Below, one piece after another: positions 1 through 64,000 of a stretch of 64,000 nt of DNA. The notes under the pieces are model-generated. The model did no database searches and was not told the origin of the DNA. It was given only the letters and a program-made list of their open reading frames with translations. Source of the stretch: an uncultured Candidatus Saccharibacteria bacterium (GTDB taxonomy: Bacteria; Patescibacteriota; UBA1384; DTJR01); NCBI GenBank assembly GCA_964473025.1, contig CAYYMZ010000001.1:24163-88162 (forward strand), written 5' to 3'. Made by a program: the position numbers and the translations under genes. Position 1 is the stretch's first letter, and every line of letters starts with the position of its first letter.

Positions 1-28
1 AAAATATCAAATATGACTTTTAACTGAT

Positions 29-1288
29 ATGGAACCAATAATCAAAATCGAGGGTTTAGGGAAAAAATATACGATAGGAACAAGAGAGCCCTATTACGCT
101 CTTCGTGATCACCTCGCTGGTTTTTTCAATTTTAGAAAACCAAAAAAGAAGAAAGAAGAGTTTTGGGCTCTTAAAAATATTAATCTTGAAATCAAGCGAG
201 GCGAAGCGATCGGCATTATCGGGCGAAATGGTGCGGGGAAAAGTACGTTGTTGAAGATTCTCTCGCAAATCACCCCTCCGACCGAAGGCAAGATCATCAT
301 GGAAGGAAGGGTAGCTTCTCTTTTAGAGGTCGGTACCGGTTTCAATCCGGAGCTGACAGGGCGGGAAAATATTTATTTAAACGGCGCGATTTTGGGTATG
401 TCGAGGTCCGAAATCCGGAAAAAATTTAATGAGATTGTCGCTTTCTCCGAAATTGAAAAATTTCTTGATACACCAGTCAAACGCTACTCGAGCGGAATGT
501 ATGTTCGGCTCGCCTTCGCGGTCGCGGCACACTTGGAGCCAGAAATTTTATTGGTTGATGAAGTTTTAGCTGTTGGTGACGCACAGTTTCAAAAAAAATG
601 CCTTGGCAAAATGAGCGAGGTAGGCAAACACGGCAGGACAGTGGTTTTTGTTTCTCACAATATGGCGGCCATATCTAATCTTTGTTCGCGTTGCATCTAT
701 TTGGAGTCGGGTCAGGTTAGATATATCGGCGAAACAAAAAAAGCAATCGAGAGATATATTAGTCAAGCAGATGATGCTTTGGGTATTAAAAAATGGAACT
801 TGAAAGATATGCCTAAATCAGAAAGCGTTCGCCTGGAATCAGTCAGAATCGTCTCCGGTGGCAAGATGACGAGAAGTGTTTATATCAACAAGGAAGTCCA
901 GGTAGAAATCTCATATAACTGTCTTAAACAAGACAGCATTCTACATCCTGTTATTCATCTACGCGATGAGCTTGGGTCTCTGGTTTTTGCTTCAGCAGAT
1001 TTCCCTTCGGCGAATTTGGGTGACAATTATTGGTATGGCAAAAAAAGGCCAGTTGGTGTTTACAAATCGACCTGCATCTTGCCAGCAAATTTTTTGAACG
1101 ACAACACATATCACTTGGATATCGGAATCGCTGATGAAAAACATGCATGGAAAATCAACGAGCTTGATGTTTTGAGCTTCACGGTCGAGGAAACGGGAGA
1201 AATGAAAAAAGAATATATGGGTGAATGGATAGGGGCGATCAGACCGAAGCTTCTCTGGGAAACAGAGCTTTTGAGAAAGGAAAAATAA
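29..1288 (+). CDS. wzt: ABC transporter ATP-binding protein for polysaccharide/O-antigen export (Wzt/TagH type) with extra C-terminal domain
   Basis: Walker A GRNGAGKST, ABC signature LSGGM, Walker B ILLVDE; 419 aa with ~170 aa C-terminal extension as in Wzt; first gene of glycan locus. Confidence 0.8.
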   Translation: MEPIIKIEGLGKKYTIGTREPYYALRDHLAGFFNFRKPKKKKEEFWALKNINLEIKRGEAIGIIGRNGAGKSTLLKILSQITPPTEGKIIMEGRVASLLEVGTGFNPELTGRENIYLNGAILGMSRSEIRKKFNEIVAFSEIEKFLDTPVKRYSSGMYVRLAFAVAAHLEPEILLVDEVLAVGDAQFQKKCLGKMSEVGKHGRTVVFVSHNMAAISNLCSRCIYLESGQVRYIGETKKAIERYISQADDALGIKKWNLKDMPKSESVRLESVRIVSGGKMTRSVYINKEVQVEISYNCLKQDSILHPVIHLRDELGSLVFASADFPSANLGDNYWYGKKRPVGVYKSTCILPANFLNDNTYHLDIGIADEKHAWKINELDVLSFTVEETGEMKKEYMGEWIGAIRPKLLWETELLRKEK

Positions 1289-2985
1289 TGGGTTATGTTC
1301 GGGAAAAATACACAAGAGAATACTTCTTAAGGCAAGATGCTAATGGCAATAAAACAAATATTGGCGTTGAGGGCCTAGAGGAGTTTTTATCTGGAGATAT
1401 AAGAAAGGTGGATAAGAACCTTCTTGGAAAGATCGATTTTAAGGACAAAATTGTAGTTGACTTCGGTTTCGGACGCGGCGAGGCAATTAAGTATATATGT
1501 GAACAAGGAGCGAAGAAGGTTTACGGTGTTGATTTCTCGAAAGCGAGCATTGAAATTGCCTCGAGTATGTTAGAGCACTACGGCCACCGGGCCGACCTGG
1601 AATGTAGTGATGCTCTTGAGTATATGCAAAAGTTTGTTAAAAGTGACAAAACGGTTAAGTTTGACGTTGTTATAATGTTCGATTTTGTTGAGCATATTTC
1701 ACGAAGCGAACTCGGTCAACTGCTCTCGTATCTTAGGAAAACTATGAGCGAGAAGGGGTTGGTTGTTATTAACACTCCTATCTATAAATCTGATAATGAT
1801 GTAATCAAAGAAGGGCTCAAGGAGGAGGCGAGAGACGCAAGCGATGAAATGCCGCAAACAGAAGGTATGCACTGCAATCGATATACCAAAAAATCCTTAA
1901 TTAAATTCATGAAAAGCAATGGTTTTAATGCGATATCCCCTAAATTTTTCTCCCCAAGTTTTAAAAGTGGTTTTGCACTGACAAATGCTCAAAAATGGTC
2001 TAATGCAAAAAGAAATCTTTTCCCCGTACAGGGCCGGTATCGAAAAGATTCGTTCGAAAAAGCCTTAACTAGCGCACAAATTAGAAAAATGGGTTGGAAA
2101 AAAGTCTTTTCCCCAGCTATATTACCCATTATTTTACCTCCAGCATTTTTTATTTTAAAAAACCGACTATTTCCCTCAAAAAAGGTCCCAATCTATAGCT
2201 ACAATCCAATTTGGCATAAAATAAAGGGCGGCGCCTTAAGGGGAAAATGGTTTTATATTGACACTCACGACAATAGTTGGCAGCAAGAAATTATCGAGGG
2301 GACTTATGATAAATTCTTCTTTGATTTTCTGAAAAAATATAACCTTGAGGGTAAAACTATTTTCGATGTGGGAGCTTTTGTTGGCTCCCACAGTTTGGCC
2401 TTTGCTCAGATGGTTGGTAAAAACGGTAAAGTTTTTTCTTTTGAACCAAATGAATTTAATATTAGCCGGATGAAGAAAATCTTTAACAGGAATAAAGACT
2501 TAGGGAAAAGAATCAAAATTGTTAAAGTTGCTCTTTCAGACAAAAACGGTTCCACGGTCTTTAGCTTTAGTAATCAAATAGACAATGGTTTTAGCTCTGG
2601 CGGATTTGTTGAGGGCTCGGATACGCCGAGGGAAGAGGCAGAATATGAAAAAAGTCATTTTAAAAAGTGCTCCGTTAAAAGTGTTAAGCTTGACGATCTT
2701 GAGGCAAGGATGAAAATCAAGGATTCGCCCCTCATCATCAAAATTGATACTGAGGGGGCGGAGGGGAATATTCTCGAATCTGGGCAAAAATATTTAAAAA
2801 AACACAAGCCGATTATCTTGGTCGAAATCCATTCCCCGGAGAATATGATTCACACCGTTCAAGTTTTAAGCAAGCTTGGTTATGAGATTTCAATTTTAAA
2901 AAAAGAGATCGATGGGCGGGTTTTTCTGTCTGCCAACCCAGATATTAAAAATAAATCTTATGCAGAAATTTACCCAAAAAATTAA
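1288..2985 (+). CDS. two-domain methyltransferase: N-terminal class I SAM-dependent MTase + C-terminal FkbM-family methyltransferase
   Basis: ATG at 1288 overlaps wzt stop (TAATG); N-terminal VVDFGFGRGEA SAM-binding motif; C-terminal FDVGAFVGSHSL..IKIDTEGAE typical of FkbM family. ORF-track start 1225 lies inside wzt. Confidence 0.7.
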   Translation: MGYVREKYTREYFLRQDANGNKTNIGVEGLEEFLSGDIRKVDKNLLGKIDFKDKIVVDFGFGRGEAIKYICEQGAKKVYGVDFSKASIEIASSMLEHYGHRADLECSDALEYMQKFVKSDKTVKFDVVIMFDFVEHISRSELGQLLSYLRKTMSEKGLVVINTPIYKSDNDVIKEGLKEEARDASDEMPQTEGMHCNRYTKKSLIKFMKSNGFNAISPKFFSPSFKSGFALTNAQKWSNAKRNLFPVQGRYRKDSFEKALTSAQIRKMGWKKVFSPAILPIILPPAFFILKNRLFPSKKVPIYSYNPIWHKIKGGALRGKWFYIDTHDNSWQQEIIEGTYDKFFFDFLKKYNLEGKTIFDVGAFVGSHSLAFAQMVGKNGKVFSFEPNEFNISRMKKIFNRNKDLGKRIKIVKVALSDKNGSTVFSFSNQIDNGFSSGGFVEGSDTPREEAEYEKSHFKKCSVKSVKLDDLEARMKIKDSPLIIKIDTEGAEGNILESGQKYLKKHKPIILVEIHSPENMIHTVQVLSKLGYEISILKKEIDGRVFLSANPDIKNKSYAEIYPKN

Positions 2986-3025
2986 ACAGACAGTTTTGCA
3001 AAAATTCTTTACGCTTTTTTGTCTG

Positions 3026-3973
3026 ATGCTTGAAAAGCCTTTGTTTTATGACTGGGCCTCAATTTTTTTCTCGAGAGTTGCCGTAAATGGAACGGGTAGC
3101 AATAAATGCTTAAAAAGAGGTTTTTTGCCAGTTCCGGTTCATTTTTATTCTCCGATTCCCGATCTTAAGGACTTAGAGAAACGGAAGGTTTGGGACCAAA
3201 AAAGCAATCTTTCTGGGTTAGAGTTTGACATCAAAGAGCATCTCGCCTTTCTTCAGAGATTGGGTGAAAAATACGGCAAAGAATGTTCTTGGAAATTTGA
3301 GAAAACAGCCAAGGAAAGTGAATTTTACCTTGACAATAAAAGCTTTCTTTTTGGTGACGCCGCTTCCCTACACTCAATAATCAGAGAGTTTAAGCCAAGC
3401 CGGGTAATTGAAATCGGTTCCGGCAACTCATCCAAAATTATTTCCCAAGCCCTGAAGCTAAATAAAGAGGAGGGCGGAAAGAGTGGCGAATACACGATTA
3501 TTGATCCTTATTCTCTTAGGCATATTAGAAAAGGAGTGATAAATTACACGCATTTGATTAAGGAAAGGGTTGAATTAGTCGACCCTAAGATTTTTGAGCA
3601 ACTTGGGAAAAATGACATACTTTTTATCGACTCCAGCCATTCTGTAAAGATAGGGTCGGACGTCAATTTCCTTTTCTTAGAAGTGTTGGGGCGACTCAAA
3701 AGTGGAGTCTTTATACATTGCCACGATATCGACTTGCCTTATGAGTATCCAAAGTGTTATGCCACCGAAGAAAAATTCCACCAATTTTGGACCGAGCGCT
3801 ATCTCCTACAGGCCTTTCTTGCTTTTAACAATCAATTCGAAATTGTTTTGCCAATGGCCTACCTAATGCGTAATTATATTTCACGTTTCAAAAAACTTTT
3901 TCCATCTTATGATCCAAAAAAGCCGGGAGGGCGGCTTAGTATTAGTGTGAGTTTTTGGATGAGAAGAAAATAA
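3026..3973 (+). CDS. SAM-dependent methyltransferase, TylF/Methyltransf_24-like (putative sugar O-methyltransferase)
   Basis: VIEIGSGNSS glycine loop and FIDSSHS motif (D..H.Y-like) typical of Methyltransf_24; start uncertain (alternatives 2960, 2912). Confidence 0.55.
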   Translation: MLEKPLFYDWASIFFSRVAVNGTGSNKCLKRGFLPVPVHFYSPIPDLKDLEKRKVWDQKSNLSGLEFDIKEHLAFLQRLGEKYGKECSWKFEKTAKESEFYLDNKSFLFGDAASLHSIIREFKPSRVIEIGSGNSSKIISQALKLNKEEGGKSGEYTIIDPYSLRHIRKGVINYTHLIKERVELVDPKIFEQLGKNDILFIDSSHSVKIGSDVNFLFLEVLGRLKSGVFIHCHDIDLPYEYPKCYATEEKFHQFWTERYLLQAFLAFNNQFEIVLPMAYLMRNYISRFKKLFPSYDPKKPGGRLSISVSFWMRRK

Positions 3974-3985
3974 AATCGGTGTTTA

Positions 3986-5167
3986 ATGAAAAATAAGATT
4001 GCGATCCTTTCTCACGTCCTGCCTCCCTCGAGCAATGGACAAGCGATCATGCTTTACCGCCTGCTTGAGAAAACCCCGAAACAAGACTACATCTTGATTT
4101 TAAGCAGGAAATATCTCGGCAGAGAAAAAGAGCCAAGAAGTTCAAAAAAACTTGCCGGGAAATATTATACTCTCGAGATACCAAAAGAAACCGAACTAAC
4201 GATCCGCGAGTATATGAAAAAATCATTATACCGGCGTGCGGTCAGCTTTATCAGCACGGTCAGAACTCAAACAAAGCAATTGAAATCAATCCTAATTTCC
4301 GAAAAATGTGAAACGTTAGTTGCCTGCACCGGCGGATTTTTTGATCTTTTCGCCGCCTATCTCGCGGTCAGAAAATTAAAAATCCGCTTTGTGATTTATT
4401 CTTTTGATGACTACGTTTATCAGTGGACGGGAATTTTAAGGGTAATGGTGCGAATGATTGCAAAAAGAGCTTTTAAAAGAGCAGATCAACTGATTGCACC
4501 GAATGAATTTTTGCAAAAAGCATATTTCTCGCGCTACGGTAAAAAAAGCGTTATCGTCCGTAACCCATATATTCCATTTCGCATATCGAAGCAAAAAAAG
4601 GTCTTTAACAAAAAAGAAATCAACATTGTCTACACCGGTTCGGTTTATTTCGCTCATTTTGATGCGTTTAGAAATTTGATCAAAGCAATAGAGCTTTTAG
4701 ATATGCCTGCTAAGCTCCATATTTTTACGGGTCAGCCCAAACAAAAGCTTGAGAAGGAAGGCATTTCCGGTCGGCAGGTTATTTTCCATAAAAACGTTGA
4801 TCAAAGCGAAACCTGCAATGTCCAAAAACAAGCAGATATTCTTTTTTTACCCCTTGCTTTTGATTCTCCGATCGGTGAAACAATTAAAACCTCGGCTCCG
4901 GGTAAGATGGGCGAATATCTATCTTCCGGCCGGCCCATTCTAGTTCATGCCCCCAAGAATTCATACATTAGTTGGTATTTTAAGAAGAATAAGTGCGGCG
5001 TGGTCGCTGATACACCCGATCCAAAGCAATTAGCCGAAGCAATTGCCGAAATGATTAAAAATAAAAGTAAATCAAAAGAATTTATTAGGAATGCAATAAG
5101 ACGAGCCAAGTCGGATTTCTCACTTGAAAAAGCGCGCAAAAACTTTAGCAGTGTAATTTCCGAATGA
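3986..5167 (+). CDS. glycosyltransferase, GT4-like
   Basis: 393 aa; C-terminal GT-B nucleotide-binding fold residues (EXXXG/KxGxxxxSxYxxE-like), stop overlaps next start (ATGATG). Confidence 0.65.
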   Translation: MKNKIAILSHVLPPSSNGQAIMLYRLLEKTPKQDYILILSRKYLGREKEPRSSKKLAGKYYTLEIPKETELTIREYMKKSLYRRAVSFISTVRTQTKQLKSILISEKCETLVACTGGFFDLFAAYLAVRKLKIRFVIYSFDDYVYQWTGILRVMVRMIAKRAFKRADQLIAPNEFLQKAYFSRYGKKSVIVRNPYIPFRISKQKKVFNKKEINIVYTGSVYFAHFDAFRNLIKAIELLDMPAKLHIFTGQPKQKLEKEGISGRQVIFHKNVDQSETCNVQKQADILFLPLAFDSPIGETIKTSAPGKMGEYLSSGRPILVHAPKNSYISWYFKKNKCGVVADTPDPKQLAEAIAEMIKNKSKSKEFIRNAIRRAKSDFSLEKARKNFSSVISE

Positions 5168-6390
5168 TGAAAACATTACTCCTTTCCCCTTCCTTGCCAA
5201 ACAAAAAATCCTCGGGCGGTATCATGATTTGTGATCTCTTGAGCTTGGTCAAAGAAGACGAGATTTTTGCTTTCGTAGCCAGAGACCCGCATTTAAAAAA
5301 CGTTTTAATTGAAAAATATCCTGCTCTTTCTGACATAGAAACAATCAAAAGACCAATAGAGTCGCCTTATAGTTTCCCGAGATGGTTTTTTGATAAAGCT
5401 CTCTCGCGGCAAATCGAAAAAATAAAAGATTTTTATATCAAATGGCGAGTAATTAGAAGAGCAGTTAGGTATGGCAAAAGAAACGGGGTTGAATGTGTTT
5501 GGGCGGTCCTTCAGGGTAAAACAATGATTATTAGTGCCCTTAAAGTTGCAAAAGCACTAGGCGTGCCCTTGATTTCTCAAATTTGGGATGAGCCCAAGTG
5601 GATTCTATCTGACACGGGAATTGACCAAAAAACCAAAGTAAAAATACTTAAGATTTTTGGGGAGACGGTTAAAGCAAGCAAGGTCTGTGCTACTGCGTCT
5701 GAGCCAATGGCTAAGAAATATCAAGACAAATACCGCACTAAAACAGTTGTCTTTATGGGAAGCTTGGATGCAAAAATGGCCCTCTCTGCGGCAAAGCGCA
5801 TAAATTATGGCAATAACTTAAAAATTGGTTTTGCCGGGCAGTTGTACGCAACCTCCGAGTGGAAAGCATTAATCTTGGCACTTGACGAAGTTGACTGGAA
5901 AATTCGCGGTAGGCGTGTTACTATTCACCTCTTGGGCGGGTTTGGTTCATCTGAAATGCAAAATCTGCCATCAAACCGGGTTGTAAATTTGGGCTACAAA
6001 TCACAACAGCAAACAATAAAAATTTTATCAAAAATGGATATCCTTTATTGCCCATATTGGTTCGACGAGGAGCACAGAGGTATTGCCAAAACAAGTTTTC
6101 CCAGCAAGCTAACAACCTATTTTGCAGCGGGTAGGCCGGTATTTTTCCATGGGCCGGAGTATTCCTCACCAGCGAAGTTTATCAGGGAAAACAAATGTGG
6201 TGTATTATGCCACTCGCTGAGAAGCAAAGATATTGTGAAACAATTTGAAGAGCTTTTGAGTGATCGCAAAAGATATAGTCAGATTACGCGAGCAGGGAGA
6301 GTGGCCTTTGATAAATATCTGACTTATGGTAATCTCTCAAATCAGCTAACAGTTTTTCTAAATATAGCGAAAGAGAGTATTTCAAGATGA
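5164..6390 (+). CDS. glycosyltransferase, GT4/GT1-like
   Basis: 408 aa; GT-B C-terminal domain similar to neighbour; translationally coupled (4-nt overlaps both sides). Confidence 0.6.
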   Translation: MMKTLLLSPSLPNKKSSGGIMICDLLSLVKEDEIFAFVARDPHLKNVLIEKYPALSDIETIKRPIESPYSFPRWFFDKALSRQIEKIKDFYIKWRVIRRAVRYGKRNGVECVWAVLQGKTMIISALKVAKALGVPLISQIWDEPKWILSDTGIDQKTKVKILKIFGETVKASKVCATASEPMAKKYQDKYRTKTVVFMGSLDAKMALSAAKRINYGNNLKIGFAGQLYATSEWKALILALDEVDWKIRGRRVTIHLLGGFGSSEMQNLPSNRVVNLGYKSQQQTIKILSKMDILYCPYWFDEEHRGIAKTSFPSKLTTYFAAGRPVFFHGPEYSSPAKFIRENKCGVLCHSLRSKDIVKQFEELLSDRKRYSQITRAGRVAFDKYLTYGNLSNQLTVFLNIAKESISR

Positions 6391-8675
6391 AAATATTAAT
6401 TGTAGCTTTCTCGGAGAGTATTCATGTTACCCGTTGGATTAATCAGCTGGAAGGCAGCAAAATCAAAGTTTATCTTTTTCCGAGTGTTGACAACGGAGTG
6501 ACTAATAAAGAGCTAAAAGACGCAACCGTTTTTCATTCATTCTACGGGAATCTGTCTTATCGAAATAAAAATGTAAAAACCAAAGGCATTCCAGTTTTAA
6601 GCCACTTGATTGGAATTGTGCTGAGGATGATTTTAAAAAAAATCAGACCTAATTATCACCAGGAGCGCCTGCGCCGGGTTATTAAAAAGATCAGGCCGGA
6701 TATTATTCATTCGATGGAGATTCAACATTCGTCTTATCTGGTTAGCGAGATTAAAAATAACTGGAAAGGAAATTTTCCGAAATGGATTGTAACTAACTGG
6801 GGAAGCGACATCTATCTTTACGGACAGCTTCCAGAACATCGAGAGAAAATAAAAAAGGTGCTAAGCTCTTGCGATTACTATTCATGTGAATGTCAAAGAG
6901 ATATTTTGCTCGGCAAAAAACACGGATTTTCAAAAGCCACTCTGCCAGTTTTTCCAAATTCTGGCGGGTTTAATTTGAAGAGATTAAAAAAAATTCGCGA
7001 AAAAATACCGCCCTCAAAGAGAAGGACGATTATCGTAAAGGGTTATCAAGGTTGGGCTGGAAGGGCCCAAGTGGCTCTACATGCGCTTGATTGTTGCGGA
7101 AAGCTGATAGATGGTTACCGCCTTGTAGTTTATTCTATCCAGCCTGATACGGGCGTTGGAATTGCCGCAGAACTTTTAGCTCAAAAATATAACTTGAGAC
7201 TAGTCCTTGTACCACTCCATACATCCCATGAGCAGATCCTAAAATATATGTCTCAAGCGCGGATCTCGATTGGTGTAAGTATTTCCGATGCAATTTCGAC
7301 AATGGTTTTAGAAGCGATGGTTATGGGATCCTTCCCGATCCAATCCAACACCTCCTGCGCTAATGAGTGGATCAAATCTGGCAAAACAGGTATGATTGTT
7401 CCGCCGGAGGATCCGGAGGTAATCGAGCGAGCAATAAGAAATGCTCTCACAAATGACAAGCTTGTCGACCGCGCCGCGCTCTTGAATTGGAAGGTGGCCG
7501 AGAAACAACTGGATCACAAATTAATAAAAAAGAAAATTATAAGGTTTTATAATGAGGTAACAAATATGAAAACAAATAAAACGTTTGTAACAGGAATTTT
7601 TGGTAGTGGCAAAACAACCTTTGTCAAGAAGTATGCCAAGGAGAACAAGATTAAACTTATTTCCTTTGATTGGAGCTTTAATTATCGCATAAAAGGAAAT
7701 CAATCACGCCGAATTTTACAAAATCTGCCGGAGCGTTTTGTGATGGACGCAATTCCAATCGACGAACAGGGTAGTTGGGATGATTTTATTGAGTATGAGA
7801 AAAAACGCGACGACGTTTCGGTCGTCTGTATTTATTGTCCCTCGATGAGCGTTTGGTTGAGAAGGGTTGGCAAGAGGCGGTCTATTATAAGGGTTGGCAA
7901 GAGAGCGGTCTATTATAAGGATTTTATGGGCGCCTTAAAATACTCGGCTAAAAAAACTCTGAGAAAGAGAATTATTCCTATTAACATTGAAGAGTTAAAT
8001 AAAGATTACCGCAGTTTTTTCACCGGCACTTTGACATCATTAAAAAAGTTCAAATCTGTCCGATATTATGACTCCTGCGCCAATGAATATACTACCCTTG
8101 GGGAGATGCTAAAGAGAATCAAAATTGACACCTTCCCATTCCAGGACTATCTCCAGAGTCGGCCCGAAGGTTATGACAAATACTATCAGGATATCGAAAT
8201 AATCAATTTCAAGGGATATTCAGAATCCTACAAAACATGGAATATTATCAAGGATTTAGTTAACTGGAAGGGAAAGGATGTAGTTGATTTAGGTTGCTTT
8301 CAAGGTTATTTTTCGTTTAAAGCCGAAGATGCCGGGGCTAACGTTATCGGCCTGGAAAAAAGCGAAACGGTTTTGAAAACAGCTAGATGGATAAATAAAT
8401 TAAGGGGTGGAAAGGTAAAATTAAGACAATGGGAGGGCGGAGAACTTATTCCGAAATGCGACATCGTTTTGTGTCTTAACGTCCTTCATCATTTTCCCGA
8501 CCCTGATAAGGTTATTGAGATGATGAATTGTAAAAAAATGATCTTCGAGATTAACAAAAAAGATCGGCCGATAGTTGAAAGACACTTGAAAGTTATAAAA
8601 ACCGTCCGGTCCCAAAGGGTAAAAAGGACGATTCTATTATGCGAGGCCAAGAAAGATCTTAAGAAATCTGCCTAA
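6387..8675 (+). CDS. three-domain fusion protein: N-terminal GT4-like glycosyltransferase, central P-loop NTPase/kinase-like domain, C-terminal class I SAM methyltransferase
   Basis: GT-B motif SISDAISTMVLEAMVMG; Walker A GIFGSGKTT at ~aa 405; MTase motif VVDLGCFQGYF..VLCLNVLHHF at C-terminus; 762 aa. Confidence 0.65.
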   Translation: MKILIVAFSESIHVTRWINQLEGSKIKVYLFPSVDNGVTNKELKDATVFHSFYGNLSYRNKNVKTKGIPVLSHLIGIVLRMILKKIRPNYHQERLRRVIKKIRPDIIHSMEIQHSSYLVSEIKNNWKGNFPKWIVTNWGSDIYLYGQLPEHREKIKKVLSSCDYYSCECQRDILLGKKHGFSKATLPVFPNSGGFNLKRLKKIREKIPPSKRRTIIVKGYQGWAGRAQVALHALDCCGKLIDGYRLVVYSIQPDTGVGIAAELLAQKYNLRLVLVPLHTSHEQILKYMSQARISIGVSISDAISTMVLEAMVMGSFPIQSNTSCANEWIKSGKTGMIVPPEDPEVIERAIRNALTNDKLVDRAALLNWKVAEKQLDHKLIKKKIIRFYNEVTNMKTNKTFVTGIFGSGKTTFVKKYAKENKIKLISFDWSFNYRIKGNQSRRILQNLPERFVMDAIPIDEQGSWDDFIEYEKKRDDVSVVCIYCPSMSVWLRRVGKRRSIIRVGKRAVYYKDFMGALKYSAKKTLRKRIIPINIEELNKDYRSFFTGTLTSLKKFKSVRYYDSCANEYTTLGEMLKRIKIDTFPFQDYLQSRPEGYDKYYQDIEIINFKGYSESYKTWNIIKDLVNWKGKDVVDLGCFQGYFSFKAEDAGANVIGLEKSETVLKTARWINKLRGGKVKLRQWEGGELIPKCDIVLCLNVLHHFPDPDKVIEMMNCKKMIFEINKKDRPIVERHLKVIKTVRSQRVKRTILLCEAKKDLKKSA
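7862..7916 (+). repeat. imperfect tandem duplication (27 nt + 28 nt) inside the fusion-protein CDS
   Basis: gttggcaagaggcggtctattataagg / gttggcaagagagcggtctattataagg; extra nt in copy 2 makes the two copies read in different frames (VGKRRSIIR vs VGKRAVYYK) yet ORF stays open. Confidence 0.85.
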
Positions 8676-8736
8676 TCAGCTGGGTTGACTCTAAAGTATT
8701 ATCTGATAGTTTATAAAAAAATAGCAGAGGTGAAAT

Positions 8737-9687
8737 ATGAAAGTATTAGTTGTTGGTGGAGCGGGATATTTGGGCGGTGCAGTCACGGACCTTTTGGCCC
8801 AAACCGATCATAAATTCAGGGTCTACGATGCCCTTTTGTACGAAGATGCATATTTAAAAAAAGTTGACTTTGTTTATGGTGATATCCGCGACAGAAAAAA
8901 ACTTTTAACTAATCTAAGATGGGCCGACGTGGTCGTGTTTTTAGCGGCACTAGTCGGAGATGGCGCCTGTGCCATCAATCCCGATATCTCGACAGAGTTA
9001 AACCACCTTGCCGTTGCTTGGTTGGCTGAAAATTTTGATGGCAGAATTATTTTTATGTCAACCTGCTCGGTTTATGGGGCGCAAGATGAGATTTTAAACG
9101 AAAAATCACCGATTAATCCATTGTCAGTTTATGCTGTGACTAAATTTGCCGCTGAAGTTCACCTTAAGAACAAAGATGCCATTATTTTCCGCCTCGGAAC
9201 ACTTTTTGGTGTCTCGGATGAATTTTCTAGGATTCGACTTGACTTAGTTGTAAATACGATGACCGCAAAAGCATATTCTGAAGGAGAGCTTAAAGTTTTT
9301 GGCGGTACGCAATACAGGCCGCTACTGCACGTCAAAGATGCGGCTCAGGCGATTGTGGATAATCTTGAAACCAAGCACAAAGGAATCTATAACTTACATA
9401 AAATAAATATCAAAATTTCTGATTTGGCCGAGGAGGTCAAAAAGCAATTCCCCAAAGTAAAAATTGAAAAGGTAAAAATGAAATTCGAAGATTCCAGAAA
9501 TTACCGGGTTTCATCTGATTTGGCCAAAAAAACCTTCGGGTTTAATCCACAATACTCGCCTTCTGATGGGATCAAAGAGCTTAAGAAAATTCTAGAAGAG
9601 GGACGGATTAGAGATCTTAATAGTCCGCGGTATACCAATCAAATGTTTTTAACACAATTTAATACCCATAAGTTGTGCAAGGAGTAA
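8737..9687 (+). CDS. NAD-dependent epimerase/dehydratase (SDR family, sugar-nucleotide modifying)
   Basis: N-terminal VVGGAGYLGG Rossmann motif; YxxxK-type SDR; good SD gaggtg upstream. Confidence 0.75.
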   Translation: MKVLVVGGAGYLGGAVTDLLAQTDHKFRVYDALLYEDAYLKKVDFVYGDIRDRKKLLTNLRWADVVVFLAALVGDGACAINPDISTELNHLAVAWLAENFDGRIIFMSTCSVYGAQDEILNEKSPINPLSVYAVTKFAAEVHLKNKDAIIFRLGTLFGVSDEFSRIRLDLVVNTMTAKAYSEGELKVFGGTQYRPLLHVKDAAQAIVDNLETKHKGIYNLHKINIKISDLAEEVKKQFPKVKIEKVKMKFEDSRNYRVSSDLAKKTFGFNPQYSPSDGIKELKKILEEGRIRDLNSPRYTNQMFLTQFNTHKLCKE

Positions 9688-9688
9688 A

Positions 9689-10153
9689 ATGCCAAAAGAA
9701 AAAGAATCAAATGAAGAAAAACCATATTTAATTGAGGGTGGAATTGCTATCGATGATCGAGGTCAGCTTGTATTTTCAAACGATTTTGATTTCAAGGGTA
9801 TCAAGAGATTTTATATGGTCGCAAACCATAAAGAAGGAATGGTGCGCGCTTGGCATGCCCACAAAAAAGAGGCGAAGTATGTTCTGGTCACAAATGGCGC
9901 GGCAGTTGCGGGAGCGGTCAAGGTAGACAATTGGGAAAATCCTTCTAAGTGGGTAGAAGTTAATCGCTTTGTCCTCTCGGCTAAAAAACCTTCTCTTTTG
10001 TATATTCCGGCGGGTTATGCTAATGGTTTTATGAACTTGACTGCTGATACTCAAATTATGTTTTTCTCGACCTTGACACTAGAGGAATCAAAGGGCGACG
10101 ACTTCCGTTTCGATGCCAGATATTGGGATATCTGGGAGGTTATTGAGCGTTAA
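9689..10153 (+). CDS. cupin-fold WxcM/FdtA-like sugar 3,4-ketoisomerase domain protein
   Basis: 154 aa; RAWHAHKKEAKYVLV..PAGYANGF resembles dTDP-4-keto-6-deoxyhexose isomerase/epimerase cupins. Confidence 0.5.
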   Translation: MPKEKESNEEKPYLIEGGIAIDDRGQLVFSNDFDFKGIKRFYMVANHKEGMVRAWHAHKKEAKYVLVTNGAAVAGAVKVDNWENPSKWVEVNRFVLSAKKPSLLYIPAGYANGFMNLTADTQIMFFSTLTLEESKGDDFRFDARYWDIWEVIER

Positions 10154-11987
10154 AAACGCCGTCAGAAGGACAGTCCGGATTGGCTGATCCGGTAAGCGCT
10201 TCATTAATATTTTTAAATTTAAAAATACTTCCGTCGAAAGAGTAACTGCATTTTGGTAAATAAGGGAGGTTGTAACCAAAATAGCTGTTTAAAACGAGCC
10301 GGAAAACATTGACCGAGCTCCCGCCCGAAGATAAATCATCACTAGTTGCTTTTGGTATATGGTAAGCGGCCAATATCCCGTATTTCATCTGGAGATTTTC
10401 ACTAGACAGCTGTTCCTTTTCAGCTAGGGTCATCTCCGCACTCGGTGCCTCGGCCCCAGCGGAGAGCATATTATCACGGGCAGGATAAGGGCCTTCATCT
10501 GATTGAATTATGATAATTGCCTGGCCGTCTGATTTCTGCAAGGCCGTGCTTACGATTTCTTTCATTTGGCTGTTGATAAATTCAACTTGACCGACATATT
10601 TTTCTTTAACTGGCTTGCCAATATTATTGATGCCCGTTGTTTTCGATAGTGAGCCATCAGCGTTAAAATAATACGGGTTGTGGGGCACTAGGATGTGGGA
10701 GAAAATAAATCTTGACCCCGGTGTTTGATCTGCAAGCTCTTTAAGTTTGCTTATGGAAGACAAAGATTGGTCTTTCTGGTTCATCCCTCCGTATGAAATA
10801 ATGGTAAAATTGCCGATTTTTATTCCGTGCACAATTGTTTTCCAGTAGATGCTGTTTGCCAATTCTTTCTTTTCAAATGTGTTAAGCGCGTAAATACGCC
10901 CAAAGATATTAAGGTGGGCGCCTGATTTATAGTCATTATCTGCCAGTGGCGCCTTGCTCGACACGTCGTAATATGAACCAAGATTATAATATTGATAACC
11001 GAGCTTTTTAAGCTCTTTGGCAACCGGAGAATAGAGGGCAGAATTAAAATAAGGCGCGTATGTCTGAAGTGAACTTTTGGCGAACAGTTGAGTCAAATCG
11101 CCGTGGTAGTTGGCCCGTAAAGTGGACGAGACAGAAGAAGCGGTGTTGGGATAATTAGCGTGCGCATTCGGATCGATTGAAAACCCGTTGTCTCTAAGAA
11201 AGTTAGCGAAATCCGAATTATCAAAGCCGAACCTATCTCTTAAAATATTTTCGTTTGTATATCGATCTAAGACAATATAGTAAATATCCGGTTTATCGTC
11301 GGGGTTCATATTGGCACCCTGTTCGAAAAGCGCCGCAGGCCGGTAGAAAAACTGCGGCCATTCTAAAACTGCGATGCGCAAAACAGAATAAAGCTGGATT
11401 GAAAATGTAACCAAGATTGCGATGACAGCTCCTCTGAAGAAAACATCTAGGTTTAATTTTCGTGACTTCATTAAACCGTCAACCTTGATAAACAGATAAT
11501 AAACAATCGCGACAAAGAGAACCACGAAGATAATTAAATTATAGCCTCCGAGAAAATCGATGATTTTAGATATAAAACCGACAGAACGAAATAAGTTCCA
11601 AACTGGTTGCAATATCATGTCGACTCTCCCTCTGATCGCGAAATAAAATCCAACTGCCAAGAGGAGAGCGACAAACCTGTTCTTTGTAAAAGGCCAAAAA
11701 GCCGTTAATGCCAGAAGCGCGCTGGAGACAGCGATTAAAATAAGAGGCAAAGCCAGGTCAAACAGGGAAATTTGCATTCTGTCTCTGATAAAGTCCGTCA
11801 ACGGCTGCAGGCTCAGCAGAAGAAAGATCGGGATCCACAACGCAAGAAAATTCTGCAGCCATTTCGGAGTAATATTCCCTAAAAAACGTGAAACTACTAA
11901 ATATGATTTTGCAAATCTTTTTGCCCACGATATTGCAACGGACTTATTTTCTCCAGTCTTTTTTACTCTTGATTTGACTTTTTTCAC
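10140..11987 (-). CDS. membrane-anchored sulfatase-like (alkaline phosphatase superfamily; LtaS/phosphoglycerol-transferase-like) enzyme
   Basis: N-terminal ~5 TM helices then extracytoplasmic domain; SHILVPHNPYYF resembles sulfatase/LtaS metal-site region. Confidence 0.55.
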   Translation of the reverse strand: MKKVKSRVKKTGENKSVAISWAKRFAKSYLVVSRFLGNITPKWLQNFLALWIPIFLLLSLQPLTDFIRDRMQISLFDLALPLILIAVSSALLALTAFWPFTKNRFVALLLAVGFYFAIRGRVDMILQPVWNLFRSVGFISKIIDFLGGYNLIIFVVLFVAIVYYLFIKVDGLMKSRKLNLDVFFRGAVIAILVTFSIQLYSVLRIAVLEWPQFFYRPAALFEQGANMNPDDKPDIYYIVLDRYTNENILRDRFGFDNSDFANFLRDNGFSIDPNAHANYPNTASSVSSTLRANYHGDLTQLFAKSSLQTYAPYFNSALYSPVAKELKKLGYQYYNLGSYYDVSSKAPLADNDYKSGAHLNIFGRIYALNTFEKKELANSIYWKTIVHGIKIGNFTIISYGGMNQKDQSLSSISKLKELADQTPGSRFIFSHILVPHNPYYFNADGSLSKTTGINNIGKPVKEKYVGQVEFINSQMKEIVSTALQKSDGQAIIIIQSDEGPYPARDNMLSAGAEAPSAEMTLAEKEQLSSENLQMKYGILAAYHIPKATSDDLSSGGSSVNVFRLVLNSYFGYNLPYLPKCSYSFDGSIFKFKNINEALTGSANPDCPSDGVFNAQ

Positions 11988-13372
11988 TTTAGACCCTTAA
12001 CCTTCATTAAGTGAATAATGCGGTGACTTCCCGGAATTTTTTCTTTTTTAAGAATTTTGAATTTTTCGGAAAAACTTGCTTCAAATCCCTCGATTGTGTA
12101 TCCGGGGAAAATATCCTCGCGCGAGGCCAAAAGCCGCTTAGTGTTTGAGTCCTGTTTTGGCACAAATTCGATAATTAAATATTTTGAAGTTTTGGCAAAT
12201 AGTTGTGCGATGTAAGACAGCGGAAGGTTATTGGCGATCGCCAAGTGGTGGATAAAAGCCAAGCACATCGAAAGGTCAAAATTGCATCTTTCAACAAAGG
12301 CGGTTCGCTCCTCGTTATTCCAACCAATCGAAGGGCTTGGATTAGTCAAATCGACGATCATTGGAAATAAACTCTTATCATTATTTTTCTTGATCGTCAA
12401 ATAAGATCTTTCGATCGCAAGTTCGTCGATATCAGAAGCTACGGTGAAAATCCCTTTCTCCGAAGCAAGACGGCTAAACGTCCCGTCATTTGCACCCGCA
12501 TCCCAGACCGATTTCGGCTTGATTTTATCTATCCAACCAGATACGATCTTCTTCTTTGCCTGGAATGCCCCTTTGGAATAATTTGTGTCGTTGTAATATT
12601 CGCCCCAGACTGTTTTCTGCTGTGGCAAATTCAATGCGGTGGCGGTTGACTGCAGGCTAGAAATAATCCCCAACAGTTGATTCTTGGTAATTCCTCGCCT
12701 CCGTTTTTTTATAACGCTTGGGTCGGTATATTTTTGCTGGCCTTTTGCGTGAAAGTGTAAATGGATTCCGAGCCCTAAGGATAATTTGGTTTTCCCAGGC
12801 AGAAGGCGCGATGCTAAATCGAGCGGAATGCCGTCAAGGTAGATTTCAAGTAATTTATTTAACCGTAAATCGGTTTTAGACATCAGTGCCAAGGGAGCCA
12901 GGAAGTGCTGACAAAATTGTTTATATGCTACCCAGGGCTCTCCCGTTTCGTAAATGCCGAAGGATAAAGTGTCGATTAAAACCGGTTTTCCGCGCAAAAA
13001 CTGAATATTATATGCGGATGCGTCCTTAAGGGTCATGCCGTAGGATAGAGCGATTTTCTGAATTTCTATTGTTAGAAGTGCGGCATCCTTTAACTGGCTA
13101 AAACTCCATTCGTACGGATAAGATAAAAAAGGGATTTGCTCCAGAAGCAAAATTTTATAAGTGTCTTGGAAGCTCTTGTTTCGGACTTCTTTGTGATTTA
13201 CAATCAGGCCTTTATCCAACAATTCGGCAAATAAACCAGTGCTCATGAGCATTTCATATTCTCTTGCGTATGATTTATTTACTTGTCTGTAAACTAAGGA
13301 CCCAGAACGGAAAACAAAACCGCTTGGGTCCCTGAAAGAGGAGGGGACCTTATTTGGATTTTTTGAGTTCAT
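11984..13372 (-). CDS. hypothetical protein with C-terminal class I SAM-dependent methyltransferase domain
   Basis: VWDAGANDGTFS glycine-loop motif and downstream acidic residue; N-terminal ~250 aa of unknown function; start chosen at internal Met (MNSKNP), ORF-track start 13444 also possible. Confidence 0.5.
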   Translation of the reverse strand: MNSKNPNKVPSSFRDPSGFVFRSGSLVYRQVNKSYAREYEMLMSTGLFAELLDKGLIVNHKEVRNKSFQDTYKILLLEQIPFLSYPYEWSFSQLKDAALLTIEIQKIALSYGMTLKDASAYNIQFLRGKPVLIDTLSFGIYETGEPWVAYKQFCQHFLAPLALMSKTDLRLNKLLEIYLDGIPLDLASRLLPGKTKLSLGLGIHLHFHAKGQQKYTDPSVIKKRRRGITKNQLLGIISSLQSTATALNLPQQKTVWGEYYNDTNYSKGAFQAKKKIVSGWIDKIKPKSVWDAGANDGTFSRLASEKGIFTVASDIDELAIERSYLTIKKNNDKSLFPMIVDLTNPSPSIGWNNEERTAFVERCNFDLSMCLAFIHHLAIANNLPLSYIAQLFAKTSKYLIIEFVPKQDSNTKRLLASREDIFPGYTIEGFEASFSEKFKILKKEKIPGSHRIIHLMKVKGLK

Positions 13373-13637
13373 TTCCTTTGCTCTTTTCCTGGTTTTCTTT
13401 CTTCTTACGCAAACCGGAGAAAAATCTGATGATCCGGCTTCCATAGACCTTTAAAACATACCCAGCGCCAAGCCCGGCGCCGATTAAAATCTGGATAATA
13501 TAACTTCCCGTACCAGGGTCAAGATAAGCGTGGGCGTTTTTAATTGGCACAAGACATAACAGCAACAAAAGCAGAAACGGCGATTTCACACGCAAGGTGT
13601 TTATTTTTAATTTTGAACGAAATTTAATATCCGACAT
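13350..13637 (-). CDS. small hypothetical membrane/secreted protein
   Basis: 95 aa, hydrophobic stretch LLLLLLCLVPI and GAGLGAGYV; SD-like gaggg 10 nt upstream; overlaps 5' end of upstream ORF, so uncertain. Confidence 0.3.
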   Translation of the reverse strand: MSDIKFRSKLKINTLRVKSPFLLLLLLCLVPIKNAHAYLDPGTGSYIIQILIGAGLGAGYVLKVYGSRIIRFFSGLRKKKENQEKSKGNELKKSK

Positions 13638-13719
13638 CTTTTTGCCCTCATTTATTAGATAGAATCCAAACTAGCTGTTTTTAAAGGTAACACAAATTTG
13701 AGTATTTTCAACACCGCGG

Positions 13720-14634
13720 GTGCGGTTAGTTTTACCCGTTGAACGTGACGGAAGTATCATACTTGACGTGACCAAAATCGAGCCGGGGGAGGGACATCGG
13801 CCTTTGGAGGCCAAGTATGCGGGCGCAGATCCCGCAGCTCTGCATCGGCTCACCAAACGAATCCGGGGGCCAATCTCGACCTACTGTTGGCCGGGTGAAG
13901 CAACCGCGCTTTTGGCACCGTTTGACAAGCTCCAAACCCTGCCCGAGCACCTGATCACAAAACTCAAGGCGAAGTACGGGGTGTGGGAGATTGGGGTGCT
14001 TCTAAACGAAGTGAGAAATACCGGCGCCCCCTACATCTGGAACGTCGCCGAGCCAAGCGGCGGTATGGCAGAAAGTGCCAACCTTGAGCTTGAGGCGATG
14101 CTCGAAATTGTCGAGATGGGGTTCTACAGGGAAGATGGCTGGGCGTCCTTTGATGTCTCGCGCCTTGCGAGTGCTGACCACTCGCAGGAAGTACTCGCCG
14201 AGCAGGAACGCTTGTGGCGTTCCATTAACCCCACCCTCGAGCGCAGGTGCGCGGTAGAGCTCTTGCCGATTGATCGTTTCGGCACAGATACCTTCAACGG
14301 GCGCCGTGGGATTATCTCGGTGCGCAAGGACGGCGGCCTCGGTTTTTTGAGAGCCGCTTACCTCCCTCTCAAAGAGGACGGATGGCGTCTGCGCGATCTG
14401 GAGGAGCATTTCGATCCGCAAAGCCAAACGAGCCAGATGCTCGACCGTAAGATCGTGGGGATTGTCGAGCGCATTGGCGGCAGATCGTCGCTGATGCTCG
14501 AGTTCGCCCCTAATGGCAGGCTTGATGAGTGCGGCCTGCACGTGGCCTTATCGGGCGAAGCGCTCAAGTACAACATCGGGCATCTAACCCGCTACGCGCT
14601 CGGTCCACGCGGTCTCGGCTGGATTAAGGACTAG
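13720..14634 (+). CDS. hypothetical protein (304 aa) in GC-rich islet
   Basis: 915-nt ORF in ~60% GC DNA (long ORFs unlikely by chance at this GC); GTG start, no clear SD; no recognisable motif. Confidence 0.5.
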   Translation: MRLVLPVERDGSIILDVTKIEPGEGHRPLEAKYAGADPAALHRLTKRIRGPISTYCWPGEATALLAPFDKLQTLPEHLITKLKAKYGVWEIGVLLNEVRNTGAPYIWNVAEPSGGMAESANLELEAMLEIVEMGFYREDGWASFDVSRLASADHSQEVLAEQERLWRSINPTLERRCAVELLPIDRFGTDTFNGRRGIISVRKDGGLGFLRAAYLPLKEDGWRLRDLEEHFDPQSQTSQMLDRKIVGIVERIGGRSSLMLEFAPNGRLDECGLHVALSGEALKYNIGHLTRYALGPRGLGWIKD

Positions 14635-14657
14635 CAGTACTACACAAGGAGGCAAAT

Positions 14658-15294
14658 ATGAATATCAGGTTTGTGCTGTTTGACATCGGTAACGTACTGG
14701 CGCTGGCGGATCGCCGGCGGACGGTGGAAGCGCTCATATTGCGCCACGGCGTCCCACGGGAGTTGGCCGAGGGTTACTTCGACCGCGCCGACTATGCCAC
14801 CCTAGGCCGGGGGGCAAATCAAGTGGGAAGAGTACTGTCAGCGTCTTCGTGAGCAGTGGCTTGTCGAGATCCCCGATGAAGATATTCACAGGGCACACGC
14901 TGGTCACATCTACGCTCTCGATGAGGAAGTAGCCGAATTGATTGCGAGAATTGAGGCCAAGCCTAATGCGCTAAAGGTGGCTGGTGTAACTAACACCAGT
15001 GGGGTCGAATTTGTGCGCTACTGTAATCTCAACGTAACCCTTGTTCTCGATCCGGTCTGGTGCTCATACCAACAAGGAGCGCTCAAAGGCGGTGAGGGGA
15101 TTTTCGGGCGGATTGTTGGCGCATGGATTCCGGATAACCTCGGCGTCGGGGTGGGGCCAGATCAGGTTCTACTCATCGACGATAGTCCCGAGAACTGTGT
15201 CGCGGCAGCCGCGGCAGGGCTGACAACGTTCCAGTACACTCCCTACCAACCCTGGCTTCTGGAGGCCTATCTCCGGGAGCAGGAAATTATATAG
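14658..15294 (+). pseudogene. HAD-superfamily hydrolase interrupted by a frameshift in a G6 homopolymer
   Basis: HAD motif I FVLFDIGNVL at N-terminus (ORF 14658-14852) and motif VLLIDDSPEN..AAAGL in ORF 14938-15294; deleting one G at 14809-14814 fuses the frames (..DYATLGRGQIKWEEYCQRL..). Confidence 0.7.
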
Positions 15295-15323
15295 TGAGTG
15301 TCAGCGTAAAGGAGATGATCACT

Positions 15324-15352
15324 GGGGGCCCCGACAGGCCCCCTTTCCTATC
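15324..15352 (+). terminator. rho-independent terminator
   Basis: GGGGGCC-ccgaca-GGCCCCC perfect 7-bp GC stem followed by TTTCCTATCTT; marks 3' edge of GC-rich islet. Confidence 0.7.
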
Positions 15353-15409
15353 TTGATATCTTTGCGTAAATCTTGTACCTTAGCCCTAGACAAATTAAAT
15401 AATTTTATT

Positions 15410-16324
15410 ATGAAACAGAAAATTGCAATCTTAGGGGTAGGGGGAATGTTAGGTTCGATGGTTTTGGATGTCATAGCTCAAGACACAGATTTTTCAATAA
15501 TCGCCACAGTCCGCGATTTGAAAGAAACGAAAAAATTGAAAAAATATAAAAACGTTGTTTTTCGTAAGCTTGACGTCGAGTATGCCGCCACAGACATGCT
15601 TCAGAAGGCGCTCAAAGGCGCCAAATGGGTCGTAAACTGCATCGGCATTATCAAGCCCTATATTCATGATGATAACGCGGTAGAAGTCGAAAGAGCGATC
15701 CGCGTTAACTCGCTCTTTCCCCATAATTTAGCTACGGCGGCCAAAAAGAATAAAGCCAAGGTCATCCAAATCGAAACCGACTGTGTTTATTCGGGCAAAA
15801 AAGGCAAATATACAGAAAGCGATCTACATGATGCACTGGACGTTTATGGCAAAACCAAATCAATCGGTGAAGTTTATTTTGATAATATGTACCACCTCCG
15901 CTGCTCGATTATTGGTCCAGAGTTAGCCGGACATCTTTCCCTGTTAGACTGGTTCTTGACCCAACCGGAAAATGCCAAACTGAATGGTTATCAAAATCAT
16001 CTCTGGAATGGTGTTACGACTTTGCAATTTGCCAAACTTTGCATCGGGATTATCAAGAAGGATATAAAGATTAATCATCTCCAACATATTATTCCGACGG
16101 GCAAGATTGCCAAAAGCGAAATGCTCAAGAGTTTCGCCAAAGAATTCAATCGTTCTGATATCGAGATTACGCCTGTTAATGCACCGAAAGTGGTTGACCG
16201 AACTCTCACAACCGAAAACATAAAAATAAATGAAAGAATCTGGAAAACAGCCGGTTACAAGAAAACCCCAACAGTCAAGGAAATGATAAAAGAGTTAGCG
16301 CAATATAAAATGGTGGTTGAATGA
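15410..16324 (+). CDS. NAD(P)-dependent sugar-nucleotide reductase/epimerase (RmlD substrate-binding-domain family)
   Basis: KIAILGVGGMLGS Rossmann motif; ~305 aa; start at internal Met (MKQKIAIL) preferred over track start 15353. Confidence 0.6.
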   Translation: MKQKIAILGVGGMLGSMVLDVIAQDTDFSIIATVRDLKETKKLKKYKNVVFRKLDVEYAATDMLQKALKGAKWVVNCIGIIKPYIHDDNAVEVERAIRVNSLFPHNLATAAKKNKAKVIQIETDCVYSGKKGKYTESDLHDALDVYGKTKSIGEVYFDNMYHLRCSIIGPELAGHLSLLDWFLTQPENAKLNGYQNHLWNGVTTLQFAKLCIGIIKKDIKINHLQHIIPTGKIAKSEMLKSFAKEFNRSDIEITPVNAPKVVDRTLTTENIKINERIWKTAGYKKTPTVKEMIKELAQYKMVVE

Positions 16325-17412
16325 AAGTCTTGACAATACTTGGAACCCGTCCCGAAATAATCCGACTTTGTTTAATTATTAAAAAATTAGATTCTCTTTG
16401 CGACCAGGTTTTGGTTCATACCGGACAGAACTACGACGTCAATTTAAATGAAATATTTTTGCGTCAGCTCGGCGTTCGCAAAATGGATTATCACTTTAAC
16501 GCAACTGGAACCCCCGCCGAGCAGATAGGCAAAATTTTAGTTGAGCTTGAAAAAATCATTAAGAAAGAAAAACCAGACCGGTTCCTGGTCTTAGGCGACA
16601 CTAACAGTTCGATTGGCGCTATTATGGCCAAACGGCTTCATATTCCCGTCTATCACATGGAGGCGGGCAATCGATGTTTCGATGACCGCGTTCCCGAGGA
16701 GGTTAATCGCCGGATCATTGACCATTCAAGTGATATTTTAATGCCTTATACCGAGCGTAGCCGCCAGAATCTTTTGCGCGAAGGCATTGCGGGGCAAAGA
16801 ATTTATGTAACAGGCAACCCGATTAAGGAAGTGCTTGATTATTTTGCTGAAGATATCGATGCAAGCCGAGCGATGGAAAAATTCAAAGTCGAAAAAGGTA
16901 AATTCTTTTTAGCAACGCTACATCGCGAGGAAAATGTCGATGTTGAAGAACGGCTTGCAAGATTTGTGCAGGCCTTCAACAAATTGACCGAAAAATACAA
17001 AATGCCACTTATCTGGAGTGTCCACCCGCGCACCAAAAAAAGAATTAAAGCAAATAAAAAACTTAAATTAAATAAGGCCGTTTGCGCAATCGAACCGTTG
17101 GGACTCTTTGACTTCGTGCATCTTGAGAAAAATGCCTTCTGTTTACTCTCCGATAGTGGCACCGTACAGGAAGAGGGAGCGATTTTTAACGTTCCAAACG
17201 TTACGCTTCGAGATGTGACGGAAAGGCCCGAAACCATCGAAGCAGGAAGTAATTTCTTAAGCGGTTGTGAGATAGAATCGATCCTGCTTGGTGTAAAAGT
17301 AGCGGTTCAGAAGGCGGACAGTTGGGACCCGCCCAAAGAGTATCTAGTTTCTGATGTTTCCTCTAAAATTGCCAAAATAGTTCTAAGCTATAAAAAAACA
17401 GAGCAATCTTAA
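16321..17412 (+). CDS. wecB: UDP-N-acetylglucosamine 2-epimerase (non-hydrolysing)
   Basis: MKVLTILGTRPEIIRL..HMEAGNRCFDDRVPEEVNRRIIDHSSD..LHREEN characteristic WecB/MnaA motifs. Confidence 0.85.
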   Translation: MKVLTILGTRPEIIRLCLIIKKLDSLCDQVLVHTGQNYDVNLNEIFLRQLGVRKMDYHFNATGTPAEQIGKILVELEKIIKKEKPDRFLVLGDTNSSIGAIMAKRLHIPVYHMEAGNRCFDDRVPEEVNRRIIDHSSDILMPYTERSRQNLLREGIAGQRIYVTGNPIKEVLDYFAEDIDASRAMEKFKVEKGKFFLATLHREENVDVEERLARFVQAFNKLTEKYKMPLIWSVHPRTKKRIKANKKLKLNKAVCAIEPLGLFDFVHLEKNAFCLLSDSGTVQEEGAIFNVPNVTLRDVTERPETIEAGSNFLSGCEIESILLGVKVAVQKADSWDPPKEYLVSDVSSKIAKIVLSYKKTEQS

Positions 17413-17454
17413 TAGGCTCTTTACCCTTTTCACTTTTAACTTTACCCTGTTTGG

Positions 17455-19428
17455 TTATTGAACGTAAGGGACTGCTTTCGGTTCGCCATTAGTATCGTTT
17501 ACTATTTTAAATAGTCGATAGCTTTTAGCTTTACTGATGTCCTCGAATAATCCTCCGTATGTATTCCAAAAATCTTCGCCTACCCTGTCTACAAGAAAAT
17601 AATCGTATTGGCCTGTCGCAAAAAGTTTTCTTAGCTGATCTGAGCTTGATCCAGACACCCAATAATCTTCTTTGCCTGGTTCTTCGATTCTTTTTAATTG
17701 CTCAGAACTGAATTTTCTCGGGAATATTTCGTAAGCTAAAATTGGCGACTCGACATCTTTGAACTTAGTATAGATAAATGTTCTTGACTTTTCCTCGGTG
17801 CGGCCATTTAAAAGATTAATCCAAGGCGTCAAACCATTTTTTAGTTGATTCGTCAGTTCTATATTTACGCTGGGGTAAGTATAGAAAACATTAATTGGAG
17901 GTGTTTCAAAAATAAAAAGCAATAGCAAAGCGCTACCCAAGATTGATAACGGCTTGGCATTTTCCTTTCTAAATAATCTGTCGCCGATCATAATCACAAA
18001 CCCGATGAGGGCGACGAAATATCCTATCGTGTAGGTGTTGATATATCTTACTATCGAAGTTAGCTCAAGAGCTTCCCTTAGGGGGTAAAAATAAGTGTAT
18101 GCGGCCATCAGAAGAACAAGGTAAGAGGCAAAGCCGGCCGTTAAGCTGATAAACAGAAGCAGGAAAATGCCCTTGTCTTTCTTCGTAAGGCATTTATAGA
18201 TTAAAAATGAAAAAATGAATAAAATTAATAACCACACAACCAAGGGAAATCTTTTCGTATTAGTCAGTTTTAATATCAGTTTCATTACGGGATTATTGTC
18301 TGTCAATGACTCAATCTTGGCTGAATCTTTTTGGAATGCCGAATTGATTCTTTGGGTTGCAAGGGCTTTTACAAATTTGGTTGCAATCAGTTTTTTATCC
18401 CGCCCAATTGGCTGGGTTTGTGGCTGGGTGCCTTGCGGCTCGGAAATGTTTTCAATCCTAAACTTCGAAGCAACATTAAATTGATTCAAGTAAACATACC
18501 AACTTTTATAAGCTAAAAAAGGCGTTGCAATAATTGCCAAAATGATCAGTACGTTAAAGACCGAAATTTTCAGGTTTTTTCTAGAATAAATACACAAATC
18601 AATCAAGTTTACTGCCGCAAGAATGTAGGCAAAAATCATTCCATTCTCTTTGATGGTGGAGAGCAAAAAGAGAATTGGCAAGATTAGCAATTTTTGTTTT
18701 ATCGATCTTAGAGTAAAAAGAGAGACCAAAATTGAAATCCCAAAGATAATTGCGATTACGTGGTCAACCAAAATGGACAAGAAACCAAACTGGCTGAATA
18801 AAAAGTAGCTTAAAAAGGAGAAAAGAACCAAGATGAGCAAAAGGTTTCCTTTGTAGTTAATTTTTTTCAAGGCCATAACATATGACAGGGCGGAAAAACC
18901 CAAAATACCTTGGGCGAAATAAAGCGCCTGCTCGCTAAATTTACCGAATTGGAGATAGAAATACTGGTTCAGCGAGGCAATTGGTGAATAATAAACACCA
19001 TAGTCAATAACTCCGCCGTATATACCGGACAGGCCGTGGTTATAAAAAATTAGCTTGGCATATTTTGCCCAGTAGAACTCATCGCTGTTATGCAGGGTTG
19101 CCCCTTGAACATAGGCAAACCAAACAATGCCAAGAGCAAGAAAAAACCAAAATTGGCTTGGTATCGATTTTAGGAAAATAAATATTTTTGCTGGCGAAAA
19201 CCGGTTTTTTATCAGGACGTATAGGGTGCAATAAATAAGTGAGGCAAGGCCGGCAAAAAAGATTAATTTATTTACCCAAAAGAGAAGACCGATGAAAGCG
19301 GATAAATATAATAATAAAATAATACTGGTACAAACAAAGAGAGGGAAAACCGAAATCAGCTTGGGATATTTTTTAGATAATACCCCAACAAACCCGATAA
19401 TTGACAAAAAACTCAAGAAATAGATCAA
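17455..19428 (-). CDS. large polytopic membrane protein (>=12 TM) with C-terminal extracytoplasmic domain; possible polysaccharide polymerase/glycosyltransferase
   Basis: 657 aa, long hydrophobic N-terminal two-thirds; located inside glycan locus; no diagnostic motif. Confidence 0.45.
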   Translation of the reverse strand: MIYFLSFLSIIGFVGVLSKKYPKLISVFPLFVCTSIILLLYLSAFIGLLFWVNKLIFFAGLASLIYCTLYVLIKNRFSPAKIFIFLKSIPSQFWFFLALGIVWFAYVQGATLHNSDEFYWAKYAKLIFYNHGLSGIYGGVIDYGVYYSPIASLNQYFYLQFGKFSEQALYFAQGILGFSALSYVMALKKINYKGNLLLILVLFSFLSYFLFSQFGFLSILVDHVIAIIFGISILVSLFTLRSIKQKLLILPILFLLSTIKENGMIFAYILAAVNLIDLCIYSRKNLKISVFNVLIILAIIATPFLAYKSWYVYLNQFNVASKFRIENISEPQGTQPQTQPIGRDKKLIATKFVKALATQRINSAFQKDSAKIESLTDNNPVMKLILKLTNTKRFPLVVWLLILFIFSFLIYKCLTKKDKGIFLLLFISLTAGFASYLVLLMAAYTYFYPLREALELTSIVRYINTYTIGYFVALIGFVIMIGDRLFRKENAKPLSILGSALLLLFIFETPPINVFYTYPSVNIELTNQLKNGLTPWINLLNGRTEEKSRTFIYTKFKDVESPILAYEIFPRKFSSEQLKRIEEPGKEDYWVSGSSSDQLRKLFATGQYDYFLVDRVGEDFWNTYGGLFEDISKAKSYRLFKIVNDTNGEPKAVPYVQ

Positions 19429-20606
19429 TTTGCGGACCTAGTTTTTATACATTTTTGATAAATAATTACTATTTTGTCTGCAACCTTCCCGATATCAAAC
19501 TGTTTTAAGGCCACAGCGCAATTTTTTGATAAATTTGCTCTTTCATTATAAACCCATTTTATTTTTTGGGCAGTTTCTGCCGGGTTTTGCGGATCGCTGA
19601 CTACAGCTGCGCATTGGTATTTCATCAGCTCTTCTGAAATGCCAACATCTTTAGATAAACATACTGGCACATTGTGGCTTAATGCTTCAAGGGCGGCCAA
19701 AGAGAAGGATTCGTAGTATGAAAAAAGGACAAAAACGTCACTACTTGCGAAAAGTTCCTCCTTTGTCTTCCCCTCGACAAATCCAGTAAAAATAACATTA
19801 TCGCCTAATTGCAGGTCAGCAATTTTTCGGTCAAGTTTCGCTTTTTCTCCCTCATCCGGTCCCGCGATAATTAATTTATAAGAAGGATCGTTCCTGACGA
19901 GAAGGGCGAAAGCGTCTATTAGTCGGTCCAACCCTTTTATGAAACCCAATCGGCCAAGAAACAACAAAACCTTATCGGTTTCTTTAAGGCCAAATTTTTG
20001 GCGATTACTCCTTTCCCTTTTTTGCGTGGTGCTCGAAATAGGATTTAAAACAACCTCGACTTTATCTTTTAAATCTGGCATAAAGCTTAATAGCCGCTTT
20101 TTTTCCTGCGACGAGACAACCAGAATCTTTGACGCGTCTCGAAGCAACCGCTTGCCGTACAAAATATTGAAGATTTTTTTGATCAAGGTCTTCTTAAAAA
20201 GCGGAATTGGCGCAGGCATTTCATGCAGATGCAGAATATAGGGAATTTTGTATTTTCGGCAGTATTTGGCGCAAACAATATTTTGATAAGTAAAAAAAGA
20301 ATGTAAATGTACTAAATCGTAATCTTTGACGTGCGACCTAAAATATTTTTTGAAGCCCCTGGGTAAAAATAAATTGGCTTTTTTTGCCAAAACATTGCTG
20401 ACATTCCTAAACCTTAAAACTCTGACCAAGTCAATCACTTCACAAAGCTTACCTATTCGTTTAGTATGGTCGTATGCATCGGTGGTCAGAACCGTTACCT
20501 CGTGTCCACGTTTGGCTAATTCTCGAGATATGTCAAAGCACACCCGAACCGGACCACCGTAACCCCAGGCCGGCGCGAAAAATGGAATGATTTGCGCGAT
20601 TTTCAT
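19425..20606 (-). CDS. glycosyltransferase family 4
   Basis: MKIAQIIPFFAPAWGYGGPVRV N-terminal GT4 motif and C-terminal E..FSLAALEAL..VPV motif. Confidence 0.8.
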   Translation of the reverse strand: MKIAQIIPFFAPAWGYGGPVRVCFDISRELAKRGHEVTVLTTDAYDHTKRIGKLCEVIDLVRVLRFRNVSNVLAKKANLFLPRGFKKYFRSHVKDYDLVHLHSFFTYQNIVCAKYCRKYKIPYILHLHEMPAPIPLFKKTLIKKIFNILYGKRLLRDASKILVVSSQEKKRLLSFMPDLKDKVEVVLNPISSTTQKRERSNRQKFGLKETDKVLLFLGRLGFIKGLDRLIDAFALLVRNDPSYKLIIAGPDEGEKAKLDRKIADLQLGDNVIFTGFVEGKTKEELFASSDVFVLFSYYESFSLAALEALSHNVPVCLSKDVGISEELMKYQCAAVVSDPQNPAETAQKIKWVYNERANLSKNCAVALKQFDIGKVADKIVIIYQKCIKTRSAN

Positions 20607-20645
20607 ATAGTCAATATATCATAAAGCATAAGGTTTAAAAGCAAA

Positions 20646-21842
20646 ATGGACATCCTGGTTATTCACGAAACGGAATACATCGAAAAAGTGGTTTTTGAAT
20701 ACCAGATTATTCCCGAACTTTGGGCGAGTTGGGGGCATAATGTCTATGCGATTGATTTTCCAACGAAGTTGGATAGAAAGAGCATATTTGATCTCGGAAC
20801 TTTCAAAACTAAAATTATCAAAAATGTCAAAAAAGCGGATAAACAAAGGGGAATCACGCTGATTAGACCGGGCTTTATTAAATTGCCGGTTCTAAGCCGG
20901 ATGACGGCATTTATTACTCATTTCTTTGCCATCAGACGGGCGATTATCGACTATAAAATCGATGTTATCTTTTTATATTCCGTCCCGACTAACGGCTTAC
21001 AGACGGTCTTTTGGGCTAAAAAGTTCAAAATTCCGGTTCACTTCCGCCTTTTAGATGTGCTGCACCGTCTTGTGCCATTTAAAATCCTGACTTGGCCAAC
21101 TTATTGCATGGAAAAGATGGTTTATAAGAGGGTTAATGGGCTAACGGCAATCACGCCGCGTCTTAGAGATTATGCCGTTGAAATGGGCGCACGAAGAGAT
21201 ACTGCAACATATCTTCCTTCGGGTTCAGATCGGGACTTGTTTTATCCTCAAACTAAAGATGTTAAATTGCTCAAAAAATATGGTTTAAAAAAAGACGACC
21301 TCGTGATTTTATTTGCCGGTACTCTTTATAATTTTTCGGGTCTTAATAAGGTTATCGAATATTTGGGGGATCATAAAAATAAATATCCTGCTTTAAAGTT
21401 TTTGATTTTAGGCCACGGCGAACAAGAAAAGAAATTAAGGAAATTAATTGCCACGAAAAATCTGCAAAAAGAAGTGATCCTAGCCGGTTTTATTGATTAT
21501 AAGATTTTGGCAAGATACATCAATCTGGCGGATATCTGCATTAACCCGTTTGAAATAAACGAAATCACTAACATCATCTTCCCGGGAAAGATATACCAGT
21601 ATCTTGCTTGCGGCAAACCGGTTATTGCCTCCCGCCTTGCGGGTTTGGTCGATCTTTTTCCCGAGAGAAAACAGAAGAATATTTTTTATTATAATGCGGA
21701 TAAAATAGGCGAATTTTTTAAACTGATTGGCACCGTCAAGAAAGTGAAAATTAAAGATCCAAATCCATCATTGCAGGAGATTGCTAAGATTTTAGAGCGG
21801 CATCTAGAGGCATTGGTTTCGGCAAAAAATACAAAGGATTAG
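20646..21842 (+). CDS. glycosyltransferase family 4
   Basis: GT-B C-terminal motif FPGKIYQYLACGKPVIAS; divergent from preceding GT4 with 39-bp spacer. Confidence 0.75.
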   Translation: MDILVIHETEYIEKVVFEYQIIPELWASWGHNVYAIDFPTKLDRKSIFDLGTFKTKIIKNVKKADKQRGITLIRPGFIKLPVLSRMTAFITHFFAIRRAIIDYKIDVIFLYSVPTNGLQTVFWAKKFKIPVHFRLLDVLHRLVPFKILTWPTYCMEKMVYKRVNGLTAITPRLRDYAVEMGARRDTATYLPSGSDRDLFYPQTKDVKLLKKYGLKKDDLVILFAGTLYNFSGLNKVIEYLGDHKNKYPALKFLILGHGEQEKKLRKLIATKNLQKEVILAGFIDYKILARYINLADICINPFEINEITNIIFPGKIYQYLACGKPVIASRLAGLVDLFPERKQKNIFYYNADKIGEFFKLIGTVKKVKIKDPNPSLQEIAKILERHLEALVSAKNTKD

Positions 21843-22204
21843 CGTTTTTTTGGATTACTTTTTTTTTTCTTCCGTTGGAGCTCGTGCAAGGTGAAATTTC
21901 TTGAAAGCAGATCAAGATTTTTCTCGATTCGATTGGCCTTGATATAAATTCTGTAGCAGATAAAAAGAACAAAGACCAAGCCCATGCCGAAAATCGTGCC
22001 GAGACCTGTGCGGCTGCCCCCAACCACTGCAATCAGTTTGTCGATTAAATTAGGATAATAAGCAAAAACAATAATTGCCGTCCAAATAATCAGCCAAAAG
22101 GCCGTCATTTCAATCGACTCTTTTTTGTTTCTGTAATCCGTAATCGATCTGGCAATGACCAGAACTGACAGTAGGATAGCGAAAATTTTTGCAAATATTA
22201 ACAT
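21839..22204 (-). CDS. DUF2304-like small membrane protein (usual partner of GtrB-like GT2)
   Basis: 121 aa, 3-4 TM segments, basic C-terminus; immediately downstream of GT2 with 2-nt spacer, the conserved GT2+DUF2304 arrangement. Confidence 0.5.
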   Translation of the reverse strand: MLIFAKIFAILLSVLVIARSITDYRNKKESIEMTAFWLIIWTAIIVFAYYPNLIDKLIAVVGGSRTGLGTIFGMGLVFVLFICYRIYIKANRIEKNLDLLSRNFTLHELQRKKKKSNPKKR

Positions 22205-22206
22205 TT

Positions 22207-22890
22207 TTAACCGGCTATTCTTTTGAAAATTAATTTGATGACGATATTCACCCCATTGAAAACAGATTGGCCTTTCCGCCGTGAATAGCGGGTATATCTG
22301 ACTTTAATCGGAATTTCACCTATTTTCAACCTTTTGCGAGTTGCCTCCAGAATTATTTCCGAGCAAAATTCATATCCGGCGGTGTCCAAATCCATTTTTT
22401 TTAAAGCACGAGCAGAAAATGCCTTAAAGCCCGATTGCGAATCGCTTGTCCACTTGCCTGATAATAGATAGGTTATGATGTTTAGTCCCCAGTTGCCGAC
22501 TTTTTTGTGTTGCGGCATTCCCTCGGGGTTGACCAATCTGGTACCAATCACCAGATCTAACCGCTTTCCCAAAACCGGTTTTGTGATTTTGGCAATGTCC
22601 GAAGGATCGTGCTGACCGTCACCGTCAAAAGTAACGGCGATGTCAGCATCTATTCTTCTGGCGGCTTCAAGCCCCGTGGCAGTAGCACATCCAACACCGA
22701 GATTGGTGTGGTGGCTGACTAAAATTGCCTGAGTATGTTCTATTTGCCCGGCCGAGTTATCCGTCGAACCATCATCAACGGCCAGAATAGTAATTTTACT
22801 TATCCCGGATAGCTTTGAGGGCAAGGATTTAATGACACTTTTAATAACTGGTCCCTCATTGTAAACAGGAATGACAATCGCTAAATGCAT
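22207..22890 (-). CDS. glycosyltransferase family 2, polyprenyl-phosphate sugar transferase (GtrB/DPM1-like)
   Basis: IVIPVYNE..AVDDGSTDNS..DxD-type GT-A motifs; 227 aa. Confidence 0.8.
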   Translation of the reverse strand: MHLAIVIPVYNEGPVIKSVIKSLPSKLSGISKITILAVDDGSTDNSAGQIEHTQAILVSHHTNLGVGCATATGLEAARRIDADIAVTFDGDGQHDPSDIAKITKPVLGKRLDLVIGTRLVNPEGMPQHKKVGNWGLNIITYLLSGKWTSDSQSGFKAFSARALKKMDLDTAGYEFCSEIILEATRKRLKIGEIPIKVRYTRYSRRKGQSVFNGVNIVIKLIFKRIAG

Positions 22891-22892
22891 TT

Positions 22893-23810
22893 TTATTTTT
22901 CTTTAAACCACTCGATCGTTTTTTGCAACCCATCCTTAAGCGTAACCTTTGGCTCCCAGCCCAAACTTTCTTTGATTTTGCTCGCGTCAAGGGAGCTGTG
23001 CTCTTGCTCCTTGGCCTTGTAATCAATGTGCACAATTTCGCTTTTCGAACCCGATAATTCTTGGAGTATTTTTACGATTTCATTGACCGATGTCTCGCAT
23101 CCGGTCCCAATGTTAAATGTATCGCAGACATCAGAATCCATTGCCATTAAATTTGCGGCCACAACGTCGGTGACGTAAACGAAATCTCTTGTGTGGGTGC
23201 CATCCCCGAAAACATCGAGTCGTTCGTCTCGTATCATACAGTCGGTAAAAATGGCGACGATTCCAGCTTCTCCTTTGGGGTTCTGGCGTGGGCCAAAGAC
23301 GTTTGCATAGCGCAAGATAACACTTTGGAGACCCTCTCCTGAAAAATACTTAATAAATTTTTCGGCAAACATTTTGTCGATTCCATACGGGGAAACAGGA
23401 TCGGCTTCGGCCATCTCCGTTGTCGGCCGCTCTGCTTTATCTCCATAAATTGCCCCTCCCGTTGAGGAGAAGATAAACTTTTTGACTTTGTATTTTTTTG
23501 CTGCCATCAAAAGGTTTACCGTCCCGATAACATTAGTTTCGATGTCAAACGCGGGGTCTTTTGCTGAAACAATCACGCTTGCCTGCGCCGCAAGGTGAAA
23601 AATAACTTCCGGTTTGGTTTCACTAAATATTTTACCTAACTTGTTCGCGTTGGTAATATCCTCCTCAAAAAACTTTGCTTGTTCGTTAACATTGTCGCGG
23701 TTTCCGGTTGACAGATTATCAACAACGCTAACCTCATGATTTTTTTCAATCAAAGCATCAACCAAATTTGAACCAATAAAGCCCGCACCACCAGAAACTA
23801 AAATTTTCAT
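22893..23810 (-). CDS. NAD-dependent epimerase/dehydratase (UDP-glucose 4-epimerase-like)
   Basis: MKILVSGGAGFIGSNLV Rossmann motif; SD aaaggga upstream of ATG at 23810 (track start 23837 less likely). Confidence 0.75.
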   Translation of the reverse strand: MKILVSGGAGFIGSNLVDALIEKNHEVSVVDNLSTGNRDNVNEQAKFFEEDITNANKLGKIFSETKPEVIFHLAAQASVIVSAKDPAFDIETNVIGTVNLLMAAKKYKVKKFIFSSTGGAIYGDKAERPTTEMAEADPVSPYGIDKMFAEKFIKYFSGEGLQSVILRYANVFGPRQNPKGEAGIVAIFTDCMIRDERLDVFGDGTHTRDFVYVTDVVAANLMAMDSDVCDTFNIGTGCETSVNEIVKILQELSGSKSEIVHIDYKAKEQEHSSLDASKIKESLGWEPKVTLKDGLQKTIEWFKEK

Positions 23811-23843
23811 AAACATCCCTTTCTTTTGCAACCTCATTTAAAC

Positions 23844-23868
23844 AAAAAAAGGGCTCACTTGAAAGCCC
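23844..23868 (-). terminator. rho-independent terminator (minus strand) after lysine-rich protein gene
   Basis: GGGCT-cacttgaa-AGCCC hairpin with 7-A run on plus strand = T-tract on minus strand. Confidence 0.5.
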
Positions 23869-23895
23869 ATCTGCGCCGGGTGCTATAAATCTTTC

Positions 23896-24507
23896 TTATA
23901 GTCTAAACAAACGCATCAATTTATCGGACAAAAGTTCTCCCACCTCGGTTTTCTCGGGTAAATGATGCAAAAGTAATATGCGAACTTCGTTGGTGACTTG
24001 CCTCGAGAGGGGAATAACTACAGGCGCTTTAAACGGACTTAACGGCTCGATATATAAAATCGGCTTTGTTTCATGCTTGGTTATCCAAAATGACCTAAGT
24101 TCCAGATATGAAATATATTGATTGCGCTCCAAAATTCCGCCTTCATCAACAGCAAACTCCTGGGGTTTTGGTTTGTCATGAGCAAGCTGGAAGGTAACGA
24201 TAACCGCCAAAATAATGATTATGACGGGGAAGTAATTGTTCGTGTAAATTAAAATAAGTGAAAAAACGATTGCTAGAACGCCAACCGCCAGTGACCAGTA
24301 GGGACTTCTTTCGAAAGTATAATAATCCGGCGCACTCCAGCGCAAAATAACCGAGTCAAGAACTTCCTTAGCTTTCGTTTTGGAAGATGCGACTTTAAGC
24401 GGTTGTGCCTTAACGGGCTTTTTCTTCTCTTCCTTTTTCGCCTTTAAAACCGGTTTAGCTTTCTTCGGCACCGCTTTTTTTACCTTTTTTTTCGCTTTCT
24501 CTGCCAT
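23896..24507 (-). CDS. hypothetical membrane protein with lysine-rich histone-H1-like N-terminal tail
   Basis: N-terminal 50 aa AEKAKKKVKKAVPKKAKPVLKAKKEEKKKPVKA; two TM helices (SLAVGVLAIVFSLILIY / VIIIILAVIVTF) then ~90-aa soluble domain. Confidence 0.5.
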   Translation of the reverse strand: MAEKAKKKVKKAVPKKAKPVLKAKKEEKKKPVKAQPLKVASSKTKAKEVLDSVILRWSAPDYYTFERSPYWSLAVGVLAIVFSLILIYTNNYFPVIIIILAVIVTFQLAHDKPKPQEFAVDEGGILERNQYISYLELRSFWITKHETKPILYIEPLSPFKAPVVIPLSRQVTNEVRILLLHHLPEKTEVGELLSDKLMRLFRL

Positions 24508-24699
24508 AAATTAATTATAGCAGAATTTGAATTATGAATTTAGAACTATGAATAAAGGATAAATCAGAAAAATTTGAGTTTCATGAATTTAAACCATAAT
24601 TCATGCTTCGTTATCCATGATTCAGGCTTAAGGGCGAAGCCTCTTGACATCTCTCGGCGCCGAAAGAGTGGAGCTTTCGGCTATACCTTGTGCAATTCG

Positions 24700-25983
24700 T
24701 CAAGGGCGCAAGCGCTTGACGTCCCTTGGAAACAAAACCGCTTCTTTAACACTATCTAAATTAAGTAAATGTTGAATTAATCTTTCCGATCCTATTGCCC
24801 AACCGCCGTGCGGCGGCATCGCGTATTTAAAGACGTCAAGATAAAACTCCATTCCTTCCGGCTTGACGCCCTTTTTCTTCATATTCTCAAGCAATTTTTT
24901 ATAATCGTGAATTCTCTGCGAACCGGTGACAAGTTCGACACCCCTGAATAAAAGATCAAAACCATAAGTTGCGTCCGCATCATCCGGGTCTGGCATCGTG
25001 TAAAAAGGTCGCTCCTTCCAAGGATAATGGGTTGTAAAAATAAAGTCGGAACCAAATTCTTCCTTGGCATATCTGCAAATTAACCTTTCGCCTTCAGGGT
25101 CAATGTCCGTTCCGGCGGGCACTTCATAACCGTATTTTTCTTTGATGATTTTTTTGGCATCAGCAAGTTTAACGTGAGGAATTTCAGCGGGTACTTCCGG
25201 AACTTTTGCCTCCCACATTTCAAGATAGGGTTTGCCCTTTTCGCCGATCATTTTAAATACTTTAACCAAAACCTTATTTAACATCGCCGTGACCGAGCGG
25301 TAATCTTCGATAAAGCCCATTTCTGCGTCAAGCGAAATATATTCATTAACATGGCGGGTGGTGAAGTGGGGCTCGGCGCGGAAAACAGGGCCAATCTCAA
25401 AAACCCGTTCAAAAACGCCAACCATGATTTGCTTATAAAACTGGGGTGATTGAGCTAGGAAGGCCTCTTTTTCAAAATAATCAATCTTAAAAAAGTTTGC
25501 TCCGCCTTCCGATGCCGCTTCGAGAATTTTCGGAGTTTTAATCTCGGTAAATCCTTCATCGCGCATCACTGTTTCGTAGGACTCAAGCAAAATGTCGTAG
25601 AGTTTAAAAATTGCCTGAACCTTCGAGTGACGAAGCGAGATTGTACGCAGATCTAAAAGTGTTGCAAGCTGGAGTTTCAGTTGCGGATTGGCGATATCAA
25701 ACGGCAGATCTTCGAGGTTTGCGGAGACAACCTTCAAGCTTTTTCCCTGAATCTCAAATCCGCCCTTGGCACGCTTTTCTTCTTTAACCAATCCTTCGAC
25801 TTCAACCGCATCACCTGTTTTAGCGCCTGGATCCTTCTCAAAAACACATTGGATTGTGCCAGAATAATCCTGCAAGACGATGAATGTTACGTTGCCTAAA
25901 GCACGGACGTTTTGTACACGGCCTTGTAGCGTTACTTCTTTGCCAGAGCTTTCCTTCAGATCCTTAACTAATGTTCTTTCCAT
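24700..25983 (-). CDS. aspS: aspartate--tRNA ligase, archaeal/eukaryal-type class IIb (Asp/Asn-tRNA synthetase family)
   Basis: 427 aa; class II motif 3 GGWAIGSERLIQHLLNLDSVKEAVLFPRDVKRLRP; N-terminal OB anticodon-binding domain. Confidence 0.8.
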   Translation of the reverse strand: MERTLVKDLKESSGKEVTLQGRVQNVRALGNVTFIVLQDYSGTIQCVFEKDPGAKTGDAVEVEGLVKEEKRAKGGFEIQGKSLKVVSANLEDLPFDIANPQLKLQLATLLDLRTISLRHSKVQAIFKLYDILLESYETVMRDEGFTEIKTPKILEAASEGGANFFKIDYFEKEAFLAQSPQFYKQIMVGVFERVFEIGPVFRAEPHFTTRHVNEYISLDAEMGFIEDYRSVTAMLNKVLVKVFKMIGEKGKPYLEMWEAKVPEVPAEIPHVKLADAKKIIKEKYGYEVPAGTDIDPEGERLICRYAKEEFGSDFIFTTHYPWKERPFYTMPDPDDADATYGFDLLFRGVELVTGSQRIHDYKKLLENMKKKGVKPEGMEFYLDVFKYAMPPHGGWAIGSERLIQHLLNLDSVKEAVLFPRDVKRLRP

Positions 25984-26049
25984 AATTTTAAAATTATTTG
26001 ACTTAAGTCAAATTGTATCTCATTTAGAGTAAATCGCAAGGTAAATTTA

Positions 26050-26700
26050 CTACTTAATCAGAAAACTTAGACCTTTGACGGCGAAGTAAATCCCGAAAAC
26101 CATAAATAGAACGAAAATTATGAAATCGCCATAATTAGCCAGGAAGCGGTTAATTTTTGCCAAGATGCGGTCCGCTAATTTTGGAATAATTGTCACGATA
26201 AAAATGGGCAAAGTAACCGGCAGGGTAAAGAAAAAAACGTTGATGATCAGAAAAATAAGTTTGCCCCAACTTCCAAACCCCGATGCGCCCACTTCTTTAG
26301 CGGAAGCGAAAATCAGGAAAAACGAATCGTTGGCAATGCTTATCAGCACTCCGGCAAAAAACCATTTCAGCAAGCTTCCGCCACGGTTCTTGTGCTCTGT
26401 CTTTGCGGGTTTACTGACAAGCAATTTTTTAAATCCGTAAATTATAAATAAAACACCCAGTACCAAATCGACAACCGAGGTAATAAGAGCGTGTTTGGGG
26501 GTCGTGGCGGGAATGTTGCCAATATAAAATCCGGCGATTGTGATCCCTGTCCCAACCAATAATGCTCCAAGCAGAACAGCCAGGGCGCTTGCTTTCGACC
26601 GATCTTTTTTGCTCAACAGATAAATTACTAGACCAAATAGAACTGGGCTAATCGTCGCTGTCAAATCAAGCGGTATGACCTTAGCTAACGTTGCAAACAT
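26050..26700 (-). CDS. hypothetical 6-TM membrane protein
   Basis: 216 aa, six hydrophobic segments, no diagnostic motif. Confidence 0.45.
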   Translation of the reverse strand: MFATLAKVIPLDLTATISPVLFGLVIYLLSKKDRSKASALAVLLGALLVGTGITIAGFYIGNIPATTPKHALITSVVDLVLGVLFIIYGFKKLLVSKPAKTEHKNRGGSLLKWFFAGVLISIANDSFFLIFASAKEVGASGFGSWGKLIFLIINVFFFTLPVTLPIFIVTIIPKLADRILAKINRFLANYGDFIIFVLFMVFGIYFAVKGLSFLIK

Positions 26701-26766
26701 GAATTCCCCTCTAGTTTAGTTTACCAAAAAAACTGCTAGATGGACTTGAAACTCTTTATTTTTCGA

Positions 26767-27372
26767 TTATTTTATAATTTCAAAATTTTTTCTATCTGCA
26801 ATGACGAATTGCTCGTCAGTTAAAGTTATAACAGGATATCGGGTTGTTTTTCTGCCTTCCTCGACAGTCTCTTTGAACTCATCCGTATAATGGCAGACGA
26901 CGATAAAATTAACCAAATTCAATGCTGATAAATCTTTAAGGTGGACGGAGTTTCTATCGGCATGCTTCCAGCCAGCCGCTTCGATGGTGGGGCAGGCGAG
27001 ATAGCTTCCCGCACTTGAACCGATATAGGCCGTTCCGGCTTTGACCATTTCTCTAGCAACTTTGTCGAATCCGCTCTTTTTCGCTTCGTTTAACAGGTGA
27101 AAAGTATTTCCCCCAGCTACAAACAAAACATCAAAATCCGCGAGTGATTCTCTGGTTCGCTCTTCGGTTTTGTTTTTTAGGTCAAAATCCTCAACTTTGA
27201 ATCCCAAATCAACCAGCATTTTCCGGTCCGCGTCCATCCACGGCTTATTATCGCCATACGGATCGCCCGCCGTTGGAATAAATGCAAGTTTCAACTCTTT
27301 CGGCGGTTTCGGCAACATCTTCGCGATTTTGCCCATAACTCTTGATGCTTGTGATGTCAAAAATACCTTCAT
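26767..27372 (-). CDS. pepE: peptidase S51 family (dipeptidase E-like)
   Basis: VLFVAGGNTFHLL and YIGSSAGS motifs characteristic of S51/PepE. Confidence 0.65.
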   Translation of the reverse strand: MKVFLTSQASRVMGKIAKMLPKPPKELKLAFIPTAGDPYGDNKPWMDADRKMLVDLGFKVEDFDLKNKTEERTRESLADFDVLFVAGGNTFHLLNEAKKSGFDKVAREMVKAGTAYIGSSAGSYLACPTIEAAGWKHADRNSVHLKDLSALNLVNFIVVCHYTDEFKETVEEGRKTTRYPVITLTDEQFVIADRKNFEIIK

Positions 27373-28079
27373 TTTTTCCCCGTTGTTATTTTTCGCGTAG
27401 TTTCTCTGTAGGCAATTTTCGGCAATGAATCCTGATTTTTTTCAAGAAACGCTAGCGTTTCTTTTCCATTTTTGACAGCCAGCGATCGCAAAATCCAGGA
27501 AATCGCTTTGGTGATCAAAACATCTTTCTCGCCTTTGAGCTTCTCGATCGTTTCGTAAGCTAATTTTCGAAGTTTCGGGTCGCCCGAACCTCTTACCGAT
27601 TTGCACTGCAAAACTAAACTGGCACGTCTAATCTGGATATTCTTATCTTTGGCAAATTTATTGATTGTTTTTTCCCATTCCTTCCATCGGAAGAGAACTT
27701 CTTTTTCACTAAATAACGACTGGCAAATGCAGTCGCACTCCGCCCAGCCGTTGGTCGTCCTTAACCATTTTTTTAAATGCCCAAAATCGAGCGATCGGCG
27801 CACCTCGGGAAGCTTGGTCAGCATTTTCCCCGCAAAATTAAAATCTTCAAACGTGTCACTAGAAAAAAGATCATCCAAAACTCCTACCTGCTGCTCTGGT
27901 GAAAGTACTTTCATTTGCCCCAAATACTCACGGATAACTTTATCGCGCTGAGCGGAATAGATATTCAGCAATTTTCTTTTTGTGCCCAAATACCTCCCAA
28001 CAAAATCAAGTTCTTTCTGCGAACATTTTTTTCTCGCAGATTTCAATGATTTTCTAATTTTCTCGGCAATATTGTTCAC
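27369..28079 (-). CDS. HEAT-repeat DNA alkylation repair-like protein (AlkC/AlkD family)
   Basis: 236 aa all-helical, weak similarity pattern to DNA_alkylation family; low certainty. Confidence 0.4.
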   Translation of the reverse strand: MNNIAEKIRKSLKSARKKCSQKELDFVGRYLGTKRKLLNIYSAQRDKVIREYLGQMKVLSPEQQVGVLDDLFSSDTFEDFNFAGKMLTKLPEVRRSLDFGHLKKWLRTTNGWAECDCICQSLFSEKEVLFRWKEWEKTINKFAKDKNIQIRRASLVLQCKSVRGSGDPKLRKLAYETIEKLKGEKDVLITKAISWILRSLAVKNGKETLAFLEKNQDSLPKIAYRETTRKITTGKK

Positions 28080-28507
28080 TTGCTAGATATTTTTTTGGCA
28101 TATTTTTGAAGGAAATCCACCAATCCGGCAATAACAGCATCTCGCAGGTCAGGATCGCTTGACGCTACCCAAACAGCCAGATTGTAGAGCTTCTGCGGGG
28201 GAATATCCATCCAGTGTCCGTTTAACATCAGAAACACCAGCAATGTTGTAACGGCTATCCGTTTGTTTCCGTTTTGGAATGGATGGTTTTTGATTAACAG
28301 ATAAAATAATATTGCTGACTTATTGGCGAGTGTCGGATAGAGATCTTTTCTGCCGTAGGTCTGAAAAGGAGTGGCAAGGCAGCTTTCCAAAACGCGCGGA
28401 AACCTCGTCCTAAAAGCCGGAATCGGTTCGTCCCAGCTCATCGTTGCAACAGCGAGTTGATGGGCGATTTTTTCAATATGGTTTAATCCGATTCTTTTGG
28501 TGTGCAT
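28076..28507 (-). CDS. doc: Doc/Fic-family toxin (death-on-curing type II TA toxin)
   Basis: Fic motif HPFQNGNKRIA (HxFx[DN]GNKR); 143 aa; overlaps upstream antitoxin gene by 1 nt. Confidence 0.8.
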   Translation of the reverse strand: MHTKRIGLNHIEKIAHQLAVATMSWDEPIPAFRTRFPRVLESCLATPFQTYGRKDLYPTLANKSAILFYLLIKNHPFQNGNKRIAVTTLLVFLMLNGHWMDIPPQKLYNLAVWVASSDPDLRDAVIAGLVDFLQKYAKKISSK

Positions 28508-28761
28508 TATTCCGCTCCGAGTTTTTTAATCACATCACCGTATTGGCGGACAATTTTTTTAACCGCTTTTTCTATTTCTTTTTGGTCCTTAGCAGTCATT
28601 TCCCCCATGATTGAGTCAACATATTCCTTGGGAATCAAATATTCATGCCCAACTCTTTGATGGGGAATCAGGTTCGCCTTGACCTGGCGAAACACTTGCA
28701 TTCTACTTAGACCGATTTTTTTTGCCAGTTCTGGAATTGTGACAAATTCTTTTTGTATCAT
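28507..28761 (-). CDS. HTH (excisionase/MerR-like) antitoxin partner of Doc
   Basis: 84 aa; N-terminal HTH TIPELAKKIGLSRMQVFRQV; operon with doc; palindromes upstream. Confidence 0.65.
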   Translation of the reverse strand: MIQKEFVTIPELAKKIGLSRMQVFRQVKANLIPHQRVGHEYLIPKEYVDSIMGEMTAKDQKEIEKAVKKIVRQYGDVIKKLGAE

Positions 28762-28774
28762 GATGCTAATACTA

Positions 28775-28813
28775 TGCTACATATGTAACATAATGTCAAT
28801 GGTATGTTACATC
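28775..28813 (-). promoter_or_regulatory. palindromic operator/promoter region of the doc TA operon
   Basis: perfect palindrome TACATATGTA plus inverted half-sites ATGTAACAT / ATGTTACAT within AT-rich region just upstream of antitoxin start. Confidence 0.45.
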
Positions 28814-28912
28814 TATTTTAAAATATACTCCCAGACCGGCTTGCTAATAGATATTTTGAACAAAATAAGCGATCTTAACTGACATAAAAACCCGATATTT
28901 CTGTTTTAAATC

Positions 28913-29188
28913 CTAGCTAACCTTCAGAACTTTGCCATCAAACGCCACTTCCACAGCTTGGCCATTCTCGAGCTCCAAGGCATCTCGCAGGGCTTTCGTC
29001 ATACCGATAAACTTATCGCTTCTACCCTTGATTAAATTGGCAGCGCTTTTGTTAACCTTGATTTTGCCTCCGCTTACTTTTAGTGCCTTCTGATTTTTCG
29101 GGCTGATCGCACACAGCGGATTTTCCTTTACATCCTCATATTTTTTGAGAGTTTCTTTCCTGAACCCTCGAACCTTTAGCTTAATCAT
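28913..29188 (-). CDS. small hypothetical protein with C-terminal AbrB/MazE-like segment
   Basis: 91 aa from internal Met (MIKLKVRG); C-terminus ALELENGQAVEVAFDGKVLKV resembles swapped-hairpin AbrB/MazE domains; track ORF extends over tRNA region and is trimmed. Confidence 0.35.
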   Translation of the reverse strand: MIKLKVRGFRKETLKKYEDVKENPLCAISPKNQKALKVSGGKIKVNKSAANLIKGRSDKFIGMTKALRDALELENGQAVEVAFDGKVLKVS

Positions 29189-29357
29189 ATTGTCTCCTCG
29201 CCATATTATTATTAAAAAATCTGTGGTTGGGATTCGGTCACCTGTTCTTGCCTGCTGGCAAGCCAGTCGACCCCATCTCGCCCAGCCAAGCTGGGCTGCG
29301 GCCTTCGAATCCGTCCACGCCAGTGCCCAGGCATCAAGGCAAGCTTGATGCATGCGC

Positions 29358-29449
<92 letters not shown>

Positions 29450-29555
29450 ACGATTTACAAAAACAACCTGATTTTAAACCTTCTGCGGACCTCCACTTCT
29501 GTAAACTATATCAAAATATGCGGCAACTTCAATAAATAAAACCTTCTAGTACAAT

Positions 29556-30707
29556 ATGGTTATGTCACGAAATCAAATCGCCCTTATTATTTTCTTCTTT
29601 TCACTTTTGGTTTTTATTTTATTTGCCCAGAAAACTTATCAGTATATGAGCTATTTCGTGCCTTTGGCTGATGCGATTTTGCACGGACGCATCGATGTTA
29701 GCCAAACAGGAGCGATGAATGAACTTGTGCCTTACGCCGGTAAATGGTTTGTGGTTTATCCGCCGATGCCGGCCATCGCCGTTTTACCGTTCGTTTTAAT
29801 CTGGGGGATAGGGTTTAACCAAGTAATTGCCTCGGTTGTATTTGCCGCTGCCGCCGTTGCCCTATTTTTTATCCTCACCACTAAATTCACCAAAAAATTA
29901 TGGGTTAGCTTGGCACTAACGGCGCTTTTGGCGTTTGGCACGAACTTTTTTTACACTTCGCTGATCGGCTCCTCTTGGTATATTGCCCATATTTTAGCGG
30001 TTTTCTTTTTAATTTGCGCCCTCCTTATGTCAATTAACAAAAAGCCGTTTTTGGGGGGTTTATTTTTATCTTTTGCTTTCCTGTCGCGCCTGCCAACAGC
30101 TCTGGCTTTCCCGATTCTGCTCTATTTTTTGCTTTCGAAGAGCAAAACCCGCTTCAAAATACTCTTTTGGTTCGCTCTGCCGATCGTCTCTGCTATAATT
30201 ATATTTGCACTATATAACGCACTGCGCTTCGGATCGATAACCCAGACCGGCTATTCGCTAATACTAGGGGTTTTACAAGAGCCGTGGTATCAAGAGGGGA
30301 TTTTTAATCTAAACTACATTCCGCGCCAACTGAATGCTCTGTTTTTGGTTTTACCTAAAATCACCAATAGCTTCCCTTACTTCCTACCATCTAGTGTTGG
30401 TATGGCATTATGGATAACAACGCCCGCTTTGTTGTTGCTGTTTTTGATTAAATTTAAAGATAAGGCCGTCGGGTGGTTCTTGCTGACCGCATTGCTCGTG
30501 GCAATTCCCAGTTTGATTCACGGCACGGTCGGATTTACCCAGTTCGGCTATCGTTTTTCTCTTGATTACATCCTGTTTTTACTGATTCCGCTCATTTTTG
30601 TGTTTGAGCGGATAGGCAAGTGGTGGACTTGGATTTTTGTCTCTTTAAGCATCGCTATCAATCTCTGGGTTGTAATTTTATTTTACTTGCACATTTTTTC
30701 AACGTAA
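29556..30707 (+). CDS. polytopic membrane protein (~11 TM), putative GT-C-type glycosyltransferase
   Basis: 383 aa almost entirely hydrophobic helices; no diagnostic motif. Confidence 0.4.
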   Translation: MVMSRNQIALIIFFFSLLVFILFAQKTYQYMSYFVPLADAILHGRIDVSQTGAMNELVPYAGKWFVVYPPMPAIAVLPFVLIWGIGFNQVIASVVFAAAAVALFFILTTKFTKKLWVSLALTALLAFGTNFFYTSLIGSSWYIAHILAVFFLICALLMSINKKPFLGGLFLSFAFLSRLPTALAFPILLYFLLSKSKTRFKILFWFALPIVSAIIIFALYNALRFGSITQTGYSLILGVLQEPWYQEGIFNLNYIPRQLNALFLVLPKITNSFPYFLPSSVGMALWITTPALLLLFLIKFKDKAVGWFLLTALLVAIPSLIHGTVGFTQFGYRFSLDYILFLLIPLIFVFERIGKWWTWIFVSLSIAINLWVVILFYLHIFST

Positions 30708-30747
30708 GATTGAATTTAGGGTGGTTTTAGAGTAGGATTATGGTCTT

Positions 30748-30822
30748 GCTCCCGTAGTTCAACGGATAGAATGTGGGCTTCCGGAGCCTATGATGTGGGT
30801 TCGATTCCCGCCGGGAGTACCA
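30748..30822 (+). tRNA. tRNA-Arg (anticodon CCG)
   Basis: 75 nt cloverleaf: acceptor GCTCCCG/CGGGAGT, anticodon stem TGGGC/GCCTA with loop TTCCGGA, T-arm GTGGG-TTCGATT-CCCGC, CCA encoded. Confidence 0.85.
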
Positions 30823-31023
30823 CTTCGCTAGGCTCAGTGTAAACTTAGAAAAGTGAAGGAAAGAAAGCTTGCTCTGAGGAGCAAAGCGACGATGAGCGCC
30901 CGTAGCTCCCTCCTTCAGACTCACCGTCAAATCTATTTCATAGTATTATGACGGTGTGTCTTACGGCGGGCAGGCAGCTGGATATTGGTCTGCTGACTAA
31001 TTGCCTGGGAGAATTTACAGTAT

Positions 31024-31099
31024 GTGCCTGTAGCTCAGTGGATAGAGCGCTGGTTTGCGGAACCAGAGGTCGGAGGTTCAAATCCTCCCAGGCATACCA
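31024..31099 (+). tRNA. tRNA-Arg (anticodon GCG as read from gene)
   Basis: 76 nt, GTAGCTCAGTGGATAGAGC D-arm, anticodon stem CTGGT/ACCAG loop TTGCGGA, T-arm GGAGG-TTCAAAT-CCTCC, CCA encoded. Confidence 0.85.
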
Positions 31100-31235
31100 T
31101 AAAAGATGTCGGCTGAAGTTTATCCGTCTCTGGCGGAGAGCCGAATCAAACCCTGCCTGCCCCTCGTAGCCAAAGGCGAAGTGGGGTCGGGCGTACCATT
31201 CGACTTGAACCGGCAACTTGTTTTTGTAAAAGAAA

Positions 31236-31268
31236 GGGCCTTACCACGCGTGCGGTAAGGCCCTTTTG
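31236..31268. terminator. bidirectional rho-independent terminator
   Basis: GGGCCTTACC-acgcgtgc-GGTAAGGCCC 10-bp stem followed by TTTTG on plus strand and TTTCTTTT on minus strand. Confidence 0.7.
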
Positions 31269-31289
31269 CTGTCCTGTCACGGTCTGCAC

Positions 31290-31532
31290 CTAGCAGACCG
31301 TCTCGGGGATATTGTCCGTGCCCTCCATGCACGGATCGCCGTCAGCCCTATGGTGCTTGAGCAGTCGCCAACTGAGAGCTTCATCTCCAGTGCAAGTGAG
31401 ATGATCCCCCACCGAGTCGAAGCCGCCGTGGTTTGCGGCTTGCTCGAGCTCCCGATCTTCCGCTCTTCGCAGCGGAAGGTCTGACTGATTGCAGAATCCA
31501 CAGGTTCCCTTCTTGCTTTCCGCTCCGGCCAT
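31290..31532 (-). CDS. small Cys-containing hypothetical protein (80 aa) in GC-rich islet
   Basis: strong SD AAGGAGGG 7 nt upstream of ATG; ends just before bidirectional terminator; GC-rich unlike neighbours. Confidence 0.5.
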   Translation of the reverse strand: MAGAESKKGTCGFCNQSDLPLRRAEDRELEQAANHGGFDSVGDHLTCTGDEALSWRLLKHHRADGDPCMEGTDNIPETVC

Positions 31533-31572
31533 ATTATCACCCTCCTTGGTATTTGGACAAGCGAAACATCAA

Positions 31573-31601
31573 AGCATATCAAAAAATTTTACAATAGTCA
31601 A
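31573..31601 (-). promoter_or_regulatory. sigma70-like promoter for small Cys protein gene
   Basis: minus strand TTGACT-17 nt-TATGCT. Confidence 0.4.
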
Positions 31602-31890
31602 TCGATATTCAGTTCTGCTATAATTAAATCGTACTTTTTTATTTGGTCGCAGATTCAGCAGATCCCGCGCCTATGTCTTTGACCCCTGTTGTAATGGGGA
31701 GGAGGCAAGCCAAGGCAGAGTGGGGCATACCCGGCCGGCTAGTTTCAAAACAAGGAGGGCTTTGCGAAAAGTTCAGTGTTGTTGTTTGTAAAAAAATCGT
31801 AAAAGCAAGAAGACACAATAAAAAAACAAAAAAACAAGACAAGAATCGACCCTTAATTCTTTATTCGATATTCGTTATTCTAAATTCTGC

Positions 31891-32490
31891 CTACTGTGCG
31901 TTCTCTATTTTAACCGAGGTCATTTTGTCGCCGACGGTGAGCTGTTTAGCAATATCCATGCCGGAGGTGACTTGGCCAAATAGGTTATAGGCCTTGGTCA
32001 GTTTGGTGGAATTATCAACGAGGTTAATAAAAAATTGTGAGCCGTTGGTATCGGGACCGGAGTTTGCCATCGCCACGGTGCCCTCGATGTATTCGCCTCG
32101 GACAGTTTCGTCTTTAAAACTATATCCAGGACCGCCGGTACCGTTTCCCTTCGGATCGCCGCCCTGAACAACGAATCCTTCTTCAACGCGGTGGAAAGTT
32201 AAACCGTCATAAAATCCTTTGTTTGCCAGATAAACGAAATTGCTAATTGTCAAAGGTGCCTTGTCGGCGGACAGGGCAATCTCGATTGTTCCTTTTGAGG
32301 TTTGAATAACCGCTTTTTTGTTTTGAATCTGCTCGTCGGCTAATTTACCCGGAAAACTATATTTGCCGGGCGTTGTACTCTCAATCACGTTTCCTCCTCC
32401 ATTAGTGTTTGTATTTTGCTCCGTTGTGCAACCGGTTAAACCGATTAAGGCAACAATAGCGGTTATGAATAAATAATGTGATTTTTTCAC
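31891..32490 (-). CDS. peptidyl-prolyl cis-trans isomerase, cyclophilin type, lipoprotein
   Basis: lipobox LIGLTGC after signal peptide; cyclophilin motifs FHRVEEGFVVQGGDP and GSQFFI; GTG start. Confidence 0.85.
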   Translation of the reverse strand: MKKSHYLFITAIVALIGLTGCTTEQNTNTNGGGNVIESTTPGKYSFPGKLADEQIQNKKAVIQTSKGTIEIALSADKAPLTISNFVYLANKGFYDGLTFHRVEEGFVVQGGDPKGNGTGGPGYSFKDETVRGEYIEGTVAMANSGPDTNGSQFFINLVDNSTKLTKAYNLFGQVTSGMDIAKQLTVGDKMTSVKIENAQ

Positions 32491-32695
32491 GACTCTTTAT
32501 TATAAATATTTATTTTGTCGTGCCCTTCCGAAGGAGGGCAATGTATTGACCTCGCAATTTGTAATTCTCAACAGACAATACAAATACGTGGATAAATTGA
32601 TTTAACCATAAATATGATTTTTCGCAACATCTAATTTGTAGTAGAATAGAAAGTATAAAAATAATCAAGGCCCATAACACCGAACCTTACTGTCA

Positions 32696-32727
32696 CCCCA
32701 ACACCCTTTGGTAAAAGGGTGTTGGGG
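32696..32727. repeat. perfect palindromic element CCCCAACACCCTT-tggtaa-AAGGGTGTTGGGG
   Basis: 13-bp perfect stem; same arms recur at 32766-32788 and split at 63288/63376. Confidence 0.8.
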
Positions 32728-32765
32728 ATGACAAGTAGCGGCTGGTGTCAGGGCTTCCGGTCCAT

Positions 32766-32788
32766 AACACCCTTTGTTAAAGGGTGTT
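32766..32788. repeat. second copy of AACACCCTTT/AAAGGGTGTT palindrome, 20 nt upstream of a start codon
   Basis: 10-bp stem with 3-nt loop; followed by SD GGAGG and ATG at 32810. Confidence 0.75.
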
Positions 32789-32809
32789 GGGACACGGAGC
32801 GGAGGAAAT

Positions 32810-33361
32810 ATGGAAATAGACGAGAAAACAAAAACACAAAGGAGAAATACGGTTATTTGGATCGTGGTTTTGTCGGTGGTTGTGTTGGCTCTGGCAGGAC
32901 TCTTGTATTGGCAGATACGCAATCTTAACGCATCAAAAAAACTGGCCAATGCCACCCCGACAGCAACGGCAACCGTCACCCAAACCGCGACTAAGACCGC
33001 AACTAAAACATCGACTGCAACGGTAACGAGCACCGCCGAAGATCGAACTCCCCAAGTCAGAACCGCGTCCGATGGTTTTCTTGGCGCCTATGTGGGAAGA
33101 AATTTGGCTGATGCCAAACCGTTTATGACCGATGGATTTTTCGCTTCTTGGACCCAAGAAGGTTTTGCCGGTGTTTCAAGTCCGGGGAGATTAAATTTCG
33201 AAGTTGTTGATATTTCAACCGGCGCTGGTCCCTGGCAGGTATTGGCCAAGGTCAATCTTCAGCTAAACGGTGAAGACGCCGGATATGAATCGTGGCGCCT
33301 CGATGTCGATTTGGTAGACGGTAAGTACCTCGTCAGTGCGATGAACGCTGCCTCGCTTTAA
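32810..33361 (+). CDS. hypothetical membrane-anchored protein with Thr/Ala-rich linker
   Basis: SD ggagg before ATG 32810; N-terminal TM VIWIVVLSVVVLALAGLL, linker TPTATATVTQTATKTATKTSTATVTSTA, C-terminal ~110-aa domain. Confidence 0.55.
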   Translation: MEIDEKTKTQRRNTVIWIVVLSVVVLALAGLLYWQIRNLNASKKLANATPTATATVTQTATKTATKTSTATVTSTAEDRTPQVRTASDGFLGAYVGRNLADAKPFMTDGFFASWTQEGFAGVSSPGRLNFEVVDISTGAGPWQVLAKVNLQLNGEDAGYESWRLDVDLVDGKYLVSAMNAASL

Positions 33362-34049
33362 CCTTGTTCTCTTCGGCTAGAATTTCTTTTAGAGTTTTTG
33401 AAACCTCTTGATACATTTTGATGCGGTTGCGGATGACATCTACCGGATCGGGGGTTTTATTTTCTTTAATAACTTGCGACAGGCCCTCGAGGACGACAAT
33501 AGCGCGGCGCGTTTTTGGCACGCTGCGGGTAATCAGCAAATCGACGCCAAAACGGCTCTTTTTGATCTTATCCATTGGGGGTAAGAATTTCTTATAAATT
33601 GCTCTCTGTCCCGAAATTCCCGGCCAGACGCGGTTGGCAATTTTTGTAGAAGTATATTTGTGCCATTTTTTTAAACTAAAAACGCCAAGCGACAAATCGG
33701 CTTCGCGGCTAAAGATGACAGGGGAGAGAATCTTCAAAATATGTTCTTTTTTTAGCCCGACCAAATCAGAATCAAGAAAAAGCAGAAGATTGTTTTGCGC
33801 CGCGCGAATTCCACTACCCATCGCCGAACCCTTGCCTTGATTTTCCTTGTGACGGATTAAGCGGATGCGCTTGTCGTGAAAACTTAAAATAATCTCGGGC
33901 GTTTTGTCAGTTGACCCATCGTCAACGACAATAATCTCATCAACAAAGTCACAGTCGCCAAGAACTTTCAAAACCCGCCCAATGTTCCTTGACTCGTTGT
34001 AGGCGGGGACAATGGCCGATACTTTTTCTTCAATTTTAATCATATCCAA
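33333..34049 (-). CDS. glycosyltransferase family 2
   Basis: AIVPAYNES..VVDDGSTDKT..LDSD GT-A motifs; 3' end overlaps convergent ORF by 29 nt. Confidence 0.75.
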   Translation of the reverse strand: MDMIKIEEKVSAIVPAYNESRNIGRVLKVLGDCDFVDEIIVVDDGSTDKTPEIILSFHDKRIRLIRHKENQGKGSAMGSGIRAAQNNLLLFLDSDLVGLKKEHILKILSPVIFSREADLSLGVFSLKKWHKYTSTKIANRVWPGISGQRAIYKKFLPPMDKIKKSRFGVDLLITRSVPKTRRAIVVLEGLSQVIKENKTPDPVDVIRNRIKMYQEVSKTLKEILAEENKVKARQRSSH

Positions 34050-34099
34050 ACACTCCGCTTTGTTTATAGCAGATTTTAAATCAATTTACAGCTGGAGGT

Positions 34100-34444
34100 T
34101 TAGATATTGAAGCTAGAGCCAAACTTGCCGATGACAGGAAGCTCGACTTCCTTGCCGCCTGCGGCGTTGACTATGCCCATGATAAAGAGAATCAAGAGCA
34201 ATATCCAAGCGATTCCCCCGATCATCCAACCAATAACAGGGATAGCGGTGATAACACCGACGATCAGATAGGTAATCAAGAGGACTAATCCTTGCTTGAT
34301 GTGAAACTTAACGAAAGGATCATTCTTTGCATCCGTTAAAAACGGAATCAAAACTAAAATGCCGAAATAACATAAAATTGCCATTCCGGTATTTTTTTGT
34401 CCCCCCGACGATGGCGCTGGTGATGGTTTTTCTTCTTCAGCCAT
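34100..34444 (-). CDS. DUF4870-family small membrane protein
   Basis: AILCYFGILVLIPFL..FVKFHIKQGLVLLI conserved DUF4870 core, two TM. Confidence 0.6.
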   Translation of the reverse strand: MAEEEKPSPAPSSGGQKNTGMAILCYFGILVLIPFLTDAKNDPFVKFHIKQGLVLLITYLIVGVITAIPVIGWMIGGIAWILLLILFIMGIVNAAGGKEVELPVIGKFGSSFNI

Positions 34445-34705
34445 TTAGCCTCCAAACTTAATTATTTTTATTTTCGACCAAACTCTCTTATTTAATGATA
34501 GCGGATTTGCACTCTAATTCAACCCGGTAGTAGAAAATCGACAGCCTTCCGGCTAGACGTAAACACCTCCTTGAGTTGGAAATGTAAACAAGCGATTATT
34601 TCACGATTTCATTTTACAAAAATTAAGTCGATTTTTCACTATCCGGGTCAATAAGTGGCGTCGATCCGCTCCTCTTAATTTAAGAGAAAGCCCCAACGTC
34701 CCTGA

Positions 34706-35233
34706 TTAGGGGACATCGGGGCGGAGAGGCCGCATCTTGCGGATATCGAGACAGTCGGGTGTCTCTACCTCTGGGTCGAGGGCCCTGGCGTATTCCTTCG
34801 CATCGGCGTGCCTGACGAAGAAATAGTGGTTACCATCTTCGTTTACCGGTGTGGCAACCCTCTCGTTCATGTAGACGCCAAACGAGCCATCTAGGGAACG
34901 GGTCAGGACTTGTGCATTGAGCAGAGCCCGGTTTACATTACGCAGATCTTCTTTAGTACCACACTTGAGCAACTGCACGTAGTTTTCCCAGTCAACCCAG
35001 ACAGCGCCCGAGTGGATTAGGTAGATCTTCTTCTTGGTACGTTTGCAGTAGCTGTGGTTTCGGAATCTGGCGATGCCTCTGCTTTCAGTGCAACGCGGAC
35101 ATTTCTCTCCGGACGCTACTCGGAATTCAACATCTCTGAGGTAGAAGATAATGATTTCCTCAAACGGTCCTGTTGCCCCGCAGATGGGGCACGAGAGTGA
35201 AGACGGAGCGTTTTTGATTTCTCCGATTGTCAT
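34706..35233 (-). CDS. zinc-ribbon-containing hypothetical protein
   Basis: CPICG..(20 aa)..CPRC four-Cys ribbon; elevated GC; start at internal Met with weak SD. Confidence 0.45.
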   Translation of the reverse strand: MTIGEIKNAPSSLSCPICGATGPFEEIIIFYLRDVEFRVASGEKCPRCTESRGIARFRNHSYCKRTKKKIYLIHSGAVWVDWENYVQLLKCGTKEDLRNVNRALLNAQVLTRSLDGSFGVYMNERVATPVNEDGNHYFFVRHADAKEYARALDPEVETPDCLDIRKMRPLRPDVP

Positions 35234-35320
35234 CCTGTACCCATCCTTTCGAGTTTCGAGCGTTAGGTGACACCGAACTAAAATTATCAAAGCGAACTTA
35301 CAAACGCAATAAAAAACTTC

Positions 35321-35965
35321 TTAATAGCGGTTAGGGGGGGTACCTTCGAAGTCGGGCTTACTCTGATCTTCTGGCGGTTCGGGAGTTTTTTCTTCCCTTT
35401 TTGGCTTCAATGTTTCAAAATCATCAACGAGTTCGCCAAATTCCTGAGGTAAATCAACAGTGCACTCGCGGACCGTCATTTGCGGTGCTTTGAATCCCTC
35501 GGGGCCGGTTTCGGACAGCCCAACTCTCCGTTTCGGGTCAATTTTTCCATCCTTGTATCTATAGTGGTAAAACGTTTCGGTCAGTCCGGCATCAGAGAGA
35601 TGCTGTTCAAGCTTAATATGTCCGGCTGTGTCGTAATTAGTAACGTGAGTGTCGCCGTTTGCACCGACGACAACGGTTCTAAATAATCTTGCCCGATCCG
35701 GGTAGTCAAGAACGAGAAAGCGGGAAACGTGCCCACCGTCTTCCAAATCGTGGCGCACACCGATGAGATGTCTCAGTTTGTCGTATTTTTTATATCCCTC
35801 CCACTGATAACGGTCGTCAAGCTCAAAATCATGTCTGATGTGGACTTTTGGCTTTCCCTCTTCGATAATTGGTTTGCCCTCTTTATCTACAAATCGAACC
35901 GTCTCAAAGGCGTTTTCAGGGAGGGGTCCTTTGCAAACTTTAAATTCCTCTTTCTTTTCTTCCAT
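35321..35965 (-). CDS. hypothetical protein (214 aa), acidic C-terminus
   Basis: long ORF in moderately GC-elevated segment; no motif. Confidence 0.45.
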   Translation of the reverse strand: MEEKKEEFKVCKGPLPENAFETVRFVDKEGKPIIEEGKPKVHIRHDFELDDRYQWEGYKKYDKLRHLIGVRHDLEDGGHVSRFLVLDYPDRARLFRTVVVGANGDTHVTNYDTAGHIKLEQHLSDAGLTETFYHYRYKDGKIDPKRRVGLSETGPEGFKAPQMTVRECTVDLPQEFGELVDDFETLKPKREEKTPEPPEDQSKPDFEGTPPNRY

Positions 35966-36003
35966 GTTTTAATCTTAGCGAAAATTTAAAATGTGGCAAA
36001 TTA

Positions 36004-36025
36004 AAATTGCCCAAAAGGGCAATTT
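36004..36025 (-). terminator. hairpin, possible terminator for UPF0182 gene
   Basis: AAATTGCCC-aaaa-GGGCAATTT perfect 9-bp stem ~90 nt downstream of stop on minus strand, T-rich flank. Confidence 0.4.
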
Positions 36026-36119
36026 CATGGCGGAGCTTCGAGATGCGGCACCCGAGAATATTTTCTGGCATATTATTTTGCGCTCGTCTTTAAAGAATTA
36101 CGCATATTGTTCAAGCCAA

Positions 36120-38849
36120 TTATTGCTTTAAAATCTCTCCCAAACGCCTGATGACCTCACCGTAGCGCGTCCAATCGCCGTCCTTTTGCGCTTGGAGGGC
36201 CTCTTCATACGCCGCCAGTGCTTTTTGTATACGCTCTTGAATATTTTGAGACGGGATCACTTGCGGTTTTGCCACCACGCCTTCTTGCGGTTCTGCTCCC
36301 GTTCTTTCATCACCAAAAATTTTAGACAGCCCCTGTTCCAGCGTCTCTTCCATGGCAATTTTATTTCCATACGCCACAATTACCCGTTTGAGCTCCGGAA
36401 TTTTACCGGCTTCGGCCTTAAGATAAAGCGGGCGCACATACAAAAGCGACTCTTCAATCGGAATAACCAACAGCGGGCCCTGAATTACCTGCGACCCGCC
36501 CTGACTCCAGAGCGTGATTTGCTGACTAATTTCGGGGTCTTGATTAATTCTGCCAATAACTTGCTTGGGTCCAAATACCAGCTTGTCTTTAGGAAAACGA
36601 TAGGCTAATAACTTGCCGTAGTTTTCTCCATCGTTGCGAGCAACCATCCAGGCGGACAAGTTGTCTTTTGCCCGGGGAGTAAATGGCAGCATCAAAATAT
36701 ATTCTTCTTGTTTCTCTTCCGGCAACTTCATAATGATGTGGCGCGGTTGCATTGATGAAACCCCGCCCGCGCGAGCTTCCCCCTCTCCTTCTGCAGCAAT
36801 AGCCGGAATTTCCCACTGGTCTTCTTTATTATAAAAAATCTGTGGATCATCCATGTGGTAGACCAAATACGCGGCGGTCTGCAGGGTAAAGATATCCTCC
36901 GGATAACGCAAATGAGAAACCAGGCTCTTGGGAATCTCTGACATCGGCCGGAATGTCCCGGGAAAAATTTTGCTATATGTTTTTATAATCGGATCCTCTG
37001 CATCCGCCTGATAAAAAACGACACTGCCATCATAAGCATCAACCACCACTTTTACCGAGTTTCTAATATAGTTTATATTACTGCCGTTTAACCGCGTAGG
37101 TTGCGAGTAAGGATAACGATCGCTGGTGGTATAGGCGTCGGCGATCCAATACACTTTGCCGTCGGCAATGACACTGTAGGGGTCTTTGTCAAAAGTCAAA
37201 AACGGCGCAATCTTGGCAATTCTTTCAGCAATATTACGCTGGTACATAATACGGCTCTCGTTCGTTATGTCGTTGGACAAAAGTATTTTAAGCGATTTAA
37301 ATTTCAAGGCGTAAAAGACGCGCCGCGCAAGTGAGTTTATTTCCACTCCGCCCTTGCCCTCATATGTTGCGTAGACATTTTCTTCGCCCTTGGGGTAGTC
37401 AAACTCGCGGGATTTTGTTTTAGTGATGACATAATCGTTAGTCAGCTCGCCGAAGTAGATTTCCGGGCGCGAAATTTCAAGCTCTTTGACATCCGATTTG
37501 GGCGGCAAGTCCTTCACAAACAAGACCGGCAATCCTTCCGGGGTAACTTGATTGACGGGCCCGGCCGCCATGCCGTATCCATGCGTAAATGTCAGCCGTT
37601 CATTAATCCAATTCCTATTTGGCAAACTGGCCGAAGCCAGTTCGCGCGGAGAGAGCATGATCTGGCGAATTTCTCCGTCTATGATATAGCGGTCATTGTC
37701 AACTTCGGCAAACTCGTAATATGTTCTGATTTCTTGTACCTGGGAAAAAGTCGACAAGAGTGGTTTCCTGTCCCAAAGCCGCACATTTTTAACCGTCAGA
37801 TTATTGTTTGCAATATCAGCCGCGGTAATTGGCTTGTCTCCCGAGATTTCTCGCTCTTCAATTTTGTCAAGCGCAAACGCCTGACGAGTAGCGGCAATAT
37901 TATGCTTAATGAACGGAGTCTCTTTTACCAGTTCATTAGGGGCAACCGCCAGTTTTTGGACAAAGAACGGAATCATCGCTCCGGCGAGTCCCACAATAAT
38001 GTAAAGAGAAATTGCTCCGATAAGCGGCGATAATTTTCCTTTCCAGGCCCAAAAGATGGCCGAAACTGCCGCAAGCGCAGCGGCGGCCATTGAGATCCAA
38101 AGCATGAATATTCTGACGGTTGCATCAGTGTATGTTGCGCCAAACACTAAACCGCCCTGGCTCGTCAGCAGCGTAAAGCGGGAGATGTAGATTCCGACGA
38201 CAATGATGGCCAGAAAAATGGCGAGCAGGATACCAAGATGGATTCGCGCTGCGCGGTCTATTCGCATTTGTTTAAATGATCGCAAGCTTGCGATATGAAA
38301 GCTACCGCGTAAAAAATATATGATCGCGCAGCCGGCAAGTGATAACAGAACGAGAAACTTTACCAGCCCTAATCCTGTTTGGAAGACCGGAAGAGAAAAA
38401 ATATAAAATCCGATATCCTTATTAAAGATGGGATCTGCCGCGCCAAAAGCCGTCCCTGAAATAAATTTCAATACCTCCTGCCAATTAGCCGCCGCTATAA
38501 GTCCGAAAAAAAGCGCGACTACCAAACTCAGCATAACGGCAAATTTCTTAACGACGCGACTGTCCACATTTACCAACTGACCGACTAAAGCTTGCGGTAA
38601 AACTGCTGTCCAGGAGATTTTTGAGCGGATCGCCAAAGAGAAGTTGACGAGCAAAAAACCGCCGACGGAAACTCCTGCCGCTGAAAACAAGATTATTCTA
38701 GTAACCAGGGACTTAATAAAGATTTGAGTGTGGCCAACCTCGGAAAACCACCACCAGTCAGTAACAAAAGCGACAATGCTTGAAAGAAAAACAAAAATAA
38801 CGAAAAACGTGATAATAACGGAAAGTTTTGTTGTTTTAAATCTATTCAT
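36120..38849 (-). CDS. UPF0182-family large membrane protein
   Basis: ~910 aa; 7 N-terminal TM helices then large soluble region with YWIADAYTTSDRYPYSQP motif recalled from UPF0182/COG1615; start set at internal Met MNRFKTT. Confidence 0.55.
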   Translation of the reverse strand: MNRFKTTKLSVIITFFVIFVFLSSIVAFVTDWWWFSEVGHTQIFIKSLVTRIILFSAAGVSVGGFLLVNFSLAIRSKISWTAVLPQALVGQLVNVDSRVVKKFAVMLSLVVALFFGLIAAANWQEVLKFISGTAFGAADPIFNKDIGFYIFSLPVFQTGLGLVKFLVLLSLAGCAIIYFLRGSFHIASLRSFKQMRIDRAARIHLGILLAIFLAIIVVGIYISRFTLLTSQGGLVFGATYTDATVRIFMLWISMAAAALAAVSAIFWAWKGKLSPLIGAISLYIIVGLAGAMIPFFVQKLAVAPNELVKETPFIKHNIAATRQAFALDKIEEREISGDKPITAADIANNNLTVKNVRLWDRKPLLSTFSQVQEIRTYYEFAEVDNDRYIIDGEIRQIMLSPRELASASLPNRNWINERLTFTHGYGMAAGPVNQVTPEGLPVLFVKDLPPKSDVKELEISRPEIYFGELTNDYVITKTKSREFDYPKGEENVYATYEGKGGVEINSLARRVFYALKFKSLKILLSNDITNESRIMYQRNIAERIAKIAPFLTFDKDPYSVIADGKVYWIADAYTTSDRYPYSQPTRLNGSNINYIRNSVKVVVDAYDGSVVFYQADAEDPIIKTYSKIFPGTFRPMSEIPKSLVSHLRYPEDIFTLQTAAYLVYHMDDPQIFYNKEDQWEIPAIAAEGEGEARAGGVSSMQPRHIIMKLPEEKQEEYILMLPFTPRAKDNLSAWMVARNDGENYGKLLAYRFPKDKLVFGPKQVIGRINQDPEISQQITLWSQGGSQVIQGPLLVIPIEESLLYVRPLYLKAEAGKIPELKRVIVAYGNKIAMEETLEQGLSKIFGDERTGAEPQEGVVAKPQVIPSQNIQERIQKALAAYEEALQAQKDGDWTRYGEVIRRLGEILKQ

Positions 38850-38904
38850 TATAACATCAACTTGAATGTAACAGCTTTTTTTTAAGTTGCAAACTTCAAA
38901 ATTC

Positions 38905-39219
38905 TTAAAAGTCCAGAGCAAAAGAGAACCGTCCCCATTTTTCAAATGCCGGACGCCCGCCGAAATAGCAAATACAGTATGGAACAAGCGAACCGAGGGT
39001 CAAGCCCAGCGCCACGGGAAGCGCGACTTGTAAAATGGCCCGATTCGCTGCTTCCGCTAGTTCTACTTGAGGGGAGAGTAAGAAAAACCCGGCCGCCATT
39101 GGCACAATCGGAGACGGTATAAAGAATACGATCTCTTCAAGGGGCGCGGCGGCAAAAACACCCGCCGGTCCGCCGCCGGAAATTATTGATTGTGTAACTT
39201 GTATAAGTTTTTCTAACAT
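38905..39219 (-). pseudogene. truncated DedA-family protein (N-terminal ~half only)
   Basis: LEEIVFFIPSPIVPMAAGFFL and GRPAFEKWGRF match DedA core but ORF stops after 104 aa; a full-length DedA is at 58608-59228. Confidence 0.4.
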
Positions 39220-39686
39220 AAAGTGTGGTTTTTATTTTTTCTTTTCTTTGCTTCCAGCGCGCGGATTTCTTTTTCATCAAAACCCAGATGGTGGCCGACT
39301 TCATGCCATACTACCTCATATATCAATTTTTTCAACTTCTTTTCATCACCACCGGCTAATTCTTCTATCGGTTGCTGAAAGATAGTGATTTTGTCTGGCA
39401 GGACGCCGAAATAATTTGAACCTCGTTCTGTTTTCGGGATGCCTTCATAAAGACCGAGCAGTACTTCATTCATTTTAATCATATTAATATTAACTTCCTT
39501 GGCTTTCTTGCCTGCCCGCCGAAGCCTTAGCGAAGGAGGGCGGCGCACTTCTCTCTCCACAACAAACGCAACATTATCCATTGCTTGCCTTCCGTGCACT
39601 GGTAGTGCCGAAATGGCTCCGCGGATTAATTGTTCAAAGTCGTTTTTCTTCACCCCGTTAGAAATTTTCTGTTTTTGTAATTTCAT
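39213..39686 (-). CDS. zincin-like metallopeptidase (DUF1025/Zn-dependent protease family)
   Basis: HEXXH motif in YEVVWHEVGHHLG; 157 aa. Confidence 0.55.
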   Translation of the reverse strand: MKLQKQKISNGVKKNDFEQLIRGAISALPVHGRQAMDNVAFVVEREVRRPPSLRLRRAGKKAKEVNINMIKMNEVLLGLYEGIPKTERGSNYFGVLPDKITIFQQPIEELAGGDEKKLKKLIYEVVWHEVGHHLGFDEKEIRALEAKKRKNKNHTLC

Positions 39687-39752
39687 AGATATTTCTTTAG
39701 TAAAATGTTTTTTATTCTCCCGCGAAATTAATAATAAGATTTCTAACGGGGT

Positions 39753-42437
39753 TCATGCTGGTATTGACGCTTTCTTTCGATAAAAGAATTTTCTTATCTC
39801 TTCTACCAAGACGATTGACAACCCGACAATAATAATTAGAATCCAATCCGGAAGGGACAAAGCAGTTGTATGTAAAATCCTCTGCATTAACGGATTATAA
39901 ACAGCCAAAAGCTGTAATGCTATCACAATAATTGTTGCCCCGACTAAAAACTTGTTAGAAAAAAATCCCATCTGGAAAATGGATTTATTTTCCGAGCGGC
40001 AGTTCCAGGCATTAAACCATTGAAAAGCTGCTAAAGTTGTCAGCGATATTGTCCATGCTTTGGCAAGATCTATCTGATAAAATCTCTGGAAAAGCAATAA
40101 TGCACCGATTGCCATCGGCATCGCCATTAGAACCATTCTCTTTGCCATTAACGAATCAACAAGGTATTTAGAAGATTTTTCAAATTTACCCTTCAGCAAC
40201 CCGTCTTCTTTGGGTTCCATTGCTAACGCCACGTCCAAAATGCCATCAGTTACTAAATTGAGCCAAATAATTTGCGCCGGCAAAATTGGCAAGGGCCATC
40301 CTAAAAACAAGGCTCCGCTAATAGTTAGGACTTCACCCACGCTGGTAGAAAAAAGATAAAGAATAACTTTTTTTATTGTTTTGTAGATTGCTCGACCCTC
40401 TTCAACGGCCGAGACAATGCTGCCAAAGTTATCATCCAGAAGCACAATGTCCGCAGCTTCTTTTGCCACCTCGGTACCGATTTTTCCCATTGCTACGCCG
40501 AGATCAGCGGCAACGAGTGAGGGAGCGTCATTAACGCCGTCTCCGGTCATCGCCACTGTTTCCCCGCGCGCTCTATACGCTTCGATAATCCTCAGTTTGT
40601 GTTCCGGCGTCACTCGCGCGAATACCGATGTTTTGGCCAATTTTTCGGAAAGTGCGGCATCAGAAAAAGTGTCAATATCTTGTCCCTCAAGAACAATATC
40701 GTCATCTTGATAAATACCGGCTTCCTTAGCAATCGCTTGCGCCGTAATTTTGTGGTCTCCTGTGACCATCACCACTTTAATGCCGGCGAAAGCCGCTTTT
40801 TGTATAGCACCCCTTGCCTCTGGCCGAAGAGCATCTTTCATGCCGAAAAATCCCGCAAAAGTAAGATCGCCAATCGTTTCTGGTTTTAGAGTTTCCTGCC
40901 CGCTCGCAAGCTTGCGTTGCAGGCGGGTTGGGTCATCATGGCTTTCCGCAAACGCGATGACCCGCAACCCTTCCCGCGACATGGAGAGAAAAACGGATTC
41001 TAATTCCTGTTTTTCTTCTTTCGATATTTGAGAGAGATTCAAAATCACTTCCGGCGCGCCGACAACTGCTAGAAATTCTTGGCCATCAAGTCGGTGAACC
41101 GTTGCGTGATATTTGAGCTTGTAATCAAACGGAATTTCAGAAACTTGTGGTGATTCTCGCTCTAAATCATCTTTATTAAGCCCCAACTTCTCGGCAAGCA
41201 TGAGCATCGCCGCTTCAGTCGGGTCGCCGGCAACGCGCCAAACTTTCTCTTCTTCCGAAAACATCACGCGGGCATTGGAGGAAAAAGCGGCAATCTTCCC
41301 CGCAAGACGAAGTTCCGGGTGATTAACTGAATCAATTACACTCCCGTCTAATCGAATTTCTCCCTTCGGCTCATAACCAATTCCGCCAACCTCAAAGAAT
41401 TTGCCGGCGGTGTATACTTTCTTAATTACCATCTCATTTTTAGTAATCGTGCCGGTTTTATCAACGGCAATAACCTTTGTTTGTCCCAACGCTTCTACTG
41501 CTTGGAGTTTCTTAACTAAAGCATGGCGCTTGCTCATTCGCCAAACGCCTGTGGCTAAAATTAAAGTCATCACAATTGGGAGACCTTCAGGGATAATTGA
41601 GACCGCCAAGGAAACTACCGTTCTAAACATCTCGGAGAGCGTGCTTCCGCGAGCAAGACCAAGAAAAAAAAGAAGCGTGCCGATACCCAAGACGGCGCAA
41701 ACAATCAAGCGCGAAAGATAACGAATATTTGTTTTAAGGGGTATCTCTGTATCAATGGTAGCGATTTCTTTAGAAATTTTTCCAATAAAAGTCTCTAAGC
41801 CCGTGGCGACAACAATCGCTTTCCCGTTTCCAGCAACAATATGAGTTCCCTTAAAAACCATATTATTTTGTTCGAAGATCGGTAAGTCAGTCGCTTCTGA
41901 TACATCGGAAATTTTGTTGACCGGTACTGACTCTCCAGTCAAAGCTGATTCATCAAGGAGTAGTTGGTTGGAAACTGAAAGACGGGCATCGGCGGGAATT
42001 TTCTCGCCTTCTTGCAGGAGGATGATATCGCCAGGGACAAGTTCGCTGTCTAGGATAATCGATTCATTGCCCTCGCGTAAAACAGTCGCCTTGGTTGTTA
42101 CAAAGTTTTTAAGGGCTAAAAGTGTGTTTTGGGCTTTTCCCTCTTGAAAAGTGCCGACAACCGCGTTAAAGAAAAGAACAAAAAGTATCAAACCTCCGTC
42201 AGTAAACTCTCTTAAGAAGAAGGTGACGATAGAGGCGGCAAAAAGGATGTAAATTAAAGGACTTTGAAATTGACGAAGAAAAATCACCAATAAACTATCT
42301 GATTTTGTTTCAGGCAGTTTATTTCGGCCGTATTTTAACAAACGATTCTTGCTTTCCGTTTCTGTTAAACCCTGAAGACTAGAGCCGAGATCAACCAAGA
42401 CGGTCGCGGCTGATTTAGTGGACCATAAATTATTCAC
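39753..42437 (-). CDS. cation-transporting P-type ATPase (type II, Ca2+/Mg2+-like)
   Basis: phosphorylation motif DKTGTIT, hinge MTGDGVNDAPSL, TGES-like actuator; 894 aa with 10 TM. Confidence 0.85.
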   Translation of the reverse strand: MNNLWSTKSAATVLVDLGSSLQGLTETESKNRLLKYGRNKLPETKSDSLLVIFLRQFQSPLIYILFAASIVTFFLREFTDGGLILFVLFFNAVVGTFQEGKAQNTLLALKNFVTTKATVLREGNESIILDSELVPGDIILLQEGEKIPADARLSVSNQLLLDESALTGESVPVNKISDVSEATDLPIFEQNNMVFKGTHIVAGNGKAIVVATGLETFIGKISKEIATIDTEIPLKTNIRYLSRLIVCAVLGIGTLLFFLGLARGSTLSEMFRTVVSLAVSIIPEGLPIVMTLILATGVWRMSKRHALVKKLQAVEALGQTKVIAVDKTGTITKNEMVIKKVYTAGKFFEVGGIGYEPKGEIRLDGSVIDSVNHPELRLAGKIAAFSSNARVMFSEEEKVWRVAGDPTEAAMLMLAEKLGLNKDDLERESPQVSEIPFDYKLKYHATVHRLDGQEFLAVVGAPEVILNLSQISKEEKQELESVFLSMSREGLRVIAFAESHDDPTRLQRKLASGQETLKPETIGDLTFAGFFGMKDALRPEARGAIQKAAFAGIKVVMVTGDHKITAQAIAKEAGIYQDDDIVLEGQDIDTFSDAALSEKLAKTSVFARVTPEHKLRIIEAYRARGETVAMTGDGVNDAPSLVAADLGVAMGKIGTEVAKEAADIVLLDDNFGSIVSAVEEGRAIYKTIKKVILYLFSTSVGEVLTISGALFLGWPLPILPAQIIWLNLVTDGILDVALAMEPKEDGLLKGKFEKSSKYLVDSLMAKRMVLMAMPMAIGALLLFQRFYQIDLAKAWTISLTTLAAFQWFNAWNCRSENKSIFQMGFFSNKFLVGATIIVIALQLLAVYNPLMQRILHTTALSLPDWILIIIVGLSIVLVEEIRKFFYRKKASIPA

Positions 42438-42622
42438 TTAACTACTCCTTGATTTAATTCTACCATAAGAAGACTGGATTAAGATAAAAGAAAAAGATTT
42501 TAAATGATTAGCTGATTTTAGGGCAAAAGTCCCAAAGCAGGAGGATTTATAAGGTTTGTCAAAAAGTTCGAAACTCAGGTACGGGCAGTGAAGGAAACAC
42601 CAGAATGGACCTATTTGCAACC

Positions 42623-42648
42623 AAAAAAGACCTTAAACGGTCTTTTTC
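42623..42648. terminator. bidirectional hairpin terminator downstream of tRNA-Ser(UGA)
   Basis: AGACC-ttaaac-GGTCT flanked by A6 and T5. Confidence 0.55.
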
Positions 42649-42704
42649 ACTTCCTGCTCCCTTTCTACTCCTTTTTTAACTTGTAAAAAGTCCCAAACTT
42701 TGGT

Positions 42705-42794
42705 TGGCGGAGAGGGTGAGATTCGAACTCACGGTGGACTTGCATCCACAACAGTTTTCAAGACTGTCCCGATAAACCGCTCCGGCACCTCTCC
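42705..42794 (-). tRNA. tRNA-Ser (anticodon UGA)
   Basis: 90 nt class II tRNA, anticodon stem ACAGT/ACTGT loop CTTGAAA, T-loop GAGTTCGAATCTC, CCA encoded. Confidence 0.9.
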
Positions 42795-42916
42795 CCGAGC
42801 CAAATTTTACCTTAAGTTACCTATAATTTCAATCATTTTGATTGCATATTTGGCTCAAAATGATATATTTATCTGTTCGTCGCATCGTTGACAATCCGAC
42901 AGGGAGGGGATTCAGG

Positions 42917-43732
42917 ATGACAATTGGCGTTGGTATTCTGGCAGGAGGTCAGGGGAAGCGTCTCAAGCAGAATGTGCCGAAAGCGGAGGCACCACTCTAC
43001 GGCAGGCCGATGTGAGCTTACACGTGCGAAGCGGCACTGGAGATTACCAGGGAGCAGATCCAAATGGTCGTGCCGGCAGGAAGGCAGATTCACCACCATC
43101 AGGTAGAGTGCCTTGATACCCGCCATTCGTACATGGGCGATCTGTTTCAGCTTGTTGAACGGGCAAGGGAAAGAGAGTACGACCGTTTTCTGGTCATCAA
43201 TGCCGACTCCGTGCTGGTGACGGCCAAATCCCTACAGAGTTTCCTGGAATTGACCGAAGGGAGCGAAGCCGGCATTATCTGGCCGGCGATCCGACGCCAC
43301 TCCATCCCAGAGATGCTCCGGCAGACGGTCTTGAACGACCTGCCGGGGAGACCGGATCTCATCCGCAGCGGGGTTATGATGTTCAGGCCAGCGTCACTTC
43401 ACCCCAAAAAGAACATTCTTCGTAAACTAGCCCGCGATCCGAACAAGATAGTGCTCAGATCGCCTCTTGGCTTACCGTTCTGGGCCTTCAGGAGAGTTCA
43501 AGCGGAGTTTTACCGCCGCTATGCCGAGCTTCCTCTTCTTGGTCTGCGCAACTGCATCATGTGGGGCATGAAACTGCTCAACACAGAGGAGATCAAGAGC
43601 TGCATGAAAAGTTGTTTGGGTTGCGAGAGGGTAGAAATGCCGGAACTGGACATCGGGGTATTCGGCTTCGACGTCGATACGCCCAAAGAGCTGAAGCTGG
43701 CAGAGGACTATCTGCGCAGGTGGGGAAGATAA
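42917..43732 (+). pseudogene. MobA-like NTP-transferase (nucleotidyltransferase) gene with in-frame TGA at 43013-43015
   Basis: N-terminus GILAGGQGKRL..LYGRPM-[TGA]-AYTCEAAL continues in same frame as 222-aa ORF; strong SD GGGAGGGG; GC-rich; stop falls where MobA homologues have Trp. Confidence 0.55.
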
Positions 43733-43741
43733 GATTAATCA

Positions 43742-43783
43742 GGGTCGAAACAAAAAGGGGTGTTTCGACCCTTTTTGTTTTTA
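43742..43783 (+). terminator. rho-independent terminator
   Basis: GGGTCGAAACA-aaaagggg-TGTTTCGACCC 11-bp stem followed by TTTTTGTTTTT. Confidence 0.75.
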
Positions 43784-43854
43784 TCCCCCTTCGCAGAAGA
43801 CCTCGGATTATATCCGAGCACGAATAGGTCTTCTGCTTCGAAAGGATTGCATAA

Positions 43855-43877
43855 CAAAAAAACGCCCTTTCGGGCTC
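43855..43877 (-). terminator. rho-independent terminator for TPR gene (minus strand)
   Basis: GCCC-gaaa-GGGC tetraloop hairpin followed by T7 on minus strand. Confidence 0.45.
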
Positions 43878-43917
43878 AAATATTTTTTACTTTTTAGCTT
43901 TTACTTTTTAGTTATTA

Positions 43918-44553
43918 CTATCCTCCTATCTCGTTTTCGAAACCGAATTGTTTGGCTTTGGCAAACTCGTCTTTCGACTTGCTTTCATCGTTTAATTCTT
44001 GATAGACGAGCGAGAGCAAATAATGCGTCTGCCCATAAACAGGATCTTTTTTCAAAGCATTCTCCAGCGCTCCTTTGGCTTGGTCGAATTTATTGGTGGC
44101 GAGATAAACTTGTGCCAAATTGACATAAGCATCGCGCCAGACGGGATCTTTTTGAATGGCAAGCTGCGCTGCGGCCTCGGCGCGCTCGCCATCACCCGAC
44201 TTAACATAATTTTGGCTTAACGCCACGAATGAATAGGCATCGGTCCCTAACTTCGCAACTTCAGCTTCAACCGCTTTAAAATGATTCTGATATTCCTGCT
44301 CTCGCGCTAGATTTGCTTGATAATTTTTCTGCGCTACATAGTCATAACCTTTTTTGATGCCTAAATATCCCGAAATAACCACGGCAAAAACAAAAACCGT
44401 AAGAAAAATCGCCTTCCAAGGCAATTTACCAAAATTTAGCTGTTTTTTTACGAGCCCAAAATCAAAAGAGTGATGGTTGCGACGTGACGTGAAATGCAAC
44501 TCAGTTCGAAGCTGAGGGGATAGTTTGTAAGAACTTATTTTGTCGTTGGCCAT
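43918..44553 (-). CDS. TPR-repeat protein with N-terminal membrane anchor
   Basis: TM helices near aa 55-75; >=4 TPR units (AYVNLAQVYLATNKFDQAKGALENALKKDP etc.). Confidence 0.7.
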   Translation of the reverse strand: MANDKISSYKLSPQLRTELHFTSRRNHHSFDFGLVKKQLNFGKLPWKAIFLTVFVFAVVISGYLGIKKGYDYVAQKNYQANLAREQEYQNHFKAVEAEVAKLGTDAYSFVALSQNYVKSGDGERAEAAAQLAIQKDPVWRDAYVNLAQVYLATNKFDQAKGALENALKKDPVYGQTHYLLSLVYQELNDESKSKDEFAKAKQFGFENEIGG

Positions 44554-44647
44554 TGGTAGTGAAAAGTTTTTAAAGTCTATAAAGTTTGTAATGTCGTAAA
44601 GCCGAAACGTCTAGTTTTCAGACTCTTGACTCAATGGACTTTTGACT

Positions 44648-47233
44648 TTATGAACTGATTTCCGGCCATTTAGCCGAAATCAGATTTTCGCTATCTTTAA
44701 ATTCTTTTGGAATTTTCTGCCATATGGTTTCGGTCACATAGGGAACGAAGGGGTGGAGCATTTTGAGAGAATCAATCAGAATCAAAACAAGCTTCGCCCT
44801 GGCCGCAGTGCAATCTTCTGCCAGGTCGCTTTGCAGCCGGGGTTTAGCTTCTTCAATCATTATATCAGCAAACTCGTGCCAAATAAAGTCGTACAATAAT
44901 TCTCCAGCGCGCGAGAAGTGTAACTGGTCTAAATGCTTGGTTGTTTCTATAATTACTTCATTGAATCTGACCAAATCTTTTTCGTCTTGTTTTGACCATT
45001 TGGCATTTGAGCTTAGAGCTTCATTTGTTATTTGGGTTTTGTCATTTGGGTTTTCCAGGTTCATCAAAACGAACCTTGAGATATTCCAGATCTTGTTTGA
45101 AAAATTGCGATAGCCCTTGATTTTTGACTCTCCGACGGCAATATCGTTGCCGGCGGTTGTGCCGACGATTAGCGACATTCGAACGGCATCGGTGCCATAT
45201 TTTTGGGCAACATCGAGCGGGTCCAAAACGTTGCCGAGCGATTTGGACATTTTGCGGTTCTGTTCATCGCGGACCAGGCCATGCAAATAAACCGTTTCAA
45301 ACGGCGCCTTGCCGGTTAATTCCAGTCCCATCATAATCATCCGCGCAACCCAGAAAAACAGGATATCATAGCCCGTTTCCATGACGGTTGTTGGGTAAAA
45401 ATATTTATAATCTTCGGTTTCCTTGGGCCAGCCCAAAGTCGAGAACGGCCATAATCCGGACGAAAACCAAGTGTCTAACACGTCCTCCTCCTGCGTCCAG
45501 TTCTCGATGTCTTTTGGTGGCTCGGCACCGACGTAAATGTCATCCTTGGAAATTTTCAATTTTAAATTTGAAATTTTTAATGAATTTTCAATGTCAGAAT
45601 TTTGGAACTTGTCACGCACAGTGAAATCATAGGCATAGATATAAGCATCTGTATCGGGATTAACTTCTTTTTCCGGATTATGAAATTTGAAGGCCTCGAT
45701 CAGTTGCCCGACATTGTCATAAACTGCTCCGTGAGCTTTGTCCTGAAGGGGCAGATCTTTTACTTTTGTCTTTGTTGATTCGGTTATGATTCCAAAGCCA
45801 AAAATTTCACTGGTGGCGCTATTCTCAAAATAAACCTTATCTCCAACTTTAAGTTCGTGATTGCGGATGCGATACGTTTTAGTTTTACCAGCTAAAATTT
45901 GCGGAACTACTCTTTCCGCAATCCCCATCACCTTCAATTTTAAATTTGAAATTTTAAATTTTAAATTCGCATCCTGTTTACGGTAGTAAACAGGCATGCG
46001 ATGTCCCCACCAAAGTTGTCTCGAAATACACCAGTCACGGATATTATCCATCCAGTGAAAATAAACTTTTTCAAATCTTTTGGGCGTAATTTTGATTTTG
46101 CCTGATTTTACGGCCTTTTTAGCTTTTTCAGCGAGTGGTTTCATCTTCACAAACCACTGTTTCGAGGGGATCGGCTCAATTTGTCCGTTGCACCTGTAGC
46201 ATAAGGCGATGTTGTGTTCGTAGTTTTCCTCGATATGGTCGATCAAGCCCATCTTCTGCATATCGTCGACGATTGTCTCGCGCGCATCACGGGTTTTCAT
46301 GCCAGCGTATTTGCCTGTATTTGCCATCATGCGGCCGTTCTCGTCGATAACTTGCTTCATTGCAACGTTGTGCCGTTGGGCAATTTCAAAGTCAACTAAA
46401 GAATGTGCGGGTGTCACTTTGATAGCACCGGTGCCAAATTCCGGATCAACGGCATTGTCTTCAACAACGATAACTTCGAATTCTCCCAAAACGCCTGGAA
46501 TCATATATTTTTTGCCGACCATATCTTTGTAGCGCTTATCTCCCGGATGAACGGCAACGGCGGTATCACCGAGTTTGGTCTCAGGTCGGGAGGTTGCTAA
46601 GACAAACGGGCCGTATTTTATCCAATACAATTTCCCTATCTCTTTTTTGTATTCCACTTCATCGTCGGCGATGGCGGTGTGACAGCGCGGGCACCAGTTG
46701 ACAGTACGAAGTCCCCGATAGATTAATTTTTTTTCATAAAATCGGACGAATGCTTCATTGACGGCATCGGACATGCCTTCATCTAATGTAAATCTCTCGC
46801 GGCTCCAGTCGCAACTTGCCCCCATGGCGCGAAGCTGATGGGTAATCTCCCCGCCAAATTCGTTTTTCCATTCCCAAATGCGCTTGACGAATTCCTCACG
46901 GCCGAGATCTTTTTTAGTTTTGCCTTCTTTGCGGATCTGCTTTTCCACTACTGCTTGAGTGGCGATGCCAGCGTGATCGGTGCCGGGGAGCCAGAGAGTC
47001 GGTTCGCCCTTCATTCTGTGATAACGGGCCAAAATATCTTCCAAAGTAATAAACATGGCGTGGCCAATGTGCAATTTACCCGTTACGTTTGGCGGCGGCA
47101 TCATGATGGTGAAGGGCTTTGCCTTAGGATCTATTGTTGGTGTAAAGGCACCCGATTTTTTCCACAGAGAATAAATATCTTGCTCGGATTCCTTCGGGTT
47201 GTAGGTTTTGTCTAGATCCATGGTTAAATCCAA
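44648..47233 (-). CDS. valS: valine--tRNA ligase with an inserted ASCH-like domain
   Basis: HIGH motif PPPNVTGKLHIGHA, WCISRQLWWGHRMP, DVLDTWFSSGLWPFSTLGWP, KMSKS; 861 aa. Confidence 0.9.
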   Translation of the reverse strand: MDLTMDLDKTYNPKESEQDIYSLWKKSGAFTPTIDPKAKPFTIMMPPPNVTGKLHIGHAMFITLEDILARYHRMKGEPTLWLPGTDHAGIATQAVVEKQIRKEGKTKKDLGREEFVKRIWEWKNEFGGEITHQLRAMGASCDWSRERFTLDEGMSDAVNEAFVRFYEKKLIYRGLRTVNWCPRCHTAIADDEVEYKKEIGKLYWIKYGPFVLATSRPETKLGDTAVAVHPGDKRYKDMVGKKYMIPGVLGEFEVIVVEDNAVDPEFGTGAIKVTPAHSLVDFEIAQRHNVAMKQVIDENGRMMANTGKYAGMKTRDARETIVDDMQKMGLIDHIEENYEHNIALCYRCNGQIEPIPSKQWFVKMKPLAEKAKKAVKSGKIKITPKRFEKVYFHWMDNIRDWCISRQLWWGHRMPVYYRKQDANLKFKISNLKLKVMGIAERVVPQILAGKTKTYRIRNHELKVGDKVYFENSATSEIFGFGIITESTKTKVKDLPLQDKAHGAVYDNVGQLIEAFKFHNPEKEVNPDTDAYIYAYDFTVRDKFQNSDIENSLKISNLKLKISKDDIYVGAEPPKDIENWTQEEDVLDTWFSSGLWPFSTLGWPKETEDYKYFYPTTVMETGYDILFFWVARMIMMGLELTGKAPFETVYLHGLVRDEQNRKMSKSLGNVLDPLDVAQKYGTDAVRMSLIVGTTAGNDIAVGESKIKGYRNFSNKIWNISRFVLMNLENPNDKTQITNEALSSNAKWSKQDEKDLVRFNEVIIETTKHLDQLHFSRAGELLYDFIWHEFADIMIEEAKPRLQSDLAEDCTAARAKLVLILIDSLKMLHPFVPYVTETIWQKIPKEFKDSENLISAKWPEISS
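45556..45579. repeat. 24-nt direct repeat copy A flanking valS insertion (encodes KISNLKLK)
   Basis: caattttaaatttgaaatttttaa; second copy 378 nt (in frame) away at 45934. Confidence 0.8.
45934..45957. repeat. 24-nt direct repeat copy B flanking valS insertion
   Basis: caattttaaatttgaaattttaaa, 23/24 identical to copy A. Confidence 0.8.
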
Positions 47234-47337
47234 AATCTAAATGACAAATGACAAATAAAGTCCAAATGACTTAATATCAAATATTTTGAACTTTGAACTT
47301 TGAGCTTCATTTGGCATTTTGGCTTTGACATTTGAGC
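47234..47337. repeat. trpS-valS intergenic spacer made of degenerate TCATTTG-type repeat units in inverted arrangement
   Basis: left half aaatgacaaatgacaaataaagtccaaatgac, right half catttggcattttggctttgacatttgagc; related words at 45001-45060 and 56361-56400. Confidence 0.6.
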
Positions 47338-48375
47338 TTAACCTAAGCCAATCCTGTCTTTTACCTGGCTTAGGGTTTCCATTGCGATAGGTTCTATTTT
47401 TTTGGCCCCTTCGGCTAAAATCTGGCGCAATTTCTCTGGTTCGGCCATCAAGGATTTATATTTTTCCTGAATTGGGGCCAAGAATTTGACTAGTTCCTCG
47501 GCGAGGGCGTCTTTAAACTCGCCATACTGCTTGCCTTCAAATTCTTTTTCTAGCTCAGCGATGGTTTTGCCCGAGATTTCGGAATAAATAGTCAAAAGGT
47601 TGGTCAGTGCTGGTTTGTCCGCGCCTGATTTAATTTCCGACCCGGAATCAGTGACCGCCTTTTTGATTTTATTGCGGATTGTCTCGGCATCATCAGTTAG
47701 AGCGATGTAATTCAAGGCAGATTCGGCCGATTTAGACATCTTTGCTCTTGGATCGTCTAGGCCCATAATACGGGCACCCGATTTTTTGATGATTGGGTTT
47801 GGCACGACAAAAAGATCACCCCGCCCGCATCCGCTGGCGCCAGCTTTTGACGGGCAAGCATATTTATTATTTAATCGCTCGGCGATATTTCTGGTTATTT
47901 CGAGGTGCTGTTTTTGGTCATCGCCAATCGGCACGTTGGTGGTTTGATAGAGCAGGATATCTGCGGCCATAAGGACCGGATAATCGAAAAGACCAGCGGA
48001 AACATTGGGTTTGTTTTCGGCTTTTTCCTTAAATTGTGTCATTCTTTGTAATTCGCCTAAGGTTGTAAAACAATTCAAAATCACCGCTAATTCCGAGTGT
48101 TCCGGGCGGTCGGATTGGACGAAGATAGCTGATTTAGCAGGGTCGATGCCGCAGGCGACATACATAGCGGCAACCGAGAGAATGTTCTTTTTCAGCTCTT
48201 CAGGATCTTGGGGAACGGTGATGGCGTGAAGATCAACGACACAGAAAATACACTCACCATCATTTTGCATTTCAACAAACTGCTTGATGGCGCCGATGTA
48301 ATTTCCAATATGTAACACTCCCGACGGTTGAATGCCGGAAAAAACCCGACTGCCGGTAGGTACGTCTCTTTTCAT
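47338..48375 (-). CDS. trpS: tryptophan--tRNA ligase
   Basis: GIQPSGVLHIGNYIGA (HIGH region) and KMSKS; 345 aa. Confidence 0.85.
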   Translation of the reverse strand: MKRDVPTGSRVFSGIQPSGVLHIGNYIGAIKQFVEMQNDGECIFCVVDLHAITVPQDPEELKKNILSVAAMYVACGIDPAKSAIFVQSDRPEHSELAVILNCFTTLGELQRMTQFKEKAENKPNVSAGLFDYPVLMAADILLYQTTNVPIGDDQKQHLEITRNIAERLNNKYACPSKAGASGCGRGDLFVVPNPIIKKSGARIMGLDDPRAKMSKSAESALNYIALTDDAETIRNKIKKAVTDSGSEIKSGADKPALTNLLTIYSEISGKTIAELEKEFEGKQYGEFKDALAEELVKFLAPIQEKYKSLMAEPEKLRQILAEGAKKIEPIAMETLSQVKDRIGLG

Positions 48376-48516
48376 ACTCTAAATTTAACAAAATCAGGTT
48401 GAATTATCAACTTCATTTTCTTGGGCCTCTTTTAAAGAGGCCATCTTCCGAAGCAAATAGAATTTGCATCTGACTTCTCGCACATATTTATGCGATAAAT
48501 CGGTGCGAATTAATTT

Positions 48517-48546
48517 AAAAAAAGCGGCCCCCTGTGAGGGGGGCCG
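48517..48546 (-). terminator. rho-independent terminator (minus strand) ending GC-rich operon 50078-48582
   Basis: CGGCCCCC-tgtga-GGGGGCCG 8-bp GC stem with A7 on plus strand (T7 on minus). Confidence 0.7.
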
Positions 48547-48581
48547 TAGAGTCCGATCGTGCCCCTAGGGGGCGGTCGGAC

Positions 48582-49427
48582 CTATGAGATGCGGTCGAGG
48601 AAGTGGGGATCGTGGTCAAGGTGGTGCCTGATGGCGGCCGCGTCTGACTTGGAATGTGACGACACCGGAAGTGTCGGCCGCGCGAGCAGGTAGAGGACCC
48701 AGTAGGTGGCCGCGACGACGATGAGCTCGGCGGCAAGCCTGCCAATCATCATGGTGTCAGAACCAACGACCATGACTGACAGGGCTCCAAAAATCGGTGC
48801 CGCGGCTACTACTACTAACCCAAGGCCATATCGCGAGATCTTGTATGGCCTGTGTGCGATTGCGGCGCCTGTCATACCCCAGAACAGACAGCCGAACAGA
48901 GCAAGTGCAGGCCAGAGCAGGTAAACCAACGCGAAGATCTCCCCATTCAGATTCGCAAGATGGGGGAAGATTCTTTGTGCAAGGTAGTGAACCGCGAAGG
49001 AGCTGACAAACAGCGTCACCCATCCCACCGCAGTCAGGACCTTGATCAGCTTGAAACTGACCCGCTCGAGGTCGCCCTCGACGATGCGGATTGGGTCTGC
49101 CGTAGTGTGTAGGACCCAGGCACCAATCGCCGCGGCGCAGAACAGCCACCCGCTGATGGCATCCCAATAGACGCCTATGCAAACAGCCGCTATTGCCAGT
49201 ACTGCCAGCGTACTGATGCAAATCCCGTTGCCCGCCAGTTCGTGCTTCCCTGACTTGATCTCGAGTCCATTGAGGATGTAGGTAACGACGCGAAGGGGGA
49301 TCAGGCCAACCAGAATTCCGGTGGCCATGGCCCAAAGCGGCGGATGAGGCAGGCGAAACGCGGCGATTGAGACGTAGGCGATGGCCGCGTAAATCATCGC
49401 GTAAATCAGAAAACGCCTGAAACGCAT
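48582..49427 (-). CDS. hypothetical polytopic membrane protein (GC-rich islet)
   Basis: 281 aa, ~8 hydrophobic helices; ~58% GC. Confidence 0.5.
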   Translation of the reverse strand: MRFRRFLIYAMIYAAIAYVSIAAFRLPHPPLWAMATGILVGLIPLRVVTYILNGLEIKSGKHELAGNGICISTLAVLAIAAVCIGVYWDAISGWLFCAAAIGAWVLHTTADPIRIVEGDLERVSFKLIKVLTAVGWVTLFVSSFAVHYLAQRIFPHLANLNGEIFALVYLLWPALALFGCLFWGMTGAAIAHRPYKISRYGLGLVVVAAAPIFGALSVMVVGSDTMMIGRLAAELIVVAATYWVLYLLARPTLPVSSHSKSDAAAIRHHLDHDPHFLDRIS

Positions 49428-49445
49428 TGGTATTCCTCCTTTCGG

Positions 49446-49901
49446 TTACGGTCCTTGCCGATCAAGGACTTCGACGTCTTCAGGGCTGTAGACATCTTGC
49501 TCGGGAGAAACCGCAGGTTCTTCGGTGGTGGGTTTTGCCGCTTCGTCCCAGACGAGGCAACCGAGGATGGTTGCGACGATGGAGATGGATGGAATCAATG
49601 TCCAAGCAAGCCATGTTCTTCCCCCAGCAAGGCCGGCGACAAGCGTCTCAACGCCCAAGACCGCCACAATTGTTGCCACGGCAGCGACCCGGGCAGCATA
49701 CTCGTCGAATGTGCTAGAAGGATTGCTGGTCATCCAGAACCAGAGCCAAACGCAACCAGCCCCAATCAGCACCCCGACGGCGATTTTGCCTTCGATGGCA
49801 CCCGCTGCTCCACCGGCAATCCAGCAGAGGAGTCCTACTAAGTATGCGGCTAGTAGGCTTAGTATTGCTCCCTTTACGAACGGTTGAATCTTGTACCACA
49901 T
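49446..49901 (-). CDS. hypothetical membrane protein (GC-rich islet)
   Basis: 151 aa, 4 TM, acidic C-terminus. Confidence 0.45.
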   Translation of the reverse strand: MWYKIQPFVKGAILSLLAAYLVGLLCWIAGGAAGAIEGKIAVGVLIGAGCVWLWFWMTSNPSSTFDEYAARVAAVATIVAVLGVETLVAGLAGGRTWLAWTLIPSISIVATILGCLVWDEAAKPTTEEPAVSPEQDVYSPEDVEVLDRQGP

Positions 49902-49904
49902 GTC

Positions 49905-50078
49905 TTATTCCTCCCTTCGTTTGTTGAGCCAATAGCTATATGCCTTCTCTGCGCCCATAGCGAGAGCAACGATAGCTGCCAAAAGCAGCATGCTGCCTAT
50001 GATTGGCAGCCGGAAAAAGAAACCAACGACTCCCAAAACCTTCTCTAGTTTGGAGCCATCTTGCTCGTGGGCTGCCAT
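49905..50078 (-). CDS. small membrane protein
   Basis: SD AAGGAGG 5 nt upstream of ATG at 50078; one TM helix. Confidence 0.45.
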   Translation of the reverse strand: MAAHEQDGSKLEKVLGVVGFFFRLPIIGSMLLLAAIVALAMGAEKAYSYWLNKRREE

Positions 50079-50168
50079 CTCGTCCTCCTTTCGACTAAAC
50101 AAAATGTCAATGCACGACTAAGCCGCTTATCATACCAAGATTGTATGGAAAATCAATAGCTTAAGCAA

Positions 50169-50828
50169 ATGTGCTATATTCGGCTTATGCGTTATCGGCA
50201 AAAATATTTAAATCGGGCAAAAATTGCGGCGCGCGCTTTGAGCTTTGTGCCGTTTTTGCGCATGGCGGGATTAAACGGTTCGATGGTCAGAGGAGATGAT
50301 ACAAGAAAAAGCGATATTGATTTTTTATGCATTGCCAAAGCGGGGCGGTTATACACAGCAAGATTTTTTGCGACTTTGTATGTTGCCATAACGGGTTGGC
50401 GGCGGCATGGCAAACGGGTAGCGGGGCGTATTTGTTTAAACTGCTTTTTGTCTGACCGAAAGCCAGATATTACACCCAAAAATCCCAAGTCAAAAAAGAA
50501 AGTGGCTTGGGCGTATAAATACACGATTACATTAGTTCAAGATGGCAGGATTACCGAGAAGTTTTTTGAGACGAACGAATGGTTTGCAAATTATAAAGTC
50601 CCCGGTCAAAAATATAGCCACAAATTGCAGGAAGAGATTTTTAAGTTTTTCCCGATCAGGCGACGCAAGTTTAGCGAAAGATTGATAGAAGGAAAATTCG
50701 GCGATTGGATTGAGAGAAAATTGATGAAATATCAGGTTAAACGAATTCTACGCGGTAAAAATACGAATGATGAAACAGTAGCGACAAAATCAGAAATAAG
50801 ATTGCACCCGAGAAAAGTTTATAAATGA
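50169..50828 (+). CDS. nucleotidyltransferase-domain protein (Pol-beta superfamily)
   Basis: GSMVRGDDTRKSDIDFL motif (GS..D.D); 219 aa. Confidence 0.6.
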   Translation: MCYIRLMRYRQKYLNRAKIAARALSFVPFLRMAGLNGSMVRGDDTRKSDIDFLCIAKAGRLYTARFFATLYVAITGWRRHGKRVAGRICLNCFLSDRKPDITPKNPKSKKKVAWAYKYTITLVQDGRITEKFFETNEWFANYKVPGQKYSHKLQEEIFKFFPIRRRKFSERLIEGKFGDWIERKLMKYQVKRILRGKNTNDETVATKSEIRLHPRKVYK

Positions 50829-50856
50829 AAAGGGAGCCCCTGCGGGGGCTCCCTGA

Positions 50857-51087
50857 CTAACTTCGGCAGTCGGGGGCGGATCGCGCCTCGACAGAGTCGG
50901 AGACGACGACCACACTCACCTTGTTCGCCTTCGGGTCAAAGGGGAGGGGATGGGATTGCACAATCCTCCGGTCAGGGTTATGGGCCTTCCACAAAGCGAG
51001 GATCTTTTCCACTGCTCCCTGTATGTTCAAGGCGTGATGAGAGGCTGGGTCAACATCAGTGCTTACGGTTTCGATTTGCTGATCCAT
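50857..51087 (-). CDS. hypothetical protein (76 aa, GC-rich)
   Basis: ORF in GC-rich stretch, no motif. Confidence 0.35.
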   Translation of the reverse strand: MDQQIETVSTDVDPASHHALNIQGAVEKILALWKAHNPDRRIVQSHPLPFDPKANKVSVVVVSDSVEARSAPDCRS

Positions 51088-51143
51088 CTCGCACCTCCTG
51101 TGTGCTACCGAATGAATGTCTGACTACTGATCGGACACGATGC

Positions 51144-51683
51144 TTACATCATCGCGTCGTTCGGATCGCCTGCGAGCTGGGAAAGGTCGGCCACTAGCCC
51201 TTCTCTCCGCGGGTTCTTCGGCTCGAATAGCCCGACCGCATCGGAGCCGGCGACCAGTTCGCCGACTTTAGCAACATCGCCGTTGAGGGGGAACCCCCAC
51301 GGCGGTGGGAGAAAGTCCCCACCCCCGCAGATTTTGTTGCCCTTCTCGTCGTAGAGGAAGGTCTCTGCCGGGTGTGATGGTGTCGAGATGCGCCGGGCAA
51401 AGGAGGCGATTTCCTTGAGCTGCTCCACGGATCTCATCCGATCCACTTGCAGTAAGATTGCCATGGTGGCGATGAGGCCGGTTGCGACGAAGCACGCTCC
51501 TTGGACGACCCAGTAGAGATCGGCTAGCCCCGCGAAGAACAGTGTGAAGATTCCGACTGGCAAGAGAATCCAAAACAGCCGGCTTGCCAACCTTCCCATG
51601 CGAGCGTAATGGTTCCACCACGCCCGATAGTGGGTCTTACTGTAGTGCACGCCCCGATCTACTTCCTGCATTTCAGCAGCCAT
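51144..51683 (-). CDS. hypothetical membrane protein (179 aa, GC-rich)
   Basis: two TM helices then soluble domain. Confidence 0.45.
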   Translation of the reverse strand: MAAEMQEVDRGVHYSKTHYRAWWNHYARMGRLASRLFWILLPVGIFTLFFAGLADLYWVVQGACFVATGLIATMAILLQVDRMRSVEQLKEIASFARRISTPSHPAETFLYDEKGNKICGGGDFLPPPWGFPLNGDVAKVGELVAGSDAVGLFEPKNPRREGLVADLSQLAGDPNDAMM

Positions 51684-51801
51684 CCCGATCCCTCCCTATG
51701 TCAAGATTGCACGACTCTCAATTTCTTGAGTCCATAATGATATGTAATTTGAGGTAAGATGTCAACTGGAAAAGAGAAAAAATGCTTTGAGTAAAGTCAA
51801 C

Positions 51802-51830
51802 TTGACATTTTCTCTACTGTTGTGATAAAT
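51802..51830 (+). promoter_or_regulatory. sigma70-like promoter of groES-groEL
   Basis: TTGACA-17 nt-ATAAAT (extended TGtG upstream of -10); no CIRCE-like inverted repeat seen. Confidence 0.5.
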
Positions 51831-51904
51831 TTATTCTCCGGCGTCGAAAGGAACCCCCTTCCAATCAACGCCGGATTTAGAAAAAAATAATTGGAAGGTA
51901 GCTT

Positions 51905-53840
<1,936 letters not shown>

Positions 53841-53903
53841 TCGCAAGCGATTACAAAGTCAAAAGTCAGAACTAGAAAGTCAAAAATAAGGAGACGCAAA
53901 AAA

Positions 53904-53926
53904 GCGCCCGTCTGGGTGCTTTTTTG
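53904..53926 (+). terminator. rho-independent terminator after groEL
   Basis: GCGCCC-gtct-GGGTGC followed by TTTTTTG. Confidence 0.7.
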
Positions 53927-53939
53927 CTTGAGTTTAACT

Positions 53940-54750
53940 TCTAGTTTCTAAAATGGTCTGGACACCGGACGTGACGGGGATGTCGCGTCCGGTGTCCTTG
54001 GGGAGGAGGCCGTTCCTGCAGTCTGCAGTCAGGTTTGGCCTGGAACCGATGAACCCGAGCCAACAGGATTCATCGTCGCTGCCTCTTGGGAAGGCAGCAA
54101 AAATGGGCGAGCAGCAAGTTCCCCCCGGAAGCAAGCTGCTCGCACCGAGTCGGTTTTGGGGCAGCCAGGAGGGGTCGGGGCCCCTAACCGACATCTCAGA
54201 TGATGGCAGCCGGTGGCAAAACCGGATGATCAGATGATGGGATGATCGGAGATGGTTTGCCACCGGAGCGATACGGAGTTAGGAGGAAGATGGCCGGACC
54301 GGACAGGTAGGGATTTGGAAGCTCGGAGCCAAGAACTATCCTTTTACCCTTTTCGCCGCGGTGCGGCACCCTTGTCCGGTCCGGTGCGGTTGCCAGGGTT
54401 TCCCCCAGCGCCCTCGAGGAGGTTCAGGATTAGAAAGAAGTGCGACCGGATAAACCCCTGGTCTGGGTAGTCAATTTGTGAAACCCAGGGCGGTGTCCGC
54501 TCCCGTCAACCTCCAAGCTGCCATAGTCGTGAGGTGCCTAGAGATTGAGCGAACGCCGTTAACACAGGCCCTATCCGGAGGACCTCCGGTCCCCATAAAA
54601 CCGGAGATTTTGGGGCAGCCGGAGCTCTGGCCTTGATTCGCCTTGGCCCCGGAAATTTCAGTCGTTTCAGTGATCGTTCGCAAAGATGCGGATTAAGCGT
54701 AATTTATCATTTTCAACCCGATTTGTCAAGACAAAACAGGTCGGATTGGC
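53940..54750. other. GC-rich ORF-poor highly structured region (candidate ncRNA or decayed island DNA)
   Basis: no convincing ORF on either strand over ~800 nt; perfect 12-bp hairpin GGACACCGGACG/CGTCCGGTGTCC (53960-53996), 9-bp GCGAGCAGC/GCTGCTCGC (54106-54145), CCGGAGG/CCTCCGG. Confidence 0.3.
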
Positions 54751-54798
54751 AAAAAAAGAGCGCCCGGCCCCAGTTCTTGTAAACTGGGGCTGGGCGCT
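54751..54798 (-). terminator. rho-independent terminator (minus strand)
   Basis: 17-bp stem AGCGCCCGGCCCCAGTT/AACTGGGGCTGGGCGCT (one G-U) with T7 on minus strand. Confidence 0.7.
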
Positions 54799-54819
54799 GG
54801 GTATGACCGGTTGTAGCGG

Positions 54820-55113
54820 TCAGTGGCCGCTGGAGGTGGCCAGAAGCACGGAGCAGTTGGCGATGCAGTGACCGTTGATGATAACGGCACTGCAGCTGCA
54901 GCGACCTTCGCCGGCATTGTAGAGGCTGTCGTGGAGCGCAGTATCACCGCTGCGATAACGCTCACCGACGGTGGCCATCGAGACCAACTCGACATTGTGG
55001 CCATCGTCCTGCAGGCAGATGCCGAGGGCCGGTACGGTGGCGCCCTCCTCGTTGTAGCTATAGGCAGTCTGGTTGACGATGGCTGCTGTCGTTGTCGAAA
55101 GTCCGTTTTGCAC
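54820..55113 (-). CDS. small Cys/Ser-rich protein (97 aa)
   Basis: GTG start with SD AGGAGAG 8 nt upstream; terminator immediately downstream; C-terminal GRCSCSAVIINGHCIANCSVLLATSSGH. Confidence 0.55.
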   Translation of the reverse strand: MQNGLSTTTAAIVNQTAYSYNEEGATVPALGICLQDDGHNVELVSMATVGERYRSGDTALHDSLYNAGEGRCSCSAVIINGHCIANCSVLLATSSGH

Positions 55114-55137
55114 GAATAAATCTCTCCTGGTGTTAGA

Positions 55138-55608
55138 TTAACTGTCACAACCGCCGAGGCACTCGCCAGCGATGATCGGCAGACCGCACGTGGAGCAGAA
55201 CTTGACACCGAAACGCCTGAAGGCGCGGCGCATCACGTCGGTTCCATCGCGGATCAGCTCTCTCGCCCGTTCAGGCGAGATCAGCTCCACTTGCCCTTCC
55301 TCCAGTATCCGATCGTGCGTGCACGGCACTTCACTATCGTGCTTAGTGCAGACCATTCCGAAGACCGAGCAGAAGACGAGCTCCGGATCGGGCGGTGGTG
55401 GCTCTTCGGTCTTGACGTAGAGTTCCTCAACCTCGGCGGGCAGGGGACCGAACACGACGCTACAGTTCGGACATTGCTTCGTGTCTGGTGTGAGTGTGAA
55501 CAGGCAATTCTGGCAGATCCAGCTCCCATCGTCGAGATGACGCGGTGGTTGGATCTCAACGGGCGGTTTCACCTTAAGGGCGGTTGGTTTTCTCAGACGC
55601 CAAAGCAT
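55138..55608 (-). CDS. double zinc-ribbon hypothetical protein
   Basis: SD GGAGGG upstream of ATG 55608; CQNC..CPNC and CSTC..C..C motifs. Confidence 0.6.
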   Translation of the reverse strand: MLWRLRKPTALKVKPPVEIQPPRHLDDGSWICQNCLFTLTPDTKQCPNCSVVFGPLPAEVEELYVKTEEPPPPDPELVFCSVFGMVCTKHDSEVPCTHDRILEEGQVELISPERARELIRDGTDVMRRAFRRFGVKFCSTCGLPIIAGECLGGCDS

Positions 55609-55666
55609 GGCGATCCCTCCAAACAAATGTAGTGAACGTCTGAACTAGGATAATTCAGATCATACG

Positions 55667-55695
55667 ATTATAAACCTAATATAAAAAGAGGTCAA
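55667..55695 (-). promoter_or_regulatory. sigma70-type promoter of zinc-ribbon/Cys-peptide operon
   Basis: minus strand TTGACC-17 nt-TATAAT, ~55 nt upstream of start. Confidence 0.55.
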
Positions 55696-55726
55696 TATCA
55701 ATAATGGTTTTAAAAGTGAATCGAAA

Positions 55727-55957
55727 TTATTTCGGGATTTTTTGAATAAGGTCCCAGAGAGAAATACCCACTTGTTTGACGGCCGGATAGGCGGCGGGTA
55801 ATAATAGCAAAAATATTACAATCCAAATCAGATTTTTTCGTAAAAATTTAATCAGGGCAAAAACGAGAATAACGATAACAATAATCGAAAGAGGCAACCG
55901 GTAGGCCTCGGGGATAAGTTGCAACGCCTGATTATAATAATTAATTACTGTCTGCAT
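55727..55957 (-). CDS. small membrane protein (76 aa)
   Basis: two hydrophobic helices; no motif. Confidence 0.4.
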   Translation of the reverse strand: MQTVINYYNQALQLIPEAYRLPLSIIVIVILVFALIKFLRKNLIWIVIFLLLLPAAYPAVKQVGISLWDLIQKIPK

Positions 55958-56024
55958 AAGCTAATTATAAACCAAAAATCAAAATTACAAATGTCAATTG
56001 AAATCCAAAGCTCAAATCATCAAA

Positions 56025-56387
56025 TCATTTTTTTAGAATTGAAGAGAAGATGAGAAGCAATTCCTGCGATTCTCTCCATAACTTTCGGCATTCTTCTTTC
56101 TGCTTAGGATTTGCATCAGCCATGATTCTTAGCCAATATCTTGTTTCTTTTGCCTCCTTCTTACAGATTGATATTTTATGCTTAAAATCTTTCTTAGAAT
56201 TGCAAGCATCCGCTTCACAGTAGTTTGCTCCTATACTTGAAGAAGCTCTAACGAGCTGCGTGACAAGAGGTTTGTTGATCGAGTTAGCTGGTGTCTTCTT
56301 CAAAAGCCTAATAACATCGAGAGTAAAAGCAGTCGTTCTTTCTTCTAAATCATATTTTGGTTTATGATTTTGAGCTTTATTTGTCAT
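56025..56387 (-). CDS. four-helix-bundle protein (23S rRNA intervening-sequence protein family)
   Basis: LVTQLVRASSSIGANYCEA..KISICKKEAKETRYWL matches family consensus; start at internal Met MTNKAQ. Confidence 0.65.
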   Translation of the reverse strand: MTNKAQNHKPKYDLEERTTAFTLDVIRLLKKTPANSINKPLVTQLVRASSSIGANYCEADACNSKKDFKHKISICKKEAKETRYWLRIMADANPKQKEECRKLWRESQELLLIFSSILKK

Positions 56388-57321
56388 TTGGGCTTTCGGC
56401 TTTATCGTTTGCGGTTCTATTATGGAACCGCTTATGTATCTCGTGCAAATGCTTGTCGGTAACATGGGTATAAACTTGGGTGGTGGTGATCGAAGAGTGG
56501 CCTAATAAACTCTGCACAGAGCGTAAATCCGCTCCGGCGCGCAAAATATCAGTGGCAAATGAATGGCGCAAAACGTGCGGCGTAACTTGTTTGACGATAC
56601 CGGCGCGCCTGGCCGCTTCGGCTACAATGCGCTCGACCTGCCTTGAGGTTAACCGCCCGCCGGATTCAGAGAGTTCATTCGAACCCAAATCCTCGCCGTT
56701 GGGCTTTGAATCTTTAATAAATAACGCCTTGTCTTTGTCGTGGCGCGCTTTGAGATATTTTTCGACCCACTCCTTGGCTTCGTCAGAGAGAAAAACGACA
56801 CGGCGTTTGCCGCCTTTGCCGTCAACCGAAAATTCCTCGTGTCCCAGATTAACCTGATCGCGGTTTAGGCCGGTTAATTCCGAAACGCGTACGCCGGTGG
56901 AAAATAAAATTTCTAAAATCGCGCGGTTTCTAAGTTCCAAAATATTTTTTTCACCATATACATTGCGGATTCGCTCTAACTCTTGCGGTTCCAAAAAAGC
57001 AATTGCGCGCTCGGGAGTATCGGAGAGTTCAATTTTCTCGGGCGCAAGCGATTCAACATCTGTTTTTGATAAATATTTCAAAAAGCTCCGAATCGCAATC
57101 ATATAATAGTTCATCGTTTTGTTTGCAAGGCCTCGCCGGTGCAAGACGAGCCGCCACTTTTTGATGAGTTCAAGGTCTATTTTTTTCACCGAAACTATAC
57201 CCTGACTTTCGGCAAATTCGGCAAATTTACTAAGATATGAATCGTAGTTGCGGATTGTCAGCTGGGAGTGCCCGCGCTCGAGTTCAATATATTCTAAAAA
57301 TTCTCTAATTTGTTTTTCCAC
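56377..57321 (-). CDS. xerC: tyrosine recombinase XerC/XerD
   Basis: C-terminal catalytic HVLRHSFATD..LLGHSSITTTQVYTHV with Tyr; 314 aa. Confidence 0.85.
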   Translation of the reverse strand: MEKQIREFLEYIELERGHSQLTIRNYDSYLSKFAEFAESQGIVSVKKIDLELIKKWRLVLHRRGLANKTMNYYMIAIRSFLKYLSKTDVESLAPEKIELSDTPERAIAFLEPQELERIRNVYGEKNILELRNRAILEILFSTGVRVSELTGLNRDQVNLGHEEFSVDGKGGKRRVVFLSDEAKEWVEKYLKARHDKDKALFIKDSKPNGEDLGSNELSESGGRLTSRQVERIVAEAARRAGIVKQVTPHVLRHSFATDILRAGADLRSVQSLLGHSSITTTQVYTHVTDKHLHEIHKRFHNRTANDKAESPNDK

Positions 57322-57397
57322 AATTTTATTTTACGACATCGCCCGGAGATTGCAAAGTTATATTGCCATATCCTTCGAAATTGTTATACTTTTGACG

Positions 57398-57979
57398 ATG
57401 AATATTCTTAATTTCGACAATAATCTTTTGGTTTCGATAAATCACGCCTTGATCGGCCATTATTCTATCTTAGATTCAATCCTTGAGGCCATTGCCTCTT
57501 ATACCGTTTACGTTCTACCGGTTTTACTTTTGGCCCTCTGGTTTATTGCGCCAAAAAAAAGAGAAGCATTATTTTTGGCTTTTTTTGCCGCGTTTTTGGC
57601 TTGGCTTATAATCACCAAATTAATCGTGCCGAGCATCTGGCTTCGAGCCCGCCCTGACTTGGCGCTTTTGGGGGTAAAGGAAGTGATTTTTCACCGCCCG
57701 AGCTACTCATTTCCGTCCGATCATGCGACCCTTTTATTCGGCTTATCTTTCGGCCTTTTTGCTTTTGACTGGAAAAAGGCGGGTTGGTGGTTTCTGGCTT
57801 TCGCCATTGTAGTTTCTCTCGCCCGCGTTGCGGTCGGTGTTCATTTTCCGCTTGATATCTTGGGAGGTATCGCCTCCGCCGCGATCGGTGTTTGGATTGT
57901 TAATCTATTAAAAAAGCCGATTTTGGCGTATATTTATAAGCCAATCGTTTGGGTTTTGAAAAAAATAAAATTGGCATGA
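57398..57979 (+). CDS. PAP2-family phosphatase (undecaprenyl-diphosphatase/PgpB-like)
   Basis: PAP2 motifs SFPSDHAT and VAVGVHFPLDILGG; start at internal Met MNILNF. Confidence 0.7.
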   Translation: MNILNFDNNLLVSINHALIGHYSILDSILEAIASYTVYVLPVLLLALWFIAPKKREALFLAFFAAFLAWLIITKLIVPSIWLRARPDLALLGVKEVIFHRPSYSFPSDHATLLFGLSFGLFAFDWKKAGWWFLAFAIVVSLARVAVGVHFPLDILGGIASAAIGVWIVNLLKKPILAYIYKPIVWVLKKIKLA

Positions 57980-58611
57980 AAAGAATATTTAAAGTTGAAC
58001 ATACGGGTTGGCTGGGGGCTTCCTCGGAGATTATTTCCTGGCTGTTTTCTCCACCTTTGGTCGGCACAGTTTTCTTTATTTTTCTGGTTTTTTGGTATTC
58101 GGCCGATTTTTCACAGGGCTTGCGCTGGATAGTGGCTATCTCTCCGTTTTTGATTTTTATTCCCCTTATATATTTTGCCGTTTCGGTTAAATTTGGCTGG
58201 ATTTCCGACATCGATCTAACCAAAAGAGAGGAACGCCCTGCCTTTCTGCTTGTATTTTCTCTCTCCCTAGCCATAGCTGCCTTAGTTTTGTATTTGCTTG
58301 ATGTCCCGAATAAATTTTTAGTTTATGTTTTGTCCGGCTTGGTAACGACAGTTTTGGCCTCAATCATCACTTTATATTGGAAAATCAGCTTCCACACCGC
58401 TATCACATCGGGCGTTGTAACAGCCATAAATATCTTGGGTGGTCCGCAGTTCTGGCCGCTGTTTCTTCTTTTAATACCGATTGGAATCGCCCGCGTCGTG
58501 CTCAAGCGCCACACCGTTTGGCAGGTAATCGGCGGAGCAATCATTGCCTTTTTGGCAACTTGGATTGTCTTTAATCTTTTTGGCTACCCGTTCTGGGGGA
58601 ACACCCTATGA
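57976..58611 (+). CDS. polytopic membrane protein, distant PAP2-like
   Basis: ATGA overlap with previous gene; 6 TM; degenerate FHTA and KRHTVWQVIGG motifs. Confidence 0.4.
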   Translation: MKRIFKVEHTGWLGASSEIISWLFSPPLVGTVFFIFLVFWYSADFSQGLRWIVAISPFLIFIPLIYFAVSVKFGWISDIDLTKREERPAFLLVFSLSLAIAALVLYLLDVPNKFLVYVLSGLVTTVLASIITLYWKISFHTAITSGVVTAINILGGPQFWPLFLLLIPIGIARVVLKRHTVWQVIGGAIIAFLATWIVFNLFGYPFWGNTL

Positions 58612-59228
58612 TCGGCGATATCCTATCGGTTCTCAGTAATTTTATTATCAACACCATCAGCTCGATGGGGTATTGGGGGGTGGTGGCATTAATGGCGATT
58701 GAATCGGCTAATATTCCACTTCCTTCCGAAGTGATCATGCCGTTTTCGGGCTATCTCGTGTCGGTAGGACGCTTTTCACTCTGGGGAATTGCCTTGGCGG
58801 GCGGTTTCGGCTGTTTGGTCGGATCGCTTTTTTCCTATTGGATCGGCGCCATCGGCGGCCGGCCGTTAATTGAAAAATATGGCAAATATATCCTGATCTC
58901 GCATCACGATTTAAATTTGACGGACAAATGGTTTAAAAGATGGGGAGATGCCACGGTTTTTGTCGGACGGCTTTTGCCAGTGGTTCGAACTTTTATCTCC
59001 TTTCCCGCCGGAATTGCACGCACCAATCTTTTGACCTTTTCTATATATACATTCGTCGGCTCCGTCATTTGGTCATATTTTCTAGGTTGGGTCGGATTCA
59101 AACTCGGCCAAAATTGGAATACCTTAAAAGGTTATTTTCACGGCGCCGACATTATTATCGGAATTTTAATTTTATTAGGTTTGGCTTGGTGGATCTATCG
59201 CCATATCAAGCACTCTCGGACTCCATAG
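58608..59228 (+). CDS. dedA: DedA-family membrane protein
   Basis: GYWGVVALMAIESANIPLPSEVIMPFSGYL and GRLLPVVRTFISFPAG conserved DedA motifs. Confidence 0.8.
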   Translation: MIGDILSVLSNFIINTISSMGYWGVVALMAIESANIPLPSEVIMPFSGYLVSVGRFSLWGIALAGGFGCLVGSLFSYWIGAIGGRPLIEKYGKYILISHHDLNLTDKWFKRWGDATVFVGRLLPVVRTFISFPAGIARTNLLTFSIYTFVGSVIWSYFLGWVGFKLGQNWNTLKGYFHGADIIIGILILLGLAWWIYRHIKHSRTP

Positions 59229-59250
59229 GCCTTCGTGCTATAATCAAAGT

Positions 59251-59772
59251 GTGCTAATCGAATTGTCGAAATTTGTAGGTATGCCCGTGGGAGCATTAGA
59301 CGTTGGTGCTTTAATTGGGCGTGTCCGGCGGGTTTTAGTTGATCCTGATCAAGGTAAAATCGCCGGATTTTTAATTAAAGAAAAAGGTTTTTCGAGTAGG
59401 CCGAAAGTTGTTTCGATGATAGATGTAATCGATGTGGAACGTGCCGCCATGGTTATCAATTCCCGTGAGAGTTTGGTCACACGAGGTGAGATTGTCCGGA
59501 TAGCCAAAATTTTAGAATATAAATTTAACATAATCGGACTGCCCGCCAGAACCAGAGAAGGGCAGATGCTCGGCAAAATCACGGATGTGGTTGTTGACTC
59601 CGCAACGGGTGAAATCGTGCGCCTTTACACCAAATTTTTGCTCCAACATCGCGTCTTTGAACGCTCCCAAATTGACGAGATAACGTGGCAGGAGATATTT
59701 TTCAAAATAGATAATCGCAAAAAGGTTAAAGAAAAAATTCCTGTTGCAAAAGAAGCCGAGGCAACAGGTTAA
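59251..59772 (+). CDS. PRC-barrel domain protein (two tandem PRC barrels)
   Basis: FVGMPVGALDVGALIGRVRRVLVD and IIGLPARTREGQMLGKITDVVVD repeated PRC-like units. Confidence 0.55.
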   Translation: MLIELSKFVGMPVGALDVGALIGRVRRVLVDPDQGKIAGFLIKEKGFSSRPKVVSMIDVIDVERAAMVINSRESLVTRGEIVRIAKILEYKFNIIGLPARTREGQMLGKITDVVVDSATGEIVRLYTKFLLQHRVFERSQIDEITWQEIFFKIDNRKKVKEKIPVAKEAEATG

Positions 59773-60485
59773 CCGGCTAGGCGAATGACTGTGTAGAGAA
59801 CGGCCATCCCGAGGATGGTCATTATTGTTGTCCAAATAGTTGGGTGGCGGTGGTGGCTTTCGGGAATCAAATCGCTTGCCCCAAGGTATAAAAACAACCC
59901 CGTAAAGACAGCCATAATTAGTCCCAAAACCGCTTCGGAAACGCTGATAAAGATTGTGGATATTATACCGAGCGCAGGTGCTAAGGAAACAATAGTGAGA
60001 TAGCGAATTGCGCCGGCGCGGTTATCGCGGTTTTTTAAAACTATTCCTACGGTGTTTATGCCGTCAGAAAATCTGTGAACTAGGATAGCGGAAGCGACTG
60101 TCCAGCCGATCGCTGGTGATATTTTAAATGCCAGTCCGATTCCGAATCCGTCAAAAAAGCTGTGCAAAATTAAAGCCAGCGCCCCAAAACTTCCTTGATG
60201 CGCCTCTTTGCAACACTCGTCTTCGTCGTGCTTGTGGATTGAAAATATCCGGTCAAGGATGAGATAAGCAGCGAATCCACCCATAATCAACAATGCCACG
60301 GTTTGCAAACTGAAAGTATCCGATGCTAGCTCGATTGATTCGGGCAAAAGGTCAAATAATGCGACCGCCAGAACTGCACCGGCGGAAAACCCCAAAATTA
60401 GGTGTAATTTATCGCGAAAACGGATTGCAAAAAGACCCCCTAGAAGGGTAAATACAATTGCTAGTGCGGCGACGAGATAAACCAT
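59769..60485 (-). CDS. zupT: ZIP-family metal transporter (ZupT-like)
   Basis: HSFFDGFGIGLAF and HRFSDGINTVGI and C-terminal HH motif; 8 TM. Confidence 0.75.
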   Translation of the reverse strand: MVYLVAALAIVFTLLGGLFAIRFRDKLHLILGFSAGAVLAVALFDLLPESIELASDTFSLQTVALLIMGGFAAYLILDRIFSIHKHDEDECCKEAHQGSFGALALILHSFFDGFGIGLAFKISPAIGWTVASAILVHRFSDGINTVGIVLKNRDNRAGAIRYLTIVSLAPALGIISTIFISVSEAVLGLIMAVFTGLFLYLGASDLIPESHHRHPTIWTTIMTILGMAVLYTVIRLAG

Positions 60486-60613
60486 GTTAATAATTTAAAA
60501 TTAAAAATGCAAAATTAAAAATTAAGATTTTGGACAAACCCTATCTCCTTTTGTCCTTCTTGTCCAGTTAATATCTGATTGTCAAACAAATCTAAACCTG
60601 TTATCATCGGCTT

Positions 60614-61711
60614 ATGTCATTATCAATCGGAATTGTGGGGCTGCCAAACGTCGGGAAATCGACGATTTTTAATGCACTCGTCAAATCGGAGCTCGCCGAA
60701 GCGGCAAATTATGCCTTTACAACGATTGATCCGAATGTTGGGGTGGTTGAGGTACCGGACGAACGGTTAAAAAAACTAGCAGAAGTTGAAAAATCAGACC
60801 GCATTGTGCCCGCAACGGTAAAATTTGTCGATATCGCGGGATTAATTGCAGGTGCGCATAAGGGGGAGGGGTTAGGAAATAAATTTTTATCGCATATCCG
60901 CGAGGTTGACGCAATTGCGATGGTGGTGCGGCTCTTTTCAAACAAAGACGTGATGCACGTTGCGGACAAAATGGATCCGAAAGATGATATTGTAACAATT
61001 ATGCTGGAACTTGTTTTGTCTGACTCGGAAACGCTGGGCAAAAAGCTATTTGCGGCCGAAAAAGACGCCAAAACAGGTTCAAAGGTTGCTACGGCACAAT
61101 TGGAAATTTATAAAAAAATCGAAAAATGTTTCGAGCAAAACAGACCGGCGATAGAGGCAAATTTGAACGATGTGGAAAAGGATTTAGTTGATGAAGCGAA
61201 TTTTTTAACCTTAAAACCGTTTCTATACGTTTTTAACGTCGATGAGGATGTGGCAACAGAATTACCGGAAGATTTAGTTGAAGAATTTGGACTAAAAAAT
61301 TTGGTCCAACCGGAGGGAGCAGTTGTTATCTCAGCCAAAATTGAGTCAGAACTGCCCAAATTAAACGAAACCGAACAAGAGATATTTTTGCAGGATTTAG
61401 GGCTGGATGAACCCGGATTAAACCGTCTTGCCAAAGCGGCCTATAAAACCTTAAATCTCATCCCGTTTTTTACCGCCGGGCCGATGGAAGCGCGGGCTTG
61501 GACGGTTAAAAAGGGAGATAGGGCACCACAGGCGGCGGGAAAAATCCACACAGATTTTGAAAATAAATTTATCAAGGCCGAAGTGGTCAATTTTAACGAT
61601 TTTGTTGCACTCGGGGGCTGGACTAAAACAAAGGAAGCGGGGAAGGCGAGGTTAGAGGGCAAGACCTATGAGATCAAAGACGGGGATGTGGTATTTATTC
61701 ACCACGGATAG
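60614..61711 (+). CDS. ychF: ribosome-binding ATPase YchF
   Basis: G1 GIVGLPNVGKST, TGS C-terminal domain; 365 aa. Confidence 0.9.
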   Translation: MSLSIGIVGLPNVGKSTIFNALVKSELAEAANYAFTTIDPNVGVVEVPDERLKKLAEVEKSDRIVPATVKFVDIAGLIAGAHKGEGLGNKFLSHIREVDAIAMVVRLFSNKDVMHVADKMDPKDDIVTIMLELVLSDSETLGKKLFAAEKDAKTGSKVATAQLEIYKKIEKCFEQNRPAIEANLNDVEKDLVDEANFLTLKPFLYVFNVDEDVATELPEDLVEEFGLKNLVQPEGAVVISAKIESELPKLNETEQEIFLQDLGLDEPGLNRLAKAAYKTLNLIPFFTAGPMEARAWTVKKGDRAPQAAGKIHTDFENKFIKAEVVNFNDFVALGGWTKTKEAGKARLEGKTYEIKDGDVVFIHHG

Positions 61712-61917
61712 CGCTCGGGTATCTTGCTCTCTCGGCACGCGTCATCTCATCCAGCGATGAGATGCGCTCAAACCTCGGCTTCACGGCCCCCCTATGGGGG
61801 AACCATGCCCGCTCGCCTGCGGACGGCGTCGAGAGCAACCACCCTCGCTCGGATATTCGAATTAAATTTTGTCTTGTAAAATTTTCTTGCTATAATTAAA
61901 CTAAATCAAGGAGGAGT

Positions 61918-62685
61918 ATGGTTGATAGTGCAAAGCCTTTAGGACAAGAACCAGGGGGCGGGTTACCGCCGGCAGAAGCAGCACCAGTTGAAGTGCCAGT
62001 TGATGGTGCGCCACAAGAAGCAGCACCAGCCGCTGTACCAGTAGAGCCAGCGCCAGCGGAAATAGCGCCAGATGATCTAGGTCCTGCCCAACAAGCGGTT
62101 GGAGAAGCGGCTGCGGCTGAGGAAGTTGTGCCTGCCACCAAACCTGCGCCAATAGAAGCCTCTGCAAAAAGTCCGGAAGATCTTTCAAGAATGGTAGCTG
62201 GGGATGAACACGAAAATCTGGAGAATTCGTTGGTCGGTGATCAAGGGCCAAATCCTGAAGAAGTTTTGCCAGGGCAAGAAGAAGCGATAACGGGTGGGAT
62301 AGAACCTGACATATACAGTCCCGATCCGCTCGTTCCAGAGCAAAAACCCGCAGCGGCAGCGGTACCCGCGGAACCGGTTACTGCTCAGCCACCTGCCGCG
62401 GAACCAGTTGCGCCTCAGTCGCCTGCCACAAAAGACGTCACACCTCTGAACCCATCATACAGGGTTGAATCTGAAGAGACAGAGGGGGATCGTCTAAGGA
62501 GAGAAATTAGTGAATTAACAGAACAAATGGCTGAAATTGAAAGAAAAAGGGATGTGATTAAGCCTCAAGCTGATGAATACGATAGATTGACCGAAGAGTT
62601 GAAAACCGTATATGCGAAATTTGATGGAAAGTGGAAGGAATTCGAAGCTTCGCCTGAATCAAAGAAAAATAGTCAGGTGGGATAA
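61918..62685 (+). CDS. hypothetical Pro/Ala/Glu-rich protein with C-terminal coiled coil
   Basis: SD AAGGAGG; promoter-like TATAAT at 61893; low-complexity N-terminal 180 aa. Confidence 0.5.
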   Translation: MVDSAKPLGQEPGGGLPPAEAAPVEVPVDGAPQEAAPAAVPVEPAPAEIAPDDLGPAQQAVGEAAAAEEVVPATKPAPIEASAKSPEDLSRMVAGDEHENLENSLVGDQGPNPEEVLPGQEEAITGGIEPDIYSPDPLVPEQKPAAAAVPAEPVTAQPPAAEPVAPQSPATKDVTPLNPSYRVESEETEGDRLRREISELTEQMAEIERKRDVIKPQADEYDRLTEELKTVYAKFDGKWKEFEASPESKKNSQVG

Positions 62686-63284
62686 TGCCAACAATTGAAA
62701 TTTTATACATAACCTTAATCGTCGCGATCGTGGTCATAACCGTCACGGTTGTTTGGCTGTCAAACGACCTGCGCGGATTAATCAGGTCATTGCGCCACTC
62801 CGCCGAAGATACCGGAAAAGTAACACATGAAATAAGAGAGAAGGTGTTGATGGTTTCTGAGGCACTGGATCGTGCCGGTGCGGCCGCATCGTCGATTATC
62901 GGTATGATCGAAAACGCAATCGAAGAGATTAAAGGAAAAAGAGACGCCATCGTTTCGAGCATCGGCCTATTATCCGGTGCCGGCAGGGCGATTAAAGAAC
63001 GTCGCGCGGCCAAGGTTGAAGAAGATCCGGACGAAGATGAGGATGAGGAAGAGGAAGAAGTTGAAATGCCGGTAAAGAAAGAAACAAAATTGGCCAAAGA
63101 ATCGAAAAAAGATGATTCAAAGCCATCGGTTGACTCTGTTGCCAAGCCAAAGCAGGCTGAGCCAAAAAAAGAATTAAAAAAAGAAGATCAGCCCAAGGCC
63201 GACCAGCCGCAGGCTGGAAAATCTGAAACCCCAAAAAAAGAAGAGGAAGAACCCGAAGGTAAAGAAGAAGAGACCGACCTGTAG
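62685..63284 (+). CDS. hypothetical membrane-anchored protein (DUF948-like) with acidic/lysine-rich tail
   Basis: ATGA overlap; N-terminal TM ILYITLIVAIVVITVTVVWL; Asp/Glu run then KKE repeats. Confidence 0.5.
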   Translation: MPTIEILYITLIVAIVVITVTVVWLSNDLRGLIRSLRHSAEDTGKVTHEIREKVLMVSEALDRAGAAASSIIGMIENAIEEIKGKRDAIVSSIGLLSGAGRAIKERRAAKVEEDPDEDEDEEEEEVEMPVKKETKLAKESKKDDSKPSVDSVAKPKQAEPKKELKKEDQPKADQPQAGKSETPKKEEEEPEGKEEETDL

Positions 63285-63287
63285 TCC

Positions 63288-63390
63288 CAACACCCTTTGC
63301 GGTGCCGAGCTATTTAAGTTTTTTAAATTAGTGTTAGTTTTAAACTGTTATGAACTTGCGAAAATCCTCAGCTAAAAGGGTGTTAGGGGT
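63288..63390. repeat. split copy of CCCAACACCCTTT/AAAGGGTGTTAGGGG inverted repeat with ~75-nt interior
   Basis: arms at 63288-63300 and 63376-63390; right arm lies inside start of next CDS. Confidence 0.6.
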
Positions 63391-64000
63391 GTCTTTTTTT
63401 ATTATCGCTGTTTTGGTGACCGGCGCTTTTTTGATTACCAAATATTTTTTATCTAAAGAAGCAGTAACCGACAGGGAGAAAGACGCCTTGCCGAGTGCCG
63501 TCGCGTTGACTCAAATAAAAACGACGTCGCCCCAAGTAACCAAGACGACGATTCCGGATGAAATAAACTTTGATGTTCCTTTTACATCACAGGCGCCCAA
63601 TGCTAATTGGGACCGCACCCATGAGGAGGCCTGTGAGGAAGCGGCCATTTTGATGGCTGAGAGATATTTTGCGAGACGGCAAATTACCTCGCCGATCGAT
63701 GCCGAAGCTGGTTTGCAGGAAATTATTGCGTGGGAAAATCAGAATTTGGGATTTTTTGAGTCAACCACGGCCGAGGAAACGGTGCGAATTATCCGCGAGA
63801 TGTTTGACCTACAGGCACAAATTGTCACAAACCCGTCCGTCGACGAGATAAAAGCGGCTTTAGCGGATAATAAATTAGTTTTAGTCCCTTCCGCCGGACG
63901 CGAAATCGGCAATCCGTTTTATACTGCCCCGGGACCGCTCTACCATATGTTACTGCTCAAGGGTTATACTAAAACTCAATTTATTACCAACGATGCTGGG
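63350..64000 (+). CDS. membrane-anchored C39-like (papain-fold) peptidase domain protein, partial (3' end beyond window)
   Basis: N-terminal signal-anchor; FTSQAPNANWDRTHEEACEEAAILM resembles Peptidase_C39_2 Gln/Cys region. Confidence 0.45.
   Translation, partial: MNLRKSSAKRVLGVSFFIIAVLVTGAFLITKYFLSKEAVTDREKDALPSAVALTQIKTTSPQVTKTTIPDEINFDVPFTSQAPNANWDRTHEEACEEAAILMAERYFARRQITSPIDAEAGLQEIIAWENQNLGFFESTTAEETVRIIREMFDLQAQIVTNPSVDEIKAALADNKLVLVPSAGREIGNPFYTAPGPLYHMLLLKGYTKTQFITNDAG

Follow-up and report, generated by a model that had tools for sequence, protein, structure and literature searches.

What is encoded by the compact, GC-rich operon at positions 54751-55695 of the 64,000-nucleotide stretch analyzed here (the window), and is it a foreign module that pairs a RiPP-like peptide with a zinc-ribbon partner, as an earlier note had proposed? 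The unit is bicistronic and lies on the minus strand, as do the features described below unless stated otherwise; it consists of one gene (ZnA), a gap of 24 nt and a second gene (ZnB), with a promoter and a terminator of its own. The sigma-70-type promoter (55667-55695; TTGACC, 17 nt, TATAAT) agreed with the consensus at 11 of 12 positions, a match that is weak evidence by itself because the same scan of 3 kb returned five promoter-like sites, this one among them, against 2.9 expected; in an alignment of the window with lineages L020, L021 and L022, both hexamers and the bases around them are invariant. The 5' leader (55609-55660) opens with a hairpin (approximately 55659-55639), found in the minimum free energy (MFE) fold of the operon transcript, and carries the Shine-Dalgarno sequence GGAGGG (55620-55615), and the hairpin arms and this sequence are kept in the four lineages. 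ZnA (156 aa, 55138-55608) runs from an ATG at 55608 to a TAA at 55138-55140, and ZnB (97 aa, 54820-55113) from a GTG at 55113 to a TGA at 54820-54822. The Shine-Dalgarno sequence of ZnB, AGGAGAG (55128-55122), lies in the intercistronic spacer (55114-55137) and is kept in L020 together with the GTG start.

The intrinsic terminator (54751-54798) combines a 17-bp stem, a loop of 6 nt and a U run; inverted-repeat and terminator scans placed its 17-nt arms, which are 94% complementary and followed by a T run in the DNA, at 54759-54775 and 54782-54798, and its stems persist in L020, L021 and L024 though the sequence differs. Thus, the orthologous loci retain both a -35/-10 pair spaced at 17 +/- 1 nt and a hairpin with a U run, and the punctuation that the earlier note had described (promoter, the Shine-Dalgarno sequence of ZnB, 24-nt spacing and terminator around a compact pair of genes) was confirmed in each element. 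A further small hairpin, TGACCG-N7-CGGTCA (54804-54822), takes in the TGA stop codon of ZnB, and its DNA sequence is conserved across the four aligned lineages. Selenocysteine insertion or read-through at this stop was ruled out, since in L021 a 1-nt indel just past the stop breaks the frame.

The operon of this uncultured, ultra-small bacterium was found in four related Berkelbacteria-like CPR lineages (the window, L020, L021 and L022, which are those compared for ZnA and ZnB), each time between xerC/tm76 and groEL. As had been noted, the DNA is GC-rich, at 58-61% GC versus approximately 36-47% for the genes on either side and 44% over the window as a whole, and GC3 is approximately 0.7 in every lineage. 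A foreign origin did not survive the comparison: every lineage with the operon carries it at the identical tm76-groEL position, the high GC3 holds despite a dS of approximately 0.6-0.8, and searches of viral contigs, a phage collection and a plasmid collection returned no match for the proteins, the island or the adjacent RNA described below. The operon is vertically inherited. ZnA and ZnB nevertheless diverge far faster than their neighbors (ZnA identities of 67/36/27% versus 91/78/83% for XerC in the same comparisons), and the promoter and 5' untranslated region are nearly invariant. Such stable GC-rich orphan islands, set in a genome with 44% GC elsewhere, bear on genome evolution.

Relatives were confined to this locus. 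When 5.8 billion proteins were searched by word index with ZnA, ZnB and a profile of their shared domain, only members of this locus family came back; phmmer, run exhaustively on 1.84 billion representatives, contributed two further orthologues and nothing else. Neither protein matched Pfam, NCBIfam, PHROGs, PADLOC or PDB sequence profiles above threshold, no relative of ZnA was present among GTDB species representatives, and full-text literature searching found no relevant work. Judged by these sequence comparisons, ZnA and ZnB are an orphan, clade-restricted family. Because the genomes of CPR (Patescibacteria) are tiny, a conserved and strongly promoted orphan locus beside groESL likely matters for the biology of these bacteria.

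ZnA and ZnB are real sense-strand genes. Both have homologues, the check that the earlier note had proposed; ZnB and its L020 counterpart (L020_94) share 62% identity (E ~1e-39). In four of four lineages neither sense ORF is disrupted, and Cys/His columns, Shine-Dalgarno sequences and start codons are conserved; substitutions in the sense frames are in excess at third positions (for ZnB, 23/17/38 differences by codon position). The corresponding dN/dS values of 0.46 for ZnA and 0.33 for ZnB, within a range of 0.3-0.5, indicate moderate constraint only.

The ZnA protein has a basic and aromatic N-terminus, a ribbon of the form C-x2-C-x10-C-x2-C (C32-C49), a Pro-rich linker (EPPPPDP) and a C-terminal domain of approximately 80 aa with the potential ligands C80, C87, H90, C96, H98, C138, C141, C150 and C154. 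Among the ZnA homologues (P0003, P0004 and P0006/P0009), three sequences show no variation at C46, C80, C87, H90, C96, H98, C138, C141, C150 and C154, and in the fourth the C-terminal domain likewise keeps its Cys/His ligands from C80 to C154. The N-terminal ribbon is present in ZnA of the window, L021 and L022 and wholly absent from that of L020, so the ribbon is dispensable. The description of ZnA as a double zinc ribbon therefore holds in part: a ribbon and further Cys motifs (CQNC...CPNC and CSTC...C...C) are there, but the Pfam double zinc ribbon model (DZR, PF12773) scored 17.8 bits against a gathering threshold of 27.3, with only profile positions 1-18 matched, and one orthologue has no N-terminal ribbon. 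The C-terminal domain, with its CCHCH...C4 pattern, had no Pfam, NCBIfam or PDB sequence match and no PDB fold match; it is a novel domain of approximately 80 aa with eight conserved Cys/His ligands.

This C-terminal domain also accounts for ZnB. BLASTP aligned ZnB with the C-terminal half of ZnA at E 8e-5 within the window, and L021 ZnB with L020 ZnA at E 4e-7; the two proteins have in common the motif C-x1-2-C-x2-P-I-I-A-G-x-C-x3-C (C-x1-2-C-x8-C-x3-C). The Cys-rich C-terminus of ZnB aligns with the most conserved motif of the ZnA domain (CSTCGLPIIAGECLGGC versus CSCSAVIINGHCIANC), and because of this alignment we read the Cys tail of ZnB as the metal site of a folded domain. ZnA and ZnB are paralogues, ZnB being a stand-alone, partly degenerate copy of the C-terminal domain. 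What had been described as a peptide with a zinc-ribbon partner is better understood as two paralogues, one long and one short. The end of the ZnB tail, ...SG(K)H, is conserved and the metal ligands of ZnB are partly degenerate; several ligands are missing from ZnB overall, and the L022 protein is rearranged in its C-terminal half, and therefore ZnB may not bind metal at all.

The best explanation overall, to which we assign a probability of roughly 0.55, is an operon of zinc mini-proteins that act through protein contacts as a zinc-stabilized hetero-oligomer. The conserved ligands probably coordinate structural Zn(II), ZnA with two predicted sites and ZnB with approximately one, and the co-translated paralogues would probably associate through their shared domain. 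Since ZnA and ZnB are acidic and fast-evolving, they probably bind another protein, serving as regulators, adaptors or sequestering factors, and ZnB would modulate ZnA; catalysis or generic nucleic-acid binding appears less likely. The pI is 4.4-5.9 for most members, the exceptions being L021 ZnA (7.5) and L022 ZnB (9.5). Because the AlphaFold models of ZnA and ZnB are poor (pLDDT 61 and 63.5, respectively), the fold, the zinc stoichiometry and the hetero-oligomerization are features that we infer. A functional tie of the two proteins to the neighboring structured RNA is possible. On this evidence the operon defines a new small-protein family, built on an eight-ligand Cys/His domain without relatives in sequence or fold, in which the longer and the shorter paralogue may work together as a regulatory pair.

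The operon is the first of the two conserved transcription units of the GC-rich locus. Directly downstream of it lies the second of these and third unit of the locus overall, a structured non-coding RNA of approximately 800 nt (53896-54694) that ends at the bidirectional groEL terminator (53896-53927). A second conserved promoter (54701-54729; TTGACA, 17 nt, TAAATT with TG) drives this transcript; it matched the consensus at 10 of 12 positions with an extended -10, and TTGACAAA..GGTT..TG.TA is kept there in four lineages. The RNA has no conserved ORF, and its indels relative to L020 are not multiples of 3. Its MFE z-score was -11.35 on the minus strand versus -4.3 on the plus strand, and RNAalifold, applied to the RNAs of the window and L020, gave 211 pairs of which 14 were compensatory and none broken. 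In addition, a block of 190 nt is 93% identical while neighboring genes show a dS of approximately 0.7. None of the 4227 models of Rfam 15 matched the RNA, even at E<=10; only terminator-like sub-threshold matches fell over the island, tRNAs alone passed in the window, and the RNAs of the related loci likewise had no Rfam match. An identity as tmRNA, a tRNA-like molecule or RNase P was rejected with ARAGORN and Rfam. The RNA fits no known RNA family, and we know of almost no large structured RNAs described from this phylum. Homology between the RNAs of the window and L020 and those of L021, L025 and L006 was also rejected, as nhmmer, blastn and motif searches showed a shared terminator only. 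Within the locus, this unclassified RNA, which has a conserved promoter to itself, is the feature of greatest interest.

In L021 and L025 the RNA transcript opens with a further zinc-ribbon ORF, ZnC, and this is probably the case in L006 too (a weak ORF match), where the structured RNA and the ZnC-like ORF occur without ZnA and ZnB. ZnC was rejected as a third paralogue with the ZnA/ZnB domain, given no hhalign support; its ribbon alone resembles that of ZnA, weakly. The tight linkage to the RNA could mean an RNA-related function of the proteins despite their acidic pI.

The competitor that fares best, one that we consider possible but unlikely, builds on this neighborhood and makes ZnA and ZnB (and ZnC in the sister lineages) subunits or chaperones of the adjacent RNA, so that the locus would encode a clade-specific ribonucleoprotein. 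It is consistent with the fact that, wherever ZnA and ZnB occur, the protein operon and the RNA unit adjoin, each with its own conserved promoter, with the position of ZnC at the start of the RNA transcript, and with the unusual GC-rich composition common to all units; moreover, single-stranded RNA can be a ligand of RanBP2-type ribbons, for example in PDB 3g9y, an entry of the weak Foldseek list. However, adjacency by itself is weak evidence, an acidic pI is atypical of RNA-binding proteins, and the RNAs of the different lineages have no detectable sequence in common. The L006 locus weighs against it as well: because the RNA is found there without ZnA and ZnB, it does not need them. More doubtful is the fuller version, an undescribed, clade-specific ribonucleoprotein in which a fast-diverging structured RNA of 0.5-0.8 kb co-evolves with the zinc-finger mini-proteins ZnA, ZnB and ZnC. 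If the ribonucleoprotein were real, the high GC would be kept by selection on RNA or protein structure, and its function would be peculiar to episymbiotic CPR bacteria.

We regard it as improbable that ZnA and ZnB constitute a small conflict module (a toxin-antitoxin, phage-defense or anti-defense system, for example). Two small co-transcribed genes of odd composition and orphan distribution that evolve much faster than their neighbors could suggest one, but ZnA and ZnB are mutually paralogous, unlike toxin-antitoxin pairs, and in every lineage they sit at one fixed site flanked by housekeeping genes, where mobility signatures are lacking; neither phages nor plasmids yielded a relative. The PADLOC search gave no significant match (best E 0.023, a 12.7-bit fragment of DpdC) and PHROGs gave none. 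A diversity-generating retroelement, considered because an Avd-like IVP gene lies nearby, was rejected, as no template/variable repeat pair was found in the window; no reverse transcriptase was present among the genes annotated around the locus (~44-62 kb).

Very little speaks for ZnB as a RiPP precursor with a Cys/Ser/Thr-rich core and ZnA as its zinc-ribbon partner. The tail of ZnB is indeed rich in these residues, and its N-terminal half (AAIVN..AY.Y....TVPALGI) is better conserved than the Cys-rich C-terminal half, as in a leader followed by a core. The putative core, however, is paralogous to the structural motif that ZnA conserves best, ZnB matched no NCBIfam or Pfam model, RiPP-precursor HMMs included, and a leader cleavage motif was not recognizable. 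The earlier note had seen no modification enzymes next to the operon, and this observation extends to approximately 10 kb in all four lineages, where no maturase, protease or exporter was found (no radical-SAM, YcaO, LanM/LanB-type enzyme, peptidase or ABC exporter). Pfam annotation around the operon, applied to the window and to four syntenic loci, identified only XerC, IVP, GroESL, PAP2, VTT, Zip, YchF, TrpRS and LeuRS besides ORFans; tm76 also counts among the neighbors. The RiPP-like core was accordingly abandoned, and the case cautions against taking Cys-rich short ORFs for RiPP cores.

Finally, we give hardly any credence to the idea that both ORFs are spurious, with the 1.8-kb GC-rich island being structured RNA throughout or an antisense 98-aa ORF (54823-55119, plus strand) being the gene: long ORFs do stay open by chance in GC-rich DNA, the adjoining 800 nt are truly non-coding, and the antisense frame is open in three of the four lineages and called as a gene in three of five public assemblies, but it has a stop in L021, third-position changes dominate in the sense 97-aa frame, and amino-acid similarity is kept where the DNA is unalignable (36-40% between the window and L021, 27% with L022). 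The fold z-scores of the coding parts, 0.4 and -1.7, differ from the -9 to -11 of the adjoining RNA, and the ZnA part, at approximately 0, is therefore not structured RNA. The antisense ORF is thus refuted as the real gene, and the assemblies that call it illustrate that gene callers choose the wrong strand in GC-rich DNA.

Comparison with known systems places the operon and the RNA apart. ZnB resembles RiPP precursors (thiopeptide, lanthipeptide and ranthipeptide) in that its ORF is short, its C-terminus is rich in Cys, Ser and Thr and its N-terminal half is the better conserved one, and differs in that maturase, protease and exporter are missing and its Cys motif copies a structural domain. 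ZnA residues ~30-50 (W-I-C-Q-N-C...C-P-N-C) have the spacing and the leading Trp of the RanBP2/NZF C4 ribbon; the top PDB matches of ZnA in Foldseek were the Nup153, RanBP2 and TRABID fingers, a weak match (E ~0.4) of the W-x-C-x2-C-x10-C-x2-C region in a low-confidence model (pLDDT 68-77 over the ribbon), whereas the remainder of ZnA has no counterpart and the L020 orthologue has no ribbon. The DZR and HVO_2753 (NF041909) zinc-ribbon micro-proteins are likewise small, cytoplasmic and Cys-rich with CPxC-type knuckles, but HMM scores were far under threshold (for HVO_2753, 12 versus 80 bits, and with ZnC alone).

For the RNA, the closest parallels are OLE, GOLLD, ROOL and raiA, which are large GC-rich structured non-coding RNAs of AT-rich genomes. 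The RNA described here differs from them in having no Rfam match, in being so far limited to a single narrow CPR clade and in its fast sequence divergence between lineages. It resembles them in being GC-rich, ORF-free and intergenic, with a length of several hundred nucleotides and a promoter and a terminator to itself, and in its extreme predicted stability and compensatory base changes, and it would represent a new class of large structured RNA.

Our analysis showed that two small, Cys/His-rich paralogous proteins, ZnA and ZnB, are encoded by a bicistronic operon that is specific to one clade and vertically inherited. The operon is one part of a GC-rich locus with several units, another of which produces a large structured RNA. 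All of the elements described in the earlier note were found on the minus strand: the promoter (TTGACC-17-TATAAT, 55695..55667, from a consensus scan), the ORF of 156-aa ZnA (SD GGAGGG then an ATG start, 55608..55138), a 24-nt spacer carrying SD AGGAGAG, the ORF of 97-aa ZnB (GTG start, 55113..54820) and, from a hairpin/terminator scan, a terminator whose 17-nt arms (54759-54775 and 54782-54798) are 94% complementary and precede a U run. The promoter scan gave five sites against 2.9 expected, so that a consensus match by itself is not significant; the operon promoter is credible because it is conserved across lineages, being near-invariant in 4/4 together with the 5'-terminal hairpin of the leader and the SD. 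A hairpin that embeds the ZnB stop (TGACCG-N7-CGGTCA, 54804-54822, minus strand) is, with the preceding His codon, also DNA-conserved in 4/4 lineages, in contrast to the otherwise variable C-terminal region of ZnB, and may have a role in processing, stability or regulation.

Among GTDB species representatives, the closest relative is a Candidatus Berkelbacteria MAG (XerC 66% and GroEL 81% identical), and the window therefore derives from a CPR/Patescibacteria bacterium; the identical locus sequence in five independent assemblies excludes an assembly chimera. The operon is flanked by housekeeping genes, with groES-groEL (51905-53840, plus strand) converging on it and, on the opposite side, tm76 (a 76-aa membrane protein), a 23S-rRNA-intervening-sequence protein (IVP), XerC, PAP2, VTT, Zip and YchF. 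The IVP gene (PF05635, Avd-like; 56025-56465, minus strand) overlaps the xerC 3' end; the window, L021 and L022/L025 have it, and L020 and L006 do not. No DGR template/variable repeat was found in the window, and none of the genes annotated around the locus is a reverse transcriptase. A degenerate AT-rich repeat of ~55 nt, with units like TTTGAGCTT and CATTTG, has one copy inside the coding region of leuS (44999-45053), a second shortly before the leuS start (47285-47339) and a third where xerC and the IVP gene meet (56362-56416), with an inverted copy at 47232-47266.

A word-indexed search of 5.8 billion proteins matched ZnA and ZnB each to its own query only, exhaustive phmmer against 1.84 billion representatives returned two ZnA orthologues (P0003, 68%, and P0004, 40% identity), and a fourth lineage, at 27%, came from a metagenome scan with cluster look-up. 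The window and L020 versions of ZnB are 62% identical (E about 1e-39), and the alignment to L022 ZnB is just partial. Thus homologues of both proteins exist, and so does the co-occurrence that the earlier note had proposed looking for: the order xerC-(IVP)-tm76-ZnA-ZnB-...-groEL is common to all ZnA loci, with a second same-strand ORF after ZnA in each.

GC content is 58-61% in the operon DNA, 44% over the window as a whole and 36-47% in adjacent genes; GC3 is 0.69-0.74 in the operon and 0.32-0.49 in neighbouring genes, so that the operon is atypical in composition. GC3 stays at 0.66-0.80 over all four lineages despite a synonymous divergence of about 0.6-0.8 between the two closest, so the composition is maintained rather than fading, and the fixed synteny and the lack of phage, plasmid or viral relatives in the collections searched speak for vertical inheritance, confined to a narrow clade, and against the proposed foreign module as a recent arrival. 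Between the window and L020, L021 and L022, identity is 67%, 36% and 27% for ZnA and 91%, 78% and 83% for XerC, respectively. The conserved expression signals and the fast-evolving, mostly acidic proteins (pI 4.4-5.9 for most family members) fit evolving protein-protein contacts; an enzyme or a generic nucleic-acid binder fits less well. ZnA and ZnB would be expected to bind structural zinc, to associate via their shared domain and to act through protein-protein binding, and ZnB may modulate ZnA.

Further islands of >55% GC lie at 13701-15350, 31051-31550, 42951-43550, 48451-49900, 50801-51700 and 61901-62250. In three of these islands, the ORFs that were examined (304 aa, 13720-14634, plus strand; and, on the minus strand, 281 aa, 48582-49427; 151 aa, 49446-49901; 76 aa, 50857-51087; 179 aa, 51144-51683) carry no Pfam domain and have GC3 values of 0.57-0.72. 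The genome gives the impression of two compartments, one of AT-richer housekeeping genes and one of GC-rich orphans. By itself the operon is a modestly interesting orphan; these maintained islands and the adjacent RNA heighten the interest of the locus.

Directly after the operon terminator, a conserved second promoter identified by scan (TTGACA-17-TAAATT with TG, 54729..54701, minus strand) precedes a structured non-coding RNA of ~800 nt (54694..53896, minus strand; fold and alignment), which lies between the operon and groEL and ends at the bidirectional groEL terminator. It contains no conserved ORF, and its indels relative to L020 are not multiples of three. The fold z is -11.35 on the minus strand versus -4.3 on the plus strand, and a 190-nt block is 93% identical although synonymous divergence of neighbouring genes is about 0.7. 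RNAalifold with L020 gave 211 pairs, 14 compensatory double changes and none broken, a result that, with two sequences and program-chosen pairs, is supportive rather than conclusive. In Rfam 15 no family matched this RNA even at E<=10, and ARAGORN found no tmRNA. A sub-threshold Rfam sraL match (53837-53928, plus strand; 28.8 vs 39 bits) extends over the 3' end of groEL and the bidirectional terminator, and is most likely due to nothing more than the terminator hairpin.

The conserved promoter of the RNA unit recurs in sister lineages, where it drives ZnC, a third zinc-ribbon ORF (118-119 aa) absent from the window and L020. Units of ZnC and structured RNA occur at L021 6997-7930, L025 3293-4316, L024 741-1350 and, with a ZnC-like ORF, L006 11485-12230. 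In L021 and L025, whose loci are complete, the structured stretch after ZnC runs to about 500-670 nt, while the L024 contig ends early and covers its first 253 nt only; fold z is -6.2 in L021 and -8.8 in the L024 fragment. Between the L021 and L025 RNAs there are 20 compensatory pairs, and hairpin loops are conserved, including UUCGAGU(U/A/C)CCCUCUCCU. No sequence shared among RNAs of different lineages was detected beyond the terminator. L006, a more distant Berkelbacteria representative, has a structured RNA (z = -9.3) and a possible ZnC-like ORF of ~100 aa (weak; tblastn E 0.087); with L006 included, the RNA lengths of L021, L025 and L006 range over about 440-670 nt. The adjoining RNA unit, and the fusion of ZnC and RNA in one unit, make a ribonucleoprotein role the main alternative to protein-protein binding, but the acidic pI of the proteins and the presence of the RNA in L006 without ZnA/ZnB leave it rather improbable.

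ZnA and ZnB are paralogues, ZnB aligning with the C-terminal half of ZnA (E 8e-5 in the window; 4e-7 for L021 ZnB against L020 ZnA). The segment of ZnB that had been likened to a RiPP core, CSCSAVIINGHCIANC, corresponds to CSTCGLPIIAGECLGGC, which is the most highly conserved motif in ZnA, and ZnB matched no RiPP precursor model. As had been remarked for the window, no modification enzyme is adjacent, and neither this nor a peptidase or exporter was found near the pair in any lineage. ZnB is thus unlikely to be a RiPP precursor.

Both ORFs are genuine sense-strand genes and a non-coding reading is likewise unlikely, since most substitutions between the window and L020 are at the third position of the codon (positions 1/2/3: 24/20/31 in ZnA, 23/17/38 in ZnB) and the coding segments have fold z values of 0.4 and -1.7, unlike the adjacent non-coding DNA. 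ZnA has a dN/dS of 0.46 and ZnB one of 0.33; in tm76, whose dS is similar, the value is 0.034. Gene callers chose an antisense 98-aa ORF (54823-55119, plus strand) instead of ZnB in 3/5 assemblies, and the mis-call is seen in L001-L003 and L025 (111 aa in L025). This ORF, offered earlier as the possible true gene, was rejected: it has a stop codon in L021, and the third-position changes fit the sense frame. Its frame stays open because the DNA is GC-rich, and the call is a strand mis-annotation typical of such DNA.

The N-terminus of ZnA is basic/aromatic; after it come a C-x2-C-x10-C-x2-C ribbon preceded by a Trp, a proline-rich linker and a C-terminal domain of ~80 aa. In this domain C80, C87, H90, C96, H98, C138, C141, C150 and C154 are invariant, also in the fourth lineage, and conservation of eight or nine ligands suggests that there are two sites for structural metal. 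ZnB retains just part of the ligand set, and the C-terminal half of L022 ZnB is rearranged. The double zinc-ribbon assignment of the earlier note is borne out in part, ZnA of the window having the ribbon motif, but Pfam scores stay below threshold and the L020 orthologue lacks the ribbon; the C-terminal domain is therefore the family core. AlphaFold models were poor (pLDDT 61 and 63.5). For the C-terminal domain nothing exceeded threshold in Pfam, NCBIfam, PHROGs, PADLOC or the PDB sequence profile, and a profile of eight family sequences recovered no proteins outside the family; a toxin-antitoxin or defence module is an unlikely reading of the pair. The small system anticipated earlier stands as a two-gene unit, although its supposed peptide and zinc-ribbon partner are paralogues. 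Its C-terminal domain and its long/short paralogue arrangement are without described relatives, and the N-terminal ribbon of ZnA is a known kind of module, resembling the RanBP2/NZF finger in its C-x2-C-x10-C-x2-C spacing and leading Trp, with RanBP2/NZF giving the only, weak, fold matches.
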